Shown here piece by piece: positions 1-64,000 of a stretch of DNA of 64,000 nt (position 1 is the stretch's first letter; each line of letters starts with the position of its first letter). Position numbers and translations under genes: made by a program. The DNA comes from an uncultured Candidatus Saccharibacteria bacterium (lineage in GTDB: Bacteria > Patescibacteriota > Doudnabacteria > UBA920). The stretch is taken from contig CAZEKH010000004.1 in the NCBI GenBank assembly GCA_964512925.1, positions 72,392 through 136,391 of the forward strand, given 5' to 3'. The notes beneath the pieces were generated by a model, which made no database searches, was not told the DNA's origin, and worked only from the letters and a program-made list of their open reading frames with translations.

Positions 1-274
1 TACAGTAACGCCGACTGAATCTCCTAGCGCTACGCCCGCAAGTTTAACCACAGACAAAATTTTGATAAATCAAATTAAAATTACAAGTACCCCAACAGGC
101 TATCTGAATGTCAGAAAAACTCCTTCCACTTCCGGCGCATTGGTGTCAAAAGTTTATCCGGGCGAGGTGTATCATTTTCTATCTTCAGAGAACGGCTGGT
201 ATAAGATAAGCCTGAAAGACGGAACTCCGGGATGGATATCAGGTCAGTATACGGAAAAAGTTCCAGCTCCGTAA
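1..274 (+). CDS. 3' fragment of a protein ending in a bacterial SH3 (SH3b)-like domain; the 5' end lies outside the window
   Basis: The frame is open from nt 2 to a stop at 272-274. The tail GYLNVRKTPSTSGALVSKVYPGEVYHFLSSENGWYKISLKDGTPGWISGQY looks SH3b-like. Confidence 0.5.
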   Translation, partial: TVTPTESPSATPASLTTDKILINQIKITSTPTGYLNVRKTPSTSGALVSKVYPGEVYHFLSSENGWYKISLKDGTPGWISGQYTEKVPAP

Positions 275-289
275 AAGATCGGTAAATAT

Positions 290-331
290 AAAACTAGCGC
301 CTAAATAGTTATGGGCGCTAGTTTTATTATT
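290..331. terminator. Bidirectional rho-independent terminator hairpin
   Basis: AAAACTAGCGCC-N12-GGCGCTAGTTTT followed by ATTATTT; it lies between convergent genes. Confidence 0.6.
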
Positions 332-391
332 TGTCCCAAGGTATTTTAAAATAGAAAATTGTTTGAGGTTGGGGAATTTGATTAATTTTTT

Positions 392-1114
392 TTATTCTCT
401 GGCTATAACCAGGCAAAATACTGACCCGGCGCCGGCTTCTTTGAGCGCTTTACTTGCAGACAAAAGGGTTTCGCCGGTGGTTGTAACATCGTCTATGAGT
501 AAGAAATTTTTATTCTGAATATCGGTTTTCACGAAATTTTTACTTATAGAAAAGGCATTTTTCAGATTTTTTTGTCTTTCAGCTTTTTTTAAGTCTTTTT
601 GGGTTTTGGTATATTTGTTTCTTTTTAGCGCTTCTGAGATTGGCAAATTTAGTGTGTCAGAAAACGCTTGGGAAAGTATTTTGGTTTGGTTAAAACCCCT
701 CCAACGTTCGCGCCAGGAATTTAGAGGAATCGGACAAATGACTGGATTTTTTGGCTTAAAGAATTCAGGATAGTTAGTTTGCATATCAGCGGCAGCCATT
801 TTACCTAGCATTTCAAAAATTTGCGGCACAAAATAATATTTGCCTTTGATAATAAGATCTTTTATTGCCTGGTCATTATAATCAAAAATACAAAAGAGAT
901 TTTCTGGACAAATGGAAGTTTTGCATTTTGTGTGGGTTTGGCCAAATGGGGAAGATTTTTTGCAGATAATACAAATTTGCGCATCTATCCGTTTAACAAG
1001 ATTTTGGCAGGACTGGCATAAATATTCTTTTCCTTCTTTTTCGCACCGAAGACAATAGATGGGAAAAACCAGATCTAAAAGAAAAGTTTTGATGTCAGAA
1101 AGAAGGGGATGCAT
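392..1114 (-). CDS. comFC: ComF family protein (competence protein F, phosphoribosyltransferase fold)
   Basis: ATG at 1114. N-terminal Cys pairs (CLRC...CQSC) and a C-terminal PRTase motif LLIDDVTTTGETL. The longer ORF-track version (to 1576) starts at TTG and runs through a separate gene. Confidence 0.75.
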   Translation of the reverse strand: MHPLLSDIKTFLLDLVFPIYCLRCEKEGKEYLCQSCQNLVKRIDAQICIICKKSSPFGQTHTKCKTSICPENLFCIFDYNDQAIKDLIIKGKYYFVPQIFEMLGKMAAADMQTNYPEFFKPKNPVICPIPLNSWRERWRGFNQTKILSQAFSDTLNLPISEALKRNKYTKTQKDLKKAERQKNLKNAFSISKNFVKTDIQNKNFLLIDDVTTTGETLLSASKALKEAGAGSVFCLVIARE

Positions 1115-1261
1115 AAAGATTGAAGATTTCCTCCTTCGCCAACCTCTTACGCCAAGGCTACAAAGGTCAGGAGGCTTCGAAGGACAAGGAAGATTGAAGA
1201 AGTGTTCCGAACTGAGGAATGATTTTGAAATATGAGAAATTATAATTGTATCTATTTTACC

Positions 1262-1306
1262 AAATAAATAAAAAGCACGCTGTCCCCGTGGCGGTTCGGG
1301 GACAGC
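1262..1306 (-). terminator. Rho-independent terminator of the small GC-rich gene
   Basis: 10-bp stem GCTGTCCCCG/CGGGGACAGC with a T-run on the minus strand. Confidence 0.6.
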
Positions 1307-1316
1307 GTGGGTCGGA

Positions 1317-1631
1317 CTACACTTCAGTGTCAACGAAATGGATGGGGGTTTTGCAGAAGTGGCAGCAAAAGCGGTCACCCCAGAAGATGTTCCGCGATTT
1401 TTTCGGATTCCAAGACAACGGCTGGTTGCACATTGGGTTTGGGCATCTCCAGAATACCTGACCCCATTCTTTTTTGAAATGGGCTTGAACGTATTCCACC
1501 ACAGGGGGCGGTGGTGGCGGTGCGAGTGTTGGGGGGAAATAGGCAATCCTCGTATCACACACGGAAACGTAACCAATCCTCAGTCCGCCCTGGGCAGGAG
1601 CTGCCCCATTGTGGGTGATGACGTAAATCAT
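1317..1631 (-). CDS. Small hypothetical protein (104 aa), Cys-rich with a PPPPPP run, inside a GC-rich island
   Basis: Near-consensus SD (GGCTAAGGAGG) 7 nt before the ATG and its own terminator. Motifs CPNPMC and CCHFC suggest metal binding. Local GC is far above the surroundings. Confidence 0.55.
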   Translation of the reverse strand: MIYVITHNGAAPAQGGLRIGYVSVCDTRIAYFPPTLAPPPPPPVVEYVQAHFKKEWGQVFWRCPNPMCNQPLSWNPKKSRNIFWGDRFCCHFCKTPIHFVDTEV

Positions 1632-1740
1632 ACTAAGGCCTCCTTAGCCTTAGGCGGAGCTTAACAAAGCGCAGAGAGAGAGTCAAGGGCATATCAATTA
1701 TTCAAATTGTTCTAAGTGCTCTAATTGATTTAATAATTTT

Positions 1741-1773
1741 AAAAAAAACAGCCCTGCCGTAGCAGGGCTGTTT
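1741..1773 (-). terminator. Rho-independent terminator downstream of clpC
   Basis: AACAGCCCTGC-CGTA-GCAGGGCTGTT with T8 on the minus strand. Confidence 0.7.
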
Positions 1774-1784
1774 AAATATTTAGT

Positions 1785-4331
1785 TTATGCTGTGACGGCG
1801 ACTCTTTCGTTTTTTGACGTAACTATGATGATTTTGTCTTTTTTGAGTTCCGCCTGGATTTTGCCGCCTTCTTTGACAGCGCCGGCAATGATCTTTTCCG
1901 CCAAGGGGTCTTCCAAAAGATCCTGGACATTTTTCCTTACGTACCTGGCGCCTTGACCCGGGTCAAAGCTTTTGTCGGCGATGTATTTTAGAACATTGGC
2001 GGGAATTTTCAGCTGAATATTTTGCCCCAAGAGGCGGGTTTGAAGTTCAGCAGCCTGGAGCTTGGTGATTTCTTTGAGTTCTTCCATACCCAGGGGCTTG
2101 AACACCACAATTTTATCCACGCGGTTTAGAAATTCAGGACGGAATTCCTGCTTTAAGGTTTCCATTACATTGTCTTTGATTTTTTCATACTCAATTTGCA
2201 AAGCAAATTTTTCGTCCAGTTTTTCTTCCTTGTCCGCAAAACCGATTTTTTGCGCCTGGGTGTTGAGTTCCTGCATCCCGAGGTTGGAAGTCATAATTAT
2301 AATAGTATTTCTAAAAGAGACTTTTTTGCCTTCCGAATCAGTCAGCTGGCCGTCTTCTAAAATCTGTAAAAAAATGTTAAACACATCGGGGTTGGCTTTT
2401 TCAATTTCATCAAACAAAACCACGCTATAAGGTTTTCTTCTTACAGCTTCGGTCAGCCTGCCGCCTTCGCCATAGCCGACATACCCGGCTGGCGCGCCTA
2501 TAAGCCTTGAAACATTGTGTCTTTCCATAAACTCCGACATATCCACCCGGATCAAGGCTTCTTCGTCTTCAAAAACTTCGCGCGCCAAAGCTTTGGCTGT
2601 CTCGGTTTTGCCCACGCCGGTGGGACCTAAGAAAATGAAACTGCCAAGGGGTCTTTTTGGGTTTGAAATGCCGGCGCGGCTTCTTTTTACGGCTTTGGAA
2701 ATTTCGCTGATAGCTTCATTTTGACCGATGATTTTGCTTTTAAGTATATTTTCCAGCTTAGCCAGTTTGGTAACATCGGTTTTAGTGAGTTTGGTAACTG
2801 GGATTTTAGTCATCATTGAAACCGTGTGGGCGATGTCTTCAGCGGTTATATCCCTGACCGGCGGCTGTTCCTGGGCGGCTAAGTTTTTGGAAAGTTCCTG
2901 TTTTTGTTTTAAAAGTTTTTCTTCCTGGCTTTTTAAGTGAATGGCTGTGGTAAAATCCTGAGCCAAAACGGCTTTGGTTTTTTCTTCTTCCAAAGCAGTC
3001 AGATCAGCTTCCAATTTTTTGGTGGCGCGCAGAATTTTGGAAGGGGAGTTGATTGACCTTAAAAAAGCCGCGGTTTCGTCTATCAAATCTACCGCTTTGT
3101 CAGGCAAAAATCTGTCTTGTATATAGCGCGTGGAAAGATCCACTGCCGCAAGCAAAGCCTCGTCCATAATCCTGACATTATGGTGTTTTTCGTAGTTGGG
3201 CTTTAAACCTTTGAGAATCTCAATTGTTTCTTCGCGCGAGGGTTCATCTACCAGCACGGGCTGAAATCTTCTTTCCAAAGCCGCGTCTTTTTCTATGTGC
3301 TGTTTGTATTCAGACAGGGTGGTTGCGCCGATAGCCCGAAGTTCGCCGCGGGCTAAGGCCGGTTTTAAGATATTGGCGGCATCCAGGCTGCCGGTTGTGG
3401 CGCCGGCGCCAACCATAGTGTGCAGTTCATCCACAAACAAAATGGTGTTTTTATCCGCTCTGACTTCTTCTATGATTTGCTTCAGTCGGTTTTCAAATTC
3501 GCCCCTAAACATAGAGCCGGCTACTATCAGAGCCAAATCCAGAGAAAGAATTTTTTTGTCCAAAAGAGAGTCCGGCACTTCGCGTTTAGAGATCGCCAAA
3601 GCCAAGCCCTCAACAATGGCGGTTTTACCCACACCAGCTTCGCCGATAAGCAGGGGATTGTTTTTGGTCCGCCTGTTTAAAATTGAGACCATTCTTTCAA
3701 TTTCCACTTTTCTTCCTACTACAGGATCCACAAGTCCTTGGGCGGCCTTTTTGGTCAGATCGGTAGTAAAATATTCAAGCAAGCTGTTTTTTTTGCCATC
3801 CGGTTTTCCGCCCGGCATCGGCTGGCCGGTTGATGGGTTTGGCATCCCGTTTTCGGATTGTGGAATTTCGGGAAATTTGGAAATATTTTCAAAAATATGC
3901 ATTAAGTCATGCTCAACTTCAGCGGGGTTGACATTCAGTTTCGCCAAAACGGTTTTGGCTTTATTTTGTCTGGCGGAAACCAAGCCATATAAAAAATGCT
4001 CTGTCCCGATGAATTGGTAGCCGAATTGGCTCGCCATAATAGCGGCTTTTTCAATGGCGATTTTTAAATTTTCCGACAGTACCGGTTTCCAGCTGGAAAC
4101 TGTGTTGCCGGAGTTAACGAAAATCAGTTCTTGTTTGACGATTTCCGGACTGAGTTTGGTTTTAGCCAAAATTTCCGAAGCAAAAGAACTTTTTTCGCCG
4201 ATTATGCCGTATAACAAATGTTCAGTCCCGATTTGCCCGTGTTTTAGTTCCTCTGAAACCATTTGCGCGAGGATAAGAGCGTTTTTTGCCCTGGAGGATA
4301 AACGTTCAAGTATTGAAGAAAAATTATTCAT
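1785..4331 (-). CDS. clpC: Class I Hsp100 AAA+ chaperone, ClpC-like (two Clp_N repeats, two AAA modules, short M-domain)
   Basis: Two Walker A motifs (GEAGVGKT, GPTGVGKT), a short coiled-coil middle domain and a KIGF loop. Confidence 0.85.
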   Translation of the reverse strand: MNNFSSILERLSSRAKNALILAQMVSEELKHGQIGTEHLLYGIIGEKSSFASEILAKTKLSPEIVKQELIFVNSGNTVSSWKPVLSENLKIAIEKAAIMASQFGYQFIGTEHFLYGLVSARQNKAKTVLAKLNVNPAEVEHDLMHIFENISKFPEIPQSENGMPNPSTGQPMPGGKPDGKKNSLLEYFTTDLTKKAAQGLVDPVVGRKVEIERMVSILNRRTKNNPLLIGEAGVGKTAIVEGLALAISKREVPDSLLDKKILSLDLALIVAGSMFRGEFENRLKQIIEEVRADKNTILFVDELHTMVGAGATTGSLDAANILKPALARGELRAIGATTLSEYKQHIEKDAALERRFQPVLVDEPSREETIEILKGLKPNYEKHHNVRIMDEALLAAVDLSTRYIQDRFLPDKAVDLIDETAAFLRSINSPSKILRATKKLEADLTALEEEKTKAVLAQDFTTAIHLKSQEEKLLKQKQELSKNLAAQEQPPVRDITAEDIAHTVSMMTKIPVTKLTKTDVTKLAKLENILKSKIIGQNEAISEISKAVKRSRAGISNPKRPLGSFIFLGPTGVGKTETAKALAREVFEDEEALIRVDMSEFMERHNVSRLIGAPAGYVGYGEGGRLTEAVRRKPYSVVLFDEIEKANPDVFNIFLQILEDGQLTDSEGKKVSFRNTIIIMTSNLGMQELNTQAQKIGFADKEEKLDEKFALQIEYEKIKDNVMETLKQEFRPEFLNRVDKIVVFKPLGMEELKEITKLQAAELQTRLLGQNIQLKIPANVLKYIADKSFDPGQGARYVRKNVQDLLEDPLAEKIIAGAVKEGGKIQAELKKDKIIIVTSKNERVAVTA

Positions 4332-4501
4332 ATTTTACAGATCACAAATAGCATAGGTAATACTGATGCTAAATATTAATATATAAGTTACAAGAAAATT
4401 TAATATTTGTTACACTTAAATTATAACATTTATTACAGCATAGATGATCTTATCACTCGTGTCAAGAGAGTGATAATAAAAATGCAAAATTAAATATCAA
4501 A

Positions 4502-4990
4502 ATGCAAAATATTGAGGCAGAAAATTTAGAAAAAGCTTATTCATATTCAATCTATTTGTTGTCTTTGAAGTTGCGCACGGAAGGGGAAATTAGAAATAAA
4601 TTACAAATAAAAAATTATAAATTACAAATTATAGACAGTGTCGTTCAAAAGCTGAAAGAAAATCAATATATAGACGACCAGAGGTATGCGGAGGTTTATG
4701 TGGAGAATTTGAAAAAGTATAAAACTTTCGGTTACTACGGCATAAAAAAGAAACTGATGGAAAAACGTCTGCCTGCCGGGATCATTGAACAGGTTTTAGA
4801 TGAATCTCTGAGCGAGGAGGAAGAGATAAAGATTGCAAAAAGGTATTTAATAAAATATGAAGCAGGAAATATGAAGCAGGAAGCAAAAGTGCAAAAAAAG
4901 GATGAGTTATATCAGGTAAAGCAAAAGCTGGCCAAAAAATTGGCCAGCCGGGGGTTTAGGACGGAAGTTGTAATGCAAATTATACTTTAA
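4502..4990 (+). CDS. recX: RecX family regulatory protein
   Basis: RecX-like three-helix repeats; motif YIDDQRYAEVYV. Confidence 0.65.
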   Translation: MQNIEAENLEKAYSYSIYLLSLKLRTEGEIRNKLQIKNYKLQIIDSVVQKLKENQYIDDQRYAEVYVENLKKYKTFGYYGIKKKLMEKRLPAGIIEQVLDESLSEEEEIKIAKRYLIKYEAGNMKQEAKVQKKDELYQVKQKLAKKLASRGFRTEVVMQIIL

Positions 4991-5354
4991 TTTCATTTCC
5001 TTCCAGATACCATTTATTTCCATTCGATGAATGCACTAAAGAAAATACCCCTGTGCGTGTATTCGAATTTGTTTGGGTATTTCCATATTGATAAGTGATG
5101 GTATATTCTGTTTCAATAATATGTTCTTCGCCTTGTTGTGAGGGTCTTAAATATTCTTCAACTTTACACGGATATTGTTCGCAAAATTCCTTAGGACCCC
5201 TTTGCTGATTAGCATGCGCTGATATTGCAGTTTGTACTATGTTCGGTAAGCGTTCTAAAAATTTTTTCAGTTTTATTTCTTGTACTTTTCCACTGATTAA
5301 ATCCGGGGTTTTTGGACCCTCAGGTGTAACAAAGCCTAAAAGTTTTTTTAACAT
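4980..5354 (-). CDS. Hypothetical protein (124 aa)
   Basis: Intact ORF convergent with recX; the two 3' ends overlap by 11 nt. No recognisable domain. Confidence 0.4.
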   Translation of the reverse strand: MLKKLLGFVTPEGPKTPDLISGKVQEIKLKKFLERLPNIVQTAISAHANQQRGPKEFCEQYPCKVEEYLRPSQQGEEHIIETEYTITYQYGNTQTNSNTRTGVFSLVHSSNGNKWYLEGNEIKV

Positions 5355-5377
5355 ATTTTATATACTAATAATTAGTT

Positions 5378-6325
5378 TTATAAATTCATTTCCCTAAGCC
5401 TTTTTACCCTCTCTTCTATGGGAGGATGGGTGTTAAAGAGGGAGGTAAACCAACTTCTTCCGGAGGAAGAAGTTGTCCTGAGCGCAGCCGAAGGACCCCT
5501 TAAATCGTCCTCGTGAAAAGGATTAACTATATACAAGTGAGCAGTAGCTTTGTTGGCAGCCTCTAGCGGTTCGTGGTCAGAACTGATTTTTTCTAAAGCC
5601 CGCGCAAGCCCTTCCGGGTAGCGTGTTAGGAGCGCCCCTGAGGCGTCTGCAAAAAATTCACGTTTTCTGGAGACTGCTAGTTTTATGAGAGTAGCAATTA
5701 TCGGGGAGAGGATGGCGAGTACAAGTCCCGCGATCATCAAAACCAATTTTAACTGACCGCCTCCCTCGCGGTCGTCGGATTTGCGTCCGCCAAAAAAACT
5801 TGCGCGAAGCATAAAGTCCGCAAGCAGGGTTACAGTGCCGACTAAAACTACGACCAAAGTCATAACACGGATGTCGTAGTTGCCTATGTGGGAGAGTTCG
5901 TGGGCTGTTACGCCTTCCAGTTCTACTTTGTCTAACTTTTGTAAAATCCCGGTTGTATAGCACACAACCGCATGCTTGGGGTCGCGTCCCGTGGCAAAAG
6001 CATTGGGCGCTGTGTCTTCTATTATATAAATTTTCGGTGTTGGAATGCCTGCTGTGATGCAAAGATTTTCTACTATGCGGTAAAGCTCCTGGTTAGACTG
6101 TCTGTCAACTTCCTTAGCCCCTGACAAGGCTAAGGTAATAGAATCGGAATAGTAGTAGGAAATGAGGGATGAAAAAACCGAAAAACCCACAGCGATATAA
6201 AGTATCTGCGGATTTCCATAAACCTGTGAAAATACAAAACCCAAAAGTGCAATAACTGCCAAAAAGCTGAATATGAGTATCCAGCTTTCGGTTTTGTTTT
6301 TATTTATATGGTCGTAAGTCAACAT
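5378..6325 (-). CDS. htpX: Zinc metalloprotease HtpX (peptidase M48)
   Basis: N-terminal TM segments, HELSH zinc motif and a THPPIEERV C-terminal tail. Confidence 0.85.
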   Translation of the reverse strand: MLTYDHINKNKTESWILIFSFLAVIALLGFVFSQVYGNPQILYIAVGFSVFSSLISYYYSDSITLALSGAKEVDRQSNQELYRIVENLCITAGIPTPKIYIIEDTAPNAFATGRDPKHAVVCYTTGILQKLDKVELEGVTAHELSHIGNYDIRVMTLVVVLVGTVTLLADFMLRASFFGGRKSDDREGGGQLKLVLMIAGLVLAILSPIIATLIKLAVSRKREFFADASGALLTRYPEGLARALEKISSDHEPLEAANKATAHLYIVNPFHEDDLRGPSAALRTTSSSGRSWFTSLFNTHPPIEERVKRLREMNL

Positions 6326-6358
6326 TTATTGCACTAATTACAAATATTACTAATTTTA

Positions 6359-6736
6359 CTAATAGAGATTTACAACTCGTTTTTGAATGATTCCATCTTT
6401 GGTAAAAACTCCAATGATACCTAGTTGTAGTTTGTGAGCTTTTAAATACCCGTGAACTTGTTTGATATGTTGAGGGTAAACCGCGTTTGCAACCTTAATC
6501 TCTAAAACAATTAAATTATTAATTAAAAAATCTAGATAATAACCACCAATATTTTTATTATTAAAAACCAATGGTGAATATAGCTGTTCTTTTACATCAA
6601 AACCTAATTTTATTAACTCGTCTTTAATGGCTTTATAATAATACTTTTCTTGGTAGCCATATCCAAATTCGTTGAAGACTTTAAACAAGACCCCAACTAT
6701 TTTATAACTCTCATCTGGAAATAAAGCCGCAGGCAT
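6359..6736 (-). CDS. GxxExxY family protein (PD-(D/E)xK-like)
   Basis: Motif GYGYQEKYY near the N-terminus. Confidence 0.65.
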   Translation of the reverse strand: MPAALFPDESYKIVGVLFKVFNEFGYGYQEKYYYKAIKDELIKLGFDVKEQLYSPLVFNNKNIGGYYLDFLINNLIVLEIKVANAVYPQHIKQVHGYLKAHKLQLGIIGVFTKDGIIQKRVVNLY

Positions 6737-6778
6737 ACTTAATTAGTATGATTTGTACGATGCGTAATTGGTGCAATA

Positions 6779-7327
6779 TTAAAATTGAACTTTAACGACC
6801 TGACCTTCCGGGCCTTTTTCGTCGATGTCGAAGAACTCTCTTTTGACAAAACCGAACATAGAGGCAAAGATGTTGCCTGGGAATTTTTCTACTGAAGTGT
6901 TGAAGTCGCGGACGGTGCCGTTGTAAAACCTTCTGGCAGCCTGGATTTTGTCTTCAGTGTCAGTTAGGTCTCGCTGCATCTGCATAAAGTTGGTGTTGGA
7001 CTTAAGGTCAGGGTATGCTTCGCTGACCGCAAACAGGGATTTTAAGGCTCCTGAAAGCATATTTTCGTCTTTGAGCTTTTCTTGCAAAGAACCGGCATTC
7101 ATAGCCATATTTCTGGCTTTGGTAACATTTTCCAAAACTGATGACTCTTGCTTGGCGTAACCTTTGACCGTATCAACCAAGTTTGGTATGAGGTCATACC
7201 TGCGTTTTAGCTGAACTTCGATGTCGCTCCAAGCTTCGTCTACCCGGTTTTTGGCTGTAATCAGCGAATTATAAAGAAAAATCGCAAAAACTACTATCAG
7301 ACCCAATACAATGATAAATGGTAACAT
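6779..7327 (-). CDS. lemA: LemA family protein
   Basis: N-terminal TM segment followed by the conserved LemA core (RYDLIPNLV, AARRFYN). Confidence 0.8.
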   Translation of the reverse strand: MLPFIIVLGLIVVFAIFLYNSLITAKNRVDEAWSDIEVQLKRRYDLIPNLVDTVKGYAKQESSVLENVTKARNMAMNAGSLQEKLKDENMLSGALKSLFAVSEAYPDLKSNTNFMQMQRDLTDTEDKIQAARRFYNGTVRDFNTSVEKFPGNIFASMFGFVKREFFDIDEKGPEGQVVKVQF

Positions 7328-7395
7328 ATGATTTTTTTGTTAATTTATTAGTCTATATATTATAGCATATTTTACTATATAATTGACAATGAAAT

Positions 7396-7767
7396 TTGGG
7401 GGTATATAATTTTAATATGGAATCAAAAGTTAAAAAAGAAATAACATTAGAAAGCCTTGCTGTTTCGGTTGACAATGTAGCAAATTCTTTACAAAATTTG
7501 GCCATAATGACCGCCAAGGGTTTTGAGAATGTAAATGAAAGATTGGATAAAGTTGAAGGCAGTTTAAATAAAGTTGAGGGTAGATTGGATAAAGTTGAAA
7601 ATGAAATGGCTGGGCTAAGGTCAAGCGTGAATAGATATTTAGAACTTTCAGATAAAAGGTATTTGGAGCTGAAGGCCAGGCAGGATGTTATTGTTTCCTG
7701 GGTTAAACAGATTGGCGACAAAACCGGGGTGAAGATTGATTTGACTGAGTTAGAAAAAGTGGTTTAA
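7396..7767 (+). CDS. Hypothetical coiled-coil protein with internal LDKVEG/LNKVEG repeats
   Basis: Heptad-like repeats KVEGSLNKVEGRLDKVENEM. A TTGACA / TATATAAT promoter-like pair lies upstream. Confidence 0.45.
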   Translation: MGVYNFNMESKVKKEITLESLAVSVDNVANSLQNLAIMTAKGFENVNERLDKVEGSLNKVEGRLDKVENEMAGLRSSVNRYLELSDKRYLELKARQDVIVSWVKQIGDKTGVKIDLTELEKVV

Positions 7768-7872
7768 TTTTTTTTAAAAAAACCGTTAGGGTTCAAAGCC
7801 ATAGCGGTTTTTTGATTTGTAAAAAATATGGTATAATAAATTGTAAAATACAAAATCAAAAAAGAAACAAAA

Positions 7873-10239
7873 ATGGCTTTTGTTGAGGATTTAAAAGACA
7901 AAGTAAATAGGTATTTAGACACCCAAGCTCTCAAATCTTTGGAGCATCGGGTTGGTTTGATTTTAAACGAGAGGGAAGAACTAAAAAGCTGGACTGACAA
8001 TGAGCTGAGGCTTTCTACTTTGGCTTTTAAGGATGATTTAGCAAAGGGAAAAAGTTTGGACTCGCTGGTAATATCTGCTTTTGCCGTGGTTTGCGAAGCC
8101 GCCAGACGAGTTTTTGGAAAGATCCCGTATGAGGTTCAGATTTTAGCCGGGCTTGTCATACATCAGGGAAAAGTTGCTGAGATGAAAGCCGGGGAAGGCA
8201 AAACTTTGACTGAAACTATGCCGGTGTATTTAAACGCGCTCTTAGGCAAGGGTGTGCACATCATAACTACTAACGACTATTTAGCTGAAAGGGATGCCAA
8301 AGAGATGAGTAAGCTGTATAGCTTTTTAGGCCTCACAACCGGTTATGTGGTTTCCACTTTAAAAAATCAAGAAAGGCAAACAGCGTATGCTCAGGATATA
8401 ACTTATGTAACAAATCAGGAAGTCGGGTTTGATTTTTTAAGGGATAACTTGGTTTTTGCCCGCAAGGAAAGAGTTTTAAGGTCTAAGAATCCTTTGCATT
8501 TCGGTATTATTGACGAAATAGACAGCATACTCATAGACGAGTCGCGCACGCCTTTGATCATTGCCGAGGCGGTTTCAGAGGAAAGGCAATTTTACGATTT
8601 GTTTACAGGCATTTCGTCTAAACTAAAGGAAGAGGAAGATTTTAAAGTTGATTATCAGCATAAGCAAGTAAGTATGACTGAAGAGGGGTTAAATAAAGCT
8701 GAAGCGATTTTGGGCGAACCGATTTTTAGCGCCACTAATCCAATGTATGTTTTTTATCTGGATGTTTGTTTAAGGGCCAAAACGCTTTTTGAAAAAGATA
8801 GGGACTATATCATTACTTCTGACGGGGTTGAAATAGTGGATGAATTCACGGGTCGGGTTTTGCCTGGCCGCAGATTTACAGATGGGGTGCACCAGGCGAT
8901 TGAAGCAAAAGAGAAAGTTAAAGTGCAGGAAGCTGACAGAACCACGGCAGCAGTCACTTTTCAGAATTTTTTTCCGATGTATGAAAAACTGTCGGGAATG
9001 TCCGGCACTGTGATGCGCGCGCGGGATGAGTTCCGTCAGGTTTATCATTTGGACGTGATACAGATTCCTACCAACAAACCTCTTTTAAGGATTGACCATA
9101 ACGATCTTTTTTTCAAAACCCAAAAAGGCAAATTTTTGGGGATGATGAAAAAAATCCTTCAAGCTCATAGAAAAGGCCAGCCGGTTTTAATCGGTTCGCG
9201 TAATGTAGAAACCGCCCATATGGTTGCTTCCATACTGGAAGAACAAAATTTAGCTTTCCAGCTCCTAACAGCTTCTGACCACCGTTCGGAAGCGGAAAAA
9301 ATCGCTCAGGCAGGTCAAGCGGGAATGATAACAGTCGCGACCAATATGGCCGGCAGGGGAACTGATATTTTACTTGGAGCCGGAGTTGAAGCGGAAGGCG
9401 GACTTTTTGTCATAGGCACAGAAAGACACGAATCCAGAAGAATTGACGACCAGCTGGTGGGAAGGTCTGGCAGGCAGGGGGAAGCCGGAGAGTCGCAATT
9501 TTTTATATCAATGGAAGATGAGATTATGCAGCTTTTTGGCAGTGAGAAAATCATTGATGCGATGGAGAGCATAGACATAGCTGAAGATGAATACATATCG
9601 GGCCGTAGTTTGGATTTGGCCTTTAAAAAAGCCCAGGATTTTGTGGAAAGTCGGAACTATGATTCTAGAATTTATCTATATAAATATGATCGGGTGGTAA
9701 ATTTTCAGCGCAATGAAGTATATAAATTAAGAGAACAGCTTTTAGAGAATGAGAATGCTTTTTCAGATTTTTTAAAAAGAACCGTGCCTGAGGTTTTGGA
9801 CGAGATATTTTCCTGGCCAGATTCTGAATCAATAGAAAAAAAACTAAGCGAGGTTTTTAGCGTTAACGTCGGGGGCGGCGAACTTGAAGAGTTTTTGAAA
9901 GAGAAAAATTTTTACAAGAAAACACAAAAGCTCTTAGAGATAAAAAATAAGCTGGCTGGATATTTTACCGAGAAAGCATTTTTAATGCGCGAAGACAGGG
10001 AAGTTTGGCTAGCTGCTCAAAATTTGGTTTTAAATGTAATTGACAGCAACTGGAGCAATCAGCTGGAGCTGATGGATATTTTAAAAGAAGAAGCGAATCT
10101 TTTTTCTTACGCTTCTGAAGACCCGCTTTTGGACTACATCCGCGACAGTCGGGATTTGTTTGCGGAGATGGGAAAAAATATCCAAAGGCAGTTTTTACAG
10201 GCAATATTTTTACGGTTAAATCAGCAGGGAAAACTTTAG
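7873..10239 (+). CDS. secA: Preprotein translocase ATPase SecA
   Basis: SecA DEAD motor motifs (MKAGEGKT, DEIDSILIDE). Confidence 0.95.
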   Translation: MAFVEDLKDKVNRYLDTQALKSLEHRVGLILNEREELKSWTDNELRLSTLAFKDDLAKGKSLDSLVISAFAVVCEAARRVFGKIPYEVQILAGLVIHQGKVAEMKAGEGKTLTETMPVYLNALLGKGVHIITTNDYLAERDAKEMSKLYSFLGLTTGYVVSTLKNQERQTAYAQDITYVTNQEVGFDFLRDNLVFARKERVLRSKNPLHFGIIDEIDSILIDESRTPLIIAEAVSEERQFYDLFTGISSKLKEEEDFKVDYQHKQVSMTEEGLNKAEAILGEPIFSATNPMYVFYLDVCLRAKTLFEKDRDYIITSDGVEIVDEFTGRVLPGRRFTDGVHQAIEAKEKVKVQEADRTTAAVTFQNFFPMYEKLSGMSGTVMRARDEFRQVYHLDVIQIPTNKPLLRIDHNDLFFKTQKGKFLGMMKKILQAHRKGQPVLIGSRNVETAHMVASILEEQNLAFQLLTASDHRSEAEKIAQAGQAGMITVATNMAGRGTDILLGAGVEAEGGLFVIGTERHESRRIDDQLVGRSGRQGEAGESQFFISMEDEIMQLFGSEKIIDAMESIDIAEDEYISGRSLDLAFKKAQDFVESRNYDSRIYLYKYDRVVNFQRNEVYKLREQLLENENAFSDFLKRTVPEVLDEIFSWPDSESIEKKLSEVFSVNVGGGELEEFLKEKNFYKKTQKLLEIKNKLAGYFTEKAFLMREDREVWLAAQNLVLNVIDSNWSNQLELMDILKEEANLFSYASEDPLLDYIRDSRDLFAEMGKNIQRQFLQAIFLRLNQQGKL

Positions 10240-10293
10240 AGTTATCATAATTTCTAATTGACCTAATTATTCTAAATCAGGTATACTTTACGT

Positions 10294-10575
10294 ATGCTGA
10301 GTAAAGAAGAGATAAAAAGAATTGCGGTTTTAGCTCGCATAGAGCTGAGCGAACAGGAAGTGGAAGGTCTTCAAAAAGACCTCTCTGCTGTTTTGGATTA
10401 TGTTGAGGATTTAAAACAGGTAGACACTGAAGGACTTCAGGAGATTGCCCAGGTAACCGGTTTGGTTAATGTGCAAAGAATGGACGCGCCGGAAGAAACT
10501 CAAATCCGCGAGGAGATTTTTAGCCAAGCTCCGGAGATGAAAGATGGATATTTTAAGGTGAAAGCGATCTTATAA
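10294..10575 (+). CDS. gatC: Glu/Asp-tRNA amidotransferase subunit C
   Basis: 93 aa GatC-like, located immediately upstream of gatA and gatB. Confidence 0.85.
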   Translation: MLSKEEIKRIAVLARIELSEQEVEGLQKDLSAVLDYVEDLKQVDTEGLQEIAQVTGLVNVQRMDAPEETQIREEIFSQAPEMKDGYFKVKAIL

Positions 10576-10753
10576 ATTGTTCAAATTTCCCCGCCTGCCA
10601 AGAAAGTGGAGAGTTGAAAAGATAAAATAATTATAATCAATAATTCTATTAATTCAGTTGTCTTGGGCTGGCAGATAATTAACCTAAAATATATTATTGG
10701 GGATTTAGGAATTATTTAGAATAATTAGATATTAGGTTAATTAGAATAATTTT

Positions 10754-12241
10754 ATGTCAGATTCTTTTGAATTTAAAACTTTAACAGAACTGCGGAATTT
10801 GCTGGATTCCAAGTCCATATCTTCTTTGGAATTGACCAAATATTTTTTGTCGCGCATAAAAAATTTGGATAAAGATTTAAATTCTTTTGTGACTGTTTCA
10901 GAAGAAGAGGCTTTGAAAAATGCCAAGGATGCGGACGAGTTTATAAATTCGCCTGGTGAAAATCCTTTTTTATGCGGTATTCCTTATGCTTCAAAAGATT
11001 TATTTTTGACCAAAGGCGTGCGCACCACTGCTTCTTCAAAAATATTGGATAACTATATACCGCCTTATGATGGAACTGTGACAAAAAAACTAAAAGATCA
11101 AAAGTCAGTTTTGCTGGGTAAAACCAATTTAGACGAATTTGCCCACGGCTCTTCTACTGAAACTTCAGCTTATGGGGTGTCAAAAAATCCTTGGGATAAA
11201 AATCGCATACCGGGAGGTTCTTCGGGTGGTTCTACTTCAGCTGTGGGAGGCGGACTTGCTCCTTGGGCAACAGCTACGGAAACAGGCGGCAGTATCCGTC
11301 AGCCGGCTTCTTTGTGCGGGCTTTCTGGCTGGAAGCCTACCTACGGGCGTGTTTCAAGATTTGGAGTCATAGCTATGGGTAGTTCTTTGGACTGTCCTGG
11401 CGCGGTTGCGCATACAGTTGAGGATTTGGCTCATTTGGCTGAAATAATGTCAGGACTGGACCCGAAGGATTCCACTACCGGACCGGTTGAGGTACCGCGC
11501 TTTTCCAAATCTTTAAACCAAAACATTAAAGGAAAAAAATTGGGTTTGCCCAAACAATATTTTGTAGATGGTATGGAGGAGGGTGTCAAGATAAGGGTTT
11601 TGGAAGCGGTTGATGAGCTTAAAAAACTTGGCGCTGAAATTGTTGAAGTTGACCTGCCGAACACCAGATACGGGTCTTTAGTTTATGCTATTATTTGTCC
11701 TTCGGAAGTTTCTTCAAATCTTGCGCGGTTTGATGGCATCCGCTATGGCCATAGCTCCAAGGAAGCGAAAAATCTTTTGGAAACCTATGAGAAATCCCGC
11801 GGAGAAGGTTTGGGTTTGGAGGCAAAGCGGAGGGTTTTAACAGGGACATATGTATTATCTGCCGGCTACTATGATGCGTATTATAAAAAAGCTCAAAAGG
11901 TCAGGGGGCTTATACTGCACGAATTTCAGGAAATTTTTAAGTCAGTTGACGCCCTGGTCTGCCCTTCTTCGCCAAATGTTGCGCCGAAAATCGGCACTGC
12001 CAAACAAAACCCGCTTTTTGGCTATATTGCCGACCAGCTGAACATCCCGTCCTCGCTTGCCGGCCTTCCTGCTTTGTCTGTTCCTTGCGGATTTTCTTCC
12101 CCGTCTGACGATGCTTCAGTACAGCTGCCTGTCGGCCTCCAGATCATCGGTCCTCAATGGGGAGAGCAGACAGTATTTGATATAGGTTATGCTTTTCAAA
12201 AAGTTACTGATTGGCATACCAAACATTCAACTCTTGCATAA
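10754..12241 (+). CDS. gatA: Glu/Asp-tRNA amidotransferase subunit A (amidase signature)
   Basis: Amidase signature GGSSGGS...TETGGSIRQPA. Confidence 0.9.
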   Translation: MSDSFEFKTLTELRNLLDSKSISSLELTKYFLSRIKNLDKDLNSFVTVSEEEALKNAKDADEFINSPGENPFLCGIPYASKDLFLTKGVRTTASSKILDNYIPPYDGTVTKKLKDQKSVLLGKTNLDEFAHGSSTETSAYGVSKNPWDKNRIPGGSSGGSTSAVGGGLAPWATATETGGSIRQPASLCGLSGWKPTYGRVSRFGVIAMGSSLDCPGAVAHTVEDLAHLAEIMSGLDPKDSTTGPVEVPRFSKSLNQNIKGKKLGLPKQYFVDGMEEGVKIRVLEAVDELKKLGAEIVEVDLPNTRYGSLVYAIICPSEVSSNLARFDGIRYGHSSKEAKNLLETYEKSRGEGLGLEAKRRVLTGTYVLSAGYYDAYYKKAQKVRGLILHEFQEIFKSVDALVCPSSPNVAPKIGTAKQNPLFGYIADQLNIPSSLAGLPALSVPCGFSSPSDDASVQLPVGLQIIGPQWGEQTVFDIGYAFQKVTDWHTKHSTLA

Positions 12242-12279
12242 CTAGAGAATTTTTAATTTGCAATTTTAATGAATTTTCA

Positions 12280-13830
12280 ATGAAAGAATTTACAGCTTCA
12301 ACCGAATACAAACCCGTGATTGGGTTTGAGATACATATACAGCTTGCTACCAAATCTAAGATGTTTGGCGTGGCGCACAACAACCCGGACCAGACTGAGC
12401 CGAATATGGATATAGACGAAGTTAACACGGCGCAGCCCGGGACTTTGCCTGTGGCAAACAAAGAAGCTATAAGGATGACTACAATGGTGGGGCTTGCTTT
12501 AAACTGTCAGATAGATGAGTTTAGCAAGTTTGACAGAAAACACTATTTTTACCCCGACCTGCCGAAAGGTTATCAGATTTCTCAGTATGATCAACCCATT
12601 GCGAAAAACGGGTATTTGGACATAGAGGTGAATGGAAAAATAAAGAGGATTAACATCACCAGGGGGCACCTTGAAGAAGATGCCGGGAAAAACATTCACC
12701 CAGAAGGATTGCCTTACTCTTTGGTTGATTACAACAGGGCTGGGTCAGCGCTTTTGGAAATTGTGACTGAACCGGAGATAGAAAGCGGACAGGAAGCTTA
12801 TGCGTTTTTAAGTGAGTTAAAAAATATCGTACGCTACTTGGGCGTGTCTTCCGCAGATATGGAAAAAGGAATTTTAAGGTGTGAGCCGAGCATTTCTGTG
12901 CGAAAACCTGGGGAAACCACTCTGCCAAAATATAAAGTGGAAGTAAAAAATATCAACTCTTTTCGCTTTGCCCAGGCTGCGATTGACTACGAAATCGCGC
13001 GGCAGACCGAGATTTTAAAAGACGGCGGAACGCCCAAGCAGGTTACTATGGGCTGGAACGAAAAGCTGGGAGTGACGGTTGAGCAGAGAAGCAAAGAAGA
13101 AGCAAACGACTACCGATATTTTCCGGAGCCGGATTTGCCGGTTTTACAATTTACCCAAGAGTATTTAGATGAGCTTAAAAGAAAAATGCCGGAACTGCCT
13201 GCTCAGAAAAGGCAAAGATTTTTAGAGGAATACGGTCTGCCTAAAGCGGATGTGGAAAATTTGGTTAATTGGAAAGAATTGGCGAATTATTTTGAGGAAG
13301 TGGTGAGTGAAATAGACGAATGGATCATTGTGGAAGGTCAATCGTTCGACCTCTCCCGCCCTGCGGGCACCCTCCCCACGCCTGGGGAGGGAAAAAGTGT
13401 TATTGCTTCGCAACTCTATAAAAGCGCTGTCAATTGGTGTTTGCAGGATTTTTCCGCGCTTTTAAACCAAAATCTGTGGAATCCTTCGGATTCTTCTGTA
13501 ACCCCTGAAAATTTTGCTGAGCTTTTAGTAATGATCCAGAAAGGAAAAATTTCAACTTCTGCAGCCAAACAGGTGTTTAAAGTGATGTTTGAAAAAGGCG
13601 GAGAGCCGGACAATATAGTTTCCGACCTTGGCCTGGAGCAGGTTTCAGATACAGGAGCTATTGAATCCGCTTTGGATAAAGTCATTGCCGAAAACCAAAA
13701 AGCTGTTACGGACTACAGGGCAGGCCAACAAAAGTCTTTTGGTTTTTTGGTCGGCCAGGCAATGAAAGAGCTGAAAGGTAAAGGCAACCCGCAGATTATA
13801 AACGAAATTTTAAAGAAAAAACTTTCTTAG
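12280..13830 (+). CDS. gatB: Glu/Asp-tRNA amidotransferase subunit B
   Basis: ATG at 12280 (MKEFTAS...) overlaps the gatA end. GatB core plus YqeY-like tail. It carries a GC-rich in-frame insert (see 13350-13391). Confidence 0.9.
   Translation: MKEFTASTEYKPVIGFEIHIQLATKSKMFGVAHNNPDQTEPNMDIDEVNTAQPGTLPVANKEAIRMTTMVGLALNCQIDEFSKFDRKHYFYPDLPKGYQISQYDQPIAKNGYLDIEVNGKIKRINITRGHLEEDAGKNIHPEGLPYSLVDYNRAGSALLEIVTEPEIESGQEAYAFLSELKNIVRYLGVSSADMEKGILRCEPSISVRKPGETTLPKYKVEVKNINSFRFAQAAIDYEIARQTEILKDGGTPKQVTMGWNEKLGVTVEQRSKEEANDYRYFPEPDLPVLQFTQEYLDELKRKMPELPAQKRQRFLEEYGLPKADVENLVNWKELANYFEEVVSEIDEWIIVEGQSFDLSRPAGTLPTPGEGKSVIASQLYKSAVNWCLQDFSALLNQNLWNPSDSSVTPENFAELLVMIQKGKISTSAAKQVFKVMFEKGGEPDNIVSDLGLEQVSDTGAIESALDKVIAENQKAVTDYRAGQQKSFGFLVGQAMKELKGKGNPQIINEILKKKLS
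13350..13391. repeat. GC-rich palindromic element inserted in-frame in gatB (hairpins CCCGC-CCT-GCGGG and CCCTCCCC-ACGCCT-GGGGAGGG)
   Basis: It translates to SRPAGTLPTPGEG. The second hairpin is the C-for-T variant of the CCCTCTCC-N6-GGAGAGGG core seen elsewhere in the window. Confidence 0.6.
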
Positions 13831-13836
13831 ACAGTT

Positions 13837-14724
13837 ATGTTAAATAGAAGAGAATTTCTAACAAGTTTACTTCCTGCTTTAGCTTTTAAATCTGAAGCAA
13901 AAGAAAAAAAGCAGGATCAGGTATGGAGCGAGGGCGTTGAAAGGATGAGTATTTTGTCGAAAACTGGGGAGGTTGAGATGAGTAATGTGTTTTTACACAA
14001 ACCCGGCGAAAAGTCTAGTTGGAATCTGGAAACTATAGGTGGAGAAAGAGTGGTTTCTGCAAATAAAGCAGAATGGGAGTTTATTCGCGAAAAAATCCAA
14101 AATGGATATTTAGTCATTACCGGTCATACTCATACAAGTCAAAGTGTTGAATCCGATGTGTTAAAGCTGACCAAGCAGAATAAAAAACCGGATATGGTTA
14201 AGCTTATTTCACCACCCAGTGTGCAAGGGCTGCTCGATATGGAAGCTTCAGGTGATTTTATTTATGCTTTTGACCAAGCAATGAATATAAAAAGTTATGG
14301 ACTTCCTTCTGAGTATGTGCTAAATGCGGTTTATGATCCAGCAGGGGTTTGGGTTTTTAAGGTTGATGCTGATACGAATTTTGTTCAAGATTTACATAGT
14401 ATTTTAAAGCGAGAACAAGAGTTAAAAGTGAACAATAAGTTAACAGGCGAATCAGTTAGCGCTTTGGCCTTGGAAAAAAAACAGCTGAGAAAAAAATATA
14501 GTCTCAATCTGGAAAGAGTAGCAAGCGCTTATAGAGAAATTTTAGAAGAGAATGTATTAAGTGTTCGTCACGCGCATTCCAATATGTTTGAAGTTTCCCA
14601 AAAAGCAAACCAGGTTTGTGGTGTTTTGGGAAATTTGGGCATCTCTATGAAGTATTATCAGTATCCGGATGCTGTCAAAATAGCGCCTTTGGAGATAGCA
14701 AAAGAATTTAGAATAAAATTCTAA
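13837..14724 (+). CDS. Hypothetical protein (295 aa) with an RREFL twin-arginine-like N-terminus
   Basis: Intact ORF with no confident homology. Confidence 0.45.
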   Translation: MLNRREFLTSLLPALAFKSEAKEKKQDQVWSEGVERMSILSKTGEVEMSNVFLHKPGEKSSWNLETIGGERVVSANKAEWEFIREKIQNGYLVITGHTHTSQSVESDVLKLTKQNKKPDMVKLISPPSVQGLLDMEASGDFIYAFDQAMNIKSYGLPSEYVLNAVYDPAGVWVFKVDADTNFVQDLHSILKREQELKVNNKLTGESVSALALEKKQLRKKYSLNLERVASAYREILEENVLSVRHAHSNMFEVSQKANQVCGVLGNLGISMKYYQYPDAVKIAPLEIAKEFRIKF

Positions 14725-14726
14725 AA

Positions 14727-14778
14727 AAAGTGCCGCCCGGGAAATTCGCCAACAGGCGAATCATCCGGGCGGTTTTGT
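14727..14778. terminator. Bidirectional terminator, nested hairpin GCCGCCCGG...CCGGGCGG
   Basis: A-run before and T-run after; it lies between convergent genes. Confidence 0.6.
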
Positions 14779-14780
14779 TG

Positions 14781-14993
14781 TCAGGGGTCACCGTATTTGC
14801 CCATCAAGATGTCGGAAACGACTTGAGCGAAGGCCTCATCGGTCGTCACTCCATTTAGCTGGGCTTGTTTGAAGGCCGTTAGTGAATAATCGATGATTGG
14901 GTTCCTGTCCGGGGCTTTTTCCCAGATCATAACCCCGTCTTTCATTTTGCAGATAGAAATCACTTGGGACCCGTCACGTGTGACGTAAGGCAT
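14781..14993 (-). CDS. Small hypothetical protein (70 aa) in a GC-rich island
   Basis: ATG at 14993 (MPYVTRDG...) with SD AAGGAG 6 nt upstream. GC is clearly above the neighbouring genes. Confidence 0.5.
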   Translation of the reverse strand: MPYVTRDGSQVISICKMKDGVMIWEKAPDRNPIIDYSLTAFKQAQLNGVTTDEAFAQVVSDILMGKYGDP

Positions 14994-15006
14994 GCACACT
15001 CCTTTC
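14988..15006 (-). promoter_or_regulatory. Hairpin that sequesters the SD of the small GC-rich gene (ACTCCTTT-TTG-AAAGGAGT on the mRNA)
   Basis: Perfect 8-bp stem whose right arm contains the AAGGAG SD. Confidence 0.4.
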
Positions 15007-15022
15007 AAAAAGGAGTATATAT
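15006..15022. repeat. (TA)8 dinucleotide microsatellite
   Basis: tatatatatatatatat. Confidence 0.9.
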
Positions 15023-15044
15023 ATATATATATCAGTTATTTTTT

Positions 15045-15083
15045 GCAAATAAAAAGAAGGGCACCCTCTTGCATTGCAAGAGG
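15045..15083 (-). terminator. 39-nt perfect palindrome (AGAAGGGCACCCTCTTGCA / TGCAAGAGGGTGCCCTTCT); probably the terminator of the miaA transcript
   Basis: Perfect inverted repeat, with an A-run on the plus side giving a T-run on the minus strand. Confidence 0.5.
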
Positions 15084-15273
15084 GTGCCCTTCTGGTGTAT
15101 TAATTATTTTTCGGATTGATGTTTTTGGGTTTAGCGTCGTTATTTTCTGGCTTTGTATCCGGGTGCAAATTTCTTAGACCAAAGGTTTCTTCGGTTAAAC
15201 CAAGCCCTCCGCATTGAGCTGGGTCTTCTCTTAGTGGATTGAAGTCAATTTCGTATTTTGGTTTTGGTATAAG

Positions 15274-16305
15274 TTAATGAATAAATTTTTTTATTAATTT
15301 TTCCGCTGTTTTTATGTTTGGTTTGATCCAGTGGATTTCCTGATTTTTTTTCCACCAGGTAAGCTGGCGTTTGGAGTAGTGTTTGATTGCGTAGGATAGT
15401 TCGGTTTGCGCGATATTCCACACCCTTCTAACCTCCCGCCTCAAGGGGGAGGAAATGTTTATATCGGGGTATTGTTGTAAAAATTTTGCAATGTACCGGT
15501 ATTCCAGACCGAATTGTTCTAATCTTTTCCAAGATAGCGCGGAACGGCGCGGAATTTTACGCGGAACGGCGCGGAAACCTTTATGCAGATTTTGTACTTC
15601 TTGGATCATTCCATCTTTTATTCTTTGTTTCAATCTTTTGTCGATTTTTTCATACAAAGTTTTTTGCGGCAAGATTGTGCCGATCCAGAGCGTATCATAT
15701 TTGCTGAGTACTGATGACTGAGCACTGATGACTGGGACAGGTTTACCTGTTGTGGCGATTATTTCTAAAGCGCGTATTAGTCTTCGTCTGTTATATCTGT
15801 CTATGGTTTTTGCGCGCTCTGGGTCCAAGCGAACTATTCGTGCGAATAGTTCCTCAGTGGATAGTTTTTCTAGTTCTTTGCGGAGCTTCGGGTTGGGTTT
15901 TACTTCGGGTATGCTTTGGTTAAAAACCACGGCGTCTATATAGTGCATACTCCCGCCGCAAAGTATTGGCAGTTTTCCGCGTTTTAAAATATCAGTTATA
16001 GCTTTGTCCGCGGCTTTTTTAAACCGCGAAACAGAATATTGGCGTTTTGGCGAGACAAAGTCTATGAGGTGGTGGGGGATGGATTTATAGTAAAATTGAA
16101 AATTTAATGATTTAAAGATTAAAGATTTTGGATTTTGAACCTTTTTCCAAACGCCAGGAACTTTTCCTGTGCCTAGGTTTAGGCCGCGGTAAATCTGCCG
16201 GCTATCGCAGGAGATTATTTCGCCGTTAAATTTTTTTGCTAAGGCTACTGCCAACTCGCTTTTACCTGAAGCTGTGGGGCCGACAATAATAATTATCTTA
16301 TTCAT
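15274..16305 (-). CDS. miaA: tRNA dimethylallyltransferase MiaA
   Basis: P-loop GPTASGKS and DSRQIYRGL; a C-terminal extension is present. Confidence 0.9.
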   Translation of the reverse strand: MNKIIIIVGPTASGKSELAVALAKKFNGEIISCDSRQIYRGLNLGTGKVPGVWKKVQNPKSLIFKSLNFQFYYKSIPHHLIDFVSPKRQYSVSRFKKAADKAITDILKRGKLPILCGGSMHYIDAVVFNQSIPEVKPNPKLRKELEKLSTEELFARIVRLDPERAKTIDRYNRRRLIRALEIIATTGKPVPVISAQSSVLSKYDTLWIGTILPQKTLYEKIDKRLKQRIKDGMIQEVQNLHKGFRAVPRKIPRRSALSWKRLEQFGLEYRYIAKFLQQYPDINISSPLRREVRRVWNIAQTELSYAIKHYSKRQLTWWKKNQEIHWIKPNIKTAEKLIKKFIH

Positions 16306-16551
16306 TATGACCGATCTGTATTAAAAATCTTTTATAAATATATTATTTTACAATTAATTTTTTTCCAGCGTGCGGGTTTTTTAACTTTAAAGACGCTCCC
16401 GAAAGTTTCATTTTTGGGCGTTTTTTAATTTCCCGCCTTTTGGCTTTTGTCGGGTATTCGTCAAAGATTTTTTTTCTCATAAAATGTCAAAAAAGAAATA
16501 TCAATTTTAGGTATGATATAATTATATTGCAAGATAAATAAATATACAAAG

Positions 16552-17082
16552 ATGAAAAATAAAATTTTCCCGTTGATATTAGTCCTTATTTTAGGCGGTG
16601 TGGCGAGCTATTTTTGGTATGATTCCAAGGAGAGAACAGTTTTGGCGCCAATACTGCCTGAAAAAAATAATTTGGAAAAAACACAGCAAGATTTAAGCCA
16701 GGGTCAAAAGCCTGAGCAGACAGAAAAACCGGTCGTAACATCTACACCAAAGCCTACCTTAGCACCTTCTCAAAGCTCAGGGGTGTTTTCCAGCGGTGAA
16801 GAGGTGGATGCGCCAGATATTTTGGTTTTAGAAAGCATTTTTGACGGCAGTAGTTTTAGTCCAAAAATTCTTGACATCAAAGCCGGGGATATAATCATTT
16901 TCAGAAATACTTCTAAAGTTCCTTTAAAAATAAAATCTATTGACTCAAGTTACTTAGAGTTTGATTCGGGCCAGGATATTTTACCCGGAGCAAAGTTTCA
17001 GTTTAAGTTTGAAAAAACCGGCTCGTGGCAATATTCGGATGAAAGATACCCGGATGCTGTAGGCCGGGTAAATGTAAAATAA
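16552..17082 (+). CDS. Hypothetical membrane-anchored protein (one N-terminal TM segment, Pro/Thr linker, C-terminal beta-rich domain)
   Basis: Intact ORF with a terminator after it. Confidence 0.45.
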   Translation: MKNKIFPLILVLILGGVASYFWYDSKERTVLAPILPEKNNLEKTQQDLSQGQKPEQTEKPVVTSTPKPTLAPSQSSGVFSSGEEVDAPDILVLESIFDGSSFSPKILDIKAGDIIIFRNTSKVPLKIKSIDSSYLEFDSGQDILPGAKFQFKFEKTGSWQYSDERYPDAVGRVNVK

Positions 17083-17088
17083 GTAAAT

Positions 17089-17120
17089 CCCGTCCTTTTC
17101 TTGAAAGGACGGGATTTTGT
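17089..17120 (+). terminator. Rho-independent terminator
   Basis: CCCGTCCTTTC-TTGA-AAGGACGGG followed by ATTTTGTATTT. Confidence 0.7.
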
Positions 17121-17169
17121 ATTTGGCTGAAAAAATGCTATAATAAAGTGGTAAAATTAAGATTTTTTC

Positions 17170-18012
17170 TTGAATATCAACTGGAAAACTTTTGGACACA
17201 GCCAAATAAAAAATCTGTTAGCTAAACAGCTTGAACACCAAAGGGTTCAAGGGGCTTATTTGTTTTTGGGCATTCCCGGAGTGGGTAAAAAAACTTTGGC
17301 TCTGGAGTTTTGTGAAAAAATATTGAAGACCGAGAATTTATCCACTCACCCGGATTTTTTTCTTTTTGACAAAGGTGAAGAAGAGATTTCCGTTGAAAGT
17401 TTAAGGGAATTTTCCGATAAGTTTTTTTTAAGTCCCGTCATGGGAGGGTATAAAACCGTAGTTATAAACAACATTCATAATTTAAATACTTTTAGCGCTA
17501 ATTCTCTTCTCAAAACACTCGAAGAGCCGGCAAAAAATACTGTTATCATTATGCTGTCTGAAAAACCACCTCTTCCAACAATACTTTCCCGCAGCCAGAT
17601 TTTTCGCTTCGGGAGGCTTTCCAGGCTTGAGGTGGATAATTGGCTTGCCTCATATAAGAACAATATTCCCGCCAATTTGATTAGCTGGGGGCGTGGCCAG
17701 GTTGGTTTTTTATACCAAGCTATCAAGGCCGGCCATGCTGAAATTTTAGCTGAATGGCAGGCGGAAAGAATAGAAATCCTTTCAGAAAAACCGGGTGTAA
17801 GGCTTAGGTTAATACCTAAATTTTCAGAAATGGAACTTGGAACAATGCTGGAATATGTGGATTTTTGGACAACTTTAGAATTGGACGAACTTGCGGAAAA
17901 TCCAAACAATTTTTTTCGCCTCAGACTGTTGCAGGAGCTTCGTAATAAATTGGCATTCAACGGTTTTAACAAAAAATTGCTTTTTCAGCAATTTTTATTG
18001 GAACTTAAATAA
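17170..18012 (+). CDS. holB: DNA polymerase III delta-prime-like AAA+ clamp-loader subunit
   Basis: TTG start. Walker A GIPGVGKKT and a TLEEP sensor-like motif. Confidence 0.65.
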   Translation: MNINWKTFGHSQIKNLLAKQLEHQRVQGAYLFLGIPGVGKKTLALEFCEKILKTENLSTHPDFFLFDKGEEEISVESLREFSDKFFLSPVMGGYKTVVINNIHNLNTFSANSLLKTLEEPAKNTVIIMLSEKPPLPTILSRSQIFRFGRLSRLEVDNWLASYKNNIPANLISWGRGQVGFLYQAIKAGHAEILAEWQAERIEILSEKPGVRLRLIPKFSEMELGTMLEYVDFWTTLELDELAENPNNFFRLRLLQELRNKLAFNGFNKKLLFQQFLLELK

Positions 18013-18017
18013 AAATT

Positions 18018-19082
18018 ATGTTTAAAAAAAGAAAAAAAATATTTTTGTTGTTTGTTTTGCTCTTGCTTTCGGCATCGTGCAATCCTTTTGCCAAAAACCA
18101 GCAGGCGGGAATTTATAAAACTTCAAACGGGGGAACGGATTGGCAGGCGGTTAACGCGCTTAAAACCGGAGGCAGTATCAGCCTGGCTCGGGTTACCAAG
18201 ATGTATTTTGATCCAAAAAATCACGAGACAGTTTTTGCCGGCACGCATAACCAAGGACTTTTGCGATCCACGGATTTTGGAGTTTCCTGGGAAAAGATTT
18301 TGTCAAAAATTTTGGTTTTTGATGTGGCTATTGATCCCAATAAAAATAGCACAATTTATGCAGCTGGTACTTATAACGGATTTGGAAAAATTTTAAAAAC
18401 TGAAGATAGCGGAAAAAGCTGGGTGGAAGTATATAACGAACAGGGGTCAGAGAATCCGGTCAGGGCTTTAGTTTTAGATACTGGCAATCCGATGGTTATA
18501 TATGCGGGTACCACGGCAGGCAACGTGGTAAAGTCAGTAGATGCTGGAAAAAGCTGGAAGCTGTTATATAGTTTTAATGACAGGGTGCAAAAAATTGGAT
18601 TTCAAAATAACAGAGTTTATGTGTTAACCAGGAGCAAAGGTCTTTTCGCCGCATCCTCTTCTTCTGTTGAAGTTTTTACAAATTTAACCGAGAAACTGAC
18701 AACTTTGTATGATTCTCAAAATTTTGGTTTTAATCAAGCCCAGGTTGGAACTTTTAACCAGTTTTTTGTAGACGAAGCCTCGGGAAACCTGATATATTTA
18801 ACTACTGACAAGGGTTTGCATAAATCTGTGGATTTTGGACAAAATTGGCAGTTTATGCCTTTACCCATAAAACAGGGTGACAGCTTTGCCAGGGCAATCG
18901 CCATTTCAAAAAATAGCAGTAATATTGTTTATGTTAGTGTAGGAACCACGGTCTACAAATCAACAGACGGGGGTCAAAGTTTTCAAACCCAGGGCCTTCA
19001 GGCTGGCGGGTACATAAATTACATTTTAGTAGATCCGCAATACCCTCAGATTGCTTTTGCCGGAATATATTATGATCAATAA
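18018..19082 (+). CDS. Lipoprotein with BNR/Asp-box (SxDxGxSW) beta-propeller repeats
   Basis: Lipobox LLLSASC and six Asp-box motifs (SNGGTDW, STDFGVSW, EDSGKSW, SVDAGKSW, SVDFGQNW, STDGGQSF). Confidence 0.6.
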   Translation: MFKKRKKIFLLFVLLLLSASCNPFAKNQQAGIYKTSNGGTDWQAVNALKTGGSISLARVTKMYFDPKNHETVFAGTHNQGLLRSTDFGVSWEKILSKILVFDVAIDPNKNSTIYAAGTYNGFGKILKTEDSGKSWVEVYNEQGSENPVRALVLDTGNPMVIYAGTTAGNVVKSVDAGKSWKLLYSFNDRVQKIGFQNNRVYVLTRSKGLFAASSSSVEVFTNLTEKLTTLYDSQNFGFNQAQVGTFNQFFVDEASGNLIYLTTDKGLHKSVDFGQNWQFMPLPIKQGDSFARAIAISKNSSNIVYVSVGTTVYKSTDGGQSFQTQGLQAGGYINYILVDPQYPQIAFAGIYYDQ

Positions 19083-19097
19083 TTAAATTTTTAATTT

Positions 19098-19655
19098 ATG
19101 ACAGATTCAGTTATAAGTTCGCATAAGCCGAATTTTGAAAAAGTTTTAGAACACTATATGCACGACCTGTCTTCGGTTAGGACGGGGAGGGCTAACCCCG
19201 CTCTTTTAAATACCGTCACAGTTGAAAGTTATGGTTCAAAACTTCCTCTAGAACACGTAGCTTCGGTTACAGTTTCAGACGCAAAAACTTTGACTATAAG
19301 TCCGTGGGACAAAGGCCAGCTCCAGGCCATAGAAAAAGGCATCCAGCTTGCAAACCTCGGGTTTAACCCGTCAAATGACGGCATAGTTATCCGCATTAAC
19401 CTTCCGCCAATGAGCGAGGAGCGCAGGAAGGAAATGGTTAAAATGGTGGGGCAATTGGCTGAAAAAGCGAAAATTGGCGTAAGGAACGTACGGGAAGACG
19501 CGATGAAAGAAATGAAAAAAGCCGAAGCAGACGGAAAAATTTCTAAGGACGAACTGACTGGCGGACAGAAAAAACTCCAGGAAGTGGTAGACAAATACAA
19601 CGAAGAGATAAAAAAACACGCAGAGAGCAAGGAAAAAGAAGTACTCACAGTTTAA
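19098..19655 (+). CDS. frr: Ribosome recycling factor
   Basis: 185 aa of typical RRF sequence. Confidence 0.95.
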   Translation: MTDSVISSHKPNFEKVLEHYMHDLSSVRTGRANPALLNTVTVESYGSKLPLEHVASVTVSDAKTLTISPWDKGQLQAIEKGIQLANLGFNPSNDGIVIRINLPPMSEERRKEMVKMVGQLAEKAKIGVRNVREDAMKEMKKAEADGKISKDELTGGQKKLQEVVDKYNEEIKKHAESKEKEVLTV

Positions 19656-19780
19656 ATTGACCTAAGTATTCTAATTTCTAATTGCCCTAAATATTTATTA
19701 ATCAGATTGGGATTTATTTAGAATAATTAGAACAATTAAAGAATTAGAAATTTGCAAATTAAATTAACAGAAATATTTAA

Positions 19781-20932
19781 ATGTTTTTTACCATAATAAT
19801 ATTTATAGCTATATTAGGTTTACTTGTACTGGTTCACGAGTTTGGGCATTTTATAGTGGCTAAAAAGTCGGGGATGGTGGTACACGAGTTTGGGTTTGGG
19901 TTTCCACCCCGCCTGTTCGGATTTTATAAGAGTCAGGGCAAGTGGAAATTAATATTTGGACATTCAAAGATTAAAACAGAAAATAATACAGAACAGGCGG
20001 GGCAAGCCCCTTTAGAATCTACCATATACTCTATAAATCTTTTGCCACTTGGGGGTTTTGTGAAGATAATGGGGGAAAACAACGACGAAGCCAGTGACCC
20101 AAGGTCTTTTGTAAACCGCCCTTTTTGGCCCAGGTTTTTTACTCTAGTGGCCGGGGTGGTTATGAATGTAGTTTTAGCTTGGTTTTTAATCTCAATTGGA
20201 TATATAATTGGTCTTCCTGCCGGGGTGCAGGATATTGCGGATTTGCCTCAAAATGCCCAGTTTAAGGAAGTCAGCTTAAAGATCAGTCAGGTGCAGGAAA
20301 ATTCCCCGGCTTTTCAGGCTGGGCTCAACGCGCTTGACCAGGTGGTTTCAGTTGATGGAAAAAATTTCACCAAGCCATCAGATCTGAGAAACTATATTTT
20401 GGAAAACAAAGGCAGAGAATTTGCTTTTCAGATAAAAAGGCAGGAGGAAAATCTGGAGTTAAAAGTTAAATCCAGAAGCGAGTATGGTCCCAACGAAGGC
20501 CCAACCGGCATTGGTTTGGATTTGGTGGGAAAACTTTCCTATTCTCCTTCGGTTGCGTTTATAGAAGGATTTAAAACCACGGGAGCTCAATTGGTAAATA
20601 TCACTCAGGGTTTTTACCAGCTAGTTTCCTCCAAAGCCGGACTTTCAGGGCTAGGTGGGCCGGTTAAAATAGCTAAGATTACTGGTCAGGTGGCGGATTT
20701 GGGTTTTTCGTATTTAATCCAGTTTGCGTCGTTTTTATCTTTAAATTTAGCTTTTTTAAACATTTTGCCCTTCCCAGCTTTGGACGGCGGCAGGATTTTG
20801 TTTTTAATTGTTGAAAAAATCCGTGGGCAAAAAAATAACCAAAAGTTTGAACAATGGGCCAACACCGCAGGTTTTGCCTTGTTGCTACTTTTGATGCTTT
20901 TAGTCACTATTAAAGATATTAGGGGAATATAA
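19781..20932 (+). CDS. rseP: Site-2 protease RseP (M50) with a PDZ domain
   Basis: HEFGH zinc motif in TM1 and an LDGG motif. Confidence 0.85.
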   Translation: MFFTIIIFIAILGLLVLVHEFGHFIVAKKSGMVVHEFGFGFPPRLFGFYKSQGKWKLIFGHSKIKTENNTEQAGQAPLESTIYSINLLPLGGFVKIMGENNDEASDPRSFVNRPFWPRFFTLVAGVVMNVVLAWFLISIGYIIGLPAGVQDIADLPQNAQFKEVSLKISQVQENSPAFQAGLNALDQVVSVDGKNFTKPSDLRNYILENKGREFAFQIKRQEENLELKVKSRSEYGPNEGPTGIGLDLVGKLSYSPSVAFIEGFKTTGAQLVNITQGFYQLVSSKAGLSGLGGPVKIAKITGQVADLGFSYLIQFASFLSLNLAFLNILPFPALDGGRILFLIVEKIRGQKNNQKFEQWANTAGFALLLLLMLLVTIKDIRGI

Positions 20933-20968
20933 CGAAAATTGCTTGGCTCCTTAGATTATTTCTGTTTT

Positions 20969-21481
20969 ATGGTTCAAGATCAAAAAAATTACGCTTTTAT
21001 TGACAGTCAAAATTTGAATCTGGGCGTGAGAAGCCAAGGTTGGGTTTTAGATTTTACAAGATTTAGGATTTTTTTAAGGGACAAATATAAAATAGAAAAG
21101 GCTTTTTTATTTATTGGTTTTATCCCTGAAAATCAATCCTTATACACTGAGCTTCAAAAGGCAGGTTACATTTGTATTTTTAAGCCAACTTTGGAAATTA
21201 AGCAAAATCATAAAGTTAAAGTAAAGGGTAATGTAGACGCAGAGTTAGTTTTGCACACAATGATTGAATATAAAAATTATGAAAAGGCCGTTATTGTTTC
21301 AGGAGATGGTGACTTTCATTGTCTCATTGAGTTTTTGATGGTTCAAAATAAGCTTTTAAAAATTATTGTTCCTAATAATAAATATTCAAGTTTGTTAAAA
21401 AAATTTAGTTTATATATAGCTAATATTTCGCTTTTTAGAAAAAAAGTTGAAAATAAAAAGAACGGCATTCCCGCGGGATAA
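20969..21481 (+). CDS. NYN (LabA-like) domain protein
   Basis: AFIDSQNL...GDGDF motifs. The start is uncertain (20939 or 20969). Confidence 0.6.
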   Translation: MVQDQKNYAFIDSQNLNLGVRSQGWVLDFTRFRIFLRDKYKIEKAFLFIGFIPENQSLYTELQKAGYICIFKPTLEIKQNHKVKVKGNVDAELVLHTMIEYKNYEKAVIVSGDGDFHCLIEFLMVQNKLLKIIVPNNKYSSLLKKFSLYIANISLFRKKVENKKNGIPAG

Positions 21482-21551
21482 ACCCTTTGGTAGTCCGTTC
21501 ATCGTGATACATAAATCATATCAAATTTAAACATTTTGTCAAGTAAACTCT

Positions 21552-22778
21552 ATGCGCCAATCTAAATATTTTTTAAAGACATCTAAAAATAAACCGGCTG
21601 AGGATTTGTCCATTAACGCTGTGTTTTTAGAACAGGGCGGTTTTGTGCAAAAAGTTATGGCCGGGGTGTATTCCTACCTGCCTTTGGGAATGAGAATTTT
21701 AAGGAAAATTGAAAATATTGTCAGGGAAGAAATGGATGCTATCGGCGGACAAGAGGTGTTTATGCCTTCGCTTCACCCCAAAGCCAATTGGGAAACCACT
21801 GACAGGTGGAAAAATATGGATGTGCTTTTTAAGATAAAATCACAGCATAACTATGAGTACGCCTTGGGTCCGACCCACGAAGAAATAGTCACCCCAATGG
21901 CATTGCCTATTATAAATAGTTACAAAGACTTGCCTTTAGCGGTATATCAGATACAGACGAAATTTCGCGATGAAGCTCGGGCCAAATCCGGGTTATTGCG
22001 GGGGAGGGAATTCAGGATGAAGGATTTATATAGTTTTCATTCGGATTCAAAAGATTTGGCAAGCTATTATGAAAATATGGCTGTGCCGGCTTATAAAAAT
22101 ATTTTTAAAAGGCTCGGGCTTGACGCGATATATACTGAAGCGTCGGGCGGGACTTTTAGCAAGTTTTCCCATGAATTTCAGGTGGCGATTCCAAGCGGCG
22201 AAGATACTATTTATATTTGTGAAAAATGCGAGATGGGAAAAAATAAAGAAGTTTTTTCCGAAGGTGTTGATTGCACGATTTGCGGCAAAACCGCCTGGCA
22301 GGAAGTTTCGGCTTCAGAAGTCGGAAATATTTTTAAGCTGGAAACAAAATTTTCTTCCGCGTTTAACTTAAATTATACTGACAAAGACGGGGAGAAAAAA
22401 CCGGTTGTTATGGGCTGCTATGGCATTGGCACTTCAAGGCTGATGGGCGTGTTGGTAGAAAAACATAATGATGAAAAAGGAATTATATGGCCGGAGGCGG
22501 TGGCTCCATTTAGGGTTCATTTAATAGCGCTTAAAGGCGCGGAAAACAAGGCTGACGAGCTTTACGCGTCTTTGACTTCCGCCGGGGTTGAGGTATTATA
22601 TGACGACAGGGACATAAGCGCGGGGGCGAAGTTTGCGGATGCGGATTTAATAGGTATTCCTTATAGGGTGGTGGTTTCGGCCAAAACTTTAGAAAAAGAA
22701 TCTGTAGAGGTAAAAAAGCGAAGTGAAAGTGAAGCGAATTTGGTAAAGATTGGTGATTTATTGAATTTTTTTAATTAA
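21552..22778 (+). CDS. proS: Prolyl-tRNA synthetase (short form lacking the editing insertion)
   Basis: Class II aaRS motifs and a Cys cluster CEKCEMG...CTICGK. Confidence 0.85.
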   Translation: MRQSKYFLKTSKNKPAEDLSINAVFLEQGGFVQKVMAGVYSYLPLGMRILRKIENIVREEMDAIGGQEVFMPSLHPKANWETTDRWKNMDVLFKIKSQHNYEYALGPTHEEIVTPMALPIINSYKDLPLAVYQIQTKFRDEARAKSGLLRGREFRMKDLYSFHSDSKDLASYYENMAVPAYKNIFKRLGLDAIYTEASGGTFSKFSHEFQVAIPSGEDTIYICEKCEMGKNKEVFSEGVDCTICGKTAWQEVSASEVGNIFKLETKFSSAFNLNYTDKDGEKKPVVMGCYGIGTSRLMGVLVEKHNDEKGIIWPEAVAPFRVHLIALKGAENKADELYASLTSAGVEVLYDDRDISAGAKFADADLIGIPYRVVVSAKTLEKESVEVKKRSESEANLVKIGDLLNFFN

Positions 22779-22872
22779 ATTTTCAATTTTCAATTTTTTC
22801 CGCAATGCGGAATCTGGTTTTACCGGACAATTTTCAGTAAATAATTTAAATATATATTTAAAAATTTGTTGG

Positions 22873-22904
22873 AAATTGTAAAATTGTAAAATTGTAAAAT
22901 TGTT
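22873..22904. repeat. Tandem octamer (AATTGTAA)x4 in the mreB upstream region
   Basis: aaattgtaaaattgtaaaattgtaaaattg. Confidence 0.8.
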
Positions 22905-22915
22905 TAGGGACTGAA

Positions 22916-23971
22916 TTGTTTTTTGACAAATTTTACCAAAAATTTTCCAAGGATATCGGGATTGACCTTGGCACGGCAAATACCCTCGTCTATGTAAAAG
23001 GCAAGGGGATTGTTATCAATGAGCCCTCAGTAGTTGCAATCAACCAGAGAACTAAGCAGATTTTAGCCATTGGCACCGAAGCTCGCAAAATGGTGGGTCG
23101 CACGCCTCCGCATATTGTCGCTACACGCCCTCTGGTTGACGGGGTGATTTCGGATTTTGAAGTTACCGAAGCAATGCTCCGGTATTTTATAGACAAAGTC
23201 CACAGCCAGGTTTATCCTTTTTTACGCCGCCCACGGGTTGTGATCGGTATTCCGTCAGGAGTTACTGAAGTTGAGAAGAGGGCGGTAGTAGATGCCGCTA
23301 TAAACGCCGGCGCCAGCCAAGCGTTTTTGATTGAAGAGCCTATGGCTGCCGCCATAGGCGCTCGTTTGCCTGTCCAGGATGCTACGGGAAGTATGATTGT
23401 GGATATAGGTGGCGGAACCACCGAGATAGCGGTTTTGTCTTTGGGCGGCGTGGTGCTGTCCCGGTCTTTGCGCATTGCCGGAGACGAAATGAACGGCAAT
23501 ATTATCAATTTCGCCAGGGAGCATTCCAATTTGCTTTTGGGAGTCAGAACAGCCGAGGCTGTAAAAATAGAAATTGGCAGCGCTTACCAGCTTGAAAAAC
23601 CTTTGTATACCACGATGCGCGGCAGGGATTTGGTTTCTGGGCTGCCCAAAGAGGTGAATATATCTGATACGCAGGTTAGGGAAGCCTTATCTTCCAGTTT
23701 GAGGTCAATAGTAAGCAATATCAAAAGCGTGATTGAAGAAATTCCTCCGGAGTTGATTTCCGATATTATGCATCGGGGTATTATTTTGGCCGGAGGCGGA
23801 GCTTTGCTTAGAGGGCTTAGTACTTTAATTCAGGAGGCTACTGGGATGCCTGTTTCCGTTGCTGAGGATCCTTTGACAGCGGTTGCGAGAGGAACCGGGG
23901 TTGTGGTTGAGGATTTGGAGAATCTTAAAGATGTTTTGGTTCCTGCGGAATTCGGAAAAATTCCCAGATAA
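22916..23971 (+). CDS. mreB: Rod-shape actin homologue MreB
   Basis: TTG start; IGIDLGTANT phosphate-1 motif. Confidence 0.9.
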   Translation: MFFDKFYQKFSKDIGIDLGTANTLVYVKGKGIVINEPSVVAINQRTKQILAIGTEARKMVGRTPPHIVATRPLVDGVISDFEVTEAMLRYFIDKVHSQVYPFLRRPRVVIGIPSGVTEVEKRAVVDAAINAGASQAFLIEEPMAAAIGARLPVQDATGSMIVDIGGGTTEIAVLSLGGVVLSRSLRIAGDEMNGNIINFAREHSNLLLGVRTAEAVKIEIGSAYQLEKPLYTTMRGRDLVSGLPKEVNISDTQVREALSSSLRSIVSNIKSVIEEIPPELISDIMHRGIILAGGGALLRGLSTLIQEATGMPVSVAEDPLTAVARGTGVVVEDLENLKDVLVPAEFGKIPR

Positions 23972-24031
23972 TCAGATGTCAGAAGATGTAAGATACTTAA
24001 AGTATACCTAGAGTTTTAAATTGAGTAGTTT

Positions 24032-24829
24032 ATGAAATTTTTTCCCAATAAGACGATAAGCTGGTTTTTTGTCGCATTTTTTTTTATAACAGTTTTATTT
24101 GGTTTAGAAACAGTAGGGCGGCTAAACAACGTAAGGGCGGTATTTTTACATATCCCGCAGCCTATTATTAGAGTGTTTTCTTCCATAATTTCGCCTGTGC
24201 ATAGTTTTTTTACCACAGCCTTCAGGCTAAAAGCTCTTGTGAAGGAAAATGCAATTTTAGAGAGCGAAATGTTTAGACTTGAGCAAGAAACTGCAAGACT
24301 TAAAAGTCAGGAGCGCGAAAATGAAACCTTGCGTAAAGAATTGGGATTTGTTCAGGTGAGTAAGTTGAATTTGCAGCCGTGCTCCGTGTTGTCTGAAAAT
24401 ATTTTTAAGATCTCGGATACAATCCTGTTAGATTGCGGCTCAGAACAGGGCGTAACAGAAGGTCAAGCGGTCATTTCTCAGGGGTATTTGGCTGGCAAAG
24501 TTGTTTATGTGTCGCAGAGAACCAGTACTGTTATTTTAACCACTGCTTCGGCTTTTTTGGTAGATGCCAAGACGAGCGATAGCGGAACACCGGCGGTTGT
24601 CAGAGGGTCTTTTGGGTCAGGGATGTTTGTTGATCAGCTTCCGCAAGATTTACAAGTACAGAAAGGTTGGATGGTTGTTACAGCTGGTATAAACCAAAAA
24701 ATTCCCAAGGATATTTTAATTGGCAAGGTAAACGAAATTACCTCCACAAATAACGCTCTATTTAAAAAAGCCACGCTTATCTCGCCAATAAATTTCGGCA
24801 TGTTAAGATTTGTTTTTGTAGTGAAATAA
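24032..24829 (+). CDS. mreC: Rod-shape protein MreC
   Basis: TM segment plus coiled coil plus beta domain, located directly after mreB. Confidence 0.8.
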   Translation: MKFFPNKTISWFFVAFFFITVLFGLETVGRLNNVRAVFLHIPQPIIRVFSSIISPVHSFFTTAFRLKALVKENAILESEMFRLEQETARLKSQERENETLRKELGFVQVSKLNLQPCSVLSENIFKISDTILLDCGSEQGVTEGQAVISQGYLAGKVVYVSQRTSTVILTTASAFLVDAKTSDSGTPAVVRGSFGSGMFVDQLPQDLQVQKGWMVVTAGINQKIPKDILIGKVNEITSTNNALFKKATLISPINFGMLRFVFVVK

Positions 24830-24839
24830 TATTCATTTA

Positions 24840-25370
24840 ATGAAATATTTGATATTTTTGCTCGGCATAATTTTTTTGGTCTCCATCAATATGGGTTTTT
24901 TTTCGTACTTAAGAATATATTTGACACTACCAAATTTGTTGCTGATGTCAGCAATAGTTTTTCCTATGTTAAGCCAGAAAGATGATTTTATTTTTTTTGC
25001 TTTTTTTTGCGGTTTGTTTGCGGATTTTTTTTACAGCATATATTTTGGTCCTTTTGCAGCAGCGTTTTTAATAGCCGCATTTTTTATCAGGTTTGTTTCT
25101 GAAAAATTTGTTTCTCCGCTTTCCGGCATTAAGACATATCTGACATTGTTTGTTGCGGGCGTCTTTTTTACCCATATATTGATTTATATTTTTCAAAATT
25201 TAATAGAAAGTTTGGGACGTCCTCTATACACAGTGCCTATGCGTGAAAGTTTATTTATGTTGATGGGTGAGCTGTTATGGGGTATAATTCTGTTGCCGGC
25301 TGTATGGAAATTCCTGAAGTATTTGATTGAAATCAATGAAAAATTTTTTTCAAAAAGAAAAGTTTTTTAA
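24840..25370 (+). CDS. mreD: Rod-shape protein MreD (polytopic membrane protein)
   Basis: Position and hydrophobicity. Confidence 0.6.
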   Translation: MKYLIFLLGIIFLVSINMGFFSYLRIYLTLPNLLLMSAIVFPMLSQKDDFIFFAFFCGLFADFFYSIYFGPFAAAFLIAAFFIRFVSEKFVSPLSGIKTYLTLFVAGVFFTHILIYIFQNLIESLGRPLYTVPMRESLFMLMGELLWGIILLPAVWKFLKYLIEINEKFFSKRKVF

Positions 25371-25373
25371 ACT

Positions 25374-27335
25374 ATGCAAAATCCTTTTGAAACAAAAAAT
25401 TTTATTGACAGTAAAAAAAAATCCGGTTTTTTAGAGTGGGAAGAATCTGCTGTAGATAAAGAATCAGGCGTGGAAGAGCTGTTAGACCAGCAGCGTGAAA
25501 GTCCAAAATTGGGCTGGTTAAAATTTTTTTTGTTTTTTTGTTTTTTTATCCTTGGCTACCGTATTTTTAGCCTGCAGATTTTAGGTTATGAAAATTTTAG
25601 CAAGCTGTCGGAAAATAACAGAACCAGAAAATTTCCGTTAATTGCGCCACGGGGTTTGATTTATGATATAAATGGGCAAATTATTGCTCAAAATTCTGCT
25701 AGCTTTTCATTGGTGGCTGTGCCATTTGATTTGCCAAAGAATCAAATTGATTTGGAATTGGAAGTAAAAAGCCTTTCAGCTTTGTTTTCTTTAGACGCGG
25801 ACAAAATTTTAAATATTTTGATACGCAATAAGCAGGGAGGCCTTACCCCGGTGGTGGTAAAGAGGGGACTTAGCGCCGAAGAAAGTATTTTATTTCAAAC
25901 TTATTTTGCAGATTTTCCGGGTTTTTCCATACAAAAAAATCCAACCAGGCTGTATCCGCAAAAAGATTTATTTTCACACATTTTGGGTTATACCGGTCTG
26001 ATTTCAAAAACCGAAAAAAATGCTGAAATCTATAAAAATTATGATGATATTGATATTGTTGGCAAGAGCGGAGTGGAAAAACAGTATGAAGAGTATTTGC
26101 ACGGTGAAAATGGGCAGAGCCTGATTGAGGTTGATGCTTCGGGCAAGCTAATAAATATCATCGGTGAAGATGAAGCTAAGCCGGGTTATAACGCCATATT
26201 GAATATTGATTTAGAATTGCAGAAGAAATTTTATGACAGTTTAAAAAATTCAAGACCCTCTGGAAGCATTAAGGCGGCGGCAGTGGCTTTAAATCCAAAA
26301 AATGGGAATATTCTGGCCTTGGTCAGTTTGCCAGGTTATGATAACAATATTTTTTCCGGCGGGCTTTCTGACGAAGAATATTCAATTTTGTTTGATGATG
26401 CAAATTTGCCATTGTTTAACCGGGTTATTGCCGGAACATATCCGCCAGGTTCTACAGTAAAGCCCGGAGTGGGCGCTGCCGCCTTGCAGGAAAAAATAGC
26501 AACGCCGGATACGGTAATCGTAGATAAAGGCGTTTTGGTTGTTCCTAATCAATTTAACCCCTCTCTTGCTTATAATTTTTACGGATGGAAACGTTCGGGT
26601 TTGGGACCTATGAATTTAGCTTCCGCCATAGCTGAAAGCAGTGATATATATTTTTATACCATAGCGGGCGGGTATCCGAATACCGGTATTTCCGGGCTGG
26701 GCGCAGAAAAGCTTTCTGCATACTTAAAAAAATTCGGTTTTGGTTCAATAACCGGGATCGATATTCCAGGAGAAAAGCCAGGCTTAGTTCCAGATCCCGA
26801 GTGGAAAGCCGAGTATTTTAAAAATGACGATATTTTGAGCAAGTGGTACTTGGGAAACACATATCATTTGGGTATTGGTCAGGGGGATATGCTTGCCACG
26901 CCTCTTCAAGTGGCGAATTTAACCGCAGTTTTTGCCAACAATGGAAAAACTTTTAAACCTAATATTCTAAATAAAATCGTTGATGAAAAAGGAAAATTAA
27001 TTTTTCAGCCAAAGCCAGAAGTTTTAATTTCAAATTTTGTTGATCAGCAGAATATTCGGGAAATTCAAAAAGGAATGAGGCAAACAGTGTTGTCCGGTTC
27101 AGCTGTTCAGTTAAAGGATTTGCCAATTAGCGCGGCTGGAAAAACGGGAACATCCCAATTTGACGGAGCAGATTTGAAAAAAACTCATGCTTGGTTTACA
27201 GCTTACGCTCCGTATGAAGATCCTCAGATTGTGCTGGCAATTTTGGTTGAGGCGGGTGGAGAGGGTCATTCGGTTGCGGTGCCTGTTGCCAAAGAGGTGT
27301 TAAAATGGTGGTCGGAAAACAGGTTAAAAAATTAA
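25374..27335 (+). CDS. mrdA: Penicillin-binding protein 2 (elongasome transpeptidase)
   Basis: STVK, SSD-like and KTGT transpeptidase motifs. Confidence 0.85.
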   Translation: MQNPFETKNFIDSKKKSGFLEWEESAVDKESGVEELLDQQRESPKLGWLKFFLFFCFFILGYRIFSLQILGYENFSKLSENNRTRKFPLIAPRGLIYDINGQIIAQNSASFSLVAVPFDLPKNQIDLELEVKSLSALFSLDADKILNILIRNKQGGLTPVVVKRGLSAEESILFQTYFADFPGFSIQKNPTRLYPQKDLFSHILGYTGLISKTEKNAEIYKNYDDIDIVGKSGVEKQYEEYLHGENGQSLIEVDASGKLINIIGEDEAKPGYNAILNIDLELQKKFYDSLKNSRPSGSIKAAAVALNPKNGNILALVSLPGYDNNIFSGGLSDEEYSILFDDANLPLFNRVIAGTYPPGSTVKPGVGAAALQEKIATPDTVIVDKGVLVVPNQFNPSLAYNFYGWKRSGLGPMNLASAIAESSDIYFYTIAGGYPNTGISGLGAEKLSAYLKKFGFGSITGIDIPGEKPGLVPDPEWKAEYFKNDDILSKWYLGNTYHLGIGQGDMLATPLQVANLTAVFANNGKTFKPNILNKIVDEKGKLIFQPKPEVLISNFVDQQNIREIQKGMRQTVLSGSAVQLKDLPISAAGKTGTSQFDGADLKKTHAWFTAYAPYEDPQIVLAILVEAGGEGHSVAVPVAKEVLKWWSENRLKN

Positions 27336-27347
27336 TCGACGTCTCGT

Positions 27348-28268
27348 ATGCAAAATAGAACACATAAAATAAATAAATTATTTTTTGACGGCCTAATAAA
27401 TTGGGCGAGTTTTTGTTTAAACAAAGTTTTTATTTATCTTGGGTTGAAAAAAGAAAAAAATTTTTGGGGTGTCGTTTATGATAGTCAAACCAAGCAGCCA
27501 ATTGATCCTGCTGTAGTGAAGATTGTCAGGGCCGGCACAAATATGGAAGTTCAGACCGGTATTACGGATTTGGGAGGACGTTACGGTTTTTTAGTCGGAC
27601 CTGGCAAATATAAAATAATAGCAAAAAAACAAAATTATTTGTTTCCGACAGAAATGTTGAAAGGCAGCGATGATGGGATTTATAAACATATTTATAAAGG
27701 AGAGTTTTTTGAAGTAAAAGGGGGGAGTGAGGTGGTGGCTCCCAATATTCCGATGGATTCGATTAATACAGATTGGAATCAGGAGGCGAAAAAAAAATAT
27801 TTTAAAGCCTATCCTTATGTCAGGTATTCTATTTTGTATTTGGCGAGCTGGGTGTACCGGTCGTTGTTTGTTATAAGTGTATTATTTATAAGCCGGGATT
27901 TTTTTCCTGATTTAACGATTCAAAAAAATATTTGGACATATATTTTTATCATCTTTCTATTGTTATGGTTATTTTCAAAAATTATCCCTGATATTCGTCT
28001 TTACGGTCAAATTTTAGATAAGAAAACCAAATCAGCGGTTTCTGGATTGTATTTAGAAGTGCACAGTCCACTTTTCCAGAGTGTTGTTTTTGGAAAAACC
28101 CAAACCAATGAAGATGGTAAATTTTTTTTGCGCGCCAGTCCTGGCAGCTACCGATTGCTTTTTTTTGACAATCCTTCTGAAAAACAAAGAAAAATTTTAG
28201 GCGCAGTTGACTTAAAGATCGGCGGAAATGGGTTGTTAAATAAAAAATTTACAATTGATTTGACATAA
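27348..28268 (+). CDS. Hypothetical membrane protein with two carboxypeptidase-regulatory-like beta domains flanking TM helices
   Basis: It occupies the slot where rodA would normally be. It is not SEDS-like. Confidence 0.45.
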   Translation: MQNRTHKINKLFFDGLINWASFCLNKVFIYLGLKKEKNFWGVVYDSQTKQPIDPAVVKIVRAGTNMEVQTGITDLGGRYGFLVGPGKYKIIAKKQNYLFPTEMLKGSDDGIYKHIYKGEFFEVKGGSEVVAPNIPMDSINTDWNQEAKKKYFKAYPYVRYSILYLASWVYRSLFVISVLFISRDFFPDLTIQKNIWTYIFIIFLLLWLFSKIIPDIRLYGQILDKKTKSAVSGLYLEVHSPLFQSVVFGKTQTNEDGKFFLRASPGSYRLLFFDNPSEKQRKILGAVDLKIGGNGLLNKKFTIDLT

Positions 28269-28372
28269 CTTGAGGTTTGTTGTCAAATTTGCTGTGGATA
28301 GCTAGTATTGTAATAACTGATAAAAACTAATATACTAATAAAGCATTCAGATTTAATAATCCAATCAAATGT

Positions 28373-28777
28373 ATGGATAGATCAACAAAAAAAATATTAG
28401 TTGTAGAAGATGACGGGCTTTTACAGAAAATACTCACAGACAAGCTTAGGCTTTTAAATTATCAGGTTTTTGCCGCAAGCGACGGCAGGGAAGCGCTTAA
28501 AATTGTGGAGGAGCAAAAACCGGATTTATTGCTTTTAGATTTATTGCTTCCTGAAATAGACGGATACAGGGTTCTTGAAAATATCCGTAAAAATACCGAT
28601 AAACAAATTGCTGAAACTTTAGTGATAGTGCTTTCAAACCTGTGGAGCGATCGCGACATTTTAAGCGCTCAAGCTTTAAAAATTGACGCTTATTTTGTGA
28701 AAACAACAGTGGACTTGGACGAGGTTTTTTCCCAGGTGGAAAAGTCGTTATTGGCCAAAGAAGGGTTGGAATCATAA
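28373..28777 (+). CDS. Stand-alone response-regulator receiver domain (CheY-like)
   Basis: VEDD...D...LLLPEIDG...K receiver motifs; no output domain. Confidence 0.75.
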   Translation: MDRSTKKILVVEDDGLLQKILTDKLRLLNYQVFAASDGREALKIVEEQKPDLLLLDLLLPEIDGYRVLENIRKNTDKQIAETLVIVLSNLWSDRDILSAQALKIDAYFVKTTVDLDEVFSQVEKSLLAKEGLES

Positions 28778-28800
28778 AATACCGGCTTTTATAACCGGGT

Positions 28801-28829
28801 TTGACACTGTCAACGGCTAGTGTTATAAT
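28801..28829 (+). promoter_or_regulatory. Consensus sigma70-type promoter (TTGACA-17-TATAAT) driving secE
   Basis: ttgacactgtcaacggctagtgttataat. Confidence 0.6.
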
Positions 28830-28838
28830 AGTATTATT

Positions 28839-28860
28839 AAAAGGCCGAACAAGGCCTTTT
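28839..28860 (+). promoter_or_regulatory. 5' UTR stem-loop AAAAGGCC-GAACAA-GGCCTTTT immediately downstream of the promoter
   Basis: Perfect 8-bp stem. Confidence 0.35.
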
Positions 28861-28877
28861 AAAAAAGGCGAAAAAAT

Positions 28878-29048
28878 ATGATACAATTTTTTTCCGAAGT
28901 AAAAAATGAGCTTTTAAAAGTTGTTTGGCCGACTAAAAGCCAGACTGTTAGCTATACTTTAGCTATCATTTTTTTAAGTTTGTTTGTAGCAGGTTTTTTA
29001 GGTCTGGCTGATTTTGGCCTGATCCGATTGTTCCAGGCTATAATATAA
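28878..29048 (+). CDS. secE: Preprotein translocase subunit SecE (56 aa, one TM segment); absent from the ORF track because it is under 60 aa
   Basis: MIQFFSEVKNELLKVVWPTKSQT...LAIIFLSLFVAGFLGLADFGL; the classical secE position is upstream of nusG. Confidence 0.65.
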   Translation: MIQFFSEVKNELLKVVWPTKSQTVSYTLAIIFLSLFVAGFLGLADFGLIRLFQAII

Positions 29049-29050
29049 AT

Positions 29051-29584
29051 ATGCTACCTCCCGGGCATATTGCGGCAGGGGCGCTTTTGGGGTATGGGGT
29101 TTCGTTTTTATTTCCCAACCTTTCTCCCGAAATCCGGAATCAATTGCCATTGCTTGGAGCATTTTGGGGTTTTGTTCCGGATTTAGATGAGTTTTGGATT
29201 TTTTTAAAAAACAAGAATTTTTTAGTTGTCAACAATCCCCAGAGGAATCATCGTAAGTACTTTAGCCACGCTCCTTTTTTATGGGTTTATGTTGCGGTTT
29301 TGGTTTTTTTATCCTTCCCGACCGAAAATGGCAAGATACAGGCAATGATGATTTTAGGCGGCAGCTGGACGCATTTTTTTCTTGACTCGTTTGATTACGG
29401 CATAATGTGGCTCTGGCCTTTTTCGGAAAAACTTTATTCATTTAGAACTCCTGGGCGAGAGTTTGTAATCACAGAAAAAAAGTTTTTAAGACACACGGGA
29501 GAATTTCTGAAGTTATATAGTAAAACTTTTACCTTTTATATGGAAATATTTATTTTATTTATTGCTTTAATAATTTACATTTAA
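29051..29584 (+). CDS. YdjM/DUF457-like membrane-bound metal-dependent hydrolase
   Basis: N-terminal PGHIAAG and a polytopic membrane profile. It is inserted between secE and nusG. Confidence 0.45.
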   Translation: MLPPGHIAAGALLGYGVSFLFPNLSPEIRNQLPLLGAFWGFVPDLDEFWIFLKNKNFLVVNNPQRNHRKYFSHAPFLWVYVAVLVFLSFPTENGKIQAMMILGGSWTHFFLDSFDYGIMWLWPFSEKLYSFRTPGREFVITEKKFLRHTGEFLKLYSKTFTFYMEIFILFIALIIYI

Positions 29585-29597
29585 TCTAAATCTTTTT

Positions 29598-30143
29598 ATG
29601 AGCAGACAGCAAGTTACAGGCGAAAGGCATTGGTATGTGCTTCATACTTATAGCGGATATGAAGACGCGGTGGCAGGAGCCCTGCACCAGCGCATAGAGT
29701 CTTTGGGTATGCAGGATAGCATTTTCGGCGTGCTTGTGCCTAAAGAAAAAAAGATTAAAATCAAGGAAGGCAAGAGAACCACAGTGGAAGAAAAGATTTT
29801 TCCCGGCTATGTGCTGGTGGATATGATTGTGACGGACGATTCCTGGTATGTAGTCAGAAATACGCCCAATGTGACGGGTTTTGTGGGCTCTGGAACCATC
29901 CCCACGCCTATTGCCCAGGAAGAATGGGATTACCTCAGTAAACGTATGGGTCAGGATGAGCCGAAGTTTAAAGTTGACTTCTCAGTTAACGAGCTGGTTA
30001 AGATCAACGATGGACCGTTTAAGGATTATGAGGGTAAAATCAGCAACGTAGACGAAGCCCACGGAAAAGTAAAGGTTATGGTCACAATTTTCGGCCGCGA
30101 AACCCCGGTTGAACTGGACTTTTTGCAAGTAAAGAAAATGTAA
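29598..30143 (+). CDS. nusG: Transcription antiterminator NusG
   Basis: NGN plus KOW domains (WYVLHTYSGYE...). Confidence 0.9.
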   Translation: MSRQQVTGERHWYVLHTYSGYEDAVAGALHQRIESLGMQDSIFGVLVPKEKKIKIKEGKRTTVEEKIFPGYVLVDMIVTDDSWYVVRNTPNVTGFVGSGTIPTPIAQEEWDYLSKRMGQDEPKFKVDFSVNELVKINDGPFKDYEGKISNVDEAHGKVKVMVTIFGRETPVELDFLQVKKM

Positions 30144-30181
30144 CTACGAATGCTTTATATTTCGGTTATAAAAGATTCATT

Positions 30182-30388
30182 ATGAACGACGAAGAAAAAT
30201 CAGAACAATATTTGAAGGATTTAAAGGATTGGCAAAATAATATGAATTCTCCCGGAGCCTACTTAGGGGGGAATATGCCGCCTTTGGTAAAGTATGGAAA
30301 TAGAAGACTGTTAAAGCCGTGGGCATATTTTGGTCTGGCACTCATAACCCTTTTGATAATTTTAAGCGCTTATAATTTTTTTAAATAA
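30182..30388 (+). CDS. Small hypothetical membrane protein (68 aa)
   Basis: C-terminal TM segment. Confidence 0.4.
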   Translation: MNDEEKSEQYLKDLKDWQNNMNSPGAYLGGNMPPLVKYGNRRLLKPWAYFGLALITLLIILSAYNFFK

Positions 30389-30479
30389 TAATTTTATTTT
30401 ATATTCACTTCCTGCGCTTCTCGGGTTGTGAACAAGAATAAAATTAATTGGTTTTTCAACCTCTCTGCCCTTTGGGCAT

Positions 30480-30498
30480 CTCTCCAAGTCTTGGAGAG
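30480..30498 (+). promoter_or_regulatory. Conserved hairpin CTCTCCAAG-TC-TTGGAGAG in the rplK leader (same element as 56549-56567)
   Basis: Perfect 8-9 bp stem; preceded by a second hairpin TGCCC-TTT-GGGCA. Confidence 0.5.
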
Positions 30499-30515
30499 AA
30501 AAATAAGGAAATGCT

Positions 30516-30941
30516 ATGGCTAAAAAAGTAAAAATTGAACTTAAACTGACCTTGCCGGCTGGCAAGGCAACCCCGGCTCCGCCGGTTGGAACCGCGCTGG
30601 GTCCCCACGGCGTCAATATCGCTTTGTTTGTAAAGGAATTTAACGACCGCACAGCTCCGATGGGCGACCTGATGATTCCCGCGGTTTTAACAATCTTTGA
30701 AGACAGGACTTTCAGTTTTATATTGAAAACTCCTCCGGCTTCAAACCTAATAATGAAAGCTATCGGCCTTCAGAAAGGCTCAGCGAATCCGCTTTTAAAC
30801 AAAGTAGGAAAGCTAACAGCTAAACAGGTTACTGAAATTGCCGAAAAGAAAATGCCTGACCTGAATGCCAACGACATCAAAGCCGCAGAAAAGATCATCC
30901 GTGGTACTGCCAGAAGTATGGGTGTGGAAGTAATAGATTAA
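30516..30941 (+). CDS. rplK: 50S ribosomal protein L11
   Basis: [29 protein letters not shown]. Confidence 0.95.
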
Positions 30942-30976
30942 TGCAAAATGCAAAACTCAAAATGTAAAATTAAAGA

Positions 30977-31005
30977 GTCCGCCCAAGGCGGACACAAAAA
31001 TTTTA
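30977..31005 (+). terminator. Rho-independent terminator after rplK
   Basis: GTCCGCC-CAAG-GCGGAC followed by ACAAAAATTTT. Confidence 0.6.
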
Positions 31006-31038
31006 ACTTTTGAATTTTAATTTTTAAACTTATCTCAC

Positions 31039-31806
31039 ATGTGGATTTACCTTTTAGCATTTATTCTTTTCTTCATTGTTCTTCCCGGCCTTAGGGTTGT
31101 TCAGCAGTACGAAAAAGGCGTGGTGTTTCGTTTGGGTAAGATTGTCGGGCTTAAAGAGCCGGGCCTTGCTTGGATTGTCCCATACATCTCCTGGGTTAAA
31201 AAAGTTGATTTAAGAACCATTACTCTGCCAATCCCGCCGCAGAAAATCATTACCAAAGACAATGTTTCGGTGGATGTTTCGGCAGTTGCTTATTACCAGG
31301 TTATTGACTCGGTAAAAAGTATAGTAGCTATAGAAAATGTAATGTCTGCCATCAATCAAATTGCCCAAACAACTGTCAGAAATATAGTTGGCAGGTTTCA
31401 GCTGGACGAAATTTTGTCAGAAAGAGACAGAATCAACCAGGAAATTCGTGGCGTTTTGGACCAACATACCGAAGCCTGGGGAGTTGTGGTTTCGCTGGTG
31501 GAAATAAAAGATATTGAATTGCCAGAAAATATGCAAAGAGCAATGGCCAAGCAGGCTGAGGCTGAGCGCGAGAAAAGGGCGAAGATAATCGCAGCCGAGG
31601 GAGAACTTTTGGCCAGTCAAAAGCTGGCGGAAACCGCTGATGTGATGGAAAAGCATCCGATAGCTTTACAGCTCAGGAATTTGCAGACTATGGCGGAAAT
31701 TTCCATAGAAAAAAATTCAACCATTATTTTCCCAGCCCAGTTTATGAGCACTGTTCAGGATGTAAAAAAATTTATTTCCGGCGAACATAAACATTTAAAT
31801 AATTAA
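31039..31806 (+). CDS. SPFH/band-7 (stomatin/prohibitin-like) membrane protein
   Basis: N-terminal TM segment and an SPFH core. Confidence 0.85.
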   Translation: MWIYLLAFILFFIVLPGLRVVQQYEKGVVFRLGKIVGLKEPGLAWIVPYISWVKKVDLRTITLPIPPQKIITKDNVSVDVSAVAYYQVIDSVKSIVAIENVMSAINQIAQTTVRNIVGRFQLDEILSERDRINQEIRGVLDQHTEAWGVVVSLVEIKDIELPENMQRAMAKQAEAEREKRAKIIAAEGELLASQKLAETADVMEKHPIALQLRNLQTMAEISIEKNSTIIFPAQFMSTVQDVKKFISGEHKHLNN

Positions 31807-31816
31807 AATTAAAAAT

Positions 31817-32137
31817 ATGTCGTTAAAAAAAGCCTATTTATATCTAGTGTCGGTTATATCTTTGGTTATATGGGTCATCGGAGCGATAATGCTTCTGAAT
31901 ATGGCTCTAAAAACATGGGTATTTACCAAAGCTGACAGGGATTACTACTCATATGCATGCCCAATGTCCCCGGGATCGGAAAAATGCACGGCTGAACAGG
32001 ATGAGATGTATAGGAAACAAAGTAAAGACAATCGTTCCGCCCAAAAACAACGGGACGCTGCGCAAGCTTTGTCGTTTATCATAGTTGGAGTGCCGGTTTG
32101 GTTTGGACATTGGAGGCTGGCTAAAAAAGAAGTATAG
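31817..32137 (+). CDS. Small hypothetical membrane protein (106 aa) downstream of the SPFH gene
   Basis: Two TM segments flanking a Cys-containing loop. Confidence 0.45.
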   Translation: MSLKKAYLYLVSVISLVIWVIGAIMLLNMALKTWVFTKADRDYYSYACPMSPGSEKCTAEQDEMYRKQSKDNRSAQKQRDAAQALSFIIVGVPVWFGHWRLAKKEV

Positions 32138-32320
32138 TCCACAGATACGCAGATATTGCAGTGACATAGATAATTTATTGAATAAATTTAAATAATTAAT
32201 TTGTGGGACCCGATTGCAATTTAAACATATAAAGATTGAAAATTGAAAAATAAATTTTTCAATAGTTAAATTTTTATTTTTAAATTTAGATTGGGGTTTG
32301 TACCACGAAGGAAAAAATAT

Positions 32321-33004
32321 ATGGCAAAAATTGCTAAAAGAGTTAAGAAAAATTTAGAGTTAGTGGATATAAAAAAGGTTTATACTGCCGAAGAAGCTGT
32401 GGAGCTTGCCAAAAAAACAGCTAATACCAAATTTGTAGGTTCTTTGGAGGTTCATATCCGCACCAATATTGACGCTAAAAAAACCGATCAGGCAGTCAGG
32501 GGAACAGTTAGCTTGCCCAACGGAACCGGCAAAACCAAAAAAGTAGCGGCTTTTGTAACTGAAGCTAAAGAAAAAGTCGCTAAAGAAGCTGGCGCGGCCA
32601 TAGTCGGCGGCGAAGAGTTGATCAAGCAAATCAAAGAAACGGAAAAAACCGATTTTGATGTAGCTGTCGCAGAACCCGCTATGATGCCAAAATTGGCTCA
32701 GATTGCCAAGATTTTGGGTACCCGGGGGCTGATGCCGAATCCAAAAACCGGCACTGTTGGCGAAAATATCGCCCAGTTGGTTAAGGAAATTGCCGGTGGC
32801 AAGGTTACTTTTAAAAATGATGATTCTGGCAATATTCACCAAATCATTGGAAAAAGCAATTTTGACAGCAAACAGCTTTTGGAAAATCTTAAAGCTTTGC
32901 TTGAAGCGGTGCAGTCTGCAAAACCCCAAGGAATTAAGGGGCAGTTTGTTTCAGGAATGTCTATCAATGTAACTATGGGTCCGGGAATCAAGTTTAAAAT
33001 ATAA
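32321..33004 (+). CDS. rplA: 50S ribosomal protein L1
   Basis: ATG at 32321 with SD GAAGGA (MAKIAKRVKK...). Confidence 0.9.
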   Translation: MAKIAKRVKKNLELVDIKKVYTAEEAVELAKKTANTKFVGSLEVHIRTNIDAKKTDQAVRGTVSLPNGTGKTKKVAAFVTEAKEKVAKEAGAAIVGGEELIKQIKETEKTDFDVAVAEPAMMPKLAQIAKILGTRGLMPNPKTGTVGENIAQLVKEIAGGKVTFKNDDSGNIHQIIGKSNFDSKQLLENLKALLEAVQSAKPQGIKGQFVSGMSINVTMGPGIKFKI

Positions 33005-33006
33005 AA

Positions 33007-33045
33007 ATATCCGCCCCGATATTCACTGGGGCGGATATTTTTTTG
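33007..33045 (+). terminator. Rho-independent terminator after rplA
   Basis: ATATCCGCCCC-N10-GGGGCGGATAT followed by T7. Confidence 0.7.
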
Positions 33046-33095
33046 TAAAAAAATAAAAAATGTAGTATTATTGATACTACAATTAAGTAAAAAAA

Positions 33096-33686
33096 ATGAT
33101 ACTTTCAGACAAGGATATAAAACAATATTTGAAAAGCGGGCGGATCCAAGTAGAGCCACTTTTTCCAAATAGCATACAGCCAGCATCGGTTGACCTGCAT
33201 TTGGGCGCGGATTTTTTGGTTTTTTCCACGGATAGCCATACCTTTATAGACCCAAAAGAGCCGATAGATGATATGATGAAAAAAGTTTCCATCAGCGATA
33301 AAAAACAGTTTATTTTGCATCCGGGCGAATTTGCTTTGGGTATGACTTATGAAGTGGTGGGTGTTTCCGAAGATATGGTAGGCAGGCTTGAGGGTAAGTC
33401 CTCTTTGGGCAGGATTGGACTGATTATACACGCTACGGCGGGGTATTTGGATCCGGGCAACAAGCTAAAGATGACTTTGGAGCTATCAAACATTTCTACC
33501 CTGCCTATCAAGCTGTATTACAAAATGCCGATCGCCCAAATGTCTTTTACGCCTCTGTCATCGAAAGCGGACAATGCCTATGGAAAGTCAAAACTTAACA
33601 GCAAATACTACGGCGCTATGAAGCCGCAGGCCAGCCAGTACTGGAAAAATTTTAAAAAAAATAACCAGTGGATGAAATTTAAATAG
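33096..33686 (+). CDS. dcd: dCTP deaminase
   Basis: MILSDKDIKQYL and VDLHLG motifs; dUTPase-fold family. Confidence 0.85.
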   Translation: MILSDKDIKQYLKSGRIQVEPLFPNSIQPASVDLHLGADFLVFSTDSHTFIDPKEPIDDMMKKVSISDKKQFILHPGEFALGMTYEVVGVSEDMVGRLEGKSSLGRIGLIIHATAGYLDPGNKLKMTLELSNISTLPIKLYYKMPIAQMSFTPLSSKADNAYGKSKLNSKYYGAMKPQASQYWKNFKKNNQWMKFK

Positions 33687-33689
33687 ACA

Positions 33690-33728
33690 AATAAAAAAGC
33701 GATTCAAATGTTGGATCGCTTTTTTATA
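33690..33728. terminator. Bidirectional terminator between dcd and the convergent transporter gene
   Basis: AAGCGAT-N11-ATCGCTT flanked by A and T runs. Confidence 0.55.
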
Positions 33729-34701
33729 TTATGATCTTAAGAAAAACAAAAATTGAAAAAAATGAAAGTATGGTTGACACTACCATTGTGGTCGCGGTAA
33801 ATTCAGCATCCAGTCCAAATTTTTCCGCTAACACAAAAGTTGTTGCCGCTGTGGGCATACTGGCAAGCAAAAAAGATGCCGCAATGATTTGCGGTTCAAA
33901 CCCCAGAGTTTTAAACAGTAGCCAGATAAAGCCGGGAAAAATCGCTAATTTTAAGAGGGAAACTAAAACCGAATTTAGTAAATTGGTTCGGCTGAATTTT
34001 CCGTGCATAAAAGCGCCTAATGCAAACAAAGCAACCGGAGAAGCTGTGGCTGCCAGCAGTCCGGCAGAAGATTGGATAATTTCAGAAAACAAATTTTTTT
34101 TTGGCATAAAACTAAAAACAATGCCTAAAACCAGACTAAGTATGAGCGGATTGTAAAAAAAATCTTTTAAATATTGTTTAAAGGTTACTTTGCCGCGACT
34201 GTAATATTCAGAAATCAGTAGGCCAAAAGCTATACCAAAAACCAACTGGCTAGCGCCAATGCCGATTATCAGTCCTGAGTATTCCGGCGCAAAGGCAGCT
34301 TGCCCGATAGGAAAACCCATATAAATGGTATTGCCGACTGTACTGGTAAGCAGGATGGCTGCCTTTAGTTTTTTGCTTATTTTCAAATATTTTAAGAGCA
34401 AGGCCAGTAAACCGCCAAAAATCAACAGGCCAAAAATATTTTGTATGATTGCTTGAAAAATTTGAGGATTTGACCAGTCAATTTTAGACAGGCTAAAAAA
34501 AACAATAGCCGGCAAAGCGACATAATACGCAAAGCCGTTTAGGTCGGACACCCAGGACTGTTTAACCACTTTAAATTTTTTAAGCAAAAATCCGCTAAGA
34601 ATAACGGCAAAAACCGGCATAATAATTAACAAAGTTTGCATTTTGATTTTGGTTTCTTTTGAGAGTTGGGCCGAACTTATTTTGTACACCACTATTTCCA
34701 T
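33724..34701 (-). CDS. AEC (auxin efflux carrier) family transporter
   Basis: About 10 TM segments and the typical two-repeat architecture. Confidence 0.8.
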   Translation of the reverse strand: MEIVVYKISSAQLSKETKIKMQTLLIIMPVFAVILSGFLLKKFKVVKQSWVSDLNGFAYYVALPAIVFFSLSKIDWSNPQIFQAIIQNIFGLLIFGGLLALLLKYLKISKKLKAAILLTSTVGNTIYMGFPIGQAAFAPEYSGLIIGIGASQLVFGIAFGLLISEYYSRGKVTFKQYLKDFFYNPLILSLVLGIVFSFMPKKNLFSEIIQSSAGLLAATASPVALFALGAFMHGKFSRTNLLNSVLVSLLKLAIFPGFIWLLFKTLGFEPQIIAASFLLASMPTAATTFVLAEKFGLDAEFTATTMVVSTILSFFSIFVFLKIII

Positions 34702-34777
34702 TTTGCCTTATTTTCAGGTAAAATACAAGGGAGTTTGACATTAAGCTGGTAAAGGTCAATGTTTAAGATTGGAAGCT

Positions 34778-35230
34778 ATGTTAAAAGCAAAAATTAAAAG
34801 GCTGGATTCTGCTGTTGAATTGCCAAAATATCAGACAGCTGAATCAGCCGGGTTTGATATCGCGTCAAATATTGATTGTATTGTTGAACCGGGGCAAATT
34901 GCTAAGATACCCACAGGTTTGATAGTGGAAGCGCCGGCGGGGCATTTTTTAATGATAGCCGCCAGAGGCAGTACGGCAGCTAAAAAGGGTTTAAAGATGG
35001 CTAATGCAATCGGAATTATAGACAGGGATTTTGCAGGTCCAAACGATGAAATATTTTTACCTATGCATAACTTTACCAACCAGCCGGTTGAATTGAAAAA
35101 GGGTGAAAGGATAGCTCAGGGAGTTTTTGTCAAAGTTGACCAGGCGGTGTGGGAAGAACAGGGGTCAATGCGCGAAAAAGACCGGGGCGGATATGGCAGT
35201 ACCGGTGGATATGAAGAAAATTCAAAATGA
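34778..35230 (+). CDS. dut: dUTP diphosphatase
   Basis: MLKAKIKRL...LPKYQTAESAGFDI; an alternative TTG start lies at 34769. Confidence 0.85.
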   Translation: MLKAKIKRLDSAVELPKYQTAESAGFDIASNIDCIVEPGQIAKIPTGLIVEAPAGHFLMIAARGSTAAKKGLKMANAIGIIDRDFAGPNDEIFLPMHNFTNQPVELKKGERIAQGVFVKVDQAVWEEQGSMREKDRGGYGSTGGYEENSK

Positions 35231-35239
35231 AAATCCTAA

Positions 35240-35812
35240 ATGGAAAATTTGAAGCATAAAATTTTGATCGGTTTAATAGGCGAGAAATTGTCCGGAAAAG
35301 ATACAGCAGCGGATTTTTTGGTTAGAAAATATAAAGCCGAACATTTCCGTACCAGCCATATTTTGGATGAGCTTTTAGATGTTTTGGATCTGCCTAAAAC
35401 CAGGCAAAATGAAATAGCAGCCGGTCGGGGTATGGAGATGGTTTTTGGGGAAAGAGTGATCGGAGACGCGCTGTTAAGTAGAATAAATAAAAGCGCAGCC
35501 CAAGTTGTAGTTAACAATGGGCTGAGGCAGGAATATCAGTTTGAAGATGCGCTTAAAATGGGCGCAAAAATCATCTATATCACGGCGCCGGTAGAGATTC
35601 GTTATGAAAGGTTTTTGTCCCGGGCAGAAAAAACTGAAGATGGGAGGGAATCTATTTCTGACTTCGCCAAGCAGGAAGCTCAGTGGATTGAAAATAAAAT
35701 TCCGGTTTTAGGCGCAAAGGCTGACTATAAAATTGAAAATATGGGTACTTTGGAGGAGTTCTATAAAAAAGTGGAAGAAATTTTTCTGGATATTGAACAT
35801 AAATTAAGTTAA
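35240..35812 (+). CDS. P-loop nucleotide kinase-like protein (dNMP/dephospho-CoA kinase fold)
   Basis: Walker A GLIGEKLSGKDT; sits inside the dut-tmk-thyX cluster. Confidence 0.4.
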   Translation: MENLKHKILIGLIGEKLSGKDTAADFLVRKYKAEHFRTSHILDELLDVLDLPKTRQNEIAAGRGMEMVFGERVIGDALLSRINKSAAQVVVNNGLRQEYQFEDALKMGAKIIYITAPVEIRYERFLSRAEKTEDGRESISDFAKQEAQWIENKIPVLGAKADYKIENMGTLEEFYKKVEEIFLDIEHKLS

Positions 35813-35816
35813 ATCT

Positions 35817-36566
35817 ATGTCATTTTTAAAAAAAATTATGGGGAAAAATAATGCGGATATGTCCCAGAAGCGCGGGAGGTTTGTGGTGATTGACGGAACT
35901 GACGGCAGCGGCAAAGCCACCCAGACGCAGATGCTGATGGATACTTTGAAAGCCGAAGGTTTTGAGTTTGAAGTCGCGGACTTTCCTCAGTATGGGCAAA
36001 AGTCGGCTGCGATGGTTGAGGAATATCTGATAAATAAAAAATACGGACAGGTGAATCCATATGCCGCTTCCACCTTTTACGCTATTGACCGGTTTGACGC
36101 GAGTTTTAAAATCCGCAAATGGCTCGAAGAGGGTAGGGTTGTTGTTTCCAACCGCTATGTGACTGCCAGCGCCGGTCATCAGGGGGGGAAAATTTCCGAC
36201 CAGGACGAGCGCAATAAATTTTTCAGCTGGCTTAACCGGCTGGAGTATGAAATTTTTGGTATCCCGAGGCCGGATTTGAATATCATCCTTCATATGCCGG
36301 CGGAAATGGCGCAAAAATTGGCGCAAAAAAAATGGGAGGACCAGAAGGAGTATATGAATGGAAAGAAAACCGATCTACACGAAGAGGATTTGAATCATTT
36401 GAAAAATGCGGAAAAAGTTTTTATAGAAATTTCCAATTTGTTCCCCAACACCAAACTGGTAGAATGCCTCGACGGAGAAAGGCTGCTGAGTCCCCAGGAA
36501 GTCCATAACAAAGTTTGGGAAATGGTCAGAAGAATTGCTTTGAAAGATTATAAGTTAAAAAAATAA
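35817..36566 (+). CDS. tmk: Thymidylate kinase (long, eukaryote/archaea-like form)
   Basis: P-loop IDGTDGSGKATQ and a DRF/DRY-like motif AIDRFDAS. Confidence 0.85.
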   Translation: MSFLKKIMGKNNADMSQKRGRFVVIDGTDGSGKATQTQMLMDTLKAEGFEFEVADFPQYGQKSAAMVEEYLINKKYGQVNPYAASTFYAIDRFDASFKIRKWLEEGRVVVSNRYVTASAGHQGGKISDQDERNKFFSWLNRLEYEIFGIPRPDLNIILHMPAEMAQKLAQKKWEDQKEYMNGKKTDLHEEDLNHLKNAEKVFIEISNLFPNTKLVECLDGERLLSPQEVHNKVWEMVRRIALKDYKLKK

Positions 36567-36570
36567 ACAT

Positions 36571-38256
36571 ATGTTCACTGAAGAAGAAAAAAAAGTTTTA
36601 CAAAAATTTGTCACTTCTGCTGAAGATAATATTTTTGCCATACGCGGGATGCCCGGGATGGTTGGGGCGGCGTATGCCCGTTATAGCAGGGCCAAGGGCG
36701 GCTTTAGAGAAGTATTGCTTAAAGAGTTTATAGAAGCTGGCAATATTGATCCCAAGCACGCTGACGAGCTGATTGCCAGGGTCTTGGTTGCGTACGGGGA
36801 CGACTCAGTGGGCGAGCTTGAAGGCGCGCATATCAGTTTTGAAAAAATATCAATGCTGGCGGCTAAAGAAATTGAAGATCGCAGGATCGGAGGAAGTCCG
36901 ATTGAGCAGTCTACCCGTTATGTTCTCTATGACCAAAAAACCGAGGATGGAAAATGGCTGTATTATAGGGGCGATGATGTGCTTAAAACCTCCTTTGGAA
37001 AATTGTATGAAGAAACGATGGATTTTATTTTTCAGACCTATTCAGAATTAGTTGAGCCTTTAAAAAAACATTTGGAAAATCAAAAGCCGTTGTCTGAAGC
37101 GGAATATGATATAAATGGCGATGGTAAAAAGGAGCTTTTAAGCGAATTGACTGATGACAAGCAGATCAAAGCTTTTAAACAAACTTATACTTTTGAACTG
37201 AGGGCTAAAGCTTGTGATATTTTAAGGTCTTTTTTGCCCATAGCCACCCTGACAAATGTTGGGATGTTTGGAAATGGCAGATTTTATCAAGGATTGATTT
37301 CTTATCTTCTAACTACTGATTTACCGGAAAATCACAGTGTGGCGGCGGGCGCTCAGAAAGCTTTGTCAGAAATTATCCCTCAGTACATAAGACGCGCTCA
37401 GAGAAGCGAGTACATAGCGGAAAATCGCCGGGCGATGTTTAGTTTAACCAAAGAAATGTTAAAAAGCCATAAAGCCCATCCGCCTTTGGAATTGCCAGAG
37501 TTTGTTTTACAAGACAGGGGAGAAAAAATTATAGAAAAAATTATTAAAGAAGGCGGTTTGGTGGAGAATGCTTTAAACCGAGCGGAGGAAATTTCGCTTT
37601 TAGCAATGATGCTATATTCATATAGTGATTTTGCTTTAGCTGATTTGAGACTGATTGTGGAAAATTTGTCTGAAGAGGAAAAAATAAAAATATTCCAAAC
37701 TTATATGGGAGAAAGAAAAACCAGAAGAGATCGTCCCGGCAGGGCTATGGAAGACGGTTATTCGTATAATTTTGATATGGTTACCAATTTTGGGGTTTAT
37801 AAAGATTTACAAAGGCACCGGATGAATACCCAAACCCGCCAGTTGTTTACAACCAAGCTTGGTTTTTTTTACGCGCCTGAACTGGAAGCTGTGGGCGCGA
37901 TGGAAAAAGCGAAATTGTGTGTGGAAAAATCCAATCAATTGTTTGAAAAAATGCATTTGGAAAATCCGGAACTAGCTCAGTATGCGGTGCTGCACGGGCA
38001 TTATATCCGCTGGTATATGGGTTTTAACGACCGAGAAGCTATGCATCTTTTAGAACTTCGTTCAACACCGCAAGGTCATCCGAATTACAGGCAGGCCGCT
38101 CAACAAATGCATAAATTGATCTTAGAAAGGTCAGAGCCAAGAGGTTCGGCTATGAAGTTTGTGGATCACAATGAATACTACTGGTCAAGGGCGGACAGCG
38201 AAGCCAAGCAGCGGGTTAAGGAAGCCGAACTTGATAAAAAATTCGGGAAAATTTAA
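36571..38256 (+). CDS. thyX: Flavin-dependent thymidylate synthase ThyX, tandem double-domain fusion
   Basis: The N half carries RRIGGSPIEQSTRY (RHR-x7-S-x-RY with H replaced by R). The C half carries DLQRHR with an altered Ser region. The protein is about twice the usual ThyX length. Confidence 0.6.
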   Translation: MFTEEEKKVLQKFVTSAEDNIFAIRGMPGMVGAAYARYSRAKGGFREVLLKEFIEAGNIDPKHADELIARVLVAYGDDSVGELEGAHISFEKISMLAAKEIEDRRIGGSPIEQSTRYVLYDQKTEDGKWLYYRGDDVLKTSFGKLYEETMDFIFQTYSELVEPLKKHLENQKPLSEAEYDINGDGKKELLSELTDDKQIKAFKQTYTFELRAKACDILRSFLPIATLTNVGMFGNGRFYQGLISYLLTTDLPENHSVAAGAQKALSEIIPQYIRRAQRSEYIAENRRAMFSLTKEMLKSHKAHPPLELPEFVLQDRGEKIIEKIIKEGGLVENALNRAEEISLLAMMLYSYSDFALADLRLIVENLSEEEKIKIFQTYMGERKTRRDRPGRAMEDGYSYNFDMVTNFGVYKDLQRHRMNTQTRQLFTTKLGFFYAPELEAVGAMEKAKLCVEKSNQLFEKMHLENPELAQYAVLHGHYIRWYMGFNDREAMHLLELRSTPQGHPNYRQAAQQMHKLILERSEPRGSAMKFVDHNEYYWSRADSEAKQRVKEAELDKKFGKI

Positions 38257-38265
38257 TAAAGTCAA

Positions 38266-38297
38266 AACACTCCCATACTTTGGAGTATGGGAGTGTT
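38266..38297 (+). terminator. Rho-independent terminator after thyX
   Basis: 14-bp stem AACACTCCCATACT / AGTATGGGAGTGTT. Confidence 0.6.
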
Positions 38298-38312
38298 TAA
38301 GGGGAAATATTT

Positions 38313-39389
38313 TTGAAGGAATTGGTAAAAAAAATCGAAGAGCTTTTGTTGGAAATTTCCAAGCTAAAACAGCATTTAAACCTGCCACAAAAAGAGCAGA
38401 GGGTTTTGGAATTGGAAGATATGATGAATCAGGGAGGTTTTTGGGATGACAATGAGAAAGCCCAAAAAATTTCCAAAGAATACAGCGGGCTGAAAAAGTT
38501 TTATGATTTTTGGATAGATTTGGAAAAGGAAACCAAAGAACTTTTGGAACTTGCCAAAGCTGAAACAGATGCTGATTTTTTTTCCAAACAATACGAAGTC
38601 TTGGTAAAAAAATACAAAGAAAACAGATTTGTGGCTTTAATGTCAAAAAAATACGACGATCATAGCGCGATTTTTTCTTTGCATTCCGGCGCCGGGGGAG
38701 TGGACGCGCAGGATTGGGCGGACATCCTTTTAAGGATGTTTTTACGGTATTGCGAAAGAAAAAATTTGGAAACAGAAGTTTTGGAACTCTCCAGGGGCGA
38801 GCAGGGAGGTCTGAAGACTTGTGTGGTGGAAGTAAGAGGTCCATATGCTTACGGGCTTTTAAAAAGCGAAGCCGGAGTGCATCGTTTGGTTAGGCTTAGC
38901 CCTTTTAATCCTGCGCATACTCGGGAGACTTCTTTTGCGCTCTTAGAGCTTTTGCCGGTTTTGGAAGAAAAAGAAACAATTGAACTTGACCCCAAAGACC
39001 TGAAAATAGAAGCCAATACGGCCTCAGGCCACGGCGGCCAGTCGGTTAATACCACTTATAGCGCTATTCGCATCACTCATATTCCTACGGGGCTTAAGGT
39101 GTCGATTCAAAATGAACGTTCCCAGCACCAAAATCGCGAATTGGCAATGAAAATCCTGATGTCCAAGCTGAAAACATTGGAGGAAGAAAAAATGCAAAAA
39201 GAAAAACAAGCAATTCGAGGCGAGTTTAAATCCGCAGAGTGGGGCAATCAAATACGCTCGTATGTCATTCATCCGTATAAAATGGTCAAAGACCATAGAA
39301 CAAATTACGAGACTTCAGACCCCGATTCAGTTTTTAATGGCGAATTGGATGAGTTTGTGGAAAGTTATTTGGAAAAAGTAGCCGTCTAA
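38313..39389 (+). CDS. prfB: Peptide chain release factor 2
   Basis: SPF tripeptide and GGQ motif. Continuous ORF from TTG with SD TAAGGGG; no programmed +1 frameshift site. Confidence 0.9.
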   Translation: MKELVKKIEELLLEISKLKQHLNLPQKEQRVLELEDMMNQGGFWDDNEKAQKISKEYSGLKKFYDFWIDLEKETKELLELAKAETDADFFSKQYEVLVKKYKENRFVALMSKKYDDHSAIFSLHSGAGGVDAQDWADILLRMFLRYCERKNLETEVLELSRGEQGGLKTCVVEVRGPYAYGLLKSEAGVHRLVRLSPFNPAHTRETSFALLELLPVLEEKETIELDPKDLKIEANTASGHGGQSVNTTYSAIRITHIPTGLKVSIQNERSQHQNRELAMKILMSKLKTLEEEKMQKEKQAIRGEFKSAEWGNQIRSYVIHPYKMVKDHRTNYETSDPDSVFNGELDEFVESYLEKVAV

Positions 39390-39481
39390 TTTGGATTTTT
39401 GAAAAAAATTTGGTATAATATAAAATACAGAAAGATTTTTTGAAATAAAAATAAAGATATTTGAGTTTGCAAGGGTCTTTT

Positions 39482-40162
39482 ATGATAAGATTTGAAAATG
39501 TTACAAAAAAATATCAAGATTCGCAAGCTGCTTTAAAAAATATTAACCTGCAAATTCATCGCGGGGAGTTTATCTCTTTAGTGGGGCTTTCGGGCGCGGG
39601 CAAGTCAACTTTTCTTAAAATCATTATTGGTGAAGAACCAATAGAAGAAGGCAGGATTTTGATAGATGATGTTGACATCTCAATGGTAAAAAAAAGCCAT
39701 TTACCGCTTTTAAGAAGGAAAATCGGGGTAGTGTTTCAGGATATGAAGTTGCTGCCCAGGCGCACCGCTTTTGAAAATGTGGCGTTTGCGATGGAAGTAT
39801 GCGGACACAGGGAAGAAAAAATAGTTGAGGAAGTGCCGAAGATTTTAGAACTGGTAGGTTTGTCACAAAAACAAAATCATTTTCCCGACCAGATGTCCGG
39901 CGGTGAAAAACAGCGCGTTGCCATAGCCAGAGCATTGTCGCACAGGCCGGTCTTGCTGTTGGCTGACGAACCGACCGGAAACCTTGACGAAGTAAATGCC
40001 GGCGAGGTTTTGGATTTGCTGCTGAAAATAAACCGTTTGGGCACAACTGTGCTTTTAGCCACCCACGCGGCGGATTTGGTAAATAAAATAAATAAACGGG
40101 TGATTACTCTGGAAAATGGCCAAATCACCTTTGAGCAGGAAAGAGGAGTATATAAACTATAA
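39482..40162 (+). CDS. ftsE: Cell-division ABC ATPase FtsE
   Basis: MIRFENVTKKY, Walker A GLSGAGKST, LSGGEKQR. Confidence 0.9.
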   Translation: MIRFENVTKKYQDSQAALKNINLQIHRGEFISLVGLSGAGKSTFLKIIIGEEPIEEGRILIDDVDISMVKKSHLPLLRRKIGVVFQDMKLLPRRTAFENVAFAMEVCGHREEKIVEEVPKILELVGLSQKQNHFPDQMSGGEKQRVAIARALSHRPVLLLADEPTGNLDEVNAGEVLDLLLKINRLGTTVLLATHAADLVNKINKRVITLENGQITFEQERGVYKL

Positions 40163-41080
40163 ATGTTAGATTCTATTTCAATTTTTCGCGTGTTTAAATC
40201 CGGGTTGATGAATTTTGTCAGAAACCCCTGGTTGTCCGTCGGCGCCGGGATGGTGATGACTATTACCCTGGTTATTTTTTCTTTGCTGTTTATGCTTTTT
40301 ACCGTGACGAATTACTCAATCAAAAGCATACAAAATAAAGTTGACATCAGCGTGTATTTTAAAAACGGACTGTCTGAAGAAAAAATCAAAGCTATACAAG
40401 TTGAAGTTGAAAAGGATCCGGCAGTTAAGGAAACGCGTTATATTTCGGCTGCTCAGGCGTTTGAATTGTTCAAAGAAAGGCATAAATATGATCCCCAGAT
40501 CACCCAATCGTTAAACGAGCTGACAGAAAACCCTCTGCCCGCGACTTTAAATGTTAAAGCCAATAATCTGGAGGATTACACAAAAATCGCAGAACGTTTG
40601 CAAAAGCCAGAGTATAAAGACTTTGTTGAAAAAGTGAATTACGAAGACAGTCGCGATTTGATAGATAAGCTGACTAAAATTTTAAAGTATATAGTTTCGG
40701 GAGGTATAGCTTTGGTCGTGGTGTTTTCCTTGATTGCGATTTTGGTTATCTTTAACACTATTACACTGACTATTTACCACCGGAAGGAAGAAGTGGAAAT
40801 AATGCGTTTGGTCGGCGCTACTAACTGGTATATCCGCGGACCGTTTTTGGTTGAAAGTCTGCTTTATGCCCTGTCCGGCACATTTTTAAGCGCTATATTG
40901 TTTGTGCCTGTGTTTACCAATGTGCTGCCAAAAATCGCCGTTTTTATAGATCCGGAGATTGGGCTTTTTAGCAGCAATCTGTTTAATTTTGTTTTTGTAG
41001 TTTTGATGATGCTGATAATTTCTTGTATTTTAGCCTCGCTGTCCACGTTTTTAGCCATAAGGAAATATCTTAAAATATAG
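40163..41080 (+). CDS. ftsX: Cell-division ABC permease-like protein FtsX
   Basis: Four TM segments with a large extracellular loop; directly follows ftsE. Confidence 0.8.
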   Translation: MLDSISIFRVFKSGLMNFVRNPWLSVGAGMVMTITLVIFSLLFMLFTVTNYSIKSIQNKVDISVYFKNGLSEEKIKAIQVEVEKDPAVKETRYISAAQAFELFKERHKYDPQITQSLNELTENPLPATLNVKANNLEDYTKIAERLQKPEYKDFVEKVNYEDSRDLIDKLTKILKYIVSGGIALVVVFSLIAILVIFNTITLTIYHRKEEVEIMRLVGATNWYIRGPFLVESLLYALSGTFLSAILFVPVFTNVLPKIAVFIDPEIGLFSSNLFNFVFVVLMMLIISCILASLSTFLAIRKYLKI

Positions 41081-41085
41081 CCAAT

Positions 41086-41113
41086 TTGACAGCGCATTCA
41101 GATGGGGTATAAT
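41086..41113 (+). promoter_or_regulatory. Consensus promoter TTGACA-16-TATAAT at the ftsX 3' end
   Basis: ttgacagcgcattcagatggggtataat. Confidence 0.55.
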
Positions 41114-41213
41114 TGTAAAGAGCCTAAAAAAGCTTTAAGCTTTAGGCGTTAGATTGCAGAAATCTTTGCCGACTCTCTTTAAATTTTGGGGAGTTTTTTT
41201 ATTTAAGATATGA

Positions 41214-41311
41214 CCCCGTTAGAAATTTAAACTTCATAAATAATTGGATTTAAAATTAAAGTTTGCTAATGTAAATTCTACACTAACAAAGTCAGGAGAT
41301 TTCTAACGGGG
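41214..41311 (+). promoter_or_regulatory. Long-range 13-bp inverted repeat CCCCGTTAGAAAT ... ATTTCTAACGGGG enclosing the SD and GTG start of rplI
   Basis: Perfect arms about 70 nt apart; the right arm ends at the start codon. Confidence 0.45.
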
Positions 41312-41763
41312 TGAAAGTTATATTTTTAAAAGATCTGGCAGGACAAGGAAAGAAGGGGGAACTGAAAGAAGTTGCTGAAGGTTTTGGCAACAATTTTTTA
41401 GTTGCCAAAGGGTTTGCGGCTGTTGCCACTCCGCAGATAATCGCAAAAATTCAAAAAGAAAAAAAGGATGCGGAAGAAAAACTAAATCGGGATTTTCAAA
41501 AAGCAGTGTCGCAAAAAGCAGATTTGGAAAAGCGGGTTTTTATTTTAAAGGTAAAAGTAGGCGATAAAGGGCAGGTTTTTGGGGGAATGCACGAAAAGGA
41601 TATAGCCAAGGCTGTATCGGACAAGATGGGTTTTGAAATTGACAGGCATATGGTGGCAATTCCCCAACCGTTTAAAACCCTGGGCGAGCATAAGGCTAAG
41701 GTTAAACTAAACGACAAAGTTCAAGCTATTATAAACATTAAACTGGAAGCTGAAACCGCTTAG
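41311..41763 (+). CDS. rplI: 50S ribosomal protein L9
   Basis: GTG start; MKVIFLKDLAGQGKKGELKEV. Confidence 0.85.
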   Translation: MKVIFLKDLAGQGKKGELKEVAEGFGNNFLVAKGFAAVATPQIIAKIQKEKKDAEEKLNRDFQKAVSQKADLEKRVFILKVKVGDKGQVFGGMHEKDIAKAVSDKMGFEIDRHMVAIPQPFKTLGEHKAKVKLNDKVQAIINIKLEAETA

Positions 41764-41766
41764 CAT

Positions 41767-42189
41767 ATGACTGACAATATTCCTTTGGAAGAAAATATTG
41801 ATTTGGACAAAAACACAAGACTGAACAGCCTTTTGAAGTTTTTGGTTTTAACTTTTTTAGCCTCTGGTATGGTTTTGGTTGTGCTTCGGCAGATTGAGGT
41901 TTACTACCGCGATCAAATTTACATAGCCACGCAAGTAACATTGCCGGTGCATAAACAGGCCAGTAGATCAGTTGGTCAGAATATCAGTAAGTCAGATAAT
42001 CAGTTAATCAGTGGAAATGATTTATTTAAAGTATGTCCTACTGATTGGATAGTAAATAAAATGCCGGTGATAGATAAAAATCAGCCTGAGGAGTATTATA
42101 TTTTAGACGGCAAGAGGTGGGAGATTTCGGAGTTTGATGTGGGGTGGGTAAGAGAAAATTGTGATGTAAAACCTCAGGCAGTTTACTAA
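41767..42189 (+). CDS. Hypothetical protein (140 aa, one TM segment)
   Basis: Intact ORF. Confidence 0.4.
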   Translation: MTDNIPLEENIDLDKNTRLNSLLKFLVLTFLASGMVLVVLRQIEVYYRDQIYIATQVTLPVHKQASRSVGQNISKSDNQLISGNDLFKVCPTDWIVNKMPVIDKNQPEEYYILDGKRWEISEFDVGWVRENCDVKPQAVY

Positions 42190-42212
42190 ATAATAAAGTT
42201 TATGTTGCTTTA

Positions 42213-42330
42213 CCCCCTCTCCTATATAGGAGAGGGGTGGGGTGAGGTTTGAGCGATGGTAATAAGACATAAGTTTAATCAATTTTTTAACATTGTTGCC
42301 TCACCCTGCCCTCTCCGAGTTTGGAGAGGG
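42213..42330. mobile_element. MITE-like composite: two copies of the GC-rich palindromic element in inverted orientation flanking a 51-bp AT-rich core
   Basis: Left copy CCCCTCTCC-TATATA-GGAGAGGGG-TGGGGTGAGG. Right copy CCTCACCCTG-CCCTCTCC-GAGTT-TGGAGAGGG. Confidence 0.55.
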
Positions 42331-42384
42331 AATTGATAAAAAAATATTTTTTTATAACACATTAACTGTTAACAACTTTATAAA

Positions 42385-44064
42385 ATGGCGAAAAATAACA
42401 ATTCCAGCAAAACAAAAAAAAATCCTATAAAAACCAAATTTATCTTTGTTTCCGGTGGGGTTATATCCGGCATTGGTAAGGGGATTACTTCGGCTTCTGT
42501 GGGAGCGATTTTGAAGTCCAAAGGTTTTTCCGTTAGCGCGGTTAAAGTGGATATGTATTTAAACCAGGACGCGGGAACCATAAGGCCGCAGGAGCACGGG
42601 GAAGTTTTTGTGACTGAAGATGGGATGGAAACAGACCAGGACTTGGGACACTATGAGAGGTTTATCGGGCAAAATATCACCAAGGCAAACTACATCACAA
42701 CCGGACAGATATATGCGGAAGTTTTGAGAAAAGAGCGCGCGTTTGAGTACGGCGGAGAGGATGTGGAAGCTATCCCTCACGTGACGGATGAAATCATCCG
42801 CAGGTGGAGCGTGGCCGGCAAGGGCAATGATTTTTGTTTGGTGGAGCTTGGCGGAACTGTTGGAGAATACCAAAACGGCATCTTTTTTGAAGCCACGCGT
42901 ATAATGAAACTGCGAGATCCTGGGTCAGTATTACATATTCATGTGGCTTATTTGCCCATCCCTTCGTATTTAGGCGAGATGAAGTCTAAACCGGTTCAGC
43001 AGTCAGTCAGAGTTTTAAATAGTATGGGCATTGAGCCGGATATAATAGTCGGACGTTCTTCCGTACCCATAGACGACCGCCGCAAAGAACGCGTGGCTTT
43101 GTTTTGCAATGTGGCAAAAAATTATGTCCTTTCCAATCCCGACGTCTCCAGCATTTACGAAGTGCCTGTTATATTAGAACAACAAAAAGCCGGAGAATTG
43201 ATCTTGGAAAAATTTGGCATTAAACCCAGAAAACAAGATTTGAAAGAATGGAAAGCTTTGGTTTCCCGCATTAAAAATATCAAAAAAGAAGTTAATATTG
43301 CTGTGGTAGGAAAGTACTTTGGCGTAGGGAAATTCCAGTTATCGGATTCATATGTTTCAGTGATTGAATCAATAAAACACGCAGCCTGGCAAAACAAGGT
43401 TAAGGCTAAACTGACCTGGATAGACTCCGTAAAAGTAGAAAAACAGGGCGCTAAGAGCGTTTTAAAAGGTTTTGCGGGCATTGTAGTTCCTGGGGGGTTT
43501 GGCAGCCGTGGCACAGAAGGGATGATTGAAGCAGTTAAATACGCCAGAGAAAACAATATCCCATACCTGGGACTTTGCTATGGAATGCAGATGGCAACCA
43601 TAGAGTTTGCTAGAAATGTTGCAAATTTAAAAAATGCCAACACCACGGAAGTAAATAAAAATACTCCATACCCGGTCATCCATATAATGCCTGAGCAGGA
43701 AAAAATGCTTTTAAATCGCGAGTACGGGGCAACTATGCGTCTGGGTGGTTGGGATTGTCTTATTAAGCGGGGGACTAAGGCTGAGAAAGCTTATTTGGAT
43801 GGCGGCTGGATCAAGAAGTTAGGCAGACCAAGGATTTCCGAACGTCACCGTCATCGTTATGAGTTTAACAACGAATTTAGAGAGCAGCTGGAAAAAGCTG
43901 GGTTAGTCATTGCCGGCACCACGCCGGACGGCAAACTTGTGGAAATAGTTGAACTTAAAGACCATCCCTTTTTTGTCGCCAGCCAGTTCCACCCGGAATT
44001 TTTATCCCGGCCTCTTTCACCGCATCCTTTGTTCGCGGGATTTATGAAAGTGGTAGTAAAATAA
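42385..44064 (+). CDS. pyrG: CTP synthase
   Basis: Synthetase domain plus glutamine amidotransferase domain (GLCYGMQ). Confidence 0.95.
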   Translation: MAKNNNSSKTKKNPIKTKFIFVSGGVISGIGKGITSASVGAILKSKGFSVSAVKVDMYLNQDAGTIRPQEHGEVFVTEDGMETDQDLGHYERFIGQNITKANYITTGQIYAEVLRKERAFEYGGEDVEAIPHVTDEIIRRWSVAGKGNDFCLVELGGTVGEYQNGIFFEATRIMKLRDPGSVLHIHVAYLPIPSYLGEMKSKPVQQSVRVLNSMGIEPDIIVGRSSVPIDDRRKERVALFCNVAKNYVLSNPDVSSIYEVPVILEQQKAGELILEKFGIKPRKQDLKEWKALVSRIKNIKKEVNIAVVGKYFGVGKFQLSDSYVSVIESIKHAAWQNKVKAKLTWIDSVKVEKQGAKSVLKGFAGIVVPGGFGSRGTEGMIEAVKYARENNIPYLGLCYGMQMATIEFARNVANLKNANTTEVNKNTPYPVIHIMPEQEKMLLNREYGATMRLGGWDCLIKRGTKAEKAYLDGGWIKKLGRPRISERHRHRYEFNNEFREQLEKAGLVIAGTTPDGKLVEIVELKDHPFFVASQFHPEFLSRPLSPHPLFAGFMKVVVK

Positions 44065-44077
44065 TATGTAGCTTGAA

Positions 44078-44112
44078 TTTAAAAACCTTCCGAAATATCG
44101 GAAGGTTTTTAA
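44078..44112. terminator. Bidirectional terminator between pyrG and rpmA
   Basis: AAAACCTTCCGA-AATA-TCGGAAGGTTTT. Confidence 0.7.
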
Positions 44113-44116
44113 ATTC

Positions 44117-44398
44117 TTATTTTTCAGCTACCACGTTAACTATTCTGGTTCTTTTTAGGTTGCCGTGGAATTTTTTTACCATCTTGCTTTGGAACTGAAC
44201 TTTGCCGTTGGCCAGGGAGTAGAGGGTGGAGTCGCCGCCTTTACTGACATTTTTTCCCGGGTGAAATTTGGTGCCGTGTTGGCGAACTATCACCTGACCG
44301 GTTTTGACTGCTTGATTGCCAAAGATTTTAACGCCAAGTCGTTTTGAGACTGAGTCGCGGCCTAGGGCTGTACTGCCGCCAGCTTTTTTATGTGCCAT
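44117..44398 (-). CDS. rpmA: 50S ribosomal protein L27
   Basis: [10 protein letters not shown]... Confidence 0.95.
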
Positions 44399-44489
44399 AA
44401 TTATTCACAAATGCACGGATTACACGAATTACACTAATACTAATATTTGTATTCGTAAATTTATGTGCTAAATTAATTATATTTATGTT

Positions 44490-45827
44490 CTAATTTTTTT
44501 CAAATATTGCTATTTCCCTGGCCACTATCTGGTCTTTTCTGTCGTAGATAGCAGTGCCTCTGGCGCTTAGCCTCAAAAATTTCATTTTTTTAGCTATTTT
44601 TGCCGGGATTAAGGCTATTGAATTATATCCTAAAGTACTCGCCCAGTCAAGGGAGGGGAGCATAGTATAAGAATCTCGCCCTTTTTTATAGGCTGGGATA
44701 CACATCACTATTTTGGCTTTTTCCGGCAAAAAAAGGCTAAATTCTTTAAAGGCTTTTTTATAGAGCCTTATTAAGTCGTCAAAATTCATTTCTATTTCTT
44801 TTTGTGTCGGATAGGCTGAATACACAGGTCCCAGTGTGCCTTCTGTAACAATGGCGCTGATTTTCGCTCCTGAGTCGGTAATTAGCTTATTTAAACCCTG
44901 GGTAGCGTCTGAAACCTCCAAACCGAATTTACTTTGCGAGATATGATAGCGATTTTTAAACCATTCTAAATTTTGAATACTGCCTTTGATGGCAAATTTG
45001 TTGATATCCGAACCGATCATCCTAAAACCTAAAAGCAGGCCTTCTTGGATCATAGTGCCAATGCCGCAAAAAGGGTCCAGGATGGTGTCATTGGTTTTCG
45101 CGCCAGATAAATTTAGCATTACTTGCGCAACTTTAGGCGGAATCATTCCCTGTTTTTCGTCTCGTATAGGCCTTTGGTAGTCGCGCCTGCCATAGTCCTC
45201 AAAATCCTGAACCACCAGAGTTTTGGCAGTATAGAGGATTTCTTCTCCAGCTAAAATGCAAATTTCCGAGCCTTTTTCCAAAAGTAAATTTTTAGTAACA
45301 GCAACTGACGCAAGTGATAAAGAATTCATTTCCGGCAAAACCAGCCTGGCGCTAAAGCCCATATCTGTCAGAGTTTTTTTAACCATCATACCCAGCCTTT
45401 TTGGCTCGGAAAAAATATTCATTGAAGGCATACCGTTTTTTGAGGCCTCCGGTTTGTCCGCAAGTTTGCGGTTTAGCAGGTAAACGCTAAGTCCAAACTG
45501 AATTTTTCCCTTATACTCTTTGAGAAATTGTTTCTTAAGGAGGCTTGGCCTGAAATAGTGTTTTAAGGCAAAGTTCAAAGAATCCTGAGGCCGTTTTTTT
45601 ACCTCATCTATTACTTGCAGGATTTTTACTACGCCCCCGAGATTTTTTTGCAGTTTGTGAACATTGATTGCTTGAGGTAACTCTACTAACAAAATTTCTT
45701 CCGAGGCGCAGACAATTTCCGGCTCAAGCCCGGTAAGACCCAGGGAGTCGTCTTTTTTATTTAGCAATTCTACGAGTTCAGCGATGGAAAGCGTGTAAAC
45801 CCTGCCTAAAACAAAAGCGTATTTCAT
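44490..45827 (-). CDS. THUMP-domain class I SAM-dependent RNA methyltransferase
   Basis: SAM motif DPFCGIGT and an N-terminal THUMP-like region. Confidence 0.55.
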   Translation of the reverse strand: MKYAFVLGRVYTLSIAELVELLNKKDDSLGLTGLEPEIVCASEEILLVELPQAINVHKLQKNLGGVVKILQVIDEVKKRPQDSLNFALKHYFRPSLLKKQFLKEYKGKIQFGLSVYLLNRKLADKPEASKNGMPSMNIFSEPKRLGMMVKKTLTDMGFSARLVLPEMNSLSLASVAVTKNLLLEKGSEICILAGEEILYTAKTLVVQDFEDYGRRDYQRPIRDEKQGMIPPKVAQVMLNLSGAKTNDTILDPFCGIGTMIQEGLLLGFRMIGSDINKFAIKGSIQNLEWFKNRYHISQSKFGLEVSDATQGLNKLITDSGAKISAIVTEGTLGPVYSAYPTQKEIEMNFDDLIRLYKKAFKEFSLFLPEKAKIVMCIPAYKKGRDSYTMLPSLDWASTLGYNSIALIPAKIAKKMKFLRLSARGTAIYDRKDQIVAREIAIFEKN

Positions 45828-45889
45828 TTAAAAATGCTTAATTTCCTCATTTTATAAATTTTACAAAAATTCACAGACTTGGTTATAAT

Positions 45890-46291
45890 ATGTTTATGTA
45901 TGAAAAATTGAAGAAAAACTGGCCGGAGATACAGCCTAAGCTCGTTTGGATAGCGACTTCTTTAGTAATGTTTGGCGCCGGATTTGGGGCAGGCAACTAC
46001 GACAGAAAAAATTCCTATAAAAGATTTCAAGTAAAACCACAGGTTAATTATACCACACAAAAGCCTCAAGGGGAGGTAAAGGCCGTATCCACCCCGGCTC
46101 CTGTAAAAGAGGCAGTAACCGGCAAAACTGATCAGCCTGCGGCTGACTGCAAGATTAAGGGCAACATCGGAACCTCAGGCAAGATTTACCATATTCCGGG
46201 AGGACGCTCGTACAAAATAGTTAAGCCTGAACAATGTTTTAACACTGAGGAAGAAGCAGTCAGTGCGGGTTTTAGAAAAGCTTTGCAATAA
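45890..46291 (+). CDS. Hypothetical membrane-anchored protein with a C-terminal Cys-pair domain (CKIKG...YHIPGG...CF...AGFRKA)
   Basis: One TM segment; conserved-looking C-terminal 50 aa. Confidence 0.4.
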   Translation: MFMYEKLKKNWPEIQPKLVWIATSLVMFGAGFGAGNYDRKNSYKRFQVKPQVNYTTQKPQGEVKAVSTPAPVKEAVTGKTDQPAADCKIKGNIGTSGKIYHIPGGRSYKIVKPEQCFNTEEEAVSAGFRKALQ

Positions 46292-46300
46292 AAATTTTTT

Positions 46301-47494
46301 ATGAAAAAATCCATTTATTTAGATTATGCCGCCTCAGCCCCCATAGTAAAAGAAGTCTTGGTAGAAATGTCTCGGATTGAACAAGAGATTTACGGCAACC
46401 CGTCCAGCTTGCACCAAAAGGGGAGAGAGGCTTTTTTACTCATAGAAAAATCCAGACAAAAAATTGCCGGGATTTTTTCTTCAAGTCCGGAAGAAATATA
46501 TTTTACTTCGGGCGGCACTGAAAGTTGTAATTTGGCAATTTTGGGATATGCTAGAGCACAAAAAAAGGGGAGTCACATAATCACAACCGCTTTTGAACAT
46601 CACGCTGTTTTAAATCCTTTAAAGCAGTTGGAGTTTGAAGGTTATAAAGTTACATACTTAAAACCCAGTCCGGAGGGTTTTGTTGAAGCTGAAAAAATTA
46701 AGAAAGCAATCAAAGCGGAAACTGTTTTGGTGACAGCGATGTATGCAAATAATGAAATAGGAACCATACAACCGGTAATTGAGATAGGAAAGTTAATAGC
46801 GGCAGAAAATAAACACAGAAGATCGCAAGGGAAAAAGCAGATAGTTTTTCATACGGACGCGTGCCAGGCGGCAGGGTATTTGGATTTAAATGTTCAAACC
46901 TTGGGCGTGGATTTGATGTCAATAAATGGAAGCAAAATCGGCGGTCCGAAAGGAGCCGGAGTTTTGTTTATAAAAAAAGGCATAAATTTAAAACCTTTGG
47001 TTTATGGAGGCGGGCAGGAAAGCAATATAAGGTCAGGAACAGAAAATACCGTTGGCATTGTAGGGCTTGCCAAAGCTTTGGAGCTGGCTCAGGGATCTAA
47101 AAGTAAAAATTACGCTAAAGTTAGCGAGTTAAGGAATTGGCTTTTTAAGAATATTTTAAAAGAAATTCCGAAATCTTATATAAATGGCAGTCTGGAAAAC
47201 CGACTACCCAATAACTTAAACCTCAGATTTGAGGGAGTTGAAGGGGAGATGTTGATGTTGTATTTAGATGCGAAGGGTATATTTATATCAACTGGAAGCG
47301 CGTGCAGCACTTCCGAAACATTACTTTCGCACGTATTAAAAAGTATTGGACTTTCAGATAGGGAGGCGAGGAGTAGTATAAGAATTACAATGGGTAAAGA
47401 AACTACTAAATCTGATCTAAAATATTTTGTATCAGTCTTAAAATCAAATGTTGAACTAATTAGAAAATCAAAAAATAGTTTTTTTATAGATTAA
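46301..47494 (+). CDS. Cysteine desulfurase (class V aminotransferase, NifS/IscS-like)
   Basis: PLP lysine context SINGSKIGGPKG; catalytic Cys in GSACS. Confidence 0.85.
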   Translation: MKKSIYLDYAASAPIVKEVLVEMSRIEQEIYGNPSSLHQKGREAFLLIEKSRQKIAGIFSSSPEEIYFTSGGTESCNLAILGYARAQKKGSHIITTAFEHHAVLNPLKQLEFEGYKVTYLKPSPEGFVEAEKIKKAIKAETVLVTAMYANNEIGTIQPVIEIGKLIAAENKHRRSQGKKQIVFHTDACQAAGYLDLNVQTLGVDLMSINGSKIGGPKGAGVLFIKKGINLKPLVYGGGQESNIRSGTENTVGIVGLAKALELAQGSKSKNYAKVSELRNWLFKNILKEIPKSYINGSLENRLPNNLNLRFEGVEGEMLMLYLDAKGIFISTGSACSTSETLLSHVLKSIGLSDREARSSIRITMGKETTKSDLKYFVSVLKSNVELIRKSKNSFFID

Positions 47495-47588
47495 TATAAA
47501 AAAAAATTTTTGAATAAAATCCCACTTAGTTTAACTGATTAAAAGTTCTTTATATCTGCTTAAGGGGAGTATTATTAGAAATATATAG

Positions 47589-47618
47589 TATGTCGCACAA
47601 TGTATCTTATGCGACATA
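47589..47618. repeat. Palindrome TATGTCGCA-N12-TGCGACATA embedded in an AT-rich imperfect longer palindrome
   Basis: 9-bp perfect arms. Confidence 0.7.
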
Positions 47619-47732
47619 TAATATATAAATTAACAAAATTATTTCTTTTTATCTCTTTGTTTTTGAATTAGTTTACCGTGCTTTCCGTTTAAAAGTTTTT
47701 CAAAAATAAAATTTATACATTGTATTAAACTT

Positions 47733-47762
47733 AAAACCCAAATGAATATTCATTTGGGTTTT
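47733..47762 (-). terminator. Perfect 30-nt palindrome AAAACCCAAATGAATATTCATTTGGGTTTT; probably the terminator of the minus-strand hydrolase operon
   Basis: Perfect inverted repeat with flanking A/T runs. Confidence 0.55.
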
Positions 47763-47841
47763 ATTGGCATATTATTGTTCCTATACTTTTTATTTTTAGC
47801 GGCAGTGAGGTATTACTTGTCCCCTATCTTTGTATAAAGGC

Positions 47842-48807
47842 CTAATTTTTACAGGCCGTGTCTAAATCTATGTGGATGTGGTCATATTTACGGGCATCAG
47901 TACCTGGGTTAACCTGAAGCCCTAACGAGCTGGCCTTTGCTTCAGCTGCCTTGCCTGCCGGGCTGGATCTGAAAGCTTGTGAACCGTCGGCAAAATCTAC
48001 TGCGCAAAAACGGTAATGATAAGAATTTTTAGCATGTTGGCCGGAGGATACGGAAGAGATTTGTATTTTGCCTTTAGCTGATCCGGCCTTGCATATTTCC
48101 ACCACAGCGGCAAAAATTTCCGGCTGGATACGCGCCGCTTCTTTTTGAAACCTGGCTGCGTCCTGCCAGCCGCAGCCGGCTTGGGTTATGAGCGCTGGGT
48201 CATTTGACCCTAAAGCGTTGAAAATTTGTCCAGAGGAATTTTTCACTCCAGTAACGTTTCCGCTAGAATCTATAACTTGTGTCCAGTCATCCCACCCCGT
48301 TGTATCCAAAGCCACGCTCGGCAGCTGTAGTTTTGGGAACTTCACTAAATCTGGGTTAATGGTTTTAAGGAGTAAATAACCACCCATCAGTAGCACAAGT
48401 CCGGTTAAGCTGGTAGCCAGCATATCTTTGGCTTTGGAAACAGATTCATTATTGCCCTCGGCTGACATATATAAGTATCCGGCTATAACTATGAAAAAGA
48501 CTGAGATGGTGGCCCCAACAATGATGGCAAGGCGGTAAAGCTTGTTGATACAGCTGTATAGATCTCCTTGCCCTGAGACTTTGACTGTGCTTCCGTTAAC
48601 TATGTTTGCGTTTCCTGAAATATTGCTGTTATCCGAAGGCGCGCAGAGATACTTTTTTATCTGATCTGAAACTCCTGTATAGCTGGAGCCTTTTTGGGTG
48701 TAGGGGTTTTGGGTTTGGGCAAAAACTAAATTTACATTTGCCAGTAAAATAGCAAAGCTGAAGAAAAGAAAAAAGACCAGTTTGATTTTTTGTTTTGAGA
48801 ATATCAT
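47842..48807 (-). CDS. Paralogue A: signal peptide plus two-helix membrane hairpin (TrbC/VirB2-pilin-like) fused to a C-terminal M15-type zinc peptidase (VanY/L-Ala-D-Glu peptidase-like)
   Basis: N-terminal 170 aa nearly identical to paralogue B. C-terminal zinc ligands in SYHYRFCAVDF and DHIHIDL. Confidence 0.6.
   Translation of the reverse strand: MIFSKQKIKLVFFLFFSFAILLANVNLVFAQTQNPYTQKGSSYTGVSDQIKKYLCAPSDNSNISGNANIVNGSTVKVSGQGDLYSCINKLYRLAIIVGATISVFFIVIAGYLYMSAEGNNESVSKAKDMLATSLTGLVLLMGGYLLLKTINPDLVKFPKLQLPSVALDTTGWDDWTQVIDSSGNVTGVKNSSGQIFNALGSNDPALITQAGCGWQDAARFQKEAARIQPEIFAAVVEICKAGSAKGKIQISSVSSGQHAKNSYHYRFCAVDFADGSQAFRSSPAGKAAEAKASSLGLQVNPGTDARKYDHIHIDLDTACKN
48300..48745. repeat. Direct repeat copy 1 (about 450 bp, roughly 90% identical to 49690-50130)
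   Basis: Aligned by eye: ggttttaaggagtaaataaccacccatca...gtgtaggggtttt. Confidence 0.8.
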
Positions 48808-49232
48808 TTTATGCAGGTTACTGACAGGTTGTTTTCCTGATTTTTTATAAGTTCCATATTTGCAGCCTTTAGAATAGGGTCAAAAAATACCGGGTTATTA
48901 AAAGAGCTTTTTGGATTTGAAGTTGTAAAAGGTTTAGCGCATTTAAGCCAAAGCAAATCGCCTGTTGTATTCAATTCTACTTGTCCGTAGTTTTCTAATT
49001 CTGGCAAAGACAATGTTTTGGGATAATCCTGATAAATCAATTCCGCTTTAAGTTGTTGATTTTTTTCAGTTAAAGACAGAATATAACTTTCTATGGTAGA
49101 AGTTGGTGTAATGTTTGTAGTTACAGGGTTCTTGATTGTTTGCGGTGTCTTCTCAACAAACAGAAGAGCGCCTATGGCAATTAGACCAAAAAATATTAGG
49201 ATAGAAAGTAAAATAATTATAAACTTATTCAT
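48804..49232 (-). CDS. Small membrane-anchored hypothetical protein (142 aa) between the two paralogues
   Basis: N-terminal TM segment; 4-nt overlap with the downstream gene. Confidence 0.45.
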   Translation of the reverse strand: MNKFIIILLSILIFFGLIAIGALLFVEKTPQTIKNPVTTNITPTSTIESYILSLTEKNQQLKAELIYQDYPKTLSLPELENYGQVELNTTGDLLWLKCAKPFTTSNPKSSFNNPVFFDPILKAANMELIKNQENNLSVTCIK

Positions 49233-49242
49233 AATATATTAT

Positions 49243-50211
49243 TTAGGCTCGAAATTTGTTAAGCCACGATGCAACAGCATCAACACCCTTATCCCAGGTG
49301 CCAAAATTTTGTTTGTTGCCGGCATCGTCATTTCCAACGTTGCCTGGGTTGAAGGTTTGCGCTCCAAGCCCTTTGGTTCCTAGCGAACTGTCGGTTTGCA
49401 TTATGGCAACCATAAGTTTTGCATCTACATTATATTTTGCCGCCGAAGCAAGAATCATTGAGCCGGTTAAGGGAGTTTTTGGAGCTGCTTTTTTTAAATA
49501 TGAATCTATGGTTTGGGGCGATGAAAAATCAATATTTTTCAAATCGTTATATATTTGGGTAACCAAAGCCTCATGATTAGAGGCAGTGGCATAAGGACCA
49601 ATATTATAGCCAGCTAAAATATGCGTCTGGGTTGAATTTCCCGCGCCTCCCCCTCCTCGCGTTGAGGTAAAAGAATAAGTATTCCACTCCGCAGCATCCA
49701 AAGCCACGCTTGGCAGTCTCAGTGTTGGGAATTTTACCAAATCCGGGTTAATGGTTTTAAGGAGTAAATAACCACCCATCAAAAGCACAAGTCCGGTTAA
49801 ACTGGTTGTTAATATATCTTTGGCTTTAGACACAGATTCGTTATTACCCTCGGCTGACATATACAAGTACCCGGCTATAACGATAAAAAAGACTGAGATG
49901 GTAGCTCCGACTATGATGGCAAAGCGGTAAAGTTTGTTGATACAGCTATACAAATCTCCTTGTCCTGAGATTTTGACCGTGCTTCCGTTAACTATATTTG
50001 CATCTCCTGAGATATTGTTGTTATCCGAAGGCGCGCAAAGAAACTTTTTTATTTGATCTGAAACTCCTGTGTAGCTTGAACCTTTTTGGGTGTAGGGGTT
50101 TTGACCAGCTGCGGGCAAAGCGTCAGTTTGGGCAAAGACATTGGAAACATTGCCAAAAAATATTCCAAACAGAATATAACAAAAGAAAAAAATTTGAAAT
50201 TGTTTTTTCAT
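49243..50211 (-). CDS. Paralogue B: the same signal peptide and TrbC/VirB2-like hairpin, fused to a C-terminal GH73/FlgJ-like (or lytic-transglycosylase-like) peptidoglycan glycosidase domain
   Basis: C-terminal AAKYNVDAKLMVAIMQTDSSLG...NPGNVGN resembles the glucosaminidase motif AQAILESGWG...NNLFG, with D at the acid position. Confidence 0.55.
   Translation of the reverse strand: MKKQFQIFFFCYILFGIFFGNVSNVFAQTDALPAAGQNPYTQKGSSYTGVSDQIKKFLCAPSDNNNISGDANIVNGSTVKISGQGDLYSCINKLYRFAIIVGATISVFFIVIAGYLYMSAEGNNESVSKAKDILTTSLTGLVLLMGGYLLLKTINPDLVKFPTLRLPSVALDAAEWNTYSFTSTRGGGGAGNSTQTHILAGYNIGPYATASNHEALVTQIYNDLKNIDFSSPQTIDSYLKKAAPKTPLTGSMILASAAKYNVDAKLMVAIMQTDSSLGTKGLGAQTFNPGNVGNDDAGNKQNFGTWDKGVDAVASWLNKFRA
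49690..50130. repeat. Direct repeat copy 2
   Basis: See copy 1. Confidence 0.8.
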
Positions 50212-50217
50212 TTTAGA

Positions 50218-51561
50218 TTATAAAAAATCCAGCGGGTTGTAGGTGTAGCCAAAAGGCAGGCGGTAAGAACCGTAAATGTTGCTGTATTTACCGTTTGAAA
50301 CCCCAAATCCTTCGGCGTCGTAGACGCCGAAATGTATGTGGTATCCCCTTTCCGGCCCATATAATTTTTTAGTGGTATTGCCTGTGTTGCCTTCGTATCC
50401 GACAATATCTCCCTGCAATACTTTTTGTCCGGGTTTTACTTTATAACTTCGTAAGTGTGCATATAAAGTTACGATGCCTCTTGATCCGCCGGAGGTGCTG
50501 ATGTTATGTTTGATAGCAACCCAGTTTCCATAAGCTTGATCTGAAGAGTCTGTGTATAAAACTTCTCCGTCTGCGGCCGCATATACGGGCTGTCCAGCCG
50601 GGGCTGCTATATCGATCCCATTATGAAAATTGTAACCCAAGGCGGTAAAGCCTGTATTTCCGTATTTTTGAGTTAAAATCCCGTCCATTGGCCAGGCTAA
50701 AACTCCTTTTTTTGCCGCTATGGTTTTTTTACCGAGTTTTGTCCTTATTTGTTCGTCAAGTTCATTGATTTCTTTTTGAATATCCTGCTCTTCTTTTTTG
50801 CTTGTGGCTAAAAGTTTTTGAAAATTGGATTCCAAACCTCTGGTTTGAGCGAGCAATTTTTCTTTTTGAGAACGTTGGGTGACCAGCGATTCCTTGCTTA
50901 TTTGCAGCTGCTCTTTTAGCTCATTTAAATTTTTTAACTGTATTGTTAATTCTTTTTGTTGTTGTTCCAGTCTTGCTTTCAGGTCTTTTATTTTTTTTAC
51001 CAGCTGGAAAATTTTATCTTGATAACTGTTATTGTACTCTATTTGGTCTAAAAATTCGGAAAGATTTTTCGCGCCCAATGTGGATTGGAGTTGGTATTGC
51101 TGGTCAAATTCATTTAGTTCCACTATCAGCTGGCTCAAAACTTTTTTGTTGTCCGCAATTTCTTTTATTTTTTGCTCTATGAGCTTTTCCGTTTCCGCTA
51201 TTTGGAGTTGAGTATCTTCAATTTGGGTGTTTTTTGCTTCTATTTGCAGTTCCATAGACGCAATTTCCCGGTCAAAAATGAAAACTTCGTTTTTGAGTGA
51301 ATTGGAAGCGTCTCTGGCTTTGGCGATTTGTTCGGTGTATTGCTTGATTTGTTTATTTAATTGTTCCAGCTTTTGCTGGCGCTGGTCTTTTTCGTTTTGC
51401 AGTTTAGTTGCGGCGTCTGTAGCGTCATCGGCTTTAGTTAAAAAAGCGCTCAAACAAAACATAAACAAAAAAACCGGCAAAGCAAACAAAGCCAACATTT
51501 TTCGTTTATTTTTTGTTTCAATGAGGTTAATCATTAAAATAATTATACCATAAATTTTCAA
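50218..51561 (-). CDS. Peptidase M23 (LytM) with an N-terminal TM/signal segment and a long coiled coil (EnvC/PcsB-like architecture)
   Basis: HNGIDIAAPAGQP, YAHL and HIHFGV M23 motifs with about 250 aa of coiled coil. The start may instead be at 51498. Confidence 0.85.
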   Translation of the reverse strand: MKIYGIIILMINLIETKNKRKMLALFALPVFLFMFCLSAFLTKADDATDAATKLQNEKDQRQQKLEQLNKQIKQYTEQIAKARDASNSLKNEVFIFDREIASMELQIEAKNTQIEDTQLQIAETEKLIEQKIKEIADNKKVLSQLIVELNEFDQQYQLQSTLGAKNLSEFLDQIEYNNSYQDKIFQLVKKIKDLKARLEQQQKELTIQLKNLNELKEQLQISKESLVTQRSQKEKLLAQTRGLESNFQKLLATSKKEEQDIQKEINELDEQIRTKLGKKTIAAKKGVLAWPMDGILTQKYGNTGFTALGYNFHNGIDIAAPAGQPVYAAADGEVLYTDSSDQAYGNWVAIKHNISTSGGSRGIVTLYAHLRSYKVKPGQKVLQGDIVGYEGNTGNTTKKLYGPERGYHIHFGVYDAEGFGVSNGKYSNIYGSYRLPFGYTYNPLDFL

Positions 51562-51603
51562 AAAATAAAAACCCGCAATTTTTTTTCAATGCGGGTTTTT
51601 TGT
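51562..51603 (-). terminator. Terminator after gltX, immediately before the M23 gene
   Basis: AAACCCGCA-N12-TGCGGGTTT with a T-run on the minus strand. Confidence 0.65.
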
Positions 51604-51611
51604 TTTATTTA

Positions 51612-53144
51612 TTATAATTCAGTAGCGGCTTGGATCAGTCTGTCTATTATCTCTTGTTTCCCTTGGCCAAACAACAGCACTGAAGCAACTTCAAAAGGTC
51701 CGGGACTTTTTTCTTGGCCGGTTAACGCATACCTCAAAGGCCATAATACAGAGCCGTTGTCGTAACCGTTTTTTTCTATAAAAGACTTAAGCTCCGTTTC
51801 AAGATTTGCTTTAGAAAATTTGGCCGTATCTAGAGTTTTGAAAAATTCCGCAAGCTCGTTTAAAACTTTTTTTGTAGACTCAGCCGTGGATTTTTTCCAA
51901 ACCATGAGCTTGGGGTCAACTTTCGGGCGGACAAAAAAGTATGTTGTCCGCTCCCCTATTTCCGAGAGTTTTTTTAGTCTTTCTTTTTCTAAGTTCGCGA
52001 TTTGTTCAAAATATTCGTGCGGCAGGACGGTTTTGTCAAAGTTTAAATGGTTAGCTTCCCAATACTTTAACCAGTAAGGCAAAAGCTCGTTGGTAAGTTT
52101 GCTTGGGTTCATTGTTTTAATGTATTGGCTGTTCATCCAGTCGAGCTTGTTTTGGTCAAAGACAGCCGGCGCTTTGTTTATTTTTTCCAAGTCAAAATTT
52201 TCCATGAGTTCATCCATACTGAAAATTTCTTGCTCGGTTTTCGGGTTCCAACCTAAAAAAGCCACAAAATTTATTAGCGCGTCTTTTAGATAGCCTTTGG
52301 ACAGAAAATCTTCAACAGCCACATCGCCTTGTCTTTTGGAAAGTTTTGACTTGTCTGGATTTAAAATCAGCGGCAAATGGGCGTACTGGGCGGGCTGAAA
52401 GCCCAAAGCATTGGCTATGAGCAAATGTTTTGGAGTGGACGGCAGCCATTCTTCCCCGCGGATAACGTGAGTAATTTTCATATGATGGTCATCTACGACA
52501 ACAGCAAGGTGGTAAGTCGGGAAGCCATCGGATTTTAGTATGACTTGGTCGTCTAAAATTTGGTTTTGATATTTGACCACGCCAAAAATCAGGTCGTTGT
52601 GCACTGTTTCTCCTTCAAGCGGGATTGCAAAACGGATGACCGGATTTTTACCCAAAGCCTTAAATTCGGCTTGTTTTTTTTCAATTTCTTTTGCGGTTAA
52701 ATTCCTGCAATGACGGTCGTACATCGGAGGTTTTTTTAGCGCAACCTGCTCTTTGCGAAGTTCATCAAGCCTTTCAGAAGAACAAAAGCAGAAATATGCT
52801 TTTTTTTCTTCCACCAATTGAAGAGCGTATTTTTGGTAAATTTCTAAACGTTTGGATTGAAGGTATGGGCCATAGTCCCCTTTCTCTTCTAAGCTTCCGT
52901 CGGGTTTTAAAAAATATCCTTCATCAAACCCAATACCAACTTCACTCATCACTTTCAGTAAATTTTCCACTGCCCCTGAAACTAGGCGGTTTTGGTCGGT
53001 ATCTTCTATGCGCAGGATATGACTGCCTTTGTTTTTTTTTGCAAATAAAAAAGAAAACAGCGCGGTTCTAAGCGAGCCTATGTGAACAAAGCCGGTGGGG
53101 CTGGGAGCAAAGCGAGTCCGTACAGATTGATCAAAATTGCCCAT
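51612..53144 (-). CDS. gltX: Glutamyl-tRNA synthetase
   Basis: HIGS (HIGH) and KLSKR (KMSKS) motifs. Confidence 0.9.
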   Translation of the reverse strand: MGNFDQSVRTRFAPSPTGFVHIGSLRTALFSFLFAKKNKGSHILRIEDTDQNRLVSGAVENLLKVMSEVGIGFDEGYFLKPDGSLEEKGDYGPYLQSKRLEIYQKYALQLVEEKKAYFCFCSSERLDELRKEQVALKKPPMYDRHCRNLTAKEIEKKQAEFKALGKNPVIRFAIPLEGETVHNDLIFGVVKYQNQILDDQVILKSDGFPTYHLAVVVDDHHMKITHVIRGEEWLPSTPKHLLIANALGFQPAQYAHLPLILNPDKSKLSKRQGDVAVEDFLSKGYLKDALINFVAFLGWNPKTEQEIFSMDELMENFDLEKINKAPAVFDQNKLDWMNSQYIKTMNPSKLTNELLPYWLKYWEANHLNFDKTVLPHEYFEQIANLEKERLKKLSEIGERTTYFFVRPKVDPKLMVWKKSTAESTKKVLNELAEFFKTLDTAKFSKANLETELKSFIEKNGYDNGSVLWPLRYALTGQEKSPGPFEVASVLLFGQGKQEIIDRLIQAATEL

Positions 53145-53202
53145 AATTAAATGAGATTATTATAAGATTACTAACTGATTATAGCTTTTTTATGGCGAAT
53201 AA

Positions 53203-54150
53203 TCAAACCTGGGAAGATTTAATTTTGTATTTAATCAGTTCGGATACAAGGCCCCAAGTTGCGTGGAAAATCCTTTTATATCTTTTGGGCTGGGTTAGAA
53301 GTCTCCATAACCATTCCAGACCCATTTGAGCTAGTATTTTTGGAGGCTTTGGGTATATGCCGGCTAAATAATCAAAAGTTCCGCCAACGCCCATAACCAA
53401 ATTGATGCTTGAAAGTTTTGGCAAATTTTCCAAAATCCACTTCTCCTGGCGGATAGGTCCAAACGCAACAAATAAAATATCAGGGTTTGCGATGTTTATA
53501 TCATCAATAATTGACACATCCTCGGGATTTTTGTTTGAATATTGAACCCTGATTTTTTGATCTGCTGATCTACTGATCAACTGTTCCGCTGCCAATTTCG
53601 GAGTTTCCCCAAATCCTCCAAGTAAATAAATTGACCAGTTATTTTTTTCCGCAAGCTCTGCAATGTCAGAAACTAGTTCTCGTCCCGGGATTCTTTCTAT
53701 TTGCGTACCAAGCCCCCTCCCCTGCCCTCCCCCGCCTGTGGCGGGAGATGGAGAAAAAAAAGGAAAGGCAAATTTGATTAGCACAGCTAACGCTTGAAAG
53801 TAGGCTTTAAAAATTATTTTCCAGTGGTTAACATTTTCTAGCTTGCCTTTGAACTTATTTTTTTCCCCTCTCCCCGAATCAGATGGGGGGGGAGAGTAGG
53901 GTGGGGGTGTGGGTGGTATTTCCAAATATGTTTTTGCCCACAAAATCCCAATACCGTCAGCTAGGGCAATGTCAGCTTTGTTTAGCATTTCTAAAATTTG
54001 TTTGTCGCGTAAAGCAGCATACAAAAATTCTGAGTACAAAGTCGTTACCCAGGTTTTTTGTTTGTTTCTAATATTTTTTTCTAATTCTTTCAGTAATTCA
54101 GGTTTAGAAAAGTTGTTAATCTTAAGTCCCGCAACATCAATTTTTTGCAT
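53203..54150 (-). CDS. WecB/TagA/CpsF family glycosyltransferase carrying an in-frame insertion of about 70 aa
   Basis: Conserved ADGIGILWA and VMGVGGTFDY blocks. The insert is PTPPPYSPPPSDSGRG...GGGGQGRGLG. Confidence 0.7.
   Translation of the reverse strand: MQKIDVAGLKINNFSKPELLKELEKNIRNKQKTWVTTLYSEFLYAALRDKQILEMLNKADIALADGIGILWAKTYLEIPPTPPPYSPPPSDSGRGEKNKFKGKLENVNHWKIIFKAYFQALAVLIKFAFPFFSPSPATGGGGQGRGLGTQIERIPGRELVSDIAELAEKNNWSIYLLGGFGETPKLAAEQLISRSADQKIRVQYSNKNPEDVSIIDDINIANPDILFVAFGPIRQEKWILENLPKLSSINLVMGVGGTFDYLAGIYPKPPKILAQMGLEWLWRLLTQPKRYKRIFHATWGLVSELIKYKIKSSQV
53709..53917. mobile_element. MITE-like insertion of about 210 bp inside the tagA-like gene: C/G-rich inverted termini around an AT-rich core, read through in frame
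   Basis: The right end contains CTCTCCCC-N12-GGGGAGAG (family core). The left end contains CCCGCC-TGT-GGCGGG. Confidence 0.55.
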
Positions 54151-54226
54151 TATATTTATTTACCCAATAATGTATCATTACTCTAATATTATACCCAAAA
54201 TCCACAAAATCAGCTATAATATCCCT

Positions 54227-54529
54227 ATGGAATTAATAGGTAAAATAGCTTCCAAAATAAAAAAATCAGAAAAGCCCAGGAAAAACCCGCATCTCCACTC
54301 CCCCACCCATCTGCTTGCTGAAGAGCTAACTTTGAAGCTGAATGATAAAAAACATTTTGCTTTTTACCTGAAAATGGCTGTACTTTATGACCATAACTGG
54401 CTTAGGAAGCTGGCTGGTGAGATTTTGGAAAACCGAAATGTGCAAACACCTGGTAAACTATTTGCGTACCTTATTAAAAAAGCCAACTTGGAAAAGAAAG
54501 CTGAGGCAAATATTGAAAAGGCAAAATAA
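54227..54529 (+). CDS. Hypothetical protein (101 aa)
   Basis: ATG at 54227 directly after TATAAT (54215-54220). The longer ORF-track version overlaps tagA antisense. Confidence 0.4.
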   Translation: MELIGKIASKIKKSEKPRKNPHLHSPTHLLAEELTLKLNDKKHFAFYLKMAVLYDHNWLRKLAGEILENRNVQTPGKLFAYLIKKANLEKKAEANIEKAK

Positions 54530-54687
54530 AAAAGCGCCAAAGGGGGCTGGCGCTGCTGTCAAGTCTCCCGGAGCTAGACCGTTCAAAAAGAAAGGGGAGC
54601 CTTTACTCCCATCGCATATTTCCCCCTTTATTTAGCAAGACACTTGCTAACAGTAAACTGATTATAAAGATAAATTTTTTTTAGTCA

Positions 54688-55179
54688 ATGATCCTCCCAA
54701 TCCTTACATACCCAAACGACATCTTAAGAAAACCGACTGAGCCGGTGAGTTTTCCTTTGTCTTCAGAGATGAAGAAACTCACCAAAGATATGATAGAAAC
54801 AGTCAGGAAAGCGGACGGCATTGGTCTTGCCGCTCCGCAGGTTGGAAAGTCGGTTAAGCTGATAGTGGTGAATTTGGAAAAATCGGAAATACCTCTGTTT
54901 CCTCTATATAATCCAAAAGTAGTAAGCAAAGGCGGAAAAAAGATTGAGATTGAAGAAGGCTGTTTGTCCATCCCCGGAGTTTTTGGTATGGTTAAACGGC
55001 CAAAAAAAGTGACCATAGAAGCGCAAAATATGAAAGGCGAAACCATAACTTTTACGGACGAGGGTTGGGTGTCTCGGGTTTGTCAGCACGAGATAGACCA
55101 CATAAATGGGATTTTAATAATTGATTTAATAAAAAAATATACTAAAGGGGAAGAGGTTGTTAGAGAGTTAGAGAGTTAG
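54688..55179 (+). CDS. def: Peptide deformylase
   Basis: GIGLAAPQVG, EGCLSIPG and QHEIDH motifs. Confidence 0.9.
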   Translation: MILPILTYPNDILRKPTEPVSFPLSSEMKKLTKDMIETVRKADGIGLAAPQVGKSVKLIVVNLEKSEIPLFPLYNPKVVSKGGKKIEIEEGCLSIPGVFGMVKRPKKVTIEAQNMKGETITFTDEGWVSRVCQHEIDHINGILIIDLIKKYTKGEEVVRELES

Positions 55180-55211
55180 AGAGTAATTCCGAATTTGTTT
55201 TTCAAATATAT

Positions 55212-55748
55212 ATGAAGTTTATAAAAGATTTACTTTTTTTTGAAATAAATACTACTGGACAGGATAGCGACAAAGACAGCATACTGCAGCTGTCTGCTGT
55301 TTTGCTGGATAAGGATAATTTGCTGGAAAAATCCGTTTTTAATTCTTATGTCAGAGTTAGTTATATGGACAATGTAATGGCTCAGCATGCCAAGCTCCTT
55401 TCTGTCCGGGTAGAAGAAATAAAAAAAGCCCAAAAGATTTATGAAGTTGTCAAATTGTTTCAAAAGAAATTTTCCACGCCCTTGCTTTTAGCGTCAAATT
55501 CTTCGGGCAACATCTTGTTTTTAAAAAACGCCTTTAAAAAGTCGGCTGTGCCGTTTGATTTTGATCCGCATATTTTGGACTTATGGACATTGGGCTATGT
55601 TTATACGCTCAATGCCGGGATGAAAAAGATGCCGGCTTTCAGCACTTTTGTGGACTATTTTAGGTTAAGACAAGAAAATCCGTTTAATGCTTTGGAAAAA
55701 GTCAGGCTGGGCGCTGAAATATTTAGAAGAATAGTTAAAGAAGTTTAG
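55212..55748 (+). CDS. DnaQ-like exonuclease-fold paralogue with degenerate catalytic motifs (probably inactive)
   Basis: FFEINTTG replaces DxE, and there is no C-terminal H-x4-D. Confidence 0.45.
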   Translation: MKFIKDLLFFEINTTGQDSDKDSILQLSAVLLDKDNLLEKSVFNSYVRVSYMDNVMAQHAKLLSVRVEEIKKAQKIYEVVKLFQKKFSTPLLLASNSSGNILFLKNAFKKSAVPFDFDPHILDLWTLGYVYTLNAGMKKMPAFSTFVDYFRLRQENPFNALEKVRLGAEIFRRIVKEV

Positions 55749-55793
55749 ATTATTAATGATTGAATCTACGTACTTACTAAAAAAATTCAGATT

Positions 55794-55873
55794 GTCATTC
55801 CCGCGCAGGCGGGAATCTTGTTTAAACAATACAACTAAACTAATCAGTTTTTCGGCTCTTGGGCCGGAATGAC
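55794..55873. repeat. Intergenic inverted repeat GTCATTCC ... GGAATGAC with an internal hairpin ATTCCCGC-GCAG-GCGGGAAT
   Basis: 8-bp terminal IR and 8-bp internal stem. Confidence 0.6.
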
Positions 55874-55910
55874 AGCAAGTGCGTAAGTCCTAAAAATATT
55901 TAATAAATTT

Positions 55911-56471
55911 ATGAATTTTAACAAAGATATTTTACTTATTGACTTGGAGATGACGGGGTTGGATTTTAGAAACAATGAGATAATCCAGCTCTCAGCCATA
56001 CTTTTGGATAAAAAAACTTTGAAAGAAAAAGCTTGGTTTAACTCTTATGTCAAACCCCGAAACTGGAAAAGTCGTGATCCGGAGTCGATGAAAATCAACG
56101 GGCTTAAATGGGAGATTTTAAAAGAAGCTGCTGATCTAAAACCAGTTTTGGTTTCCTTCATAAAAAAATTCAAGCCTAACCAGGTTATACTCGCTAACTA
56201 TGGCGGGATAATGGACATAACTTTTTTACAAGAAGCTTTTAAAAAAAGTAAGATGAAATGGCCTTTTGATTACCATATATTCAACCTTTGGCCGGTATTT
56301 TTTCAGTATTTGGCGCAAAAAAACCAACTAAGAAACAGTAAAAAATTTACTGGTTTTACTTTGGAAGATTTGATGAAAAGATTTGGCATTAGTTCAGAAA
56401 ACCGCCACGACGGTCTCTCCGACTGCCGCGTAGAGGCTGAAGTGCTGAGGAGAATAGTAAAATCCAAATAA
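55911..56471 (+). CDS. DEDDh 3'-5' exonuclease (DnaQ/oligoribonuclease-like)
   Basis: Exo I LIDLEMTGL; Exo III HDGLSD. Confidence 0.6.
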   Translation: MNFNKDILLIDLEMTGLDFRNNEIIQLSAILLDKKTLKEKAWFNSYVKPRNWKSRDPESMKINGLKWEILKEAADLKPVLVSFIKKFKPNQVILANYGGIMDITFLQEAFKKSKMKWPFDYHIFNLWPVFFQYLAQKNQLRNSKKFTGFTLEDLMKRFGISSENRHDGLSDCRVEAEVLRRIVKSK

Positions 56472-56548
56472 ATTCCCTTTTAAGTGATAAAAAAACGTGG
56501 TGGATAAATAAAGTTTTAAATATATAGAAACATAACCTCTCTCTAACT

Positions 56549-56567
56549 CTCTCCAAGTATTGGAGAG
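56549..56567 (+). promoter_or_regulatory. Conserved hairpin CTCTCCAAG-TA-TTGGAGAG immediately upstream of fmt (same element as at rplK)
   Basis: 18 of 19 nt identical to 30480-30498. Confidence 0.5.
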
Positions 56568-56577
56568 AGAAACTATA

Positions 56578-57522
56578 ATGAAATCTATGAGAATTGTTTT
56601 TTTTGGCACATCAAATGTGGCTTTACCGGTTTTGGAAAATCTTTCCCGCCAGCACGAGATTGTTGCTGTGGTAACCAGGCCGGACGCAAAAGTCGGCAGG
56701 AGCCAGGAACTTTCCGAAAGCCCTGTTTCGGTTTTGGCCAATGAGATGAAAATCAAAGTTCTAAAACCTGAGATGGTAAAAAATAACAATATTTTCAGGC
56801 TGGAACTTCAGGATTTAAACGCTGATATTTTTGTCGTGGTTTCTTATGGGCATATTTTGCCTTTGGAAATAATCAATATACCGAGGCTAAAAACTTTGAA
56901 TGTGCATTTTTCTTTGCTTCCCAAATACCGCGGCGCCTCCCCTATTCAGGCCGCGCTTTTAAACGGAGAGACCGAAACAGGCACCAGCATATTTATTTTA
57001 GACGAAAAGATGGACAGAGGACCCATCCTCAGGCAGGAAAAAATCGCCATTGATCCAGACGACAACTTTTTGTCTTTGTCGGAAAAGCTGGCTGCCCTTT
57101 CGGGAAAAATAATTGTTGACACTATTTATCACTACGACAACGGCGATATTAAACCAATTTTTCAGGACGAAAATTCGGCCACCTATTGTAAGACCTTATC
57201 CAAAGCCGATGGCAAGATAGACTGGTCAAAAACGGCTTTGGAAATCTATAACCAGTTTAGGGCATTTTTCCCTTGGCCAGGAGTTTGGACAGAGTGGAAT
57301 AAAAAGAAGGTTAAAGTGCTTGAATGCATTGCTACAAATCCAGATACTATTAAAGCCACAAATGCCTACGAATTTGGCCAGGTGCTGGAAAATGGAGCGG
57401 TGCTTTGCGGGCAAAATACATTTTTACAAATCAATTCGCTTCAGCTAGAGGGAAAAAAAGAAACAAAAATCGCTGACTTTTTAAACGGCTACTCGGATTT
57501 CGTAGGAAGCAAACTAAACTAA
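56578..57522 (+). CDS. fmt: Methionyl-tRNA formyltransferase
   Basis: MRIVFFGTS...HFSLLPKYRGASPIQ. Confidence 0.9.
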   Translation: MKSMRIVFFGTSNVALPVLENLSRQHEIVAVVTRPDAKVGRSQELSESPVSVLANEMKIKVLKPEMVKNNNIFRLELQDLNADIFVVVSYGHILPLEIINIPRLKTLNVHFSLLPKYRGASPIQAALLNGETETGTSIFILDEKMDRGPILRQEKIAIDPDDNFLSLSEKLAALSGKIIVDTIYHYDNGDIKPIFQDENSATYCKTLSKADGKIDWSKTALEIYNQFRAFFPWPGVWTEWNKKKVKVLECIATNPDTIKATNAYEFGQVLENGAVLCGQNTFLQINSLQLEGKKETKIADFLNGYSDFVGSKLN

Positions 57523-57529
57523 ATTAAAA

Positions 57530-57570
57530 CAATGTCAAGGGTGACCCTTGACATTGTTGCTTTTTGATTT
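57530..57570 (+). terminator. Rho-independent terminator after fmt
   Basis: CAATGTCAAGGG-TG-ACCCTTGACATTG followed by a T-rich tail. Confidence 0.7.
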
Positions 57571-57584
57571 GTTTTTGATTTGCT

Positions 57585-57650
57585 AAAGACTAATCACTAA
57601 AGTCTAAATTCTAAGCACTAAAGACTAACCACTAAACTTTAAAGACTATT
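57585..57650. repeat. Degenerate tandem repeats of CACTAAAGNCTAA
   Basis: cactaaagtctaaattctaagcactaaagactaaccactaaac. Confidence 0.6.
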
Positions 57651-58551
57651 TCAAATATCTATTTTTATTTGCGACGTGTTCTTCAAAAGTTTTTGAGTAA
57701 ACAGGCTCGCCTGAAGGCTGTTTATGCAGAAAATAGTAGTAATCGGTTTTTTTTGAGTTTAGAACCGCGTTTATGGAAGAAAGCGAGGGGCTACAGATAG
57801 GACCGGGAGGCAGGCCGGGGTTAAGGTAAGTGTTATAAGGCGATTTAATTTTTAAGTCCTCAAGTAGCGGAGCAGGGTCATTTTTTCCCGTTATGTAGTT
57901 GATGGTGGCGTCGGACTGAAGAGGTATTTTTGCTTTAAGCCTGTTTAAAAATATTCCCGCCACAATTTGTCTTTCTTCGTCTAACCGTAACTTGCTTTCC
58001 GGGGATACTGCGTTGCGGCCGGTTTCGTTTTCTACAACAGACGCCAATACCAAGACTTCATAGGGTGTATAGCCTATTGTTTGGGCCTTTTGTACCATTT
58101 CCGGACTGAATTTTTTATAGAAATTCGCCAGGGATTTGCTGATGATTTCCTCAGCGGTTTGTTTTTGGTTAAAGCTTTCGGGCTTAAAAATGCGGTAAGT
58201 GTCAGGATATAAAAACCCTTCCAAATCCGCGGTTTTGGGTTTTTGGTAGATGCTGAATTTGTCAGAAAGGTTGTAGGAGTCTTGTAAAACTAAAAAATCT
58301 TTTGCCGAAACAAGTTTTTCTTTTTCCAGATAGTTGGCAATATCTTTTATACCCCAGCCTTCGATAAGTGTTACGCTGACTTCTTCTTTTTTTAAATTCT
58401 TTGCCGCTTCAATGGCTTTCAGCCTGTCGGCTTTTTGTTTCTGATAGCGAAAAAAACCGCTGGCTAAAGCGGCTCCAAGAATTGCTATAAATATTATTAG
58501 AAATATATTTTTAAGTTTTGACATTTCTGAAATTTTGGCAATTATGTTCAA
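57646..58551 (-). CDS. mltG: Endolytic murein transglycosylase MltG (YceG-like)
   Basis: N-terminal TM segment and a YceG core. Confidence 0.8.
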   Translation of the reverse strand: MNIIAKISEMSKLKNIFLIIFIAILGAALASGFFRYQKQKADRLKAIEAAKNLKKEEVSVTLIEGWGIKDIANYLEKEKLVSAKDFLVLQDSYNLSDKFSIYQKPKTADLEGFLYPDTYRIFKPESFNQKQTAEEIISKSLANFYKKFSPEMVQKAQTIGYTPYEVLVLASVVENETGRNAVSPESKLRLDEERQIVAGIFLNRLKAKIPLQSDATINYITGKNDPAPLLEDLKIKSPYNTYLNPGLPPGPICSPSLSSINAVLNSKKTDYYYFLHKQPSGEPVYSKTFEEHVANKNRYLK

Positions 58552-58557
58552 TTTTAT

Positions 58558-59001
58558 TTAATTTTGCGCAATTATTTTGACCCACACTTCCCTGTTTCTG
58601 CCGCCGTCCAGCTCTACGAAAAATACGGTTTGTTTTGCTCCTAACAAAATATCGCCTTTTTCAATGATCAAATTTTCCGAGTTTCCCAGTAAAAACGCTT
58701 TGACGTGGGCGTGGCCGTTGGAGCGCTCGTTGACCGCCACATTTAGCCTGACTTCAAACAAGTCGTGACTGTAACTGGTATCCAGCGGCACTGTGCGGTA
58801 TAACATCTTCATAAAATCCTGAACCAGCAAAGTTTCGTTGTTGTTGATGCGGATAGCTCCGGTGGTATGCGGACAAAAAACCGTTACAATCCCCTCTTTC
58901 ACCCCGCTGTCTATAACAAATTTGCGGATATGGTTGGTTATATCCACCATCTCAAACTGCTTTTTGGTTTCAAGAAAGATTTTATTTACTGGTTTGCTCA
59001 T
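58558..59001 (-). CDS. yjbQ: YjbQ/UPF0047 family protein
   Basis: VFCPHTTGAI signature. Confidence 0.8.
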   Translation of the reverse strand: MSKPVNKIFLETKKQFEMVDITNHIRKFVIDSGVKEGIVTVFCPHTTGAIRINNNETLLVQDFMKMLYRTVPLDTSYSHDLFEVRLNVAVNERSNGHAHVKAFLLGNSENLIIEKGDILLGAKQTVFFVELDGGRNREVWVKIIAQN

Positions 59002-59029
59002 GATTATATTATATCATAAATAATAATAC

Positions 59030-59055
59030 AAAACCCCGCTTTATGGCGGGGTTTT
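59030..59055. terminator. Bidirectional terminator AAAACCCCGC-TTTATG-GCGGGGTTTT
   Basis: Perfect 10-bp stem. Confidence 0.7.
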
Positions 59056-59083
59056 ACAAATCTATTAAATAGTCAGCGGAATT

Positions 59084-59356
59084 TTACAGGATTGCGTCTT
59101 TGGCGGCTTTGAGAACGCGGAATTTGATAACGGTTTTAGCAGGGATTGAGATGCTTTCGCCGGTTGCTGGGTTTCGTCCCATTCTGGCCGGGCGGTGCTT
59201 TTTCAAAAGTTTGCCAAGTCCCGGGATGGTGAATTCGCCTTCTTTTTTGGTAACTGTGTAAGCCATATTGGCTAAAGCATCCATAAACTCACCAGCTTGT
59301 TTTCTGGTTACGCCAAGTTTTTCGGCGAGAGCTTGGAGCATTTCTGACTTTGTCAT
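59084..59356 (-). CDS. hup: Nucleoid protein HU
   Basis: MTKSEMLQALAEK...GRNPATGE. Confidence 0.9.
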   Translation of the reverse strand: MTKSEMLQALAEKLGVTRKQAGEFMDALANMAYTVTKKEGEFTIPGLGKLLKKHRPARMGRNPATGESISIPAKTVIKFRVLKAAKDAIL

Positions 59357-59555
59357 TTGTTTGTGTCCTTTTTACCCCTTATATTTGTTAAGGAGTATAA
59401 ATAATTTTTTTAACTTGTAATTTAATATTAACAGAAAACCCAATAAAATCAAGTGATTTTAAGAGAAAGTGAGAAAAATTTGCAATTTTTAGTTTTCAAT
59501 TTTCAAAAGACAATAATTTCAGCTTAAATATGAGAAAAAATATATAAAATATTTT

Positions 59556-60650
59556 TTAAAGTATTAGCATTCCATCGCCAAAAGAGAAGAAACGCATCTG
59601 TTTTTCCATAGCTTTTTGATAGATATCCAATAGTTTTTTTCTTCCAACCAATGCCGAAACCAACATCATTAGACTGCTTTTTGGCACGTGGAAATTGGTT
59701 ATAAGCCCGTCTATGAGTTTAAATTCATACGGCGGGTAGATAAACAAGTCGGTTGTACCAGAGAGTTTTTTTGTTTGGGCGTAGGATTCAAGAGTGCGAA
59801 GGCTGGTCGTGCCTACAGCAAAAATGGGACGTTTTTGTTTTTTAGCTTTTACGATGAATTCAATAGTTTTTGGGTCAATGAAATACTGTTCGGTATGTAG
59901 CTTGCCGGTTTTGAGTTGCTTTGGCGTTAATGGAGCAAAAGTTCCTAGCGATACGTCGAGGCGGACAAACTTTATGACTATCCCCTGCTTTTTCAAGTCG
60001 GTTAAAAGTTTTTTTGTAAAATGCAAAGAAGCGGTGGGGGCGGCTACGGACTCTCCAGTTTTGGCAAAAACAGTTTGGTACGCTTTCTGTTTTTGTTTTT
60101 CAGTCAAAGGTGAATGCTTAATATACGGAGGCAATGGTGTTTGGCCGTATTTTTTCAGGATTTGCGGGAATTGTTTTATGTCAAAATTAGGTTTTAAAAA
60201 ATAAGTTCCCCCGTCTTTTTTAACGACTGTCAATGACAAAATTTTACGGCTTTTTGAGCTTTTGATTGGAATAGTTAGGATAGAATTTAAAGTAAGTTTT
60301 TTGTTTGAAAGAGCTTTGATCATACCTCCCCTAACCCCAGCCCGACGAGTTCGTTCTGGCGGGCCTCCTTGATAAGGAGGGGAAAATAAAATGGTACCTA
60401 AATACAATAGCTCCACTTTTCCGCCGGTTGGTTTTAAAACAGGCAAACGGGCTGGTAAAACTCTGGTTTGATTGAACACTAAAATCGCGTTTTTCGGCAG
60501 ATATTTTCCAAGATTTTTAAAAATGTCAAAAGATAGGGTTTCATTTTTGCGGTCATATACCAAAACCCTCGCGCTATCGCGAGGATGGGTCGGTTTTTGG
60601 GCTATGAGTTCTGGGGAAATTTCGTAATTAAAATCTTCTGTTTTTATCAT
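59556..60650 (-). CDS. queA: S-adenosylmethionine:tRNA ribosyltransferase-isomerase QueA
   Basis: Typical QueA N-terminus. Contains a GC-rich in-frame insert (SPPYQGGPPERTRRAGVRGG). Confidence 0.9.
   Translation of the reverse strand: MIKTEDFNYEISPELIAQKPTHPRDSARVLVYDRKNETLSFDIFKNLGKYLPKNAILVFNQTRVLPARLPVLKPTGGKVELLYLGTILFSPPYQGGPPERTRRAGVRGGMIKALSNKKLTLNSILTIPIKSSKSRKILSLTVVKKDGGTYFLKPNFDIKQFPQILKKYGQTPLPPYIKHSPLTEKQKQKAYQTVFAKTGESVAAPTASLHFTKKLLTDLKKQGIVIKFVRLDVSLGTFAPLTPKQLKTGKLHTEQYFIDPKTIEFIVKAKKQKRPIFAVGTTSLRTLESYAQTKKLSGTTDLFIYPPYEFKLIDGLITNFHVPKSSLMMLVSALVGRKKLLDIYQKAMEKQMRFFSFGDGMLIL
60324..60382. repeat. GC-rich hairpin element (CCTCCTT-GAT-AAGGAGG plus flanking GC-rich sequence) inserted in-frame in queA
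   Basis: GC far above the gene background; perfect 7-bp stem. Confidence 0.5.
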
Positions 60651-60656
60651 ACAAGT

Positions 60657-61190
60657 TTAGTAGTCTTGTTGCTTGGAAAAATCCACATTTCTAATTTTTT
60701 GAATTGTAGTTTTTAGGTTTGAAATATAATCATTTATATTCACTTTGGATTGAGAAATATAGAGATTATATAAAATACTCTTAACTCTCAATGTTTGAGG
60801 ATGGTCAGGGTTTTGAGCATAAGAATTTAAAATTTGAAAAAAATCCGCCAAGAGTTTTTTTAGCTTATCGATTTGCTCATCTATATTTTTTGGTATAACT
60901 ACTCCTTGCTTTCTTTCAATGAAATCAATCCCAAGATTCTGACCTATAGCTGTTTGAATTGCTTGTTCTTCAGAAAATCGGCTGCTAGTTAAGGTTTTGT
61001 AGAATGTATTAAAAGCCGTTGCTTCAATTGAATTACCAGGCTGGTGTATAAAATTTGCGCAATTTAGTAGAAGTGTTTCAATCCTTGGTATTAGTCTTTC
61101 TAGTTCAAAAGCTAGCATTTCCAGTCTATTTTTGTTATTTTCAGGTTTGGAAAAAAATGATCTTAGTCTTTCAAAATTAGGTCTGAACAT
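60657..61190 (-). CDS. Hypothetical protein (177 aa)
   Basis: Intact ORF. Confidence 0.4.
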   Translation of the reverse strand: MFRPNFERLRSFFSKPENNKNRLEMLAFELERLIPRIETLLLNCANFIHQPGNSIEATAFNTFYKTLTSSRFSEEQAIQTAIGQNLGIDFIERKQGVVIPKNIDEQIDKLKKLLADFFQILNSYAQNPDHPQTLRVKSILYNLYISQSKVNINDYISNLKTTIQKIRNVDFSKQQDY

Positions 61191-61199
61191 ATGTTTATA

Positions 61200-62057
61200 T
61201 TAATGTAATATTATTTTTACTACTTCCACCAAGCCCCAAATAGCGAGGCCTAGGAAAGCTAAAGTGCCGAGAAAAGAAATCCAGGAGTTTTTTACAAGTT
61301 TGACTGTTTTAGCAGGGTTTAAAAAAAGAGCAATATTTAAAAGCGTATGAGCGCCTATAACTCCAATGCTAAATCCGAGCACATTGACTATGGAAAAGAG
61401 CGGCACATAGCCGGCAAAGTCGTCTAAACCCAGTATAAAAGGAACAGTAAAAGAAAAAAAGAGTAACTTTTTCCAAGGCAAGGCGGATGAGCCTTTCATC
61501 TTTTCTCCCAAATCCGGCAAAACCTTTGAAAGTATCGGCCTGATATATTTTAAAAGAGAGCTTAAAAACTTGTCTAAACCTAAAAATATATATTTTTTAA
61601 ACTTTCCTTCCGCTTGCCAATTGGAAAAATGTTCCAGTCCTGAGTAAGCTAGCTCAAAGAGCACCAAAGAAGCGATAAGAACCATTATTGCCAAAAGCCA
61701 TTCAATTTCTTTGAAAAATGTCCAAACTATCAAAATAATTGCCGTGCCGAGGGCGTTGCCCACGGCTGTGCCGATTTCTATGGCTACGCGATTTTTCCAG
61801 CCTGGGTTTGTTGCCATCAGCCTGCCCATAAAAATGGCAAAGTCTACGGCCGTTTTAAGATAAATGGTTCCGCCTATCAGGATATCGTACCAACGGATTT
61901 GTAAAAGAATATCCTGTCCCCGGGTAATCCCGTTTAAGCCTAAAACAGTTAAGGTTAAAAGCCCTGTTAATACAAAAAAAACCACCACTGTCATACTTAA
62001 TGGTATAACTTGGCTATACAGAAAAGGTTCGTTGGTTTTTTGGGCAGGGTTTTGCAT
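61200..62057 (-). CDS. Polytopic integral membrane protein (TerC/DUF475-like)
   Basis: 7-8 TM segments. Confidence 0.4.
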   Translation of the reverse strand: MQNPAQKTNEPFLYSQVIPLSMTVVVFFVLTGLLTLTVLGLNGITRGQDILLQIRWYDILIGGTIYLKTAVDFAIFMGRLMATNPGWKNRVAIEIGTAVGNALGTAIILIVWTFFKEIEWLLAIMVLIASLVLFELAYSGLEHFSNWQAEGKFKKYIFLGLDKFLSSLLKYIRPILSKVLPDLGEKMKGSSALPWKKLLFFSFTVPFILGLDDFAGYVPLFSIVNVLGFSIGVIGAHTLLNIALFLNPAKTVKLVKNSWISFLGTLAFLGLAIWGLVEVVKIILH

Positions 62058-62065
62058 ATTGAGAT

Positions 62066-63229
62066 TTAAAAATATTTTTTATCTTTTAACTTCTCAGGCA
62101 GAAAGCTGGCGGATTGGTCATCGGAAGAACCATATCCCAGATCTTTCATCAGTTGGGTCGGGGCATTCCTTATATGAAGGGGTACGGGAAGATTGCTGAA
62201 ATTTTTGACGTCAGCCTGGGCTGCGCGAAGAGCGTCATAAGCAGAGCGGTCTTTTTTGCAGTTTGCCAGGTAAGCGGCGCCGTGGCTGAGGTTTATGGCG
62301 CATTCGGGGTAGCCGATTTTTTCACAGGCCGCAAAAACCGCAGTAGCAACCACCAAAGCAGTAGGCTGTGCCAGTCCGATGTCTTCTGAAGCAAATATTA
62401 CCATTCTTCTGGCGATAAATAAAGGGTCTTCGCCGGATTCCACCATTCTCGTCAGATAGTAGATTGCGGCATCTGTTTGTCCCGCGCGCATAGATTTGAT
62501 GAAAGCAGAAATAGTGTTGTAATGTTCTTCTCCGGCTTTGTCGTATCGCAAAGTTTTTGACTGTAAGGTTTGTTTGAGATTTTCAAGAGTGACAGACCCG
62601 TACAGGCTGATACAATTTTCCAACATTGACAAAACTTGCCTGGCATCCCCTCCTGACATTGACACTAGCCACTGTTTTTCACCCTCTCCGATATCGGAGA
62701 GGGTTGGGGTGAGGTTACGGATAGCATTATTTATTATTTCTCCAATTTCTTCCTCATTTAACTCATTTAGCACAAAAACCCTGCAGCGGGACAAAAGCGC
62801 GGGGATGACTTCAAAGCTCGGGTTTTCCGTGGTTGCGCCGATCGAAGTCAGCTCGCCAGACTCTACATAAGGCAAAAGGAAATCCTGCTGAGCTTTGTTA
62901 AAACGGTGGATTTCGTCCAGAAAAAGAATCTTGGGTGTATTGGACAGATAAGACTCATTGGACTTATAAGATTTATTTTCAATTATTTTCCTGATATCTT
63001 CTTTCCCAGCGCTGACTGCGGAGAGTTCAAAAAATTCAGCATTCAGTGCTTTTGCATATATCCTCGCCAGGGTGGTTTTGCCCACGCCCGGCGGTCCCCA
63101 CAGCAAAAAACTAAACAAATGTTTTTGTTCTATGGCTTTTCTTATGGGTCCGTCCTCCCCTACCAAATGCTTTTGACCAATATAATCTTCAAGGGTTTGG
63201 GGTCTGAGTTGTTGCGCTAGTGGCTGCAT
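62066..63229 (-). CDS. rarA: Replication-associated recombination protein RarA/MgsA (AAA+)
   Basis: Walker A GPPGVGKTT, Walker B LFLDEIH and a GGDAR arginine finger. Contains the in-frame palindromic element. Confidence 0.85.
   Translation of the reverse strand: MQPLAQQLRPQTLEDYIGQKHLVGEDGPIRKAIEQKHLFSFLLWGPPGVGKTTLARIYAKALNAEFFELSAVSAGKEDIRKIIENKSYKSNESYLSNTPKILFLDEIHRFNKAQQDFLLPYVESGELTSIGATTENPSFEVIPALLSRCRVFVLNELNEEEIGEIINNAIRNLTPTLSDIGEGEKQWLVSMSGGDARQVLSMLENCISLYGSVTLENLKQTLQSKTLRYDKAGEEHYNTISAFIKSMRAGQTDAAIYYLTRMVESGEDPLFIARRMVIFASEDIGLAQPTALVVATAVFAACEKIGYPECAINLSHGAAYLANCKKDRSAYDALRAAQADVKNFSNLPVPLHIRNAPTQLMKDLGYGSSDDQSASFLPEKLKDKKYF
62681..62714. repeat. Palindromic element ACCCTCTCC-GATATC-GGAGAGGGT-TGGGGTGAGG in-frame inside rarA
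   Basis: Encodes TPTLSDIGEG just upstream of the GGDAR motif; same family as 42213-42247. Confidence 0.65.
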
Positions 63230-63295
63230 ATATTTTAGTATAACAAAAAACCCGCATAGGTGTGTACCTGGGCGGGTTTAGGGTTTATGGTTGCA

Positions 63296-63679
63296 TTAGA
63301 ACCAGAAAGAAGAGATAAACATTGAGTGGATTATGAGCACGGCGCCAAGCAGCCCCATATTTTTCGCAAACTGAACTTGCTCCATCATTTTTTTAGTTGG
63401 GTCGGTTTCTTTCCAGAAAGCGTGCATCATAAAAGTTACTGGAACTAAAAACAAAACCAGCGCCAAAGTTCCTAAACGCACGTATTCACCGAGCAGGATG
63501 GAAGCTCCGCCTAGTAAGAGTAAAACACCGCTGGCTAAAACCGCCTGCTTTGGTTGAGGTACGCCTTTAAAGTGGGTATAACCTGACAAGCTTTCGAGGT
63601 TTGCAAAATGGTTGTAGGCGTTGTATAGAAAATATCCGCCCAGCAAAATTCTGCCTAGTAACATTATATCTGCTGACAT
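63296..63679 (-). CDS. doxX: DoxX family membrane protein
   Basis: LLGRILLGGYFL... Confidence 0.75.
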   Translation of the reverse strand: MSADIMLLGRILLGGYFLYNAYNHFANLESLSGYTHFKGVPQPKQAVLASGVLLLLGGASILLGEYVRLGTLALVLFLVPVTFMMHAFWKETDPTKKMMEQVQFAKNMGLLGAVLIIHSMFISSFWF

Positions 63680-63747
63680 ATGTTGATTTGTTTCTTGTCT
63701 TTTTAAGACAGTTAGTTGATGTTAAATTTTTTTAGAAGTTGGCATTT

Positions 63748-63771
63748 TACCCTCTCCTCGCCAGGAGAGGG
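63748..63771. repeat. Intergenic copy of the palindromic element ACCCTCTCC-TCGCCA-GGAGAGGGT
   Basis: Perfect 9-bp stem with a 6-nt loop. Confidence 0.65.
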
Positions 63772-63783
63772 TAAAAATTAAAG

Positions 63784-64000
63784 TTATATCTGGGTTAAGT
63801 CTATGGTTTGGTCTATGCGGATTTGGGAGACAAAATCCGGAATATGGGAAACCATAAGAAATGCGCCTTCGTAGGAGTCTAAAGCCTTAGCTATGACAGG
63901 CAAGTGGCGGAAGTTAATGTGGTTAGTGGGTTCGTCTAAAATCAAAAGTCCCGGTTTCATAAGTACCAGCCTGCAAAAAGCCAAAAGGCCTTTTTGACCT
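63784..64000 (-). CDS. ABC transporter ATP-binding protein, 3' part (the 5' end lies beyond the window)
   Basis: Walker B LILDEPTNHI. Confidence 0.6.
   Translation of the reverse strand, partial: GQKGLLAFCRLVLMKPGLLILDEPTNHINFRHLPVIAKALDSYEGAFLMVSHIPDFVSQIRIDQTIDLTQI

Follow-up and report, generated by a model that had tools for sequence, protein, structure and literature searches.

Patescibacteria carry VirB2-like pilins of the PF18895 family, known from the pilin arrays of Southlakia epibionticum and TM7x, in which a signal peptide is followed by two long hydrophobic helices joined by a short polar loop, with the signature AGYxYMxxxGNxxxxxxAK; the stand-alone pilins of this family are encoded next to PrgI/VirB3 and VirB4. 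The VirB1-like hydrolases of monoderm T4SS are described in the literature as multidomain proteins that draw on LytM/M23, SLT, CHAP and glucosaminidase domains and on domains of the DD-peptidase type. In S. epibionticum, virB4 is immediately followed by a pair of essential genes that specify a Hedgehog/DD-peptidase domain and PF01832/lysozyme-like domains (PMC10633639; PMC12102498), and a coiled-coil CHAP protein is encoded directly beside ftsEX (PMC10633639). The operon described here, found in a 64-kb stretch of DNA (hereafter the window) from an uncultured, ultra-small Doudnabacteria-type member of the Patescibacteria, shares with its orthologues the enzyme repertoire of the VirB1-like hydrolases (PrgK, pIP501 TraG, CD419, TrsG; SEML1_0006, SEML1_0007), including exactly the GH73 and Hedgehog/DD-peptidase folds that adjoin virB4 in S. 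epibionticum, but it is unlinked to virB4 and each activity resides on a separate protein. Two of its products, proteins ii and iv, resemble the Patescibacteria pilins in topology and signature; unlike stand-alone pilins, they are encoded outside a T4SS cluster and continue, past an additional INPDL junction motif, into an enzyme head that makes up the C-terminal 150 aa or so. The features are as follows:

51562-51606, minus strand: intrinsic terminator (stem-loop, then U-run) of gltX, the gene upstream of the operon; operon 5' boundary
51542-51550, minus strand: candidate extended -10 promoter element, TGGTATAAT, read from the sequence
50218-51498, minus strand: EnvC-like M23 (LytM) metallopeptidase (PF01551) with a coiled coil and, at the N-terminus, a signal peptide or anchor
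49243-50211, minus strand: protein ii, 322 aa, with signal peptide, Cys-containing N-region, T4SS-pilin-type hairpin, linker and GH73-like head
49750-49962, minus strand: helical hairpin of ii, aa 84-154, motif AGYLYMSAEGNxESVSKAK (AF2, PF18895)
49246-49626, minus strand: head of ii, aa 196-322, GH73-type glucosaminidase/lysozyme-like fold
48804-49232, minus strand: protein iii, 142 aa, with N-terminal TM anchor and extracytoplasmic domain of about 100 aa, two conserved Cys
47842-48807, minus strand: protein iv, 321 aa, with an ii-type N-module and a Hedgehog/DD-peptidase-type (LAS, M15-like) zinc peptidase head
48358-48570, minus strand: helical hairpin of iv, aa 80-150 (AF2, PF18895)
47845-48300, minus strand: head of iv, aa 170-321, a zinc peptidase of the LAS group; motifs SxHxxxCAVD and HIH, Cys conserved at four positions
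47722-47768, minus strand: operon-ending intrinsic terminator (hairpin folding)
39461-41080, plus strand: ftsE-ftsX (ABC_tran; FtsX_ECD and FtsX), listed as context because it may provide the coiled-coil M23 protein with its partner in the membrane

The four tightly packed genes proposed by the initial annotation were found exactly where it had placed them: the M23 gene and ii are separated by 6 nt, ii and iii by 10 nt, and iii and iv overlap by 4 nt (ATGA). The base composition of the operon is not foreign. Both flanking terminators fold strongly, at -15.6 kcal/mol (z = -4.2) for that of gltX and -17.5 kcal/mol (z = -6.1) for that ending the operon, with 0 of 200 shuffles folding equally well in either case. 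The full M23 reading frame extends from 50218 to 51561, where a TTG could serve as start; the true start is likely the ATG at 51498, preferred because the extended -10 box (51550-51542), which a consensus promoter scan did not single out, lies downstream of the TTG. Dozens of homologues and synteny conserved in about 48 other genomes support ii and iv as real genes. All four products carry export or anchor signals, and the operon is best explained as an extracytoplasmic peptidoglycan-cutting set.

Proteins ii and iv are 70% identical across 218 aligned residues (92.6% in the core N-module) and have unrelated heads; their DNA is 87% identical across 423 nt, up to the head junction, and in both the motif L-K-x-I-N-P-D-L-x-x-F sits between hairpin and enzyme head. 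The AF2 models place the helices at residues 84-119 and 124-154 in ii and at 80-115 and 120-150 in iv. Conserved Cys pairs in the N-region and in the head of iv support an extracytoplasmic location. PF18895 matches ii at aa 87-145 with 26.7 bits and iv at aa 83-141 with 26.3 bits, right at the cut-off of 26.6; orthologues of ii and iv score up to 34.7 bits, and 101 of 138 relatives match at E <= 1e-4. The hairpin sequence originally quoted for ii is present and can be aligned with stand-alone pilins of 78-147 aa that have the AGYxYMxxxGNxxxxxxAK signature in common with it; one pilin of 132 aa, from a Doudnabacteria-labelled genome, has its C-terminal end exactly at the junction motif (INPELVQF). 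Relatives with three to eight tandem hairpins also exist. Structural matches of the two-helix hairpin include many unrelated hairpins, which counts against a pilin-specific reading. The profile and signature support the claimed TrbC/VirB2-like nature of the hairpin, as a VirB2/T4SS-pilin-type module of the PF18895 family. To our knowledge, VirB1-like hydrolases have a single N-terminal TM segment or signal peptide; ii and iv are instead anchored by the pilin hairpin.

The C-terminal domain of ii had been proposed to be a peptidoglycan hydrolase, and its fold is indeed GH73-like, with a Pfam score under the gathering threshold; Foldseek found a resemblance to the T6SS effector Tge2 (4kt3_A, probability 0.77). 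The closest known enzymes are GH73 N-acetylglucosaminidases (Atl, LytB, FlgJ-type) and family-1 lytic transglycosylases such as MltC, whose motif ...AIMQTESSF can be aligned with ii around the catalytic residue. Unlike these enzymes, ii has D274 at the position of the catalytic Glu; this substitution (MQTDSS) had been read correctly, the Asp is invariant in 19 homologues and, with it in place of Glu, the head could be restricted to binding its substrate. Protein iii, for which neither a family nor a structure match was found, evolves fast (23-38% identity), adjoins the 3' side of the GH73-like gene in eight of eight loci and is missing wherever the head is of another type. Judged by this gene order, iii is paired specifically with the GH73-like head; the suggestion that the small gene marks a general immunity slot fails, most other heads being partnerless.

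For iv, the M15 zinc peptidase claimed earlier proved to be of the LAS/M15 type, and the model (pLDDT > 90, AF2) predicts a Hedgehog/DD-peptidase-type fold: Foldseek ranks Hedgehog N-terminal domains first (probability ~1.0), with VanXYc and VanY lower, and the profile aligns with SLHYEGRAVD of Shh and, at E = 0.28, with the T5 L-Ala-D-Glu peptidase. As in LAS peptidases (MEROPS M15; VanY/VanXY, phage L-Ala-D-Glu peptidases), the H-x6-D...H metal ligands are invariant (H264, D271 and H312, in 30 homologues), and the head has SxHxxGxAxD-like and HIH motifs, as does Shh; unlike them, the head has four extra conserved Cys and matches no Pfam M15 model.

In the profile search the M23 domain reaches 90.2 bits (cut-off 28.7), its catalytic residues (H313, D317, H369, H408 and H410) are intact, and the HxxxD and HxH motifs are kept in 44 of the 46 orthologues. 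Like FtsEX-EnvC/PcsB/CwlO hydrolases, the protein carries its hydrolase domain at the C-terminal side of a long coiled coil, and it aligns full length (residues 9-377) with the EnvC chain of the Vibrio cholerae FtsEX-EnvC structure (8tzk_E). EnvC itself activates other enzymes and is catalytically dead; the EnvC/PcsB-like label thus holds for the architecture and not for the active site, which is complete here. The reported ftsEX genes are present in the window, 9 kb from the M23 gene, the FtsX product having an extracellular domain, and they occupy a matching relative position in two of the compared loci (L001 and L061).

The search for this gene order in related genomes recovered gltX, M23 and pilin-module gene(s) in about 48 Doudnabacteria-type loci, with the M23 gene always directly upstream of the pilin-module genes in the loci compared. 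The idea of a constant module with exchangeable heads was strongly borne out: among heads recognised by Pfam, to which this survey refers (many have no Pfam match), the orthologous position holds SLT, SLT_3, CHAP, Amidase_2, M15_4, C39-like and GDSL domains, nearly all of them peptidoglycan hydrolase types, with C39-like and GDSL less certain. Hedgehog-like heads and most other types are directly followed by a convergent cysteine-desulfurase gene, and uncharacterised same-strand genes follow at a few loci (SLT, L059; GDSL, L060; M15_4, L041). Within one genome the N-modules are 81-100% identical (12 of 12 genomes), with a between-genome median of 53%; in published pilin arrays the mean identity is 25%. 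Within-genome identity of the N-module DNA reaches 100% and stops at the junction, and this homogenisation implies a constant partner. The architecture, thought to be undescribed, has no describing paper in the literature searched, but it is not rare, with more than 100 clusters at 50% identity in public data.

In other Patescibacteria, related proteins are linked to T4SS genes. In L052, the gene for a stand-alone relative immediately precedes those for PrgI, a TraC-like protein and VirB4; in L056, a divergent pilin module carries an orthologue of the ii head (E = 5e-61) inside a T4SS cluster, in the order PrgI, TraC-like, VirB4, two other genes, ii-head orthologue; and in L057 and L058 the fusions adjoin radA/recG, 7 kb from VirB4, L058 having a tandem Glucosaminidase and M15_4 pair, both on pilin modules. 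The folds of the iv and ii heads both recur in the domains encoded downstream of virB4 in Southlakia. VirB4, PrgI and TraC-like genes were found neither in the window nor in the roughly 48 Doudnabacteria-type loci. For a T4SS in Doudnabacteria, the only indications are a preprint statement and what appears to be a table flag.

The explanation that we favour, tentatively and at slightly less than even confidence, is that ii and iv open the wall together with the M23 protein, as VirB1-like hydrolases that dock through a VirB2-like hairpin. Once Sec has exported the proteins and the signal peptides have been cleaved off, the hairpin would insert N-out/C-out, so that the heads lie at the wall, outside the membrane. 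It would act as a constant docking element through which interchangeable heads reach a single, species-specific partner; this is most probably the site of T4SS or pilin assembly, where the hairpin module would have its origin. A glycan-cutting head, a peptide-cutting head and the M23 cross-link cutter would then locally open the peptidoglycan, a VirB1-like role, in the cell's own wall for passage of the machine and/or in that of the host cell to which these epibionts attach. Protein iii may regulate or restrain the glycosidase, and recombination inside the homogenised N-module would, in the course of evolution, replace one head by another. PF18895 membership, the pilin signature, the T4SS-linked relatives and the hydrolase folds of the heads count for T4SS docking; against it count the lack of VirB4, PrgI and TraC-like genes in the window and at the roughly 48 loci, a housekeeping locus, PF18895 scores at the cut-off and an invariant neighbour with the architecture of FtsEX-controlled division hydrolases. 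Moreover, PF18895 proteins are not known from any experiment to assemble into a pilus.

The main alternative, possible if rather doubtful, is that the operon encodes division or housekeeping autolysins, the M23 protein being an FtsEX partner of the EnvC, PcsB or CwlO kind and ii and iv septal hydrolases, with a pilin-derived hairpin co-opted as anchor or as interface with M23 or FtsX and any peptidoglycan-cleaving head sufficing. The EnvC alignment, the FtsX extracellular domain and the lack here of a coiled-coil hydrolase gene beside ftsX, where Southlakia has its CHAP protein, fit this proposal, as do the invariant gltX-M23-fusion order with tiny intergenic gaps in a housekeeping neighbourhood, the absence of nearby T4SS genes and of an immunity-like gene for most heads, and the homogenised N-modules, which equally suit a common interface with M23 or FtsX. 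However, the hairpin retains the full pilin signature and has not decayed to a generic anchor; in other Patescibacteria, orthologous heads or fusions are encoded inside T4SS clusters or close to them, and an adjacent M23 gene is lacking; and in Southlakia the division hydrolase is separate from the T4SS hydrolases, whose set the folds of ii and iv match. Head types also turn over fast from one related genome to the next, an unusual pattern if the enzymes belong to the division core. Moreover, the candidate partner hydrolases vary in fold and, unlike those of FtsEX-EnvC systems, are not Amidase_3, and EnvC-type activation, which needs a specific amidase helix, is inapplicable to seven unrelated head folds.

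A special case of T4SS docking, in which the fusions are minor pilins that co-polymerise and display hydrolases on the surface or tip of a pilus boring through the host wall, appears unlikely: pilin family membership, a topology with exposed C-terminus and the tandem-hairpin relatives agree with it, but no PF18895 protein is known to form filaments, a 150-aa head on each subunit may not fit a filament lattice, the structural hairpin match is non-specific, and neither a pilin array nor a T4SS is near the operon. Least likely, and very improbable, is a polymorphic antibacterial toxin cassette whose constant module would deliver exchangeable lytic heads to competitors or hosts, with iii as immunity protein, since the features shared with CdiA-CT, Rhs and T6SS Tge/Tgi systems (a constant N-part, a sharp junction motif at which recombination tracts end, swappable enzyme domains), the likeness of the ii head to Tge2 and a fast-evolving iii strictly tied to one head type are set against a partner gene for the GH73-like head only, with most heads abutting the cysteine-desulfurase gene, no orphan head or immunity arrays, a fixed, syntenic core-genome position in every genome, which rules against the mobile or orphan-rich cassette first envisaged, a base composition that is not foreign, and no secretion or toxin markers in Pfam, NCBIfam and PHROGs scans. 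Absent from descriptions in the literature searched, the pilin hairpin with swappable wall-cutting heads is a lineage-wide design.

The four co-directional ORFs lie on the minus strand where the initial annotation had placed them, with intergenic gaps of 6 nt and 10 nt and an overlap of 4 nt between iii and iv. Strong terminators were confirmed on both sides, as was the presence of ftsEX in the window. The features are as follows:

51562-51606, terminator of the upstream gltX gene, -15.6 kcal/mol, z = -4.2
51550-51542, candidate extended -10 box TGGTATAAT, 3' of the TTG with which the M23 ORF begins
50218-51561, minus strand, M23 gene, ORF from TTG; likelier start, ATG at 51498
49243-50211, minus strand, ORF of ii
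48804-49232, minus strand, ORF of iii
47842-48807, minus strand, ORF of iv
47722-47768, terminator closing the operon, -17.5 kcal/mol, z = -6.1
39461-41080, ftsEX, with the extracellular domain of FtsX present

The ATG at 51498 is probably the start of the M23 gene, because the extended -10 box sits downstream of the TTG. The other genes of the window are housekeeping genes (ClpB-type ATPase, SecA, GatAB, PBP2, ThyX, PyrG, RF-2, L9, cysteine desulfurase, GltX, WecG, Def, Fmt and YceG) and its base composition is even; a mobile or phage origin of the operon was rejected on the grounds of this ordinary composition and of the fixed synteny described below. Three of the surrounding ORFs have features of their own. 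The WecG/TagA-family glycosyltransferase (53203-54150, minus strand) contains an internal low-complexity insert rich in Pro and Gly, PPTPPPYSPPPSDSGRGEKN...SPSPATGGGGQGRGLG, and, unlike its relatives of 437-485 aa (loci L001, L059-L061), is not fused to a NUDIX domain. The top ThyX (Thy1) match of a 561-aa ORF (36571-38256, plus strand) covers residues 397-517, with a second matching stretch, and therefore much of its N-terminal part may have no assignment. Finally, a 133-aa ORF (45890-46291, plus strand) had no Pfam match in our scan; its positional equivalents in relatives carry a PF27542 (ArfC) flag.

The M23 protein matches PF01551 at 90.2 bits (cut-off 28.7), and its HxxxD and HxH motifs are complete (H313, D317, H369, H408 and H410), the metal and catalytic residues being kept in 44 of 46 orthologues. 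Residues 9-377 align with EnvC in the FtsEX-EnvC complex of Vibrio cholerae (8tzk chain E; E = 3.9e-7), and residues 43-280 also match SMC-like and other coiled-coil entries. The EnvC-like architecture initially proposed, a long N-terminal coiled coil followed by a C-terminal LytM domain, is borne out, but the degenerate LytM active site of EnvC-type proteins is not found. Because all of the metal and catalytic residues are present, the protein looks EnvC-shaped and yet, unlike EnvC, catalytically competent.

Proteins ii and iv are, as first noticed, paralogues with swapped heads (the C-terminal enzyme domains): they align over 218 residues with 70% identity, and in the core of the shared N-terminal module the identity is 92.6%; their DNA is 87% identical across 423 nt, ending at the head junction, past which the heads are unrelated. 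Both have the topology of the pilin family, with a signal peptide, two long hydrophobic helices (residues 80-115 and 120-150 of iv, 84-119 and 124-154 of ii, in AlphaFold (AF2) models) and a short polar loop. The prediction of the signal peptide draws on the sequence and on the putative cleavage site, where an Ala (A30) is almost invariant and the next residue is usually Gln. Scores against PF18895 (T4SS_pilin) are marginal, at 26.7 bits for ii and 26.3 bits for iv with a gathering threshold of 26.6 bits; orthologues score 27.7-34.7 bits, and 101 of 138 representative relatives match at E <= 1e-4. The TrbC match of the module has E = 0.028, and one of the same 138 relatives also matches TrbC at 1.5e-13. 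The assignment of the hairpin to the VirB2/TrbC pilin type is upheld by these matches. Moreover, stand-alone pilins of 78-147 aa can be aligned with the module, with which they share the signature AGYxYMxxxGNxxxxxxAK; since this signature is common to stand-alone, T4SS-linked pilins, a generic two-TM anchor was rejected as an explanation of the hairpin. The C-terminal end of a 132-aa pilin from a Doudnabacteria-labelled genome is LQTINPELVQFKTPKKF, the motif right after which, in ii and iv, the linker toward the head begins.

A relaxed search of the window for additional pilin modules returned ii and iv only. Across the whole library, 159 representatives matched the module profile at E <= 1e-30 and 3,845 did so at E <= 1e-10; the best 150 are mostly fusions of 280-580 aa, and the fusion architecture is thus common in metagenomes. 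Some relatives are 'poly-pilins' with three to eight tandem pilin-type hairpins per polypeptide (database representatives P0183, of 820 aa, P0178, P0173, P0205 and P0197). The top PF18895 E-value among the relatives scanned was 2.2e-67. Twelve genomes have two fusions each, and in every one of them the two core modules are 81-100% identical, with a between-genome median of 53%; published pilin arrays of Patescibacteria, by contrast, have a mean identity of 25% (PMC12102498). In four genomes the DNA identity of the repeats is 100% along 372-479 nt, up to the junction, which indicates that gene conversion is ongoing or that the heads were replaced recently.

The head of iv (pLDDT > 90) has Hedgehog N-terminal domains as its first structural matches (probability ~1.0), followed by VanXYc and VanY. 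In the iv-family profile, NSYHYxxCAVD is aligned to SLHYEGRAVD of Shh, and the metal triad H-x6-D...H (H264, D271 and H312) is invariant in 30 homologues. On the basis of the predicted fold, the profile alignment and this triad, the head is a predicted LAS/M15-type zinc peptidase of the Hedgehog/DD-peptidase kind. The M15 zinc peptidase first recognized in iv is thus retained as to fold and triad but not as to family model, since no Pfam M15 model matches iv at E <= 1, although some heads at the orthologous position in relatives do match Peptidase_M15_4. For the head of ii (pLDDT mostly 85-96), a GH73/FlgJ-like assignment stands in so far as the fold is GH73/lysozyme-like; the PF01832 score, 19.4 bits (E = 0.0018), is under the gathering threshold of 30.2. 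The profile ...lmqvDSsl aligns with ...AIMQTESSF of MltC in such a way that D274 occupies the position of the catalytic Glu, which the head does not have. The Asp noticed initially within MQTDSS is therefore real, and because it is invariant across 19 homologues it is a trait of the family and not the decay of a single gene. Against PHROGs, iv had no match and ii a weak 'transglycosylase' match, and looking up the exact sequence of iv returned no contig. The tandem pilin-hydrolase fusions of another Patescibacterium are immediately preceded by a DsbA/thioredoxin-like gene (L058:9336-9998), which fits the conserved Cys pairs of the N-terminal module and of the iv-type head.

Our scan of species-representative genomes gave 53 loci, most of them labelled Candidatus Doudnabacteria and the remainder 'uncultured Saccharibacteria' with identical synteny. 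Many of the third-party assemblies with Doudnabacteria-type synteny (within L003-L051) are titled 'uncultured Candidatus Saccharibacteria', labels that seem either generic or mistaken. A search for the operon order in related genomes, suggested by the initial annotation, revealed conserved synteny: essentially all Doudnabacteria-type loci have gltX, the coiled-coil M23 gene and then one or two genes with the N-terminal module, usually followed by a convergent cysteine-desulfurase gene. At least eight head types occur on the one module at this one locus. Hedgehog-like heads are found in 18 ORFs (the window and two duplicate loci counted in) and GH73-like Asp heads at eight loci; SLT, SLT_3, CHAP, Amidase_2, Peptidase_M15_4, Peptidase_C39_2 and GDSL heads also occupy the orthologous position, as do several that Pfam does not recognize. 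The order in the window (M23, ii-type, iii, another fusion) recurs in L025, L027 and L036, and the alternative order M23, iv-type, ii-type, iii-type is found in L001, L002, L005 and L008; the two are consistent with rearrangement via the repeated module (window 47842-50211 compared with the relatives).

In protein iii, an N-terminal transmembrane anchor is joined to a domain of about 100 aa in which two Cys residues are conserved. The protein had no match in Pfam, NCBIfam, PHROGs or a PDB profile search, and a word-based homologue search returned iii itself only. A iii-type gene lies 3' of the GH73-like gene in 8/8 loci and is absent elsewhere, most of the other heads having no co-directional downstream gene. 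This co-occurrence disposes of the suggestion that the small gene occupies a general immunity slot.

Links to T4SSs come from relatives. A stand-alone relative of the hairpin holds the classical virB2 position in L052 (order pilin, PrgI, TraC-like, VirB4), and in L056, a Zambryskibacteria contig, a divergent pilin module carries an orthologous GH73-like Asp head (E = 5e-61) in the order PrgI, TraC-like, VirB4, two further genes, fusion. Tandem pilin+Glucosaminidase and pilin+M15_4 fusions adjoin radA in L058, and in L057 a 473-aa protein annotated 'pilin' has radA/recG on one side and, 7 kb away, a VirB4 gene on the other; radA/recG co-localise with T4SSs in a published survey, in which about 40% of assemblies have pilins apart from virB4 (PMC12102498). 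The VirB4 of L056 (4538-8332), 1264 aa long, contains an intein (Intein_splicing, LAGLIDADG_3). L052 is a 7.5-kb contig labelled Ktedonobacterales (Chloroflexota); its Patescibacteria-like T4SS cluster (1250-5305), the VirB4 of which is 35% identical to a Parcubacteria VirB4, could have been acquired by horizontal transfer or misbinned. VirB4, PrgI and TraC-like genes are absent from the window and from every Doudnabacteria-type locus, so that co-occurrence with VirB4, proposed as a check, holds for the L052 and L056 relatives but not for ii and iv themselves. No T4SS gene is hidden near the operon: the VirB4, PrgI and TraC-like proteins of L056 and L057, searched by tblastn in the window and in every locus, matched L052 only. 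We found no description of a T4SS in Doudnabacteria in the literature searched; the T4SS survey flags a Doudnabacteria genome 'Yes' in a column whose heading is unconfirmed.

In Southlakia epibionticum, the two genes directly 3' of virB4, both scored essential or growth-defective, encode proteins with PF01832/lysozyme-like and cysteine-peptidase domains (SEML1_0006) and a Hedgehog/DD-peptidase domain (SEML1_0007); at a separate locus, the gene that comes after ftsE-ftsX encodes a coiled-coil CHAP protein and is essential (PMC10633639). By virtue of these domains the heads of ii and iv correspond in fold, one to one, to the T4SS-linked hydrolases of the only Patescibacterium that has been studied genetically. 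The resemblance of the M23 protein is to the FtsEX partner class.

The operon encodes a predicted exported peptidoglycan-hydrolase set in which a constant pilin-family hairpin carries exchangeable heads; one head type has a specific partner gene (iii), the N-terminal module is homogenised within genomes, and the coupling of the fusions to an EnvC-shaped, predicted-active M23 protein is invariant. The hairpin may be a constant docking element for a species-specific partner, and the enzymes would open the peptidoglycan locally. We tentatively favour a VirB1-like role at a T4SS or pilin assembly site, because of the pilin family membership, the parallel with Southlakia and the contexts in which relatives are found. 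Its chief rival, possible but in our judgement less probable, is a set of division autolysins acting with FtsEX and the M23 protein, the hairpin having been co-opted as anchor or interface; the EnvC-like neighbour gene, the housekeeping locus and the lack of T4SS genes nearby all speak for it. It is unlikely that the fusions are true minor pilins, extracted by a T4SS and co-assembled so that an enzyme-bearing pilus surface or tip drills the host wall: the EnvC-like M23 protein and iii would then keep the enzymes off the producer's own wall and head swapping would follow host peptidoglycan chemistry, but the structural support, the hairpin match, is non-specific. A polymorphic toxin/immunity cassette, the logic first suggested, is improbable, since the variable C-terminal domains on a constant N-terminal module are indeed there but most heads, the GH73-like type excepted, have no cognate immunity gene and the locus has a fixed core position.

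VirB2-like pilins of Patescibacteria (PMC12102498, PMC12857230, PMC10633639), VirB1-like hydrolases and FtsEX-EnvC systems are already known. In the literature searched we found no description of a pilin module fused to peptidoglycan hydrolases, of the lineage-wide coupling of such fusions to an EnvC-like M23 protein, of head turnover with concerted evolution of the module, or of a GH73-like head in an Asp variant that has a small partner of its own. The architecture is in this sense undescribed, as had been supposed, but the proteins are abundant in databases, some annotated simply 'pilin'.

A large share of bacterial diversity belongs to the Patescibacteria (CPR), which in the cases studied are attached to host cells; in the one genetically studied system, the T4SS and pilin array are essential for this lifestyle. 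The pilin-hydrolase proteins provide a concrete, testable tie between the pilin family and the breaching of a wall, the cell's own or the host's, and represent an unusual modular hydrolase design, in which recombination at a fixed junction swaps the heads on a homogenised membrane module. The replacement of the catalytic Glu by an invariant Asp in the GH73-like head poses a separate enzymological question. If the proteins act in division instead, they would be a new kind of FtsEX partner set, with a bearing on how minimal-genome bacteria divide.

Follow-up and report, generated by a model that had tools for sequence, protein, structure and literature searches.

Apparent concerted evolution of a pilin-like module shared by adjacent predicted peptidoglycan hydrolase genes of Doudnabacteria

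Patescibacteria account for a large share of bacterial diversity, and to our knowledge all cultivated members are epibionts on other microbes. The mechanism by which they breach or remodel cell walls is, as far as we know, largely unknown. In the Trw system of Bartonella, concerted evolution of tandem T4SS pilin genes (trwL/trwJ) was reportedly found by Nystedt et al. in 2008. As appears to be the case at the locus described here, recombination within a genome keeps the tandem VirB2-type pilin paralogs of one locus alike there, and the remaining parts diversify. The units amplified in the Bartonella T4SS operon are entire small pilin genes, whereas here homogenisation would be limited to the N-terminal modules of two enzyme fusions of ~320 aa, the heads are of unrelated folds, and no T4SS genes lie near. 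The classical bacterial example of gene conversion between duplicates is tufA/tufB, for which experimental kinetics have been obtained (PMC5485169). There too, two copies on the chromosome have stayed alike through long periods of evolution because of non-reciprocal recombination; unlike in tufA/tufB, the tract putatively converted here is domain-sized and bounded by non-homologous head sequence.

Arrays of VirB2-like pilin genes in Patescibacteria show a mean of 25% and a maximum of 54% amino acid identity per array (Quinonero-Coronel et al. 2025, PMC12102498). They belong to Pfam families (PF18895/PF04956) to which the present genes are borderline matches, and to the same phylum as the present genes, which are likewise tandem or one non-pilin gene apart. 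Unlike in those arrays, the modules here are 64-100% identical (80-100% in 8/10 pairs) and are fused to predicted peptidoglycan hydrolases; neither hydrolase fusions nor module-restricted homogenisation is described in PMC12102498. The same study reports that T4SS components were essential for epibiotic growth in the single species tested experimentally, and that most Patescibacteria with VirB2 homologues have no recognisable VirB1. PrgK, TraG of pIP501 and VirB1-like proteins (refs 72-76 in PMC12102498) are peptidoglycan hydrolases that belong to the T4SS of monoderm conjugation systems and are anchored in the membrane; as is predicted at our locus, an N-terminal membrane anchor bears SLT, LytM, CHAP or similar external heads of interchangeable type. 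Their anchor is a plain TM segment and they are encoded in T4SS operons, whereas here the anchor is a VirB2-like hairpin, the operon is a housekeeping one, and the M23 enzyme is a separate adjoining gene. Polymorphic toxin loci (CdiA-CT/CdiI, Rhs, TpsA; e.g. PMC3848433) resemble the locus in that the 5' part is conserved, the 3' heads found at a single locus are unrelated, and some heads are directly followed by a small gene. They differ in that here both copies are full-length genes and not an expressed gene plus orphan cassettes, and in that the heads are predicted cell-wall enzymes and not nucleases or pore formers; moreover, polymorphic toxin loci pair heads with immunity genes, whereas half of the head types here have no partner gene. 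We found neither pilin-hydrolase fusions nor their concerted evolution described in the literature searched.

Two predicted anchored hydrolases in a compact operon

The window, meaning the whole 64 kb stretch of DNA that was analysed, contains a tightly packed operon with the order M23 endopeptidase, gene B, orf142 and gene A (Table 1). The M23 gene has intact HxxxD and HxH motifs and lies 6 nt upstream of gene B, and in relatives an M23 gene was found directly upstream of the module genes in 31/31 loci extending that far. The palindrome behind gene A is probably a terminator hairpin ending the M23-B-orf142-A operon, as judged from its sequence and position; a consensus terminator scan did not pick it up.

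Table 1. Features of the locus, in window positions
Feature	Position	Strand	Basis
Perfect 32-nt palindrome, about 80 nt past the gene A stop	47732..47763		read from sequence
Gene A, 321 aa: signal peptide, pilin-like hairpin module, predicted LAS-type zinc-peptidase head	47842..48807	-	
Head A, residues 173-321: predicted Hedgehog/DD-peptidase (LAS) fold	47842..48291	-	AF2, Foldseek, profile matches, motif
Repeat copy 1, shared module of gene A, residues 33-172	48292..48711	-	repeat search, blastn, codon alignment
orf142: small membrane-anchored protein, two invariant Cys	48804..49232	-	
Gene B, 322 aa: signal peptide, pilin-like hairpin module, predicted lysozyme-like head	49243..50211	-	
Head B, residues 177-322: predicted GH73/GH23-like lysozyme fold	49243..49683	-	AF2, Foldseek, Pfam, alignment
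Repeat copy 2, shared module of gene B, residues 37-176	49684..50103	-	repeat search, blastn, codon alignment
Coiled-coil + Peptidase_M23 (LytM) endopeptidase gene	50218..51561	-	Pfam M23 E=1e-25; NCBIfam DipM/MepM/EnvC-like
gltX (glutamyl-tRNA synthetase), conserved upstream flank	51612..53144	-	

In gene A, the shared module consists of the N-terminal part of the mature protein, which has a Cys pair, of two TM helices with a short loop rich in Lys, and of an NPDL...LPSV linker. From the sequence we read an AxA-type signal peptide, helices at residues 92-113 and 131-150 and a KAK loop, and AF2 placed helices at 80-115 and 120-150 in gene A and at 84-119 and 124-154 in gene B. A signal peptide, two hydrophobic helices and a short, positively charged cytoplasmic loop are the layout of pilin-type proteins, and Foldseek matched the predicted hairpin to the conjugation pilin of A. 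pernix (8dfu, TMt 0.71). Pfam T4SS_pilin (PF18895) matched A with E=8e-6 (26.3 bits) and B with E=5.9e-6 (26.7 bits), at the threshold of 26.6 bits, and TrbC (PF04956) matched A with E=0.028. Among the 125 closest module-bearing representatives, T4SS_pilin matched 116 (best 2.9e-71) and TrbC matched 7 (best 9.8e-14). The module is predicted to be a signal peptide plus a VirB2/T4SS_pilin-like helical hairpin. A search of 33 syntenic loci and of the window's large ORFs found no T4SS gene. VirB2-like 'pilin' modules have so far been treated as pilus subunits, and in the genomes examined here they commonly anchor predicted peptidoglycan hydrolases. Such fused modules may help to explain why a recognisable VirB1 is missing from most VirB2-bearing Patescibacteria (PMC12102498).

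Head A was modelled by AF2 with pLDDT 94-99. Foldseek matched the model to Hedgehog-N domains (prob 1.0, rmsd about 3 A, TMt 0.5) and also to VanXYc 4mus, and profile searches gave Shh-N at E=0.035 and the T5 L-Ala-D-Glu peptidase at E=0.28. The LAS zinc-ligand motif is present as H264-x6-D271 and H310-I-H312, with H264, D271 and H312 invariant across 30 head A homologs. Head A is a predicted LAS zinc peptidase. Since no curated family model in Pfam or NCBIfam (M15 or other) matched it, it would represent a divergent, uncatalogued LAS subfamily. Head B was modelled with pLDDT 83-97 and matched the LytB GH73 catalytic domain (7pj3/7pj4, prob 1.0), and Pfam Glucosaminidase (PF01832) reached E=0.0018 and 19.4 bits against a cutoff of 30.2. 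It is a predicted GH73/SLT-like lysozyme-fold domain. The MltC segment 'AIMQTESSF' aligned with 'AIMQTDSSL' of head B, which puts Asp274, invariant across 20 head B homologs, at the position of the catalytic Glu of MltC/GH73; the catalytic glutamate (E-S motif) of GH73/GH23 is absent from head B. The activity of head B is uncertain because Asp replaces this canonical residue. A phage or prophage lysis-cassette origin of the genes was considered and rejected; PHROGs gave only a weak transglycosylase match for B, and a tblastn search of 50,697 phage records with A as query gave no match.

A homolog of orf142 directly followed 7/7 B-type genes. Its homologs were confined to Doudnabacteria, and it had no relatives in Pfam, NCBIfam, PHROG or PDB. 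We consider orf142 a candidate partner of head B (inhibitor, immunity or accessory protein), and an inhibitor or immunity role for proteins of its family is a testable proposition.

The direct repeat and the age of the gene pair

The first-pass annotation had described two direct repeats of about 450 bp and about 90% identity inside the paralogous genes. A repeat search returned one direct-repeat family in the window (48289-48588 vs 49681-49980, 86%), which blastn lengthened to 48289-48711 vs 49681-50103 (423 nt, 87.2%, E=5e-149). In codon register the copies aligned over 140 codons (420 nt) with zero gaps and 87.4% identity; the repeats are therefore real, and somewhat shorter and more diverged than had been estimated. 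The 53 mismatches were distributed 10/5/38 by codon position and comprised 43 transitions and 10 transversions, and 128/140 module residues were identical between A and B. Within the shared module, dS was 0.61 and dN/dS was 0.065. Identity per 10 codons was 73-97% within the block and 13-43% directly beyond it, and the sharp 3' boundary is therefore real: identity falls to background at the module/head junction, just where divergence had been said to begin. At the 5' side, the repeat had been thought to cover the signal peptide as well as the pilin-like module; the module is covered, but the signal peptides have diverged (alike only over the last ~9 codons, with a 7-codon indel) and lie mostly outside the repeat. 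No third copy was found by blastn in the window, and a weak tblastn match at 28477-28647 was rejected as a further module copy since it is antisense to a response-regulator gene. The Logan contig L042 (SRR14271332), an independent assembly, was 100% identical to window positions 48360-49774 and confirms the B-orf142-A arrangement between the repeats. Both ends of this contig break within the longest identical stretch of the repeat, a run of 37 nt.

The pair had been taken for a recent segmental duplication, that is, a tandem duplication in the window's genome after which one head was replaced, with the repeat as the remnant of a young duplicate. The copies are indeed direct, adjacent and 87% identical, and at the locus of the closest A ortholog (L038) the M23 gene is followed by A alone, so that B plus orf142 could be an addition of the window lineage. 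The divergence at synonymous sites is nevertheless not that of a recent event, and the 37-nt run matches chance expectation (P about 0.2-0.27). In relatives, the order WecG-gltX-M23-module gene(s)-IscS-ArfC-MTase was kept in 33 loci, with the full flank set counted wherever the contig reaches that far, and GltX and M23 were 56-71% identical to those of the window. Of these loci, 8 carry A-type heads and 7 carry B-type heads. Six species besides that of the window, all distantly related, have a B head with an orf142 homolog in this slot, and the housekeeping proteins of species sharing the slot were only 60-70% identical. Since A heads, B heads and the partner ORF of B share one syntenic position in distant species, the pair is old. 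The within-genome similarity of the modules moreover recurs independently across 7 or more lineages that differ in their head combinations, which would call for many parallel events of duplication and replacement. The label of a recent duplication fails because of the dS, the lack of an unusually long identical tract and the shared slot, and we regard a young duplicate with a replaced head as improbable. For annotation, such repeats should not be taken for recent duplications or assembly errors.

Module identity within and between genomes

We compared the modules of 10 genomes with two module genes, the window included. In 8/10 of them the nearest relative of a module was its same-genome partner bearing a different head, at a nucleotide identity of 84-100%. 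The within-locus values were 100% in L002, L003 and L029 (short-read MAG assemblies, in which bubble-popping could collapse a few real differences), 98.4% in L001, 97.7% in L017, 90% in L006, 87% in the window, 84% in L023 and 65-69% in L035/L036, and the heads within the same pairs were 17-28% identical. Module dS over the pairs was 0, 0, 0.02, 0.04, 0.12, 0.15, 0.62 and 0.76, then >2.5, which places the window pair (dS about 0.6) among the more diverged. At the protein level, the A-module and B-module of the window were 93% identical, whereas its A-module shared only 58% with the A-modules of other genomes carrying both head types. The same-genome pair was monophyletic in 200/200 neighbour-joining bootstraps for the window, L001, L002, L003, L017 and L029, and in 195/200 for L023. 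In most pairs, identity stopped 1-4 residues past the PPSV motif.

We considered whether an ancient duplication without recombination, with the module held similar by purifying selection on the protein alone, could produce this pattern. The dN/dS of the window pair does indicate strong constraint, and the TM hairpin is well conserved between species. Selection on the protein cannot hold synonymous sites, yet dS was 0-0.15 in at least 5 genomes. In addition, paralogs were 93-100% identical versus 58-77% for orthologous modules, and the module tree groups by genome. Purifying selection alone is therefore very hard to credit as the explanation. Same-genome paralogs were more alike than orthologs, synonymous sites included, as is expected under gene conversion. 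The comparison thus points to concerted evolution, for which gene conversion restricted to the module is the simplest account. The B-module of L002 was 92% identical to the A-module of L006 versus 84% to the B-module of L006, from which an A-to-B conversion in the L002 lineage is deduced. The same trees as under conversion would result if the module had been duplicated repeatedly, lineage by lineage, while the heads were kept.

Taken together, we consider it probable that A and B are an old pair of anchored peptidoglycan hydrolases whose modules are rehomogenised within genomes by gene conversion. Under this explanation, the two proteins would be adjacent members of an exported peptidoglycan hydrolase family of Patescibacteria (Doudnabacteria-like), in which a cleavable signal peptide and the VirB2/T4SS_pilin-like two-helix hairpin would keep the C-terminal head on the outer side of the cytoplasmic membrane. 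The module copies of any one genome would overwrite one another repeatedly by non-reciprocal homologous recombination, and conversion tracts would end where homology ends, at the PPSV linker ahead of the heads. The most recent homogenisation in the window's genome would be comparatively old (dS about 0.6), and both copies would since have been under strong purifying selection (dN/dS about 0.06). Ongoing gene conversion had been offered as one origin of the repeat. The comparative data favour conversion as such, but none is detectable as ongoing in the window's genome, where no recent partial conversion tract was seen and the longest identical run is unremarkable; conversion there is accordingly deduced from the relatives because its own pair bears no sign of a recent event. 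Domain-restricted concerted evolution of this kind would be a clean natural case of gene conversion bounded by a domain junction. Homogenisation would mark the module as the part that needs an exact sequence match between paralogs, and it may mean that the two modules have to remain compatible, as they would for co-assembly or for a docking partner in common.

Head variety and gene order at the locus

The locus was kept across a whole class-level lineage, and at least 11 head clusters were found behind the module at the one syntenic position in the 33 loci. Those that could be typed were nearly all peptidoglycan hydrolases by prediction, and head types appear to be freely swapped among species behind the VirB2-like module. 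A small membrane-anchored (TM) ORF directly followed the glycosidase-type heads B (7/7), 5 and 9; no partner ORF followed the LAS-type heads (A, head 0, 4, 8) or the head-3 SLT.

Such variety could also suggest a polymorphic effector locus, in which the module would serve as export or display part and as homology arm for the exchange of head (and partner) cassettes between strains or species, with heads aimed at the host wall and orf142 as an immunity protein. Same-genome module identity would then be a by-product of cassette insertion by recombination. The many head clusters at one position, the small ORFs after glycosidase-type heads, the permuted gene order among genomes and the link of the VirB2-like family to the Patescibacteria T4SS (PMC12102498) are in line with it. 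On the other hand, no orphan head or immunity fragments were seen, the LAS-type heads have no partner ORF, and the context is strictly housekeeping with a division-type M23 peptidase upstream. Lateral head exchange was not established from incongruent head-versus-species distances, a comparison without power among species that are near-equidistant (housekeeping 60-70%). Cassette import alone would also bring in a foreign, diverged module, so that identities of 98-100% would still need conversion. We thus consider a polymorphic effector locus unlikely, and gene conversion between the modules of an old hydrolase pair remains the reading we prefer.

A more far-reaching proposal, which we hold only tentatively and think rather doubtful, is a so far undescribed polymorphic system of Patescibacteria in which the VirB2-like pilin subunit itself bears exchangeable wall-degrading heads (a VirB1-VirB2 fusion) on a pilus or pilus base and so breaches the wall of the host bacterium. 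A cognate small membrane protein of the orf142 family would neutralise glycosidase heads in the producer, and the module, kept uniform at the DNA level, would at the same time be the homology arm for head swaps.

Gene order varied between genomes, being B-orf-A in some and A-B-orf in others. No single repeat-mediated recombination event linking the two orders was found, and simple conversion does not account for the change. Strain variants were searched for in metagenome contigs: a degenerate DNA pattern scan found nothing, a protein-based scan returned one distant locus only, and a lookup of orf142 returned a single Logan contig of 1.4-kb, identical to the window. The layout of L038 is the expected product of a repeat-mediated loss of the B head plus orf142, and it is plausible that the repeat pair acts as a hotspot of recombination or deletion.

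A direct repeat inside genes A and B

A compact minus-strand operon, M23-B-orf142-A, held genes B and A in second and fourth place. B started 6 nt after the M23 gene, orf142 started 10 nt after B, and A overlapped orf142 by 4 nt. A direct-repeat search of 46-53 kb returned a single family (48289-48588 versus 49681-49980), which blastn lengthened to 423 nt at 87.2% identity (E=5e-149); no third copy was found by blastn in the whole window. In codon register, the block common to both genes consisted of 140 ungapped codons, in which 128/140 residues were identical. Of its 53 mismatches, 10, 5, and 38 fell at first, second, and third codon positions; 43 were transitions and 10 transversions. Identity per 10 codons was 73-97% within the block and 13-43% directly past it, so the 3' edge was sharp. 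The 5' edge lay downstream of the signal peptides, which had diverged and were separated by a 7-codon indel. The first-pass annotation had described a repeat within paralogous genes that stopped at the catalytic heads, and both points were borne out; of the signal-peptide/pilin-like module it was said to cover, the pilin-like part stood and the signal peptides did not.

An independent Logan short-read contig (L042, SRR14271332) was 100% identical to window 48360-49774. Both of its ends fell in the longest identical run (37 nt) common to the two copies, as expected of a real repeat in a short-k-mer assembly. The contig is an example of how the repeat breaks up k-mer assemblies, which may be the reason many homologs lie on 1-5 kb contigs.

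The palindrome following A is probably a bidirectional terminator, and was not picked up by a consensus terminator scan; a second hairpin lay in the same intergenic region. The rest of the window held housekeeping genes, e.g. SecA, ClpB, GatA/B, a PBP2-type transpeptidase, CTP synthase, and L27, and no T4SS genes were found among its large ORFs. One 561-aa ORF was mostly unexplained by its ThyX match, in particular in its N-terminal half.

Coordinates of features in the window and in related loci from other genomes (L numbers)
Feature	Position	Strand	Remarks
Gene A	47842-48807	minus	ORF, 321 aa; repeat copy 48292-48711
Gene B	49243-50211	minus	ORF, 322 aa; repeat copy 49684-50103
orf142	48804-49232	minus	between B and A; small ORF after B-type heads, 129-160 aa across the seven loci
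Coiled-coil + M23/LytM endopeptidase	50218-51561	minus	HxxxD/HxH intact
gltX	51612-53144	minus	upstream of M23 gene
WecG-type glycosyltransferase ORF	53203-54150	minus	Pro-/Gly-rich low-complexity insertions PPTPPPYSPPPSDSGRG..., SPSPATGGGGQGRGLG
561-aa ORF	36571-38256	plus	best Pfam match ThyX (Thy1), residues 397-517 only
Perfect 32-nt AT-rich palindrome AAAACCCAAATGAATATTCATTTGGGTTTT	47732-47763		350-nt convergent intergenic region after A
Second hairpin	47589-47618		same intergenic region
Asp274 of B head	49390-49392 region		motif AIMQTDSSLG
orf142 homologs	L001:7916-8323, L002:8069-8506, L006:7976-8407, L017:7882-8361, L023:6877-7263, L029:6777-7190		directly after B-type head
Module-gene slot, examples	L018:5956-7107, L026:4375-5952, L023:7274-8422, L030:5884-6861		directly after M23
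Intervals compared for gene order	window 47842-50211, L001:5980-8326, L002:6001-8509, L017:5905-8361, L029:5890-8075
WecG loci	L002:1624-2967, L003:495-1865, L038:2826-4103

Related loci and their heads

Full-length proteins of the A type and the B type were recovered by homology searches with 35-58% identity, frequently on one contig. Scanning one genome per species, and looking up exact proteins, yielded 33 non-redundant loci; every one came from a Patescibacteria MAG, and many were labelled Candidatus Doudnabacteria. Where a record reads 'uncultured Candidatus Saccharibacteria' or similar, the label was chosen by its depositors. As far as the contigs reached, the loci shared the order WecG-gltX-M23-[module gene(s)]-IscS(convergent)-ArfC-MTase, with GltX and M23 only 51-71% identical to those of the window. 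One or two module genes followed M23, and across the 33 loci heads from at least 11 unrelated clusters stood behind the common module, always in this strictly syntenic slot. The typed clusters included several LAS subtypes, SLT, SLT_3, the B type (GH73-like), C39-like, and M15_4, with A-type heads at 8 loci and B-type heads at 7. Polymorphic toxins follow the same logic, a conserved N-terminus with variable C-termini. A literature search found no paper on the conserved locus, its head turnover, or domain-restricted homogenisation.

The locus giving the closest A ortholog, L038, carried M23 and then A only, which fits the earlier suggestion that the repeat may be a deletion hotspot. Gene order was permuted among loci, being M23-B-orf-X in the window, L023, and L029 and M23-X-B-orf in L001, L002, L006, and L017; a single repeat-mediated event converting one order into the other was sought and none was found. 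One locus (L026) encoded a protein with two enzyme domains, SLT plus LAS, and several relatives carried a WecG-NUDIX fusion.

Homogenisation of the module within genomes

Two module genes were present at 10 loci, the window included, and their paired heads were 17-28% identical.

Similarity of the two modules within each locus (comparison genomes were MAGs, in which assembly could have raised the exact 100% values a little)
Locus	Nucleotide identity	dS
L002	100% (479 nt)	0.02
L003	100% (372 nt)	0.04
L029	100% (431 nt)	0
L001	98.4%	0
L017	97.7%	0.12
L006	90.1%	0.15
Window	87.2%	0.62
L023	83.6%	0.76
L035	68.6%	2.5
L036	64.8%	saturated

Orthologous modules of the window versus L001, L002, or L006 shared about 58% protein identity. 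When the modules were placed in a neighbour-joining tree, the two from one genome formed a clade in 200/200 bootstrap replicates at six loci (the window, L001, L002, L003, L017, and L029) and in 195/200 replicates at L023; grouping by head type was seen for L035/L036 only. Identity ended 1-4 residues past the PPSV motif in most pairs. Since housekeeping proteins were 30-40% different between species, synonymous sites between them are saturated, and module pairs at dS 0-0.8 cannot remain from the ancestral duplication. Their homogenisation must have happened independently, lineage by lineage.

Judged from the sequences, the simplest mechanism would be gene conversion within the chromosome from one direct repeat to the other, the heads, which lack homology, setting the limit of each tract. 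The same trees would result from repeated re-duplication of the module. L002 and L006 are a close pair; the B-module of L002 was 92% identical to the L006 A-module versus 84% to the L006 B-module, which we read as the footprint of A-to-B conversion in the L002 lineage. Tandem T4SS pilin genes of the Bartonella Trw system reportedly show concerted evolution. The longest identical run in the window pair was no longer than chance (P about 0.2-0.27), and together with its dS of 0.61 this indicated that the last homogenisation there was old. The recent segmental duplication proposed in the first-pass annotation was therefore not supported, whereas its alternative, conversion homogenising the shared module, gained support at the family level from the low dS and the same-genome clades.

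Predicted architecture and function

Pfam T4SS_pilin (PF18895) matched the block at threshold (26.3 and 26.7 bits; cutoff 26.6), borderline for A and B themselves, and the TrbC/VirB2 match was weak. In sequence, an AxA-type signal peptide preceded a mature N-terminal part of ~50 residues containing a conserved pair of Cys, after which came two hydrophobic helices, separated by a short KAK-containing loop, and an NPDL...PPSV linker. With family alignments as input, AlphaFold2 predicted a long helical hairpin in both proteins, similar to conjugation pilin 8dfu of Aeropyrum pernix (TMt 0.71), and a dN/dS of 0.065 between the window modules indicated strong constraint on it. At E<=1e-3, a module-only search of the whole library matched 13,102 cluster representatives; the best 150 were mostly 300-400 aa with the module N-terminal. 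Among 125 of these 150 scanned with Pfam, T4SS_pilin was found in 116 and TrbC in 7, and the remaining recognisable domains were nearly all cell-wall enzymes (SLT 13, SLT_3 7, Peptidase_M15_4 4, Peptidase_C39_2 4, and one case each of Amidase_2, M15, M23, CHAP, Glucosaminidase, and GDSL). Pfam itself records pilin-lysozyme co-occurrence implicitly (PF18895, PF18896). Some relatives (P0133, 820 aa; P0115, P0157, P0207, P0151, and P0108) carried 3-8 tandem hairpin modules per polypeptide.

Head A was modelled at pLDDT 94-99 with a Hedgehog/DD-peptidase (LAS) fold (Foldseek prob 1.0 to Hedgehog-N domains, plus a VanXYc match). Its profile matched Shh-N and T5 L-Ala-D-Glu peptidase, with no match to curated M15 models, and H264-x6-D271 and H312 were invariant in 30 homologs. 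Head B (pLDDT 83-97) matched the GH73 catalytic domain of LytB (Foldseek prob 1.0) and, at sequence level, aligned with the MltC catalytic helix, with an invariant Asp274 in place of the catalytic Glu usual at this position in SLT/GH73 enzymes; it may use an altered catalytic mechanism or be a non-catalytic wall-binding domain. A nearly invariant His-Glu (H213-E214) lay upstream of D274. Given the cleaved signal peptide and the positive-inside loop, topology rules place both heads such that they should face outward.

An orf142 homolog (27-42% identity) directly followed 7/7 B-type genes. The family has an N-terminal TM anchor and a ~95-residue outside domain carrying two invariant Cys; it was confined to the lineage of these loci, with no relatives in Pfam, PDB, or PHROG. 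SLT-type heads 5 and 9 were followed by other small TM ORFs unrelated to orf142, and no small TM ORF followed LAS heads among the loci compared. By its linkage, orf142 could be an inhibitor, an immunity protein, or an accessory protein, and B-type head and small ORF are a candidate enzyme-inhibitor or effector-immunity pairing.

We infer enzyme activities and topology, as we do the recombination mechanism, and on the best reading the A/B family comprises membrane-hairpin-anchored extracytoplasmic peptidoglycan hydrolases acting with the upstream M23 enzyme. Membrane-anchored multi-domain wall hydrolases (PrgK, TraG) occur in monoderm conjugation systems. The housekeeping context, the universal retention of the locus, and the division-type, coiled-coil M23 neighbour point to the cell's own wall as the target, in division or remodelling. 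Other features point towards the wall of a host as target or a role connected with a pilus: peptidase and glycosidase heads interchange freely from species to species, the module is VirB2-like, small partner ORFs trail glycosidase heads, and a published study found T4SS components, along with peptidase/lysozyme genes beside virB4, essential to epibiotic growth of a Saccharibacterium (PMC12102498). The VirB2-like arrays of Patescibacteria are highly variable (mean identity 25%, maximum 54%) and, unlike the A/B family, are described without hydrolase fusions (PMC12102498).

Follow-up and report, generated by a model that had tools for sequence, protein, structure and literature searches.

Two short GC-rich units, probably degenerate relatives of the BoxC/PIT/TM motif, translated in frame around a native helix of a TagA-family glycosyltransferase

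The 64,000-nucleotide stretch of DNA analysed here (the window) carries a WecG/TagA-family glycosyltransferase gene on its minus strand at 53203..54150, which we judge intact from the ORF listing, Pfam and structure. The ORF runs through 315 codons with no interruption, and its product matches Pfam PF03808 (Glyco_tran_WecG) at 9.5e-39 (133 bits versus a cut-off of 27.4). AF2 predicts the protein with an overall pLDDT of 90.1 and a core above 90, and a Foldseek search with this model found the TagA/TarA structures 7mpk and 5wb4 at TM 0.88-0.89. All 23 of the 23 columns that are invariant across 120 homologues are retained. Among 120 TagA sequences D65 is invariant and T37 nearly so (at least 90%), both are invariant in a 16-sequence TagA alignment, and both are present in the window protein, which also keeps Y39, S40, E41, G66 and E236 among the conserved TagA residues. 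In the TagA structural literature, the equivalents of Thr37 and Asp65 have a catalytic role. The gene order def / small ORF / TagA / gltX is common to the window and the orthologues. The identical 315-aa protein is also encoded in the Logan assemblies of two further runs (one contig is 100% identical over 2399 nt), and the inserts described below are therefore not an assembly artefact.

A preliminary description of this DNA had offered two outcomes for the enzyme, that it tolerates a large inserted loop or that its gene is being inactivated. We see no sign of inactivation; the open frame, the invariant residues and the AF2 model argue for the former, and the enzyme most likely tolerates its GC-rich inserts as loops. 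A decaying pseudogene, by chance still open, would fit with the missing C-terminal NUDIX domain, which most orthologues have fused there, and with a native helix (below) that has diverged further than its counterparts in other orthologues, scoring only 10.8 bits. However, this seems highly improbable for a gene that keeps its full 315 codons open although stops readily appear in so AT-rich a genome, that retains every invariant column, that has strong Pfam and profile scores and a confidently predicted core, and on whose sequence three data sets agree exactly.

The GC content of the gene is uneven: it reaches 0.60-0.63 at 53680-53759 and 53860-53919 and falls to 0.30-0.33 between them, against 0.397 for the whole window. 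The C-rich left end and the G-rich right end are inverted relative to one another, with 53707-53736 being 73% complementary to 53885-53914 over 30 nt. The GC-rich, inverted ends and AT-rich middle given in the preliminary description are thus accurate. It had also counted about 70 extra residues here and assigned them to a single element of about 210 bp with an unrelated AT-rich core. When our protein is aligned with a solved TagA (7mpk), residues 1-77 correspond to 1-77 and residues 152-295 to 82-226, and about 74 residues of the window protein are therefore without a structural counterpart, in good agreement with that count. Measured against orthologues, however, not all of them are insertion: the spacing between the anchors G66 and V160 is exactly 59 aa in 85 of 120 aligned sequences and 95 aa in the window protein, and a conserved segment of ~37 aa is present at the insert position in 119 Patescibacteria TagA orthologues.

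The middle of the block (aa 104-126, LENVNHWKIIFKAYFQALAVLIK, 53773..53841, minus strand) belongs to that conserved segment, as seen by orthologue alignment, HMMER and AF2. Both MAFFT and HMMER align it to the orthologue consensus LTAKxYWxKILQAxWQ..., and the HMMER orthologue profile places aa 103-138 of the window protein on the native segment, with two gaps left. Its score against an HMM of the native segment, 10.8 bits, was equalled by 1 of 1000 and 3 of 5000 shuffles and by 0 of 1443 natural 36-mers. AF2 predicts a helix at aa 99-128 with pLDDT 76-93. Only one of the six frames through this centre is open, namely the TagA coding frame. An inversion of the segment between the inverted units was considered and rejected: the other five frames are stop-rich, and none scores higher than 1.2 bits with the profile of the native segment. 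By these alignments the AT-rich "core" is a helix-coding segment native to the clade, and the extra sequence consists of two separate units of about 50-70 bp, one on either side of it. This comparison speaks against the single-element description. It had treated relatives sharing these residues as grounds for abandoning the insertion, and this applies to the core, which orthologues share, while the two flanks are extra. A structural model, proposed there to see whether the insert is a surface loop, shows low-confidence AF2 coils at both inserts with the confidently predicted helix between them.

To describe the flanks we used a triad test, which looks for a pyrimidine block followed by its Watson-Crick complement (6-15 bp, at most one mismatch if longer than 7) and then for a third block, a G-rich mirror of the purine block that makes G·G, A·A or T·A triads with no more mismatches than the rule permits. 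The published ITxF search additionally requires both loops to be 1-6 nt long (PMC4666352).

Insert 1, at the first of the two sites, covers aa 80-103 (PTPPPYSPPPSDSGRGEKNKFKGK, 53842..53913, minus strand; the GC-rich part is 53863-53913) and was delimited by MAFFT, HMMER, AF2 and the triad test. There is a gap at this position in all 15 of the orthologues in alignment A1, the HMMER orthologue profile leaves aa 82-102 unaligned, and AF2 predicts coil at aa 78-98 with mean pLDDT of 62-67 for residue blocks 81-100. Read on the plus strand, it consists of a T-run, CCCCTCTCCCC, a loop of 9-13 nt, GGGGAGAG, TA and a G-rich tail. Its hairpin (53868..53896, plus strand), which the preliminary description had correctly placed at the right end, pairs CTCTCCCC at 53868-53875 with GGGGAGAG at 53889-53896; a pattern search found it once versus 0 expected from 100 shuffles, and as RNA it folds at -18.1 kcal/mol (z=-1.4). 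In the triad test CTCTCCCC/GGGGAGAG is an 8-bp hairpin stem with no Watson-Crick mismatches, and the third block GGGTGGGG has one Hoogsteen mismatch, which the rule permits. The G-rich third block and tail (GGGTGGGGGTGTGGGTGG, 53899..53916, plus strand) mirrors the purine arm and, as read from its sequence, would be prone to G-quadruplex formation. The first loop measures 13 nt, or 11 nt if the stem is taken as 9 bp, and lies outside the 1-6 nt rule, so that insert 1 can count at most as a degenerate or expanded version of the triplex motif.

Insert 2 (aa 133-148, SPSPATGGGGQGRGLG, 53707..53754, minus strand; found by HMMER, MAFFT, AF2 and the triad test) has the opposite orientation. Its coding strand reads TCTCCCGCC-ACA-GGCGGGGGA-GGGC-AGGGGAGGG, which is a hairpin plus a G-tail. 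Compared with orthologues it appears as a 12-residue insertion in HMMER and a 13-aa gap in MAFFT, and AF2 predicts coil at aa 133-155 with mean pLDDT of 51-57 (blocks 131-150), falling below 50 at 139-147. The CCCGCC-TGT-GGCGGG noted earlier at the left end lies at 53731-53745, and a repeat search extended its arms to TCCCCCGCC and GGCGGGAGA around the TGT (53728..53748, plus strand). The unit folds as RNA at -22.5 kcal/mol (z=-1.3). In the triad test the stem TCTCCCGCC/GGCGGGGGA is a 9-bp hairpin with one Watson-Crick mismatch, beside which the third block AGGGGAGGG has two Hoogsteen mismatches, together more than the rule permits; the loops of 3 and 4 nt are within the 1-6 nt rule. Insert 2 also contains a 10-nt tandem duplication, CCCTCCCCTG/CCCTCCCCCG. 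We also note that the TagA mRNA has a strong G-run, GGCGGGGGAGGGCAGGGGAGGGGG, at site 2 and that site 1 encodes two PPP runs. Beside each of the two sites stands a GAAA(A)ATTCC-like context.

Collinear inverted arms continue inward from the ends of the block (53707-53772 versus 53843-53914), out to ~65 nt, with an inverted 8-mer, AAAGGCAA/TTGCCTTT, beyond the A/T runs of the two arms, and the whole 221-nt block folds as one hairpin at -82.3 kcal/mol (z=-3.9). This fold and the collinear arms are the look expected of a single composite element, and count against reading the flanks as two units. The local TagA hairpins are no more stable than composition-matched shuffles (z about -1.4), because any mixture of C-runs and G-runs folds. 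Rfam returned miRNA-precursor models only, far below threshold, and these span 53700-53926 and reflect the long hairpin.

One such composite would be a single MITE-like element of ~210 bp that entered the gene in frame and brought along an AT-rich core of its own between long, GC-rich terminal inverted repeats. The two arms do form terminal inverted repeats, the sub-threshold Rfam matches are to long-hairpin models that span the block, and inverted pairs are a common unit of these motifs in the window, in orthologues and in the literature (PMC4666352). The internal sequence, however, is not the element's own: aa 104-126 are significantly similar to the native segment of the orthologues. The lengths also imply that almost the whole native 37-aa segment was lost when such an element came in; the spacing of 95 versus 59 aa fits a native 37 aa plus two inserts and not 37 plus 70. 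A blastn-short search of the 64-kb window with 53700-53925 found no further copy of the block or its core; the preliminary description had proposed to look for the same element elsewhere in the genome. Reading of the flanks gave no convincing target-site duplication; a trivial TATTT occurs on either side, away from the arms. Finally, the orthologue L123 carries one unit per site around a clearly intact, unmistakably native helix, which is the architecture of the window gene. We consider a MITE-like origin unlikely. The TagA inserts have no terminator-like sites and a modest excess of promoter-like matches (8 versus a shuffle mean of 3.5, sd 2.0); A-runs, not T-runs, come after family units in the C-tail orientation.

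The reading that we favour, and regard as probable, is that two separate short GC-rich units, degenerate relatives of the BoxC/PIT/TM motif, lie in frame around the native TagA helix. Most of the evidence for their kinship comes from the rest of the window and from other genomes. The 19-mer pattern GGAGAGGGNNGGGGTGAGG (17 fixed bases) has exact matches in at least 120 loci from many phyla, and it is the published TMECO/BoxC/PIT motif (PMC4666352), which the preliminary description had not recognised in the repeat. To compare the window with the conserved G/C-rich consensus of the motif, CCCTCKCCC..GGGAGAGGG..GGGGTGAGGG, we built a triplex-motif profile from 132 instances in other phyla. With nhmmer, only canonical copies in the window gave strong matches (62678-62714 and 42211-42247, E~5e-6); insert 1 matched weakly and in its hairpin part only (E=0.009), and insert 2 gave E=8. 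Hairpin searches of the window returned 4 + 1 matches versus 0 expected.

The canonical copy at 62680..62714 (plus strand, nhmmer E=5e-6) has the form CCCTCTCC gatatc GGAGAGGG ttg GGGTGAGG, with 8 of 8 triads perfect. It is read in frame as NLTPTLSDIGEGE within RarA/MgsA (62066..63229, minus strand), where the variable loop that it occupies exceeds that of the closest homologues by 7 aa. An intergenic inverted pair of canonical motifs lies at 42214..42332 (42214-42247 on the plus and 42298-42332 on the minus strand, nhmmer E=7e-6); the triads are again perfect (10/10 and 8/8), and the arrangement is like that of E. coli BoxC. A further intergenic hairpin with the same arm sequence, ACCCTCTCCT cgcc AGGAGAGGGT (63745..63776, plus strand), folds at -22 kcal/mol (z=-5.6); the triad test found no third block there. 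A degenerate family copy at 13343..13393 (plus strand), found by repeat search and orthologue comparison, is read in frame as DLSRPAGTLPTPGEGK in GatB. The loop that holds it is 32 aa long in 64 of 120 orthologues and 51 aa in the window, is expanded in 52 of the 120, and corresponds to a ~35-aa gap against PDB GatB; on these sequence comparisons it is a hot spot for insertions. Relatives' GatB loops also hold poly-Asn runs.

The window thus has in-frame family copies in TagA (two), GatB and RarA, and more weakly in MiaA, and exact motifs are found in frame within HsdR, LigA, Mfd and an MmeI-like gene of other phyla. The arm sequences CTCTCCCC and CTCCCGCC of the TagA flanks recur in other window copies and in orthologues. 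The main claim of the preliminary description, that foreign-looking, GC-rich palindromic DNA of a family with other members in the window is translated in frame within TagA/WecG, is borne out.

Inserts are also found at the same two TagA sites in 13 other orthologues from other lineages, with unrelated sequences. For seven insert-bearing orthologues we read the DNA, and six have triplex-type units at one or both sites: L123, L124, L126, L127 and L128 have units with the order C-block, loop, G-block, G-block, and L125 has hairpins plus a near-identical copy, at the same site, of a 20-mer of window site 2 (CCCGCCNCAGGCGGGGGAGG), although the two proteins are only 55% identical. The seventh, L129, has a different GC-rich hairpin. 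The best non-self match to the window TagA among 5.8 billion proteins is 59% identical in alignment (57% by BLASTP) and its protein cluster has one member; with the best relative at that distance, no empty-site allele, exact boundaries or target-site duplication can be obtained. This lack of a close relative, the degeneracy of both TagA units and their unexceptional local hairpins count against the two-unit reading.

These comparisons bear on whether anything was imported at all. Slippage or quasi-palindrome template switching could have expanded native sequence into Pro/Gly-rich stretches locally, as the tandem duplication in insert 2 and the failure of the site-2 unit to pass the strict family criteria might suggest, and the poly-Asn runs of the GatB loop indicate that permissive loops do grow by slippage. 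Such an origin is distinctly unlikely given that the three-block architecture and the arms CTCTCCCC and CTCCCGCC match other window copies and orthologues, that the site-2 20-mer is shared with so distant a protein as that of L125, and that 60-63% GC is hard to derive from a gene otherwise mostly at 30-45% GC.

The repeated filling of the same two sites in independent lineages could also mean that the inserts are selected modules, either tethers that tune the membrane reach of the peripheral helix or nucleic-acid structures that control the translation of TagA or favour local recombination. The mRNA G-run GGCGGGGGAGGGCAGGGGAGGGGG and the two PPP runs would suit the latter, as would the tie between the motif and local genome variability (PMC4666352). 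However, with the standard 59-aa spacing in 85 of 120 sequences and larger inserts in only 13 other orthologues, the inserts are dispensable; their sequences are unrelated between lineages, published tests of the E. coli motif detected neither a promoter nor a terminator function, nor a triplex in vivo (PMC4666352), and permissive linkers explain the recurrence equally well. We consider selection for the inserts very unlikely.

Under the two-unit reading, each unit would consist of a C/T-rich block, a loop, the G/A-rich complement of that block and one more G-rich block as a mirror, and the two would lie in opposite orientation at the linkers by which the clade-specific peripheral helix (aa ~99-128) is attached to the catalytic core. 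They may have arrived via the copy mechanism of the motif family, whether template switching or repair at hairpin- or triplex-forming DNA, or some enzyme, with selection sparing only stop-free, multiple-of-three insertions in harmless loops. The canonical motif is stop-free in 5 of 6 frames, so that in-frame survival is easy. The tolerated peptide would be Pro/Ser-rich when read from the C strand and Gly/Arg-rich from the G strand, the enzyme would stay functional, and the inserts would be passive flexible linkers. Side effects at the nucleic-acid level are possible, from the block-wide long hairpin, the G-quadruplex-type run in the site-2 mRNA and the PPP runs at site 1.

Several known systems invite comparison. 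REPs and REPINs are 20-40 bp palindromes mobilised by RAYT transposases, extragenic and often arranged as inverted doublets. Their doublets can fold as one long hairpin, as can the TagA pair and the 42.2-kb pair; REPs are tied to a RAYT gene, and the third G-rich block is not among their features. The GC clusters of fungal mitochondria are mobile, GC-rich and palindromic, occur in an AT-rich genome and are sometimes in frame within genes, but they are organellar and unrelated in sequence, and serve as an analogy only. The Rickettsia palindromic elements (RPEs; Ogata et al., 2000, cited through the MITE review PMC10969869) are palindromic repeats that are translated in frame in unrelated conserved genes of a reduced-genome host and tolerated by the fold. 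The copies described here are RPE-like in that they are in-frame palindromic repeats at permissive positions of conserved genes (AF2 coils and variable loops). RPEs, however, are ~100-150 bp long with family-specific conserved peptides, whereas our units are ~50-70 bp, C/G-rich in an AT-rich genome, and share only a Pro/Ser- or Gly/Arg-rich composition; moreover, the triplex-motif family occurs in many phyla and RPEs in one genus. Given the differences in size and composition, sequence homology of the TagA units to the RPE families is unlikely.

BoxC/PIT/TM (TMECO) itself has been described as an intrastrand-triplex motif of bacteria (Holder et al., 2015, PMC4666352) and treated as a G-quadruplex/hairpin switch (Kaplan et al., 2016, PMC5100583); both papers cite earlier work on BoxC by Bachellier and on PIT by Hoyne and Maher. 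The likeness extends to the order of the parts (C/T block, short loop, complementary G/A block, short loop, G-rich mirror block), to the same arms CCCTCTCC / GGAGAGGG / GGGGTGAGG, with canonical copies at 62680-62714 and 42214-42332, to the frequent inverted pairs, to the lack of a known associated transposase (PMC4666352 reports no mobility gene or transposase near the E. coli motifs) and to the link with local sequence change. It differs in three respects. All 23 of the 23 E. coli copies are intergenic (PMC4666352, PMC5100583), whereas window copies are translated in frame; the TagA units are degenerate, one with a long first loop and the other with three mismatches; and the host is of the AT-rich, small-genome Patescibacteria type, of which we found no coverage in those two papers. 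Searching the literature for triplex motifs within coding regions, or for palindromic repeats that lie in frame in CPR/Patescibacteria, turned up no relevant work. Both the motif family and in-frame palindromic repeats are therefore already known, but triplex-type units within genes, recurrent at permissive loops, appear to be undescribed.

For TagA itself the outcome is an ordinary one: two naturally permissive sites of an enzyme hold tolerated linkers around a native helix. More broadly, a conserved and unexplained repeat is now found in a Patescibacteria-type genome and within reading frames. A wider reading, which we put forward tentatively and with more doubt than conviction, is that BoxC/PIT/TM is an element spreading actively across phyla, one that lands in essential genes time and again, persists in frame where loops are permissive and broadly supplies proteins with disordered linkers and length variation, most visibly in the small, AT-rich genomes of Patescibacteria; TagA sites 1 and 2, the GatB loop and RarA, and HsdR, LigA and Mfd elsewhere, would be examples. 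If so, the orthologous sites that recurrently stand filled in some genomes and empty in others would provide material for working out how the motif is copied. The independent filling of the same loops in many orthologues of TagA and GatB is a natural series of gains that could reveal which targets the element prefers and by what mechanism it is copied. It also shows one route to disordered Pro/Ser- or Gly/Arg-rich loops in conserved proteins. In annotation, peptides of the PSP...GEG.GEG type in conserved proteins should be taken as repeat-derived.

The WecG/TagA glycosyltransferase gene of the window (hereafter TagA) is an ordinary, intact gene. Its ORF (53203..54150, minus strand, 315 aa) is uninterrupted, the product matches Pfam Glyco_tran_WecG (PF03808, 9.5e-39), and its AlphaFold2 model (mean pLDDT 90.1, pTM 0.87) can be superposed on crystal structures of TagA/TarA at target-normalised TM-scores of 0.88-0.89. 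Two further sequencing runs encode an identical protein in their Logan assemblies, and one Logan contig is 100% identical to the window over 2399 nt, which excludes an assembly artefact. A protein search returned 631 relatives, the closest of which are Patescibacteria or "Candidatus Doudnabacteria" proteins (44-59% identity) that are orthologues, since they share with the window the gene order def / small ORF / TagA / gltX. A NUDIX domain is fused to most of these closest relatives. These TagA-NUDIX fusions, the majority among the orthologues, measure ~440 aa; in the window TagA ends at 315 aa and gltX starts 58 nt beyond it, so this locus lacks the NUDIX part.

When aligned with the solved TagA 7mpk, residues 1-77 pair with 1-77 and residues 152-295 with 82-226, which leaves ~74 residues without a counterpart and bears out the preliminary description's claim of extra residues relative to the canonical enzyme. 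That description had attributed them to a single in-frame insertion of ~210 bp (53709-53917) with GC-rich ends around an AT-rich middle. The base composition is as it stated (GC 0.60-0.63 at both ends, 0.30-0.33 in the middle; window average 0.397), but the insertion itself stands only in part. The spacing from G66 to V160, 95 aa in the window's TagA, is exactly 59 aa in 85 of 120 aligned sequences, implying that orthologues already contain a conserved segment of ~37 aa (IPLTAK-YWxKILQAxWQxKYSLAAIxFxPxWIKSxxP-EKIxG) that is missing from canonical TagA. MAFFT pairs the window's LENVNHWKIIFKAYFQALAVLIKFAFPFF with this native segment, as does a HMMER profile made solely from orthologues; both leave two gaps, and HMMER splits TagA into aa 1-81 and aa 103-313 and shows 12 further inserted residues around aa 139-151. 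Scored by itself against the native-segment profile, the centre (aa 104-126) reaches 10.8 bits. Shuffles that preserve composition attain this value in 1 of 1000 and in 3 of 5000 cases, and no natural 36-mer out of 1443 taken from the window's other long ORFs does so (maximum 5.5 bits). Among the six frames of the centre, that of TagA is the only open one and the only one to match the profile. In the window this segment has diverged further than in the other orthologues. By these results, the AT-rich centre is native rather than inserted: the two GC-rich flanks are extra, the middle is a segment specific to the clade and conserved in it, and it is for this middle only that relatives share the residues as a conserved domain, the finding named beforehand as evidence against an insertion.

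The extra sequence thus comprises two in-frame units. Insert 1 (aa 80-103, PTPPPYSPPPSDSGRGEKNKFKGK; 53842-53913, GC-rich part 53863-53913) contains the hairpin CTCTCCCC/GGGGAGAG (53868-53875/53889-53896; 1 match vs 0 expected in 100 shuffles), and insert 2 (aa 133-148, SPSPATGGGGQGRGLG; 53707-53754) contains TCCCCCGCC-TGT-GGCGGGAGA (53728-53748), so both hairpins described earlier are present. On the coding strand, insert 1 runs from C-rich tail through hairpin to A-run and insert 2 from T-run through hairpin to G-rich tail; that is, the two are inverted relative to each other. AlphaFold2 predicts both to be disordered coil (78-98, with 10-residue block mean pLDDT of 62-67, and 133-155, with 51-57 and values below 50 at 139-147), on either side of a confidently predicted helix (99-128, pLDDT 76-93); the remaining protein exceeds 90.

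These units have the same arm sequences as a family dispersed through the window, where CCTCTCC-N-GGAGAGG occurs four times against 0 expected. Full units (C-block, loop and two G-blocks) form an intergenic inverted pair (42214-42247 and 42298-42332) and lie within RarA (62680-62714); the hairpin with family arms alone is found at 63745-63776, and a degenerate form in GatB (13343-13393). In MiaA (15274-16305), a weak C-arm/G-arm hairpin with a G-rich tail (15418-15452), read as SSPLRREVRRV near the C-terminal part, may be another decayed, degenerate copy. The small ORF between TagA and def contains a C-rich tract, cccgcatctccactcccccacccatctgc (54288-54316, encoding PRKNPHLHSPTH), without an obvious complementary arm; it may be a remnant of a unit. 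The window also holds a 300-nt direct repeat (48289-48588 and 49681-49980; 86% identity, 1392 nt apart) and, at 57583-57648, units resembling CTAAAGACTAA in a short tandem array (spacing 14-21 nt).

The exact pattern GGAGAGGGNNGGGGTGAGG occurs at no fewer than 120 loci in the species-representative genome collection; among the matches listed, the hosts are Proteobacteria, Cyanobacteria, Verrucomicrobia, Planctomycetes, Bacteroidetes, Chloroflexi, Acidobacteria and Actinobacteria, and a complementary CCCTCTCCC arm nearly always precedes it. The pattern is that of the published BoxC/PIT/"TM" intrastrand-triplex motif, with the E. coli consensus CCCTCKCCC-loop-GGGAGAGGG-YY-GGGGTGAGGG (PMC4666352). 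This motif forms triplexes in vitro, marks variable loci, has no known promoter/terminator activity or associated mobility gene, and in E. coli is "always located intergenically" (PMC4666352; also PMC5100583). Using a profile built from 132 instances in other phyla and a triad test based on the search rule in the literature (loops of 1-6 nt), we found perfect triads in the RarA copy (62678-62714, E 5e-6) and both intergenic copies (42211-42247, E 7e-6; 42298-42332, E 0.2). TagA site 1, the position of insert 1, matches in its hairpin only (E 0.009; 8-bp stem, one Hoogsteen mismatch, first loop of 13 nt rather than 1-6), and site 2, that of insert 2, has loops in range but an E of 8, one Watson-Crick and two Hoogsteen mismatches. 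Based on these results, we call the TagA units degenerate relatives, not canonical members, of the family.

The same two positions are occupied independently in other lineages. Thirteen other orthologues have an enlarged region, with insert peptides including PPFSKGGAGGG, PSPFGGG, PPFSKGRGRGG, SPSFSKEGAGG, APSPSEERAGER and PSSAKASEGS. We read the insert DNA for 7 of the 13 (loci L123-L129), and L123, L124, L126, L127 and L128 contain C-block/loop/G-block/G-block units, that of L128 being almost canonical (CCCCTCTCC-TTCT-GAGGAGAGGG-CC-GGGGAGAGG) and those of L126 and L127 including inverted pairs inside site 2. L125 has hairpins plus, at site 2, CCCGCCGCAGGCGGGGGAGG, which equals the window's site-2 20-mer save one wildcard position in a protein just 55% identical. 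In L129, a different GC-rich hairpin occupies site 2, and one of the same type lies in the neighbouring upstream small conserved ORF (5199-5228 and 5694-5721; peptides PSSFAKASED / PSSAKASEGS). A different long palindromic repeat, coding SSGQALRSINDEESLHFPKDSSDALRMTPE, lies at site 2 of orthologue P0074 (L124, 4259-5767), implying that several repeat families use the same loop. In the window and L123-L129, both sites adjoin native sequence resembling GAAA(A)ATTCC, which encodes E-I-P and E-K-I-P, and a T/A run typically bounds family units in many phyla; this context could reflect a target preference or coincidence.

L123 has the architecture of the window's TagA, with a helix that is unmistakably native between two mutually inverted units, one per site, and so provides a precedent for two separate units. 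The alternative, a single composite MITE-like element inserted as a whole, draws on the arms being collinear inverted repeats out to ~65 nt, including an 8-mer (AAAGGCAA/TTGCCTTT) beyond the A/T runs, and on the 221-nt block folding as one hairpin (-82.3 kcal/mol, z=-3.9). Any two inverted family units would behave likewise, however, so these features are mostly expected under either model; the collinear 8-mer, for which we roughly estimate a chance origin at a few per cent, may reflect quasi-palindrome extension. Given also that the centre is native-like, that the lengths add up as 59 + 36 = 95 aa and not 59 + 70, that the core has no other copy in the 64-kb window and that the flanks as read show no target-site duplication, we consider the composite element improbable and favour two separate units.

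In-frame copies are not confined to TagA. Compared with solved structures, GatB (12211-13830) has ~35 extra residues with DLSRPAGTLPTPGEGK. Among 120 GatB orthologues (69-78% BLASTP identity, 72-81% in the alignment), this loop is 32 aa long in 64 and 34-59 aa in 52, the longer ones being filled either with poly-Asn runs or with unrelated peptides of palindrome type (GSLDSSRSAGLARDD, GADIIRPQEGKMVSSPTDR, PPSLSKEGVGGV); one filling, NPSQPPLMQKGGD, matches the site-2 insert of the TagA orthologue P0043. The loop, EIDEW...LIKQAANW (encoded at ~13300-13420), is a striking insertion hot spot. In RarA/MgsA (62066-63229), the canonical, perfect motif at 62680-62714 is translated in frame as NLTPTLSDIGEGE; the loop that holds it, in the AAA+ lid region, is variable and exceeds that of the two closest homologues by 7 aa. 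In other phyla, 47 of the 136 exact-motif matches listed lie in a stop-free frame that extends for 60 codons or more to either side, and all four GGAGAGGGNNGGGGTGAGG loci tested against Pfam (L005, L048, L054, L073) fall inside real genes, three with domains on both sides: the motif is spanned by the SWI2/SNF2 domain of HsdR, splits the adenylation domain of LigA, and lies between the UvrB-interaction and D3 domains of Mfd, while an MmeI-like enzyme has domains only downstream of it. Other genomes thus have in-frame copies as well, and the "always intergenic" description from E. coli does not hold generally.

We suggest that the units were copied into TagA by the mechanism of the repeat family, and that selection would have kept those that were stop-free, a multiple of three long and in linkers. 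The canonical motif has a stop in only one of six frames (GG AGA GGG TTG GGG TGA); the others yield peptides like GEGWGE, ERVGVR, LTPTLS and SPQPSP, the very ones that appear in the examples found. The helix between the inserts is hydrophobic or amphipathic and is probably a peripheral appendage, perhaps membrane-facing, with two length-variable tethers; on this view the hot spots would be due to permissive sites and not to targeting. Both in-frame palindromic repeats, as the Rickettsia RPEs (PMC10969869), and the BoxC/PIT/TM family itself were already known; in literature outside subscription journals, we found no description of triplex-type units that are translated in conserved proteins, of Patescibacteria and other phyla, at permissive loops filled recurrently.
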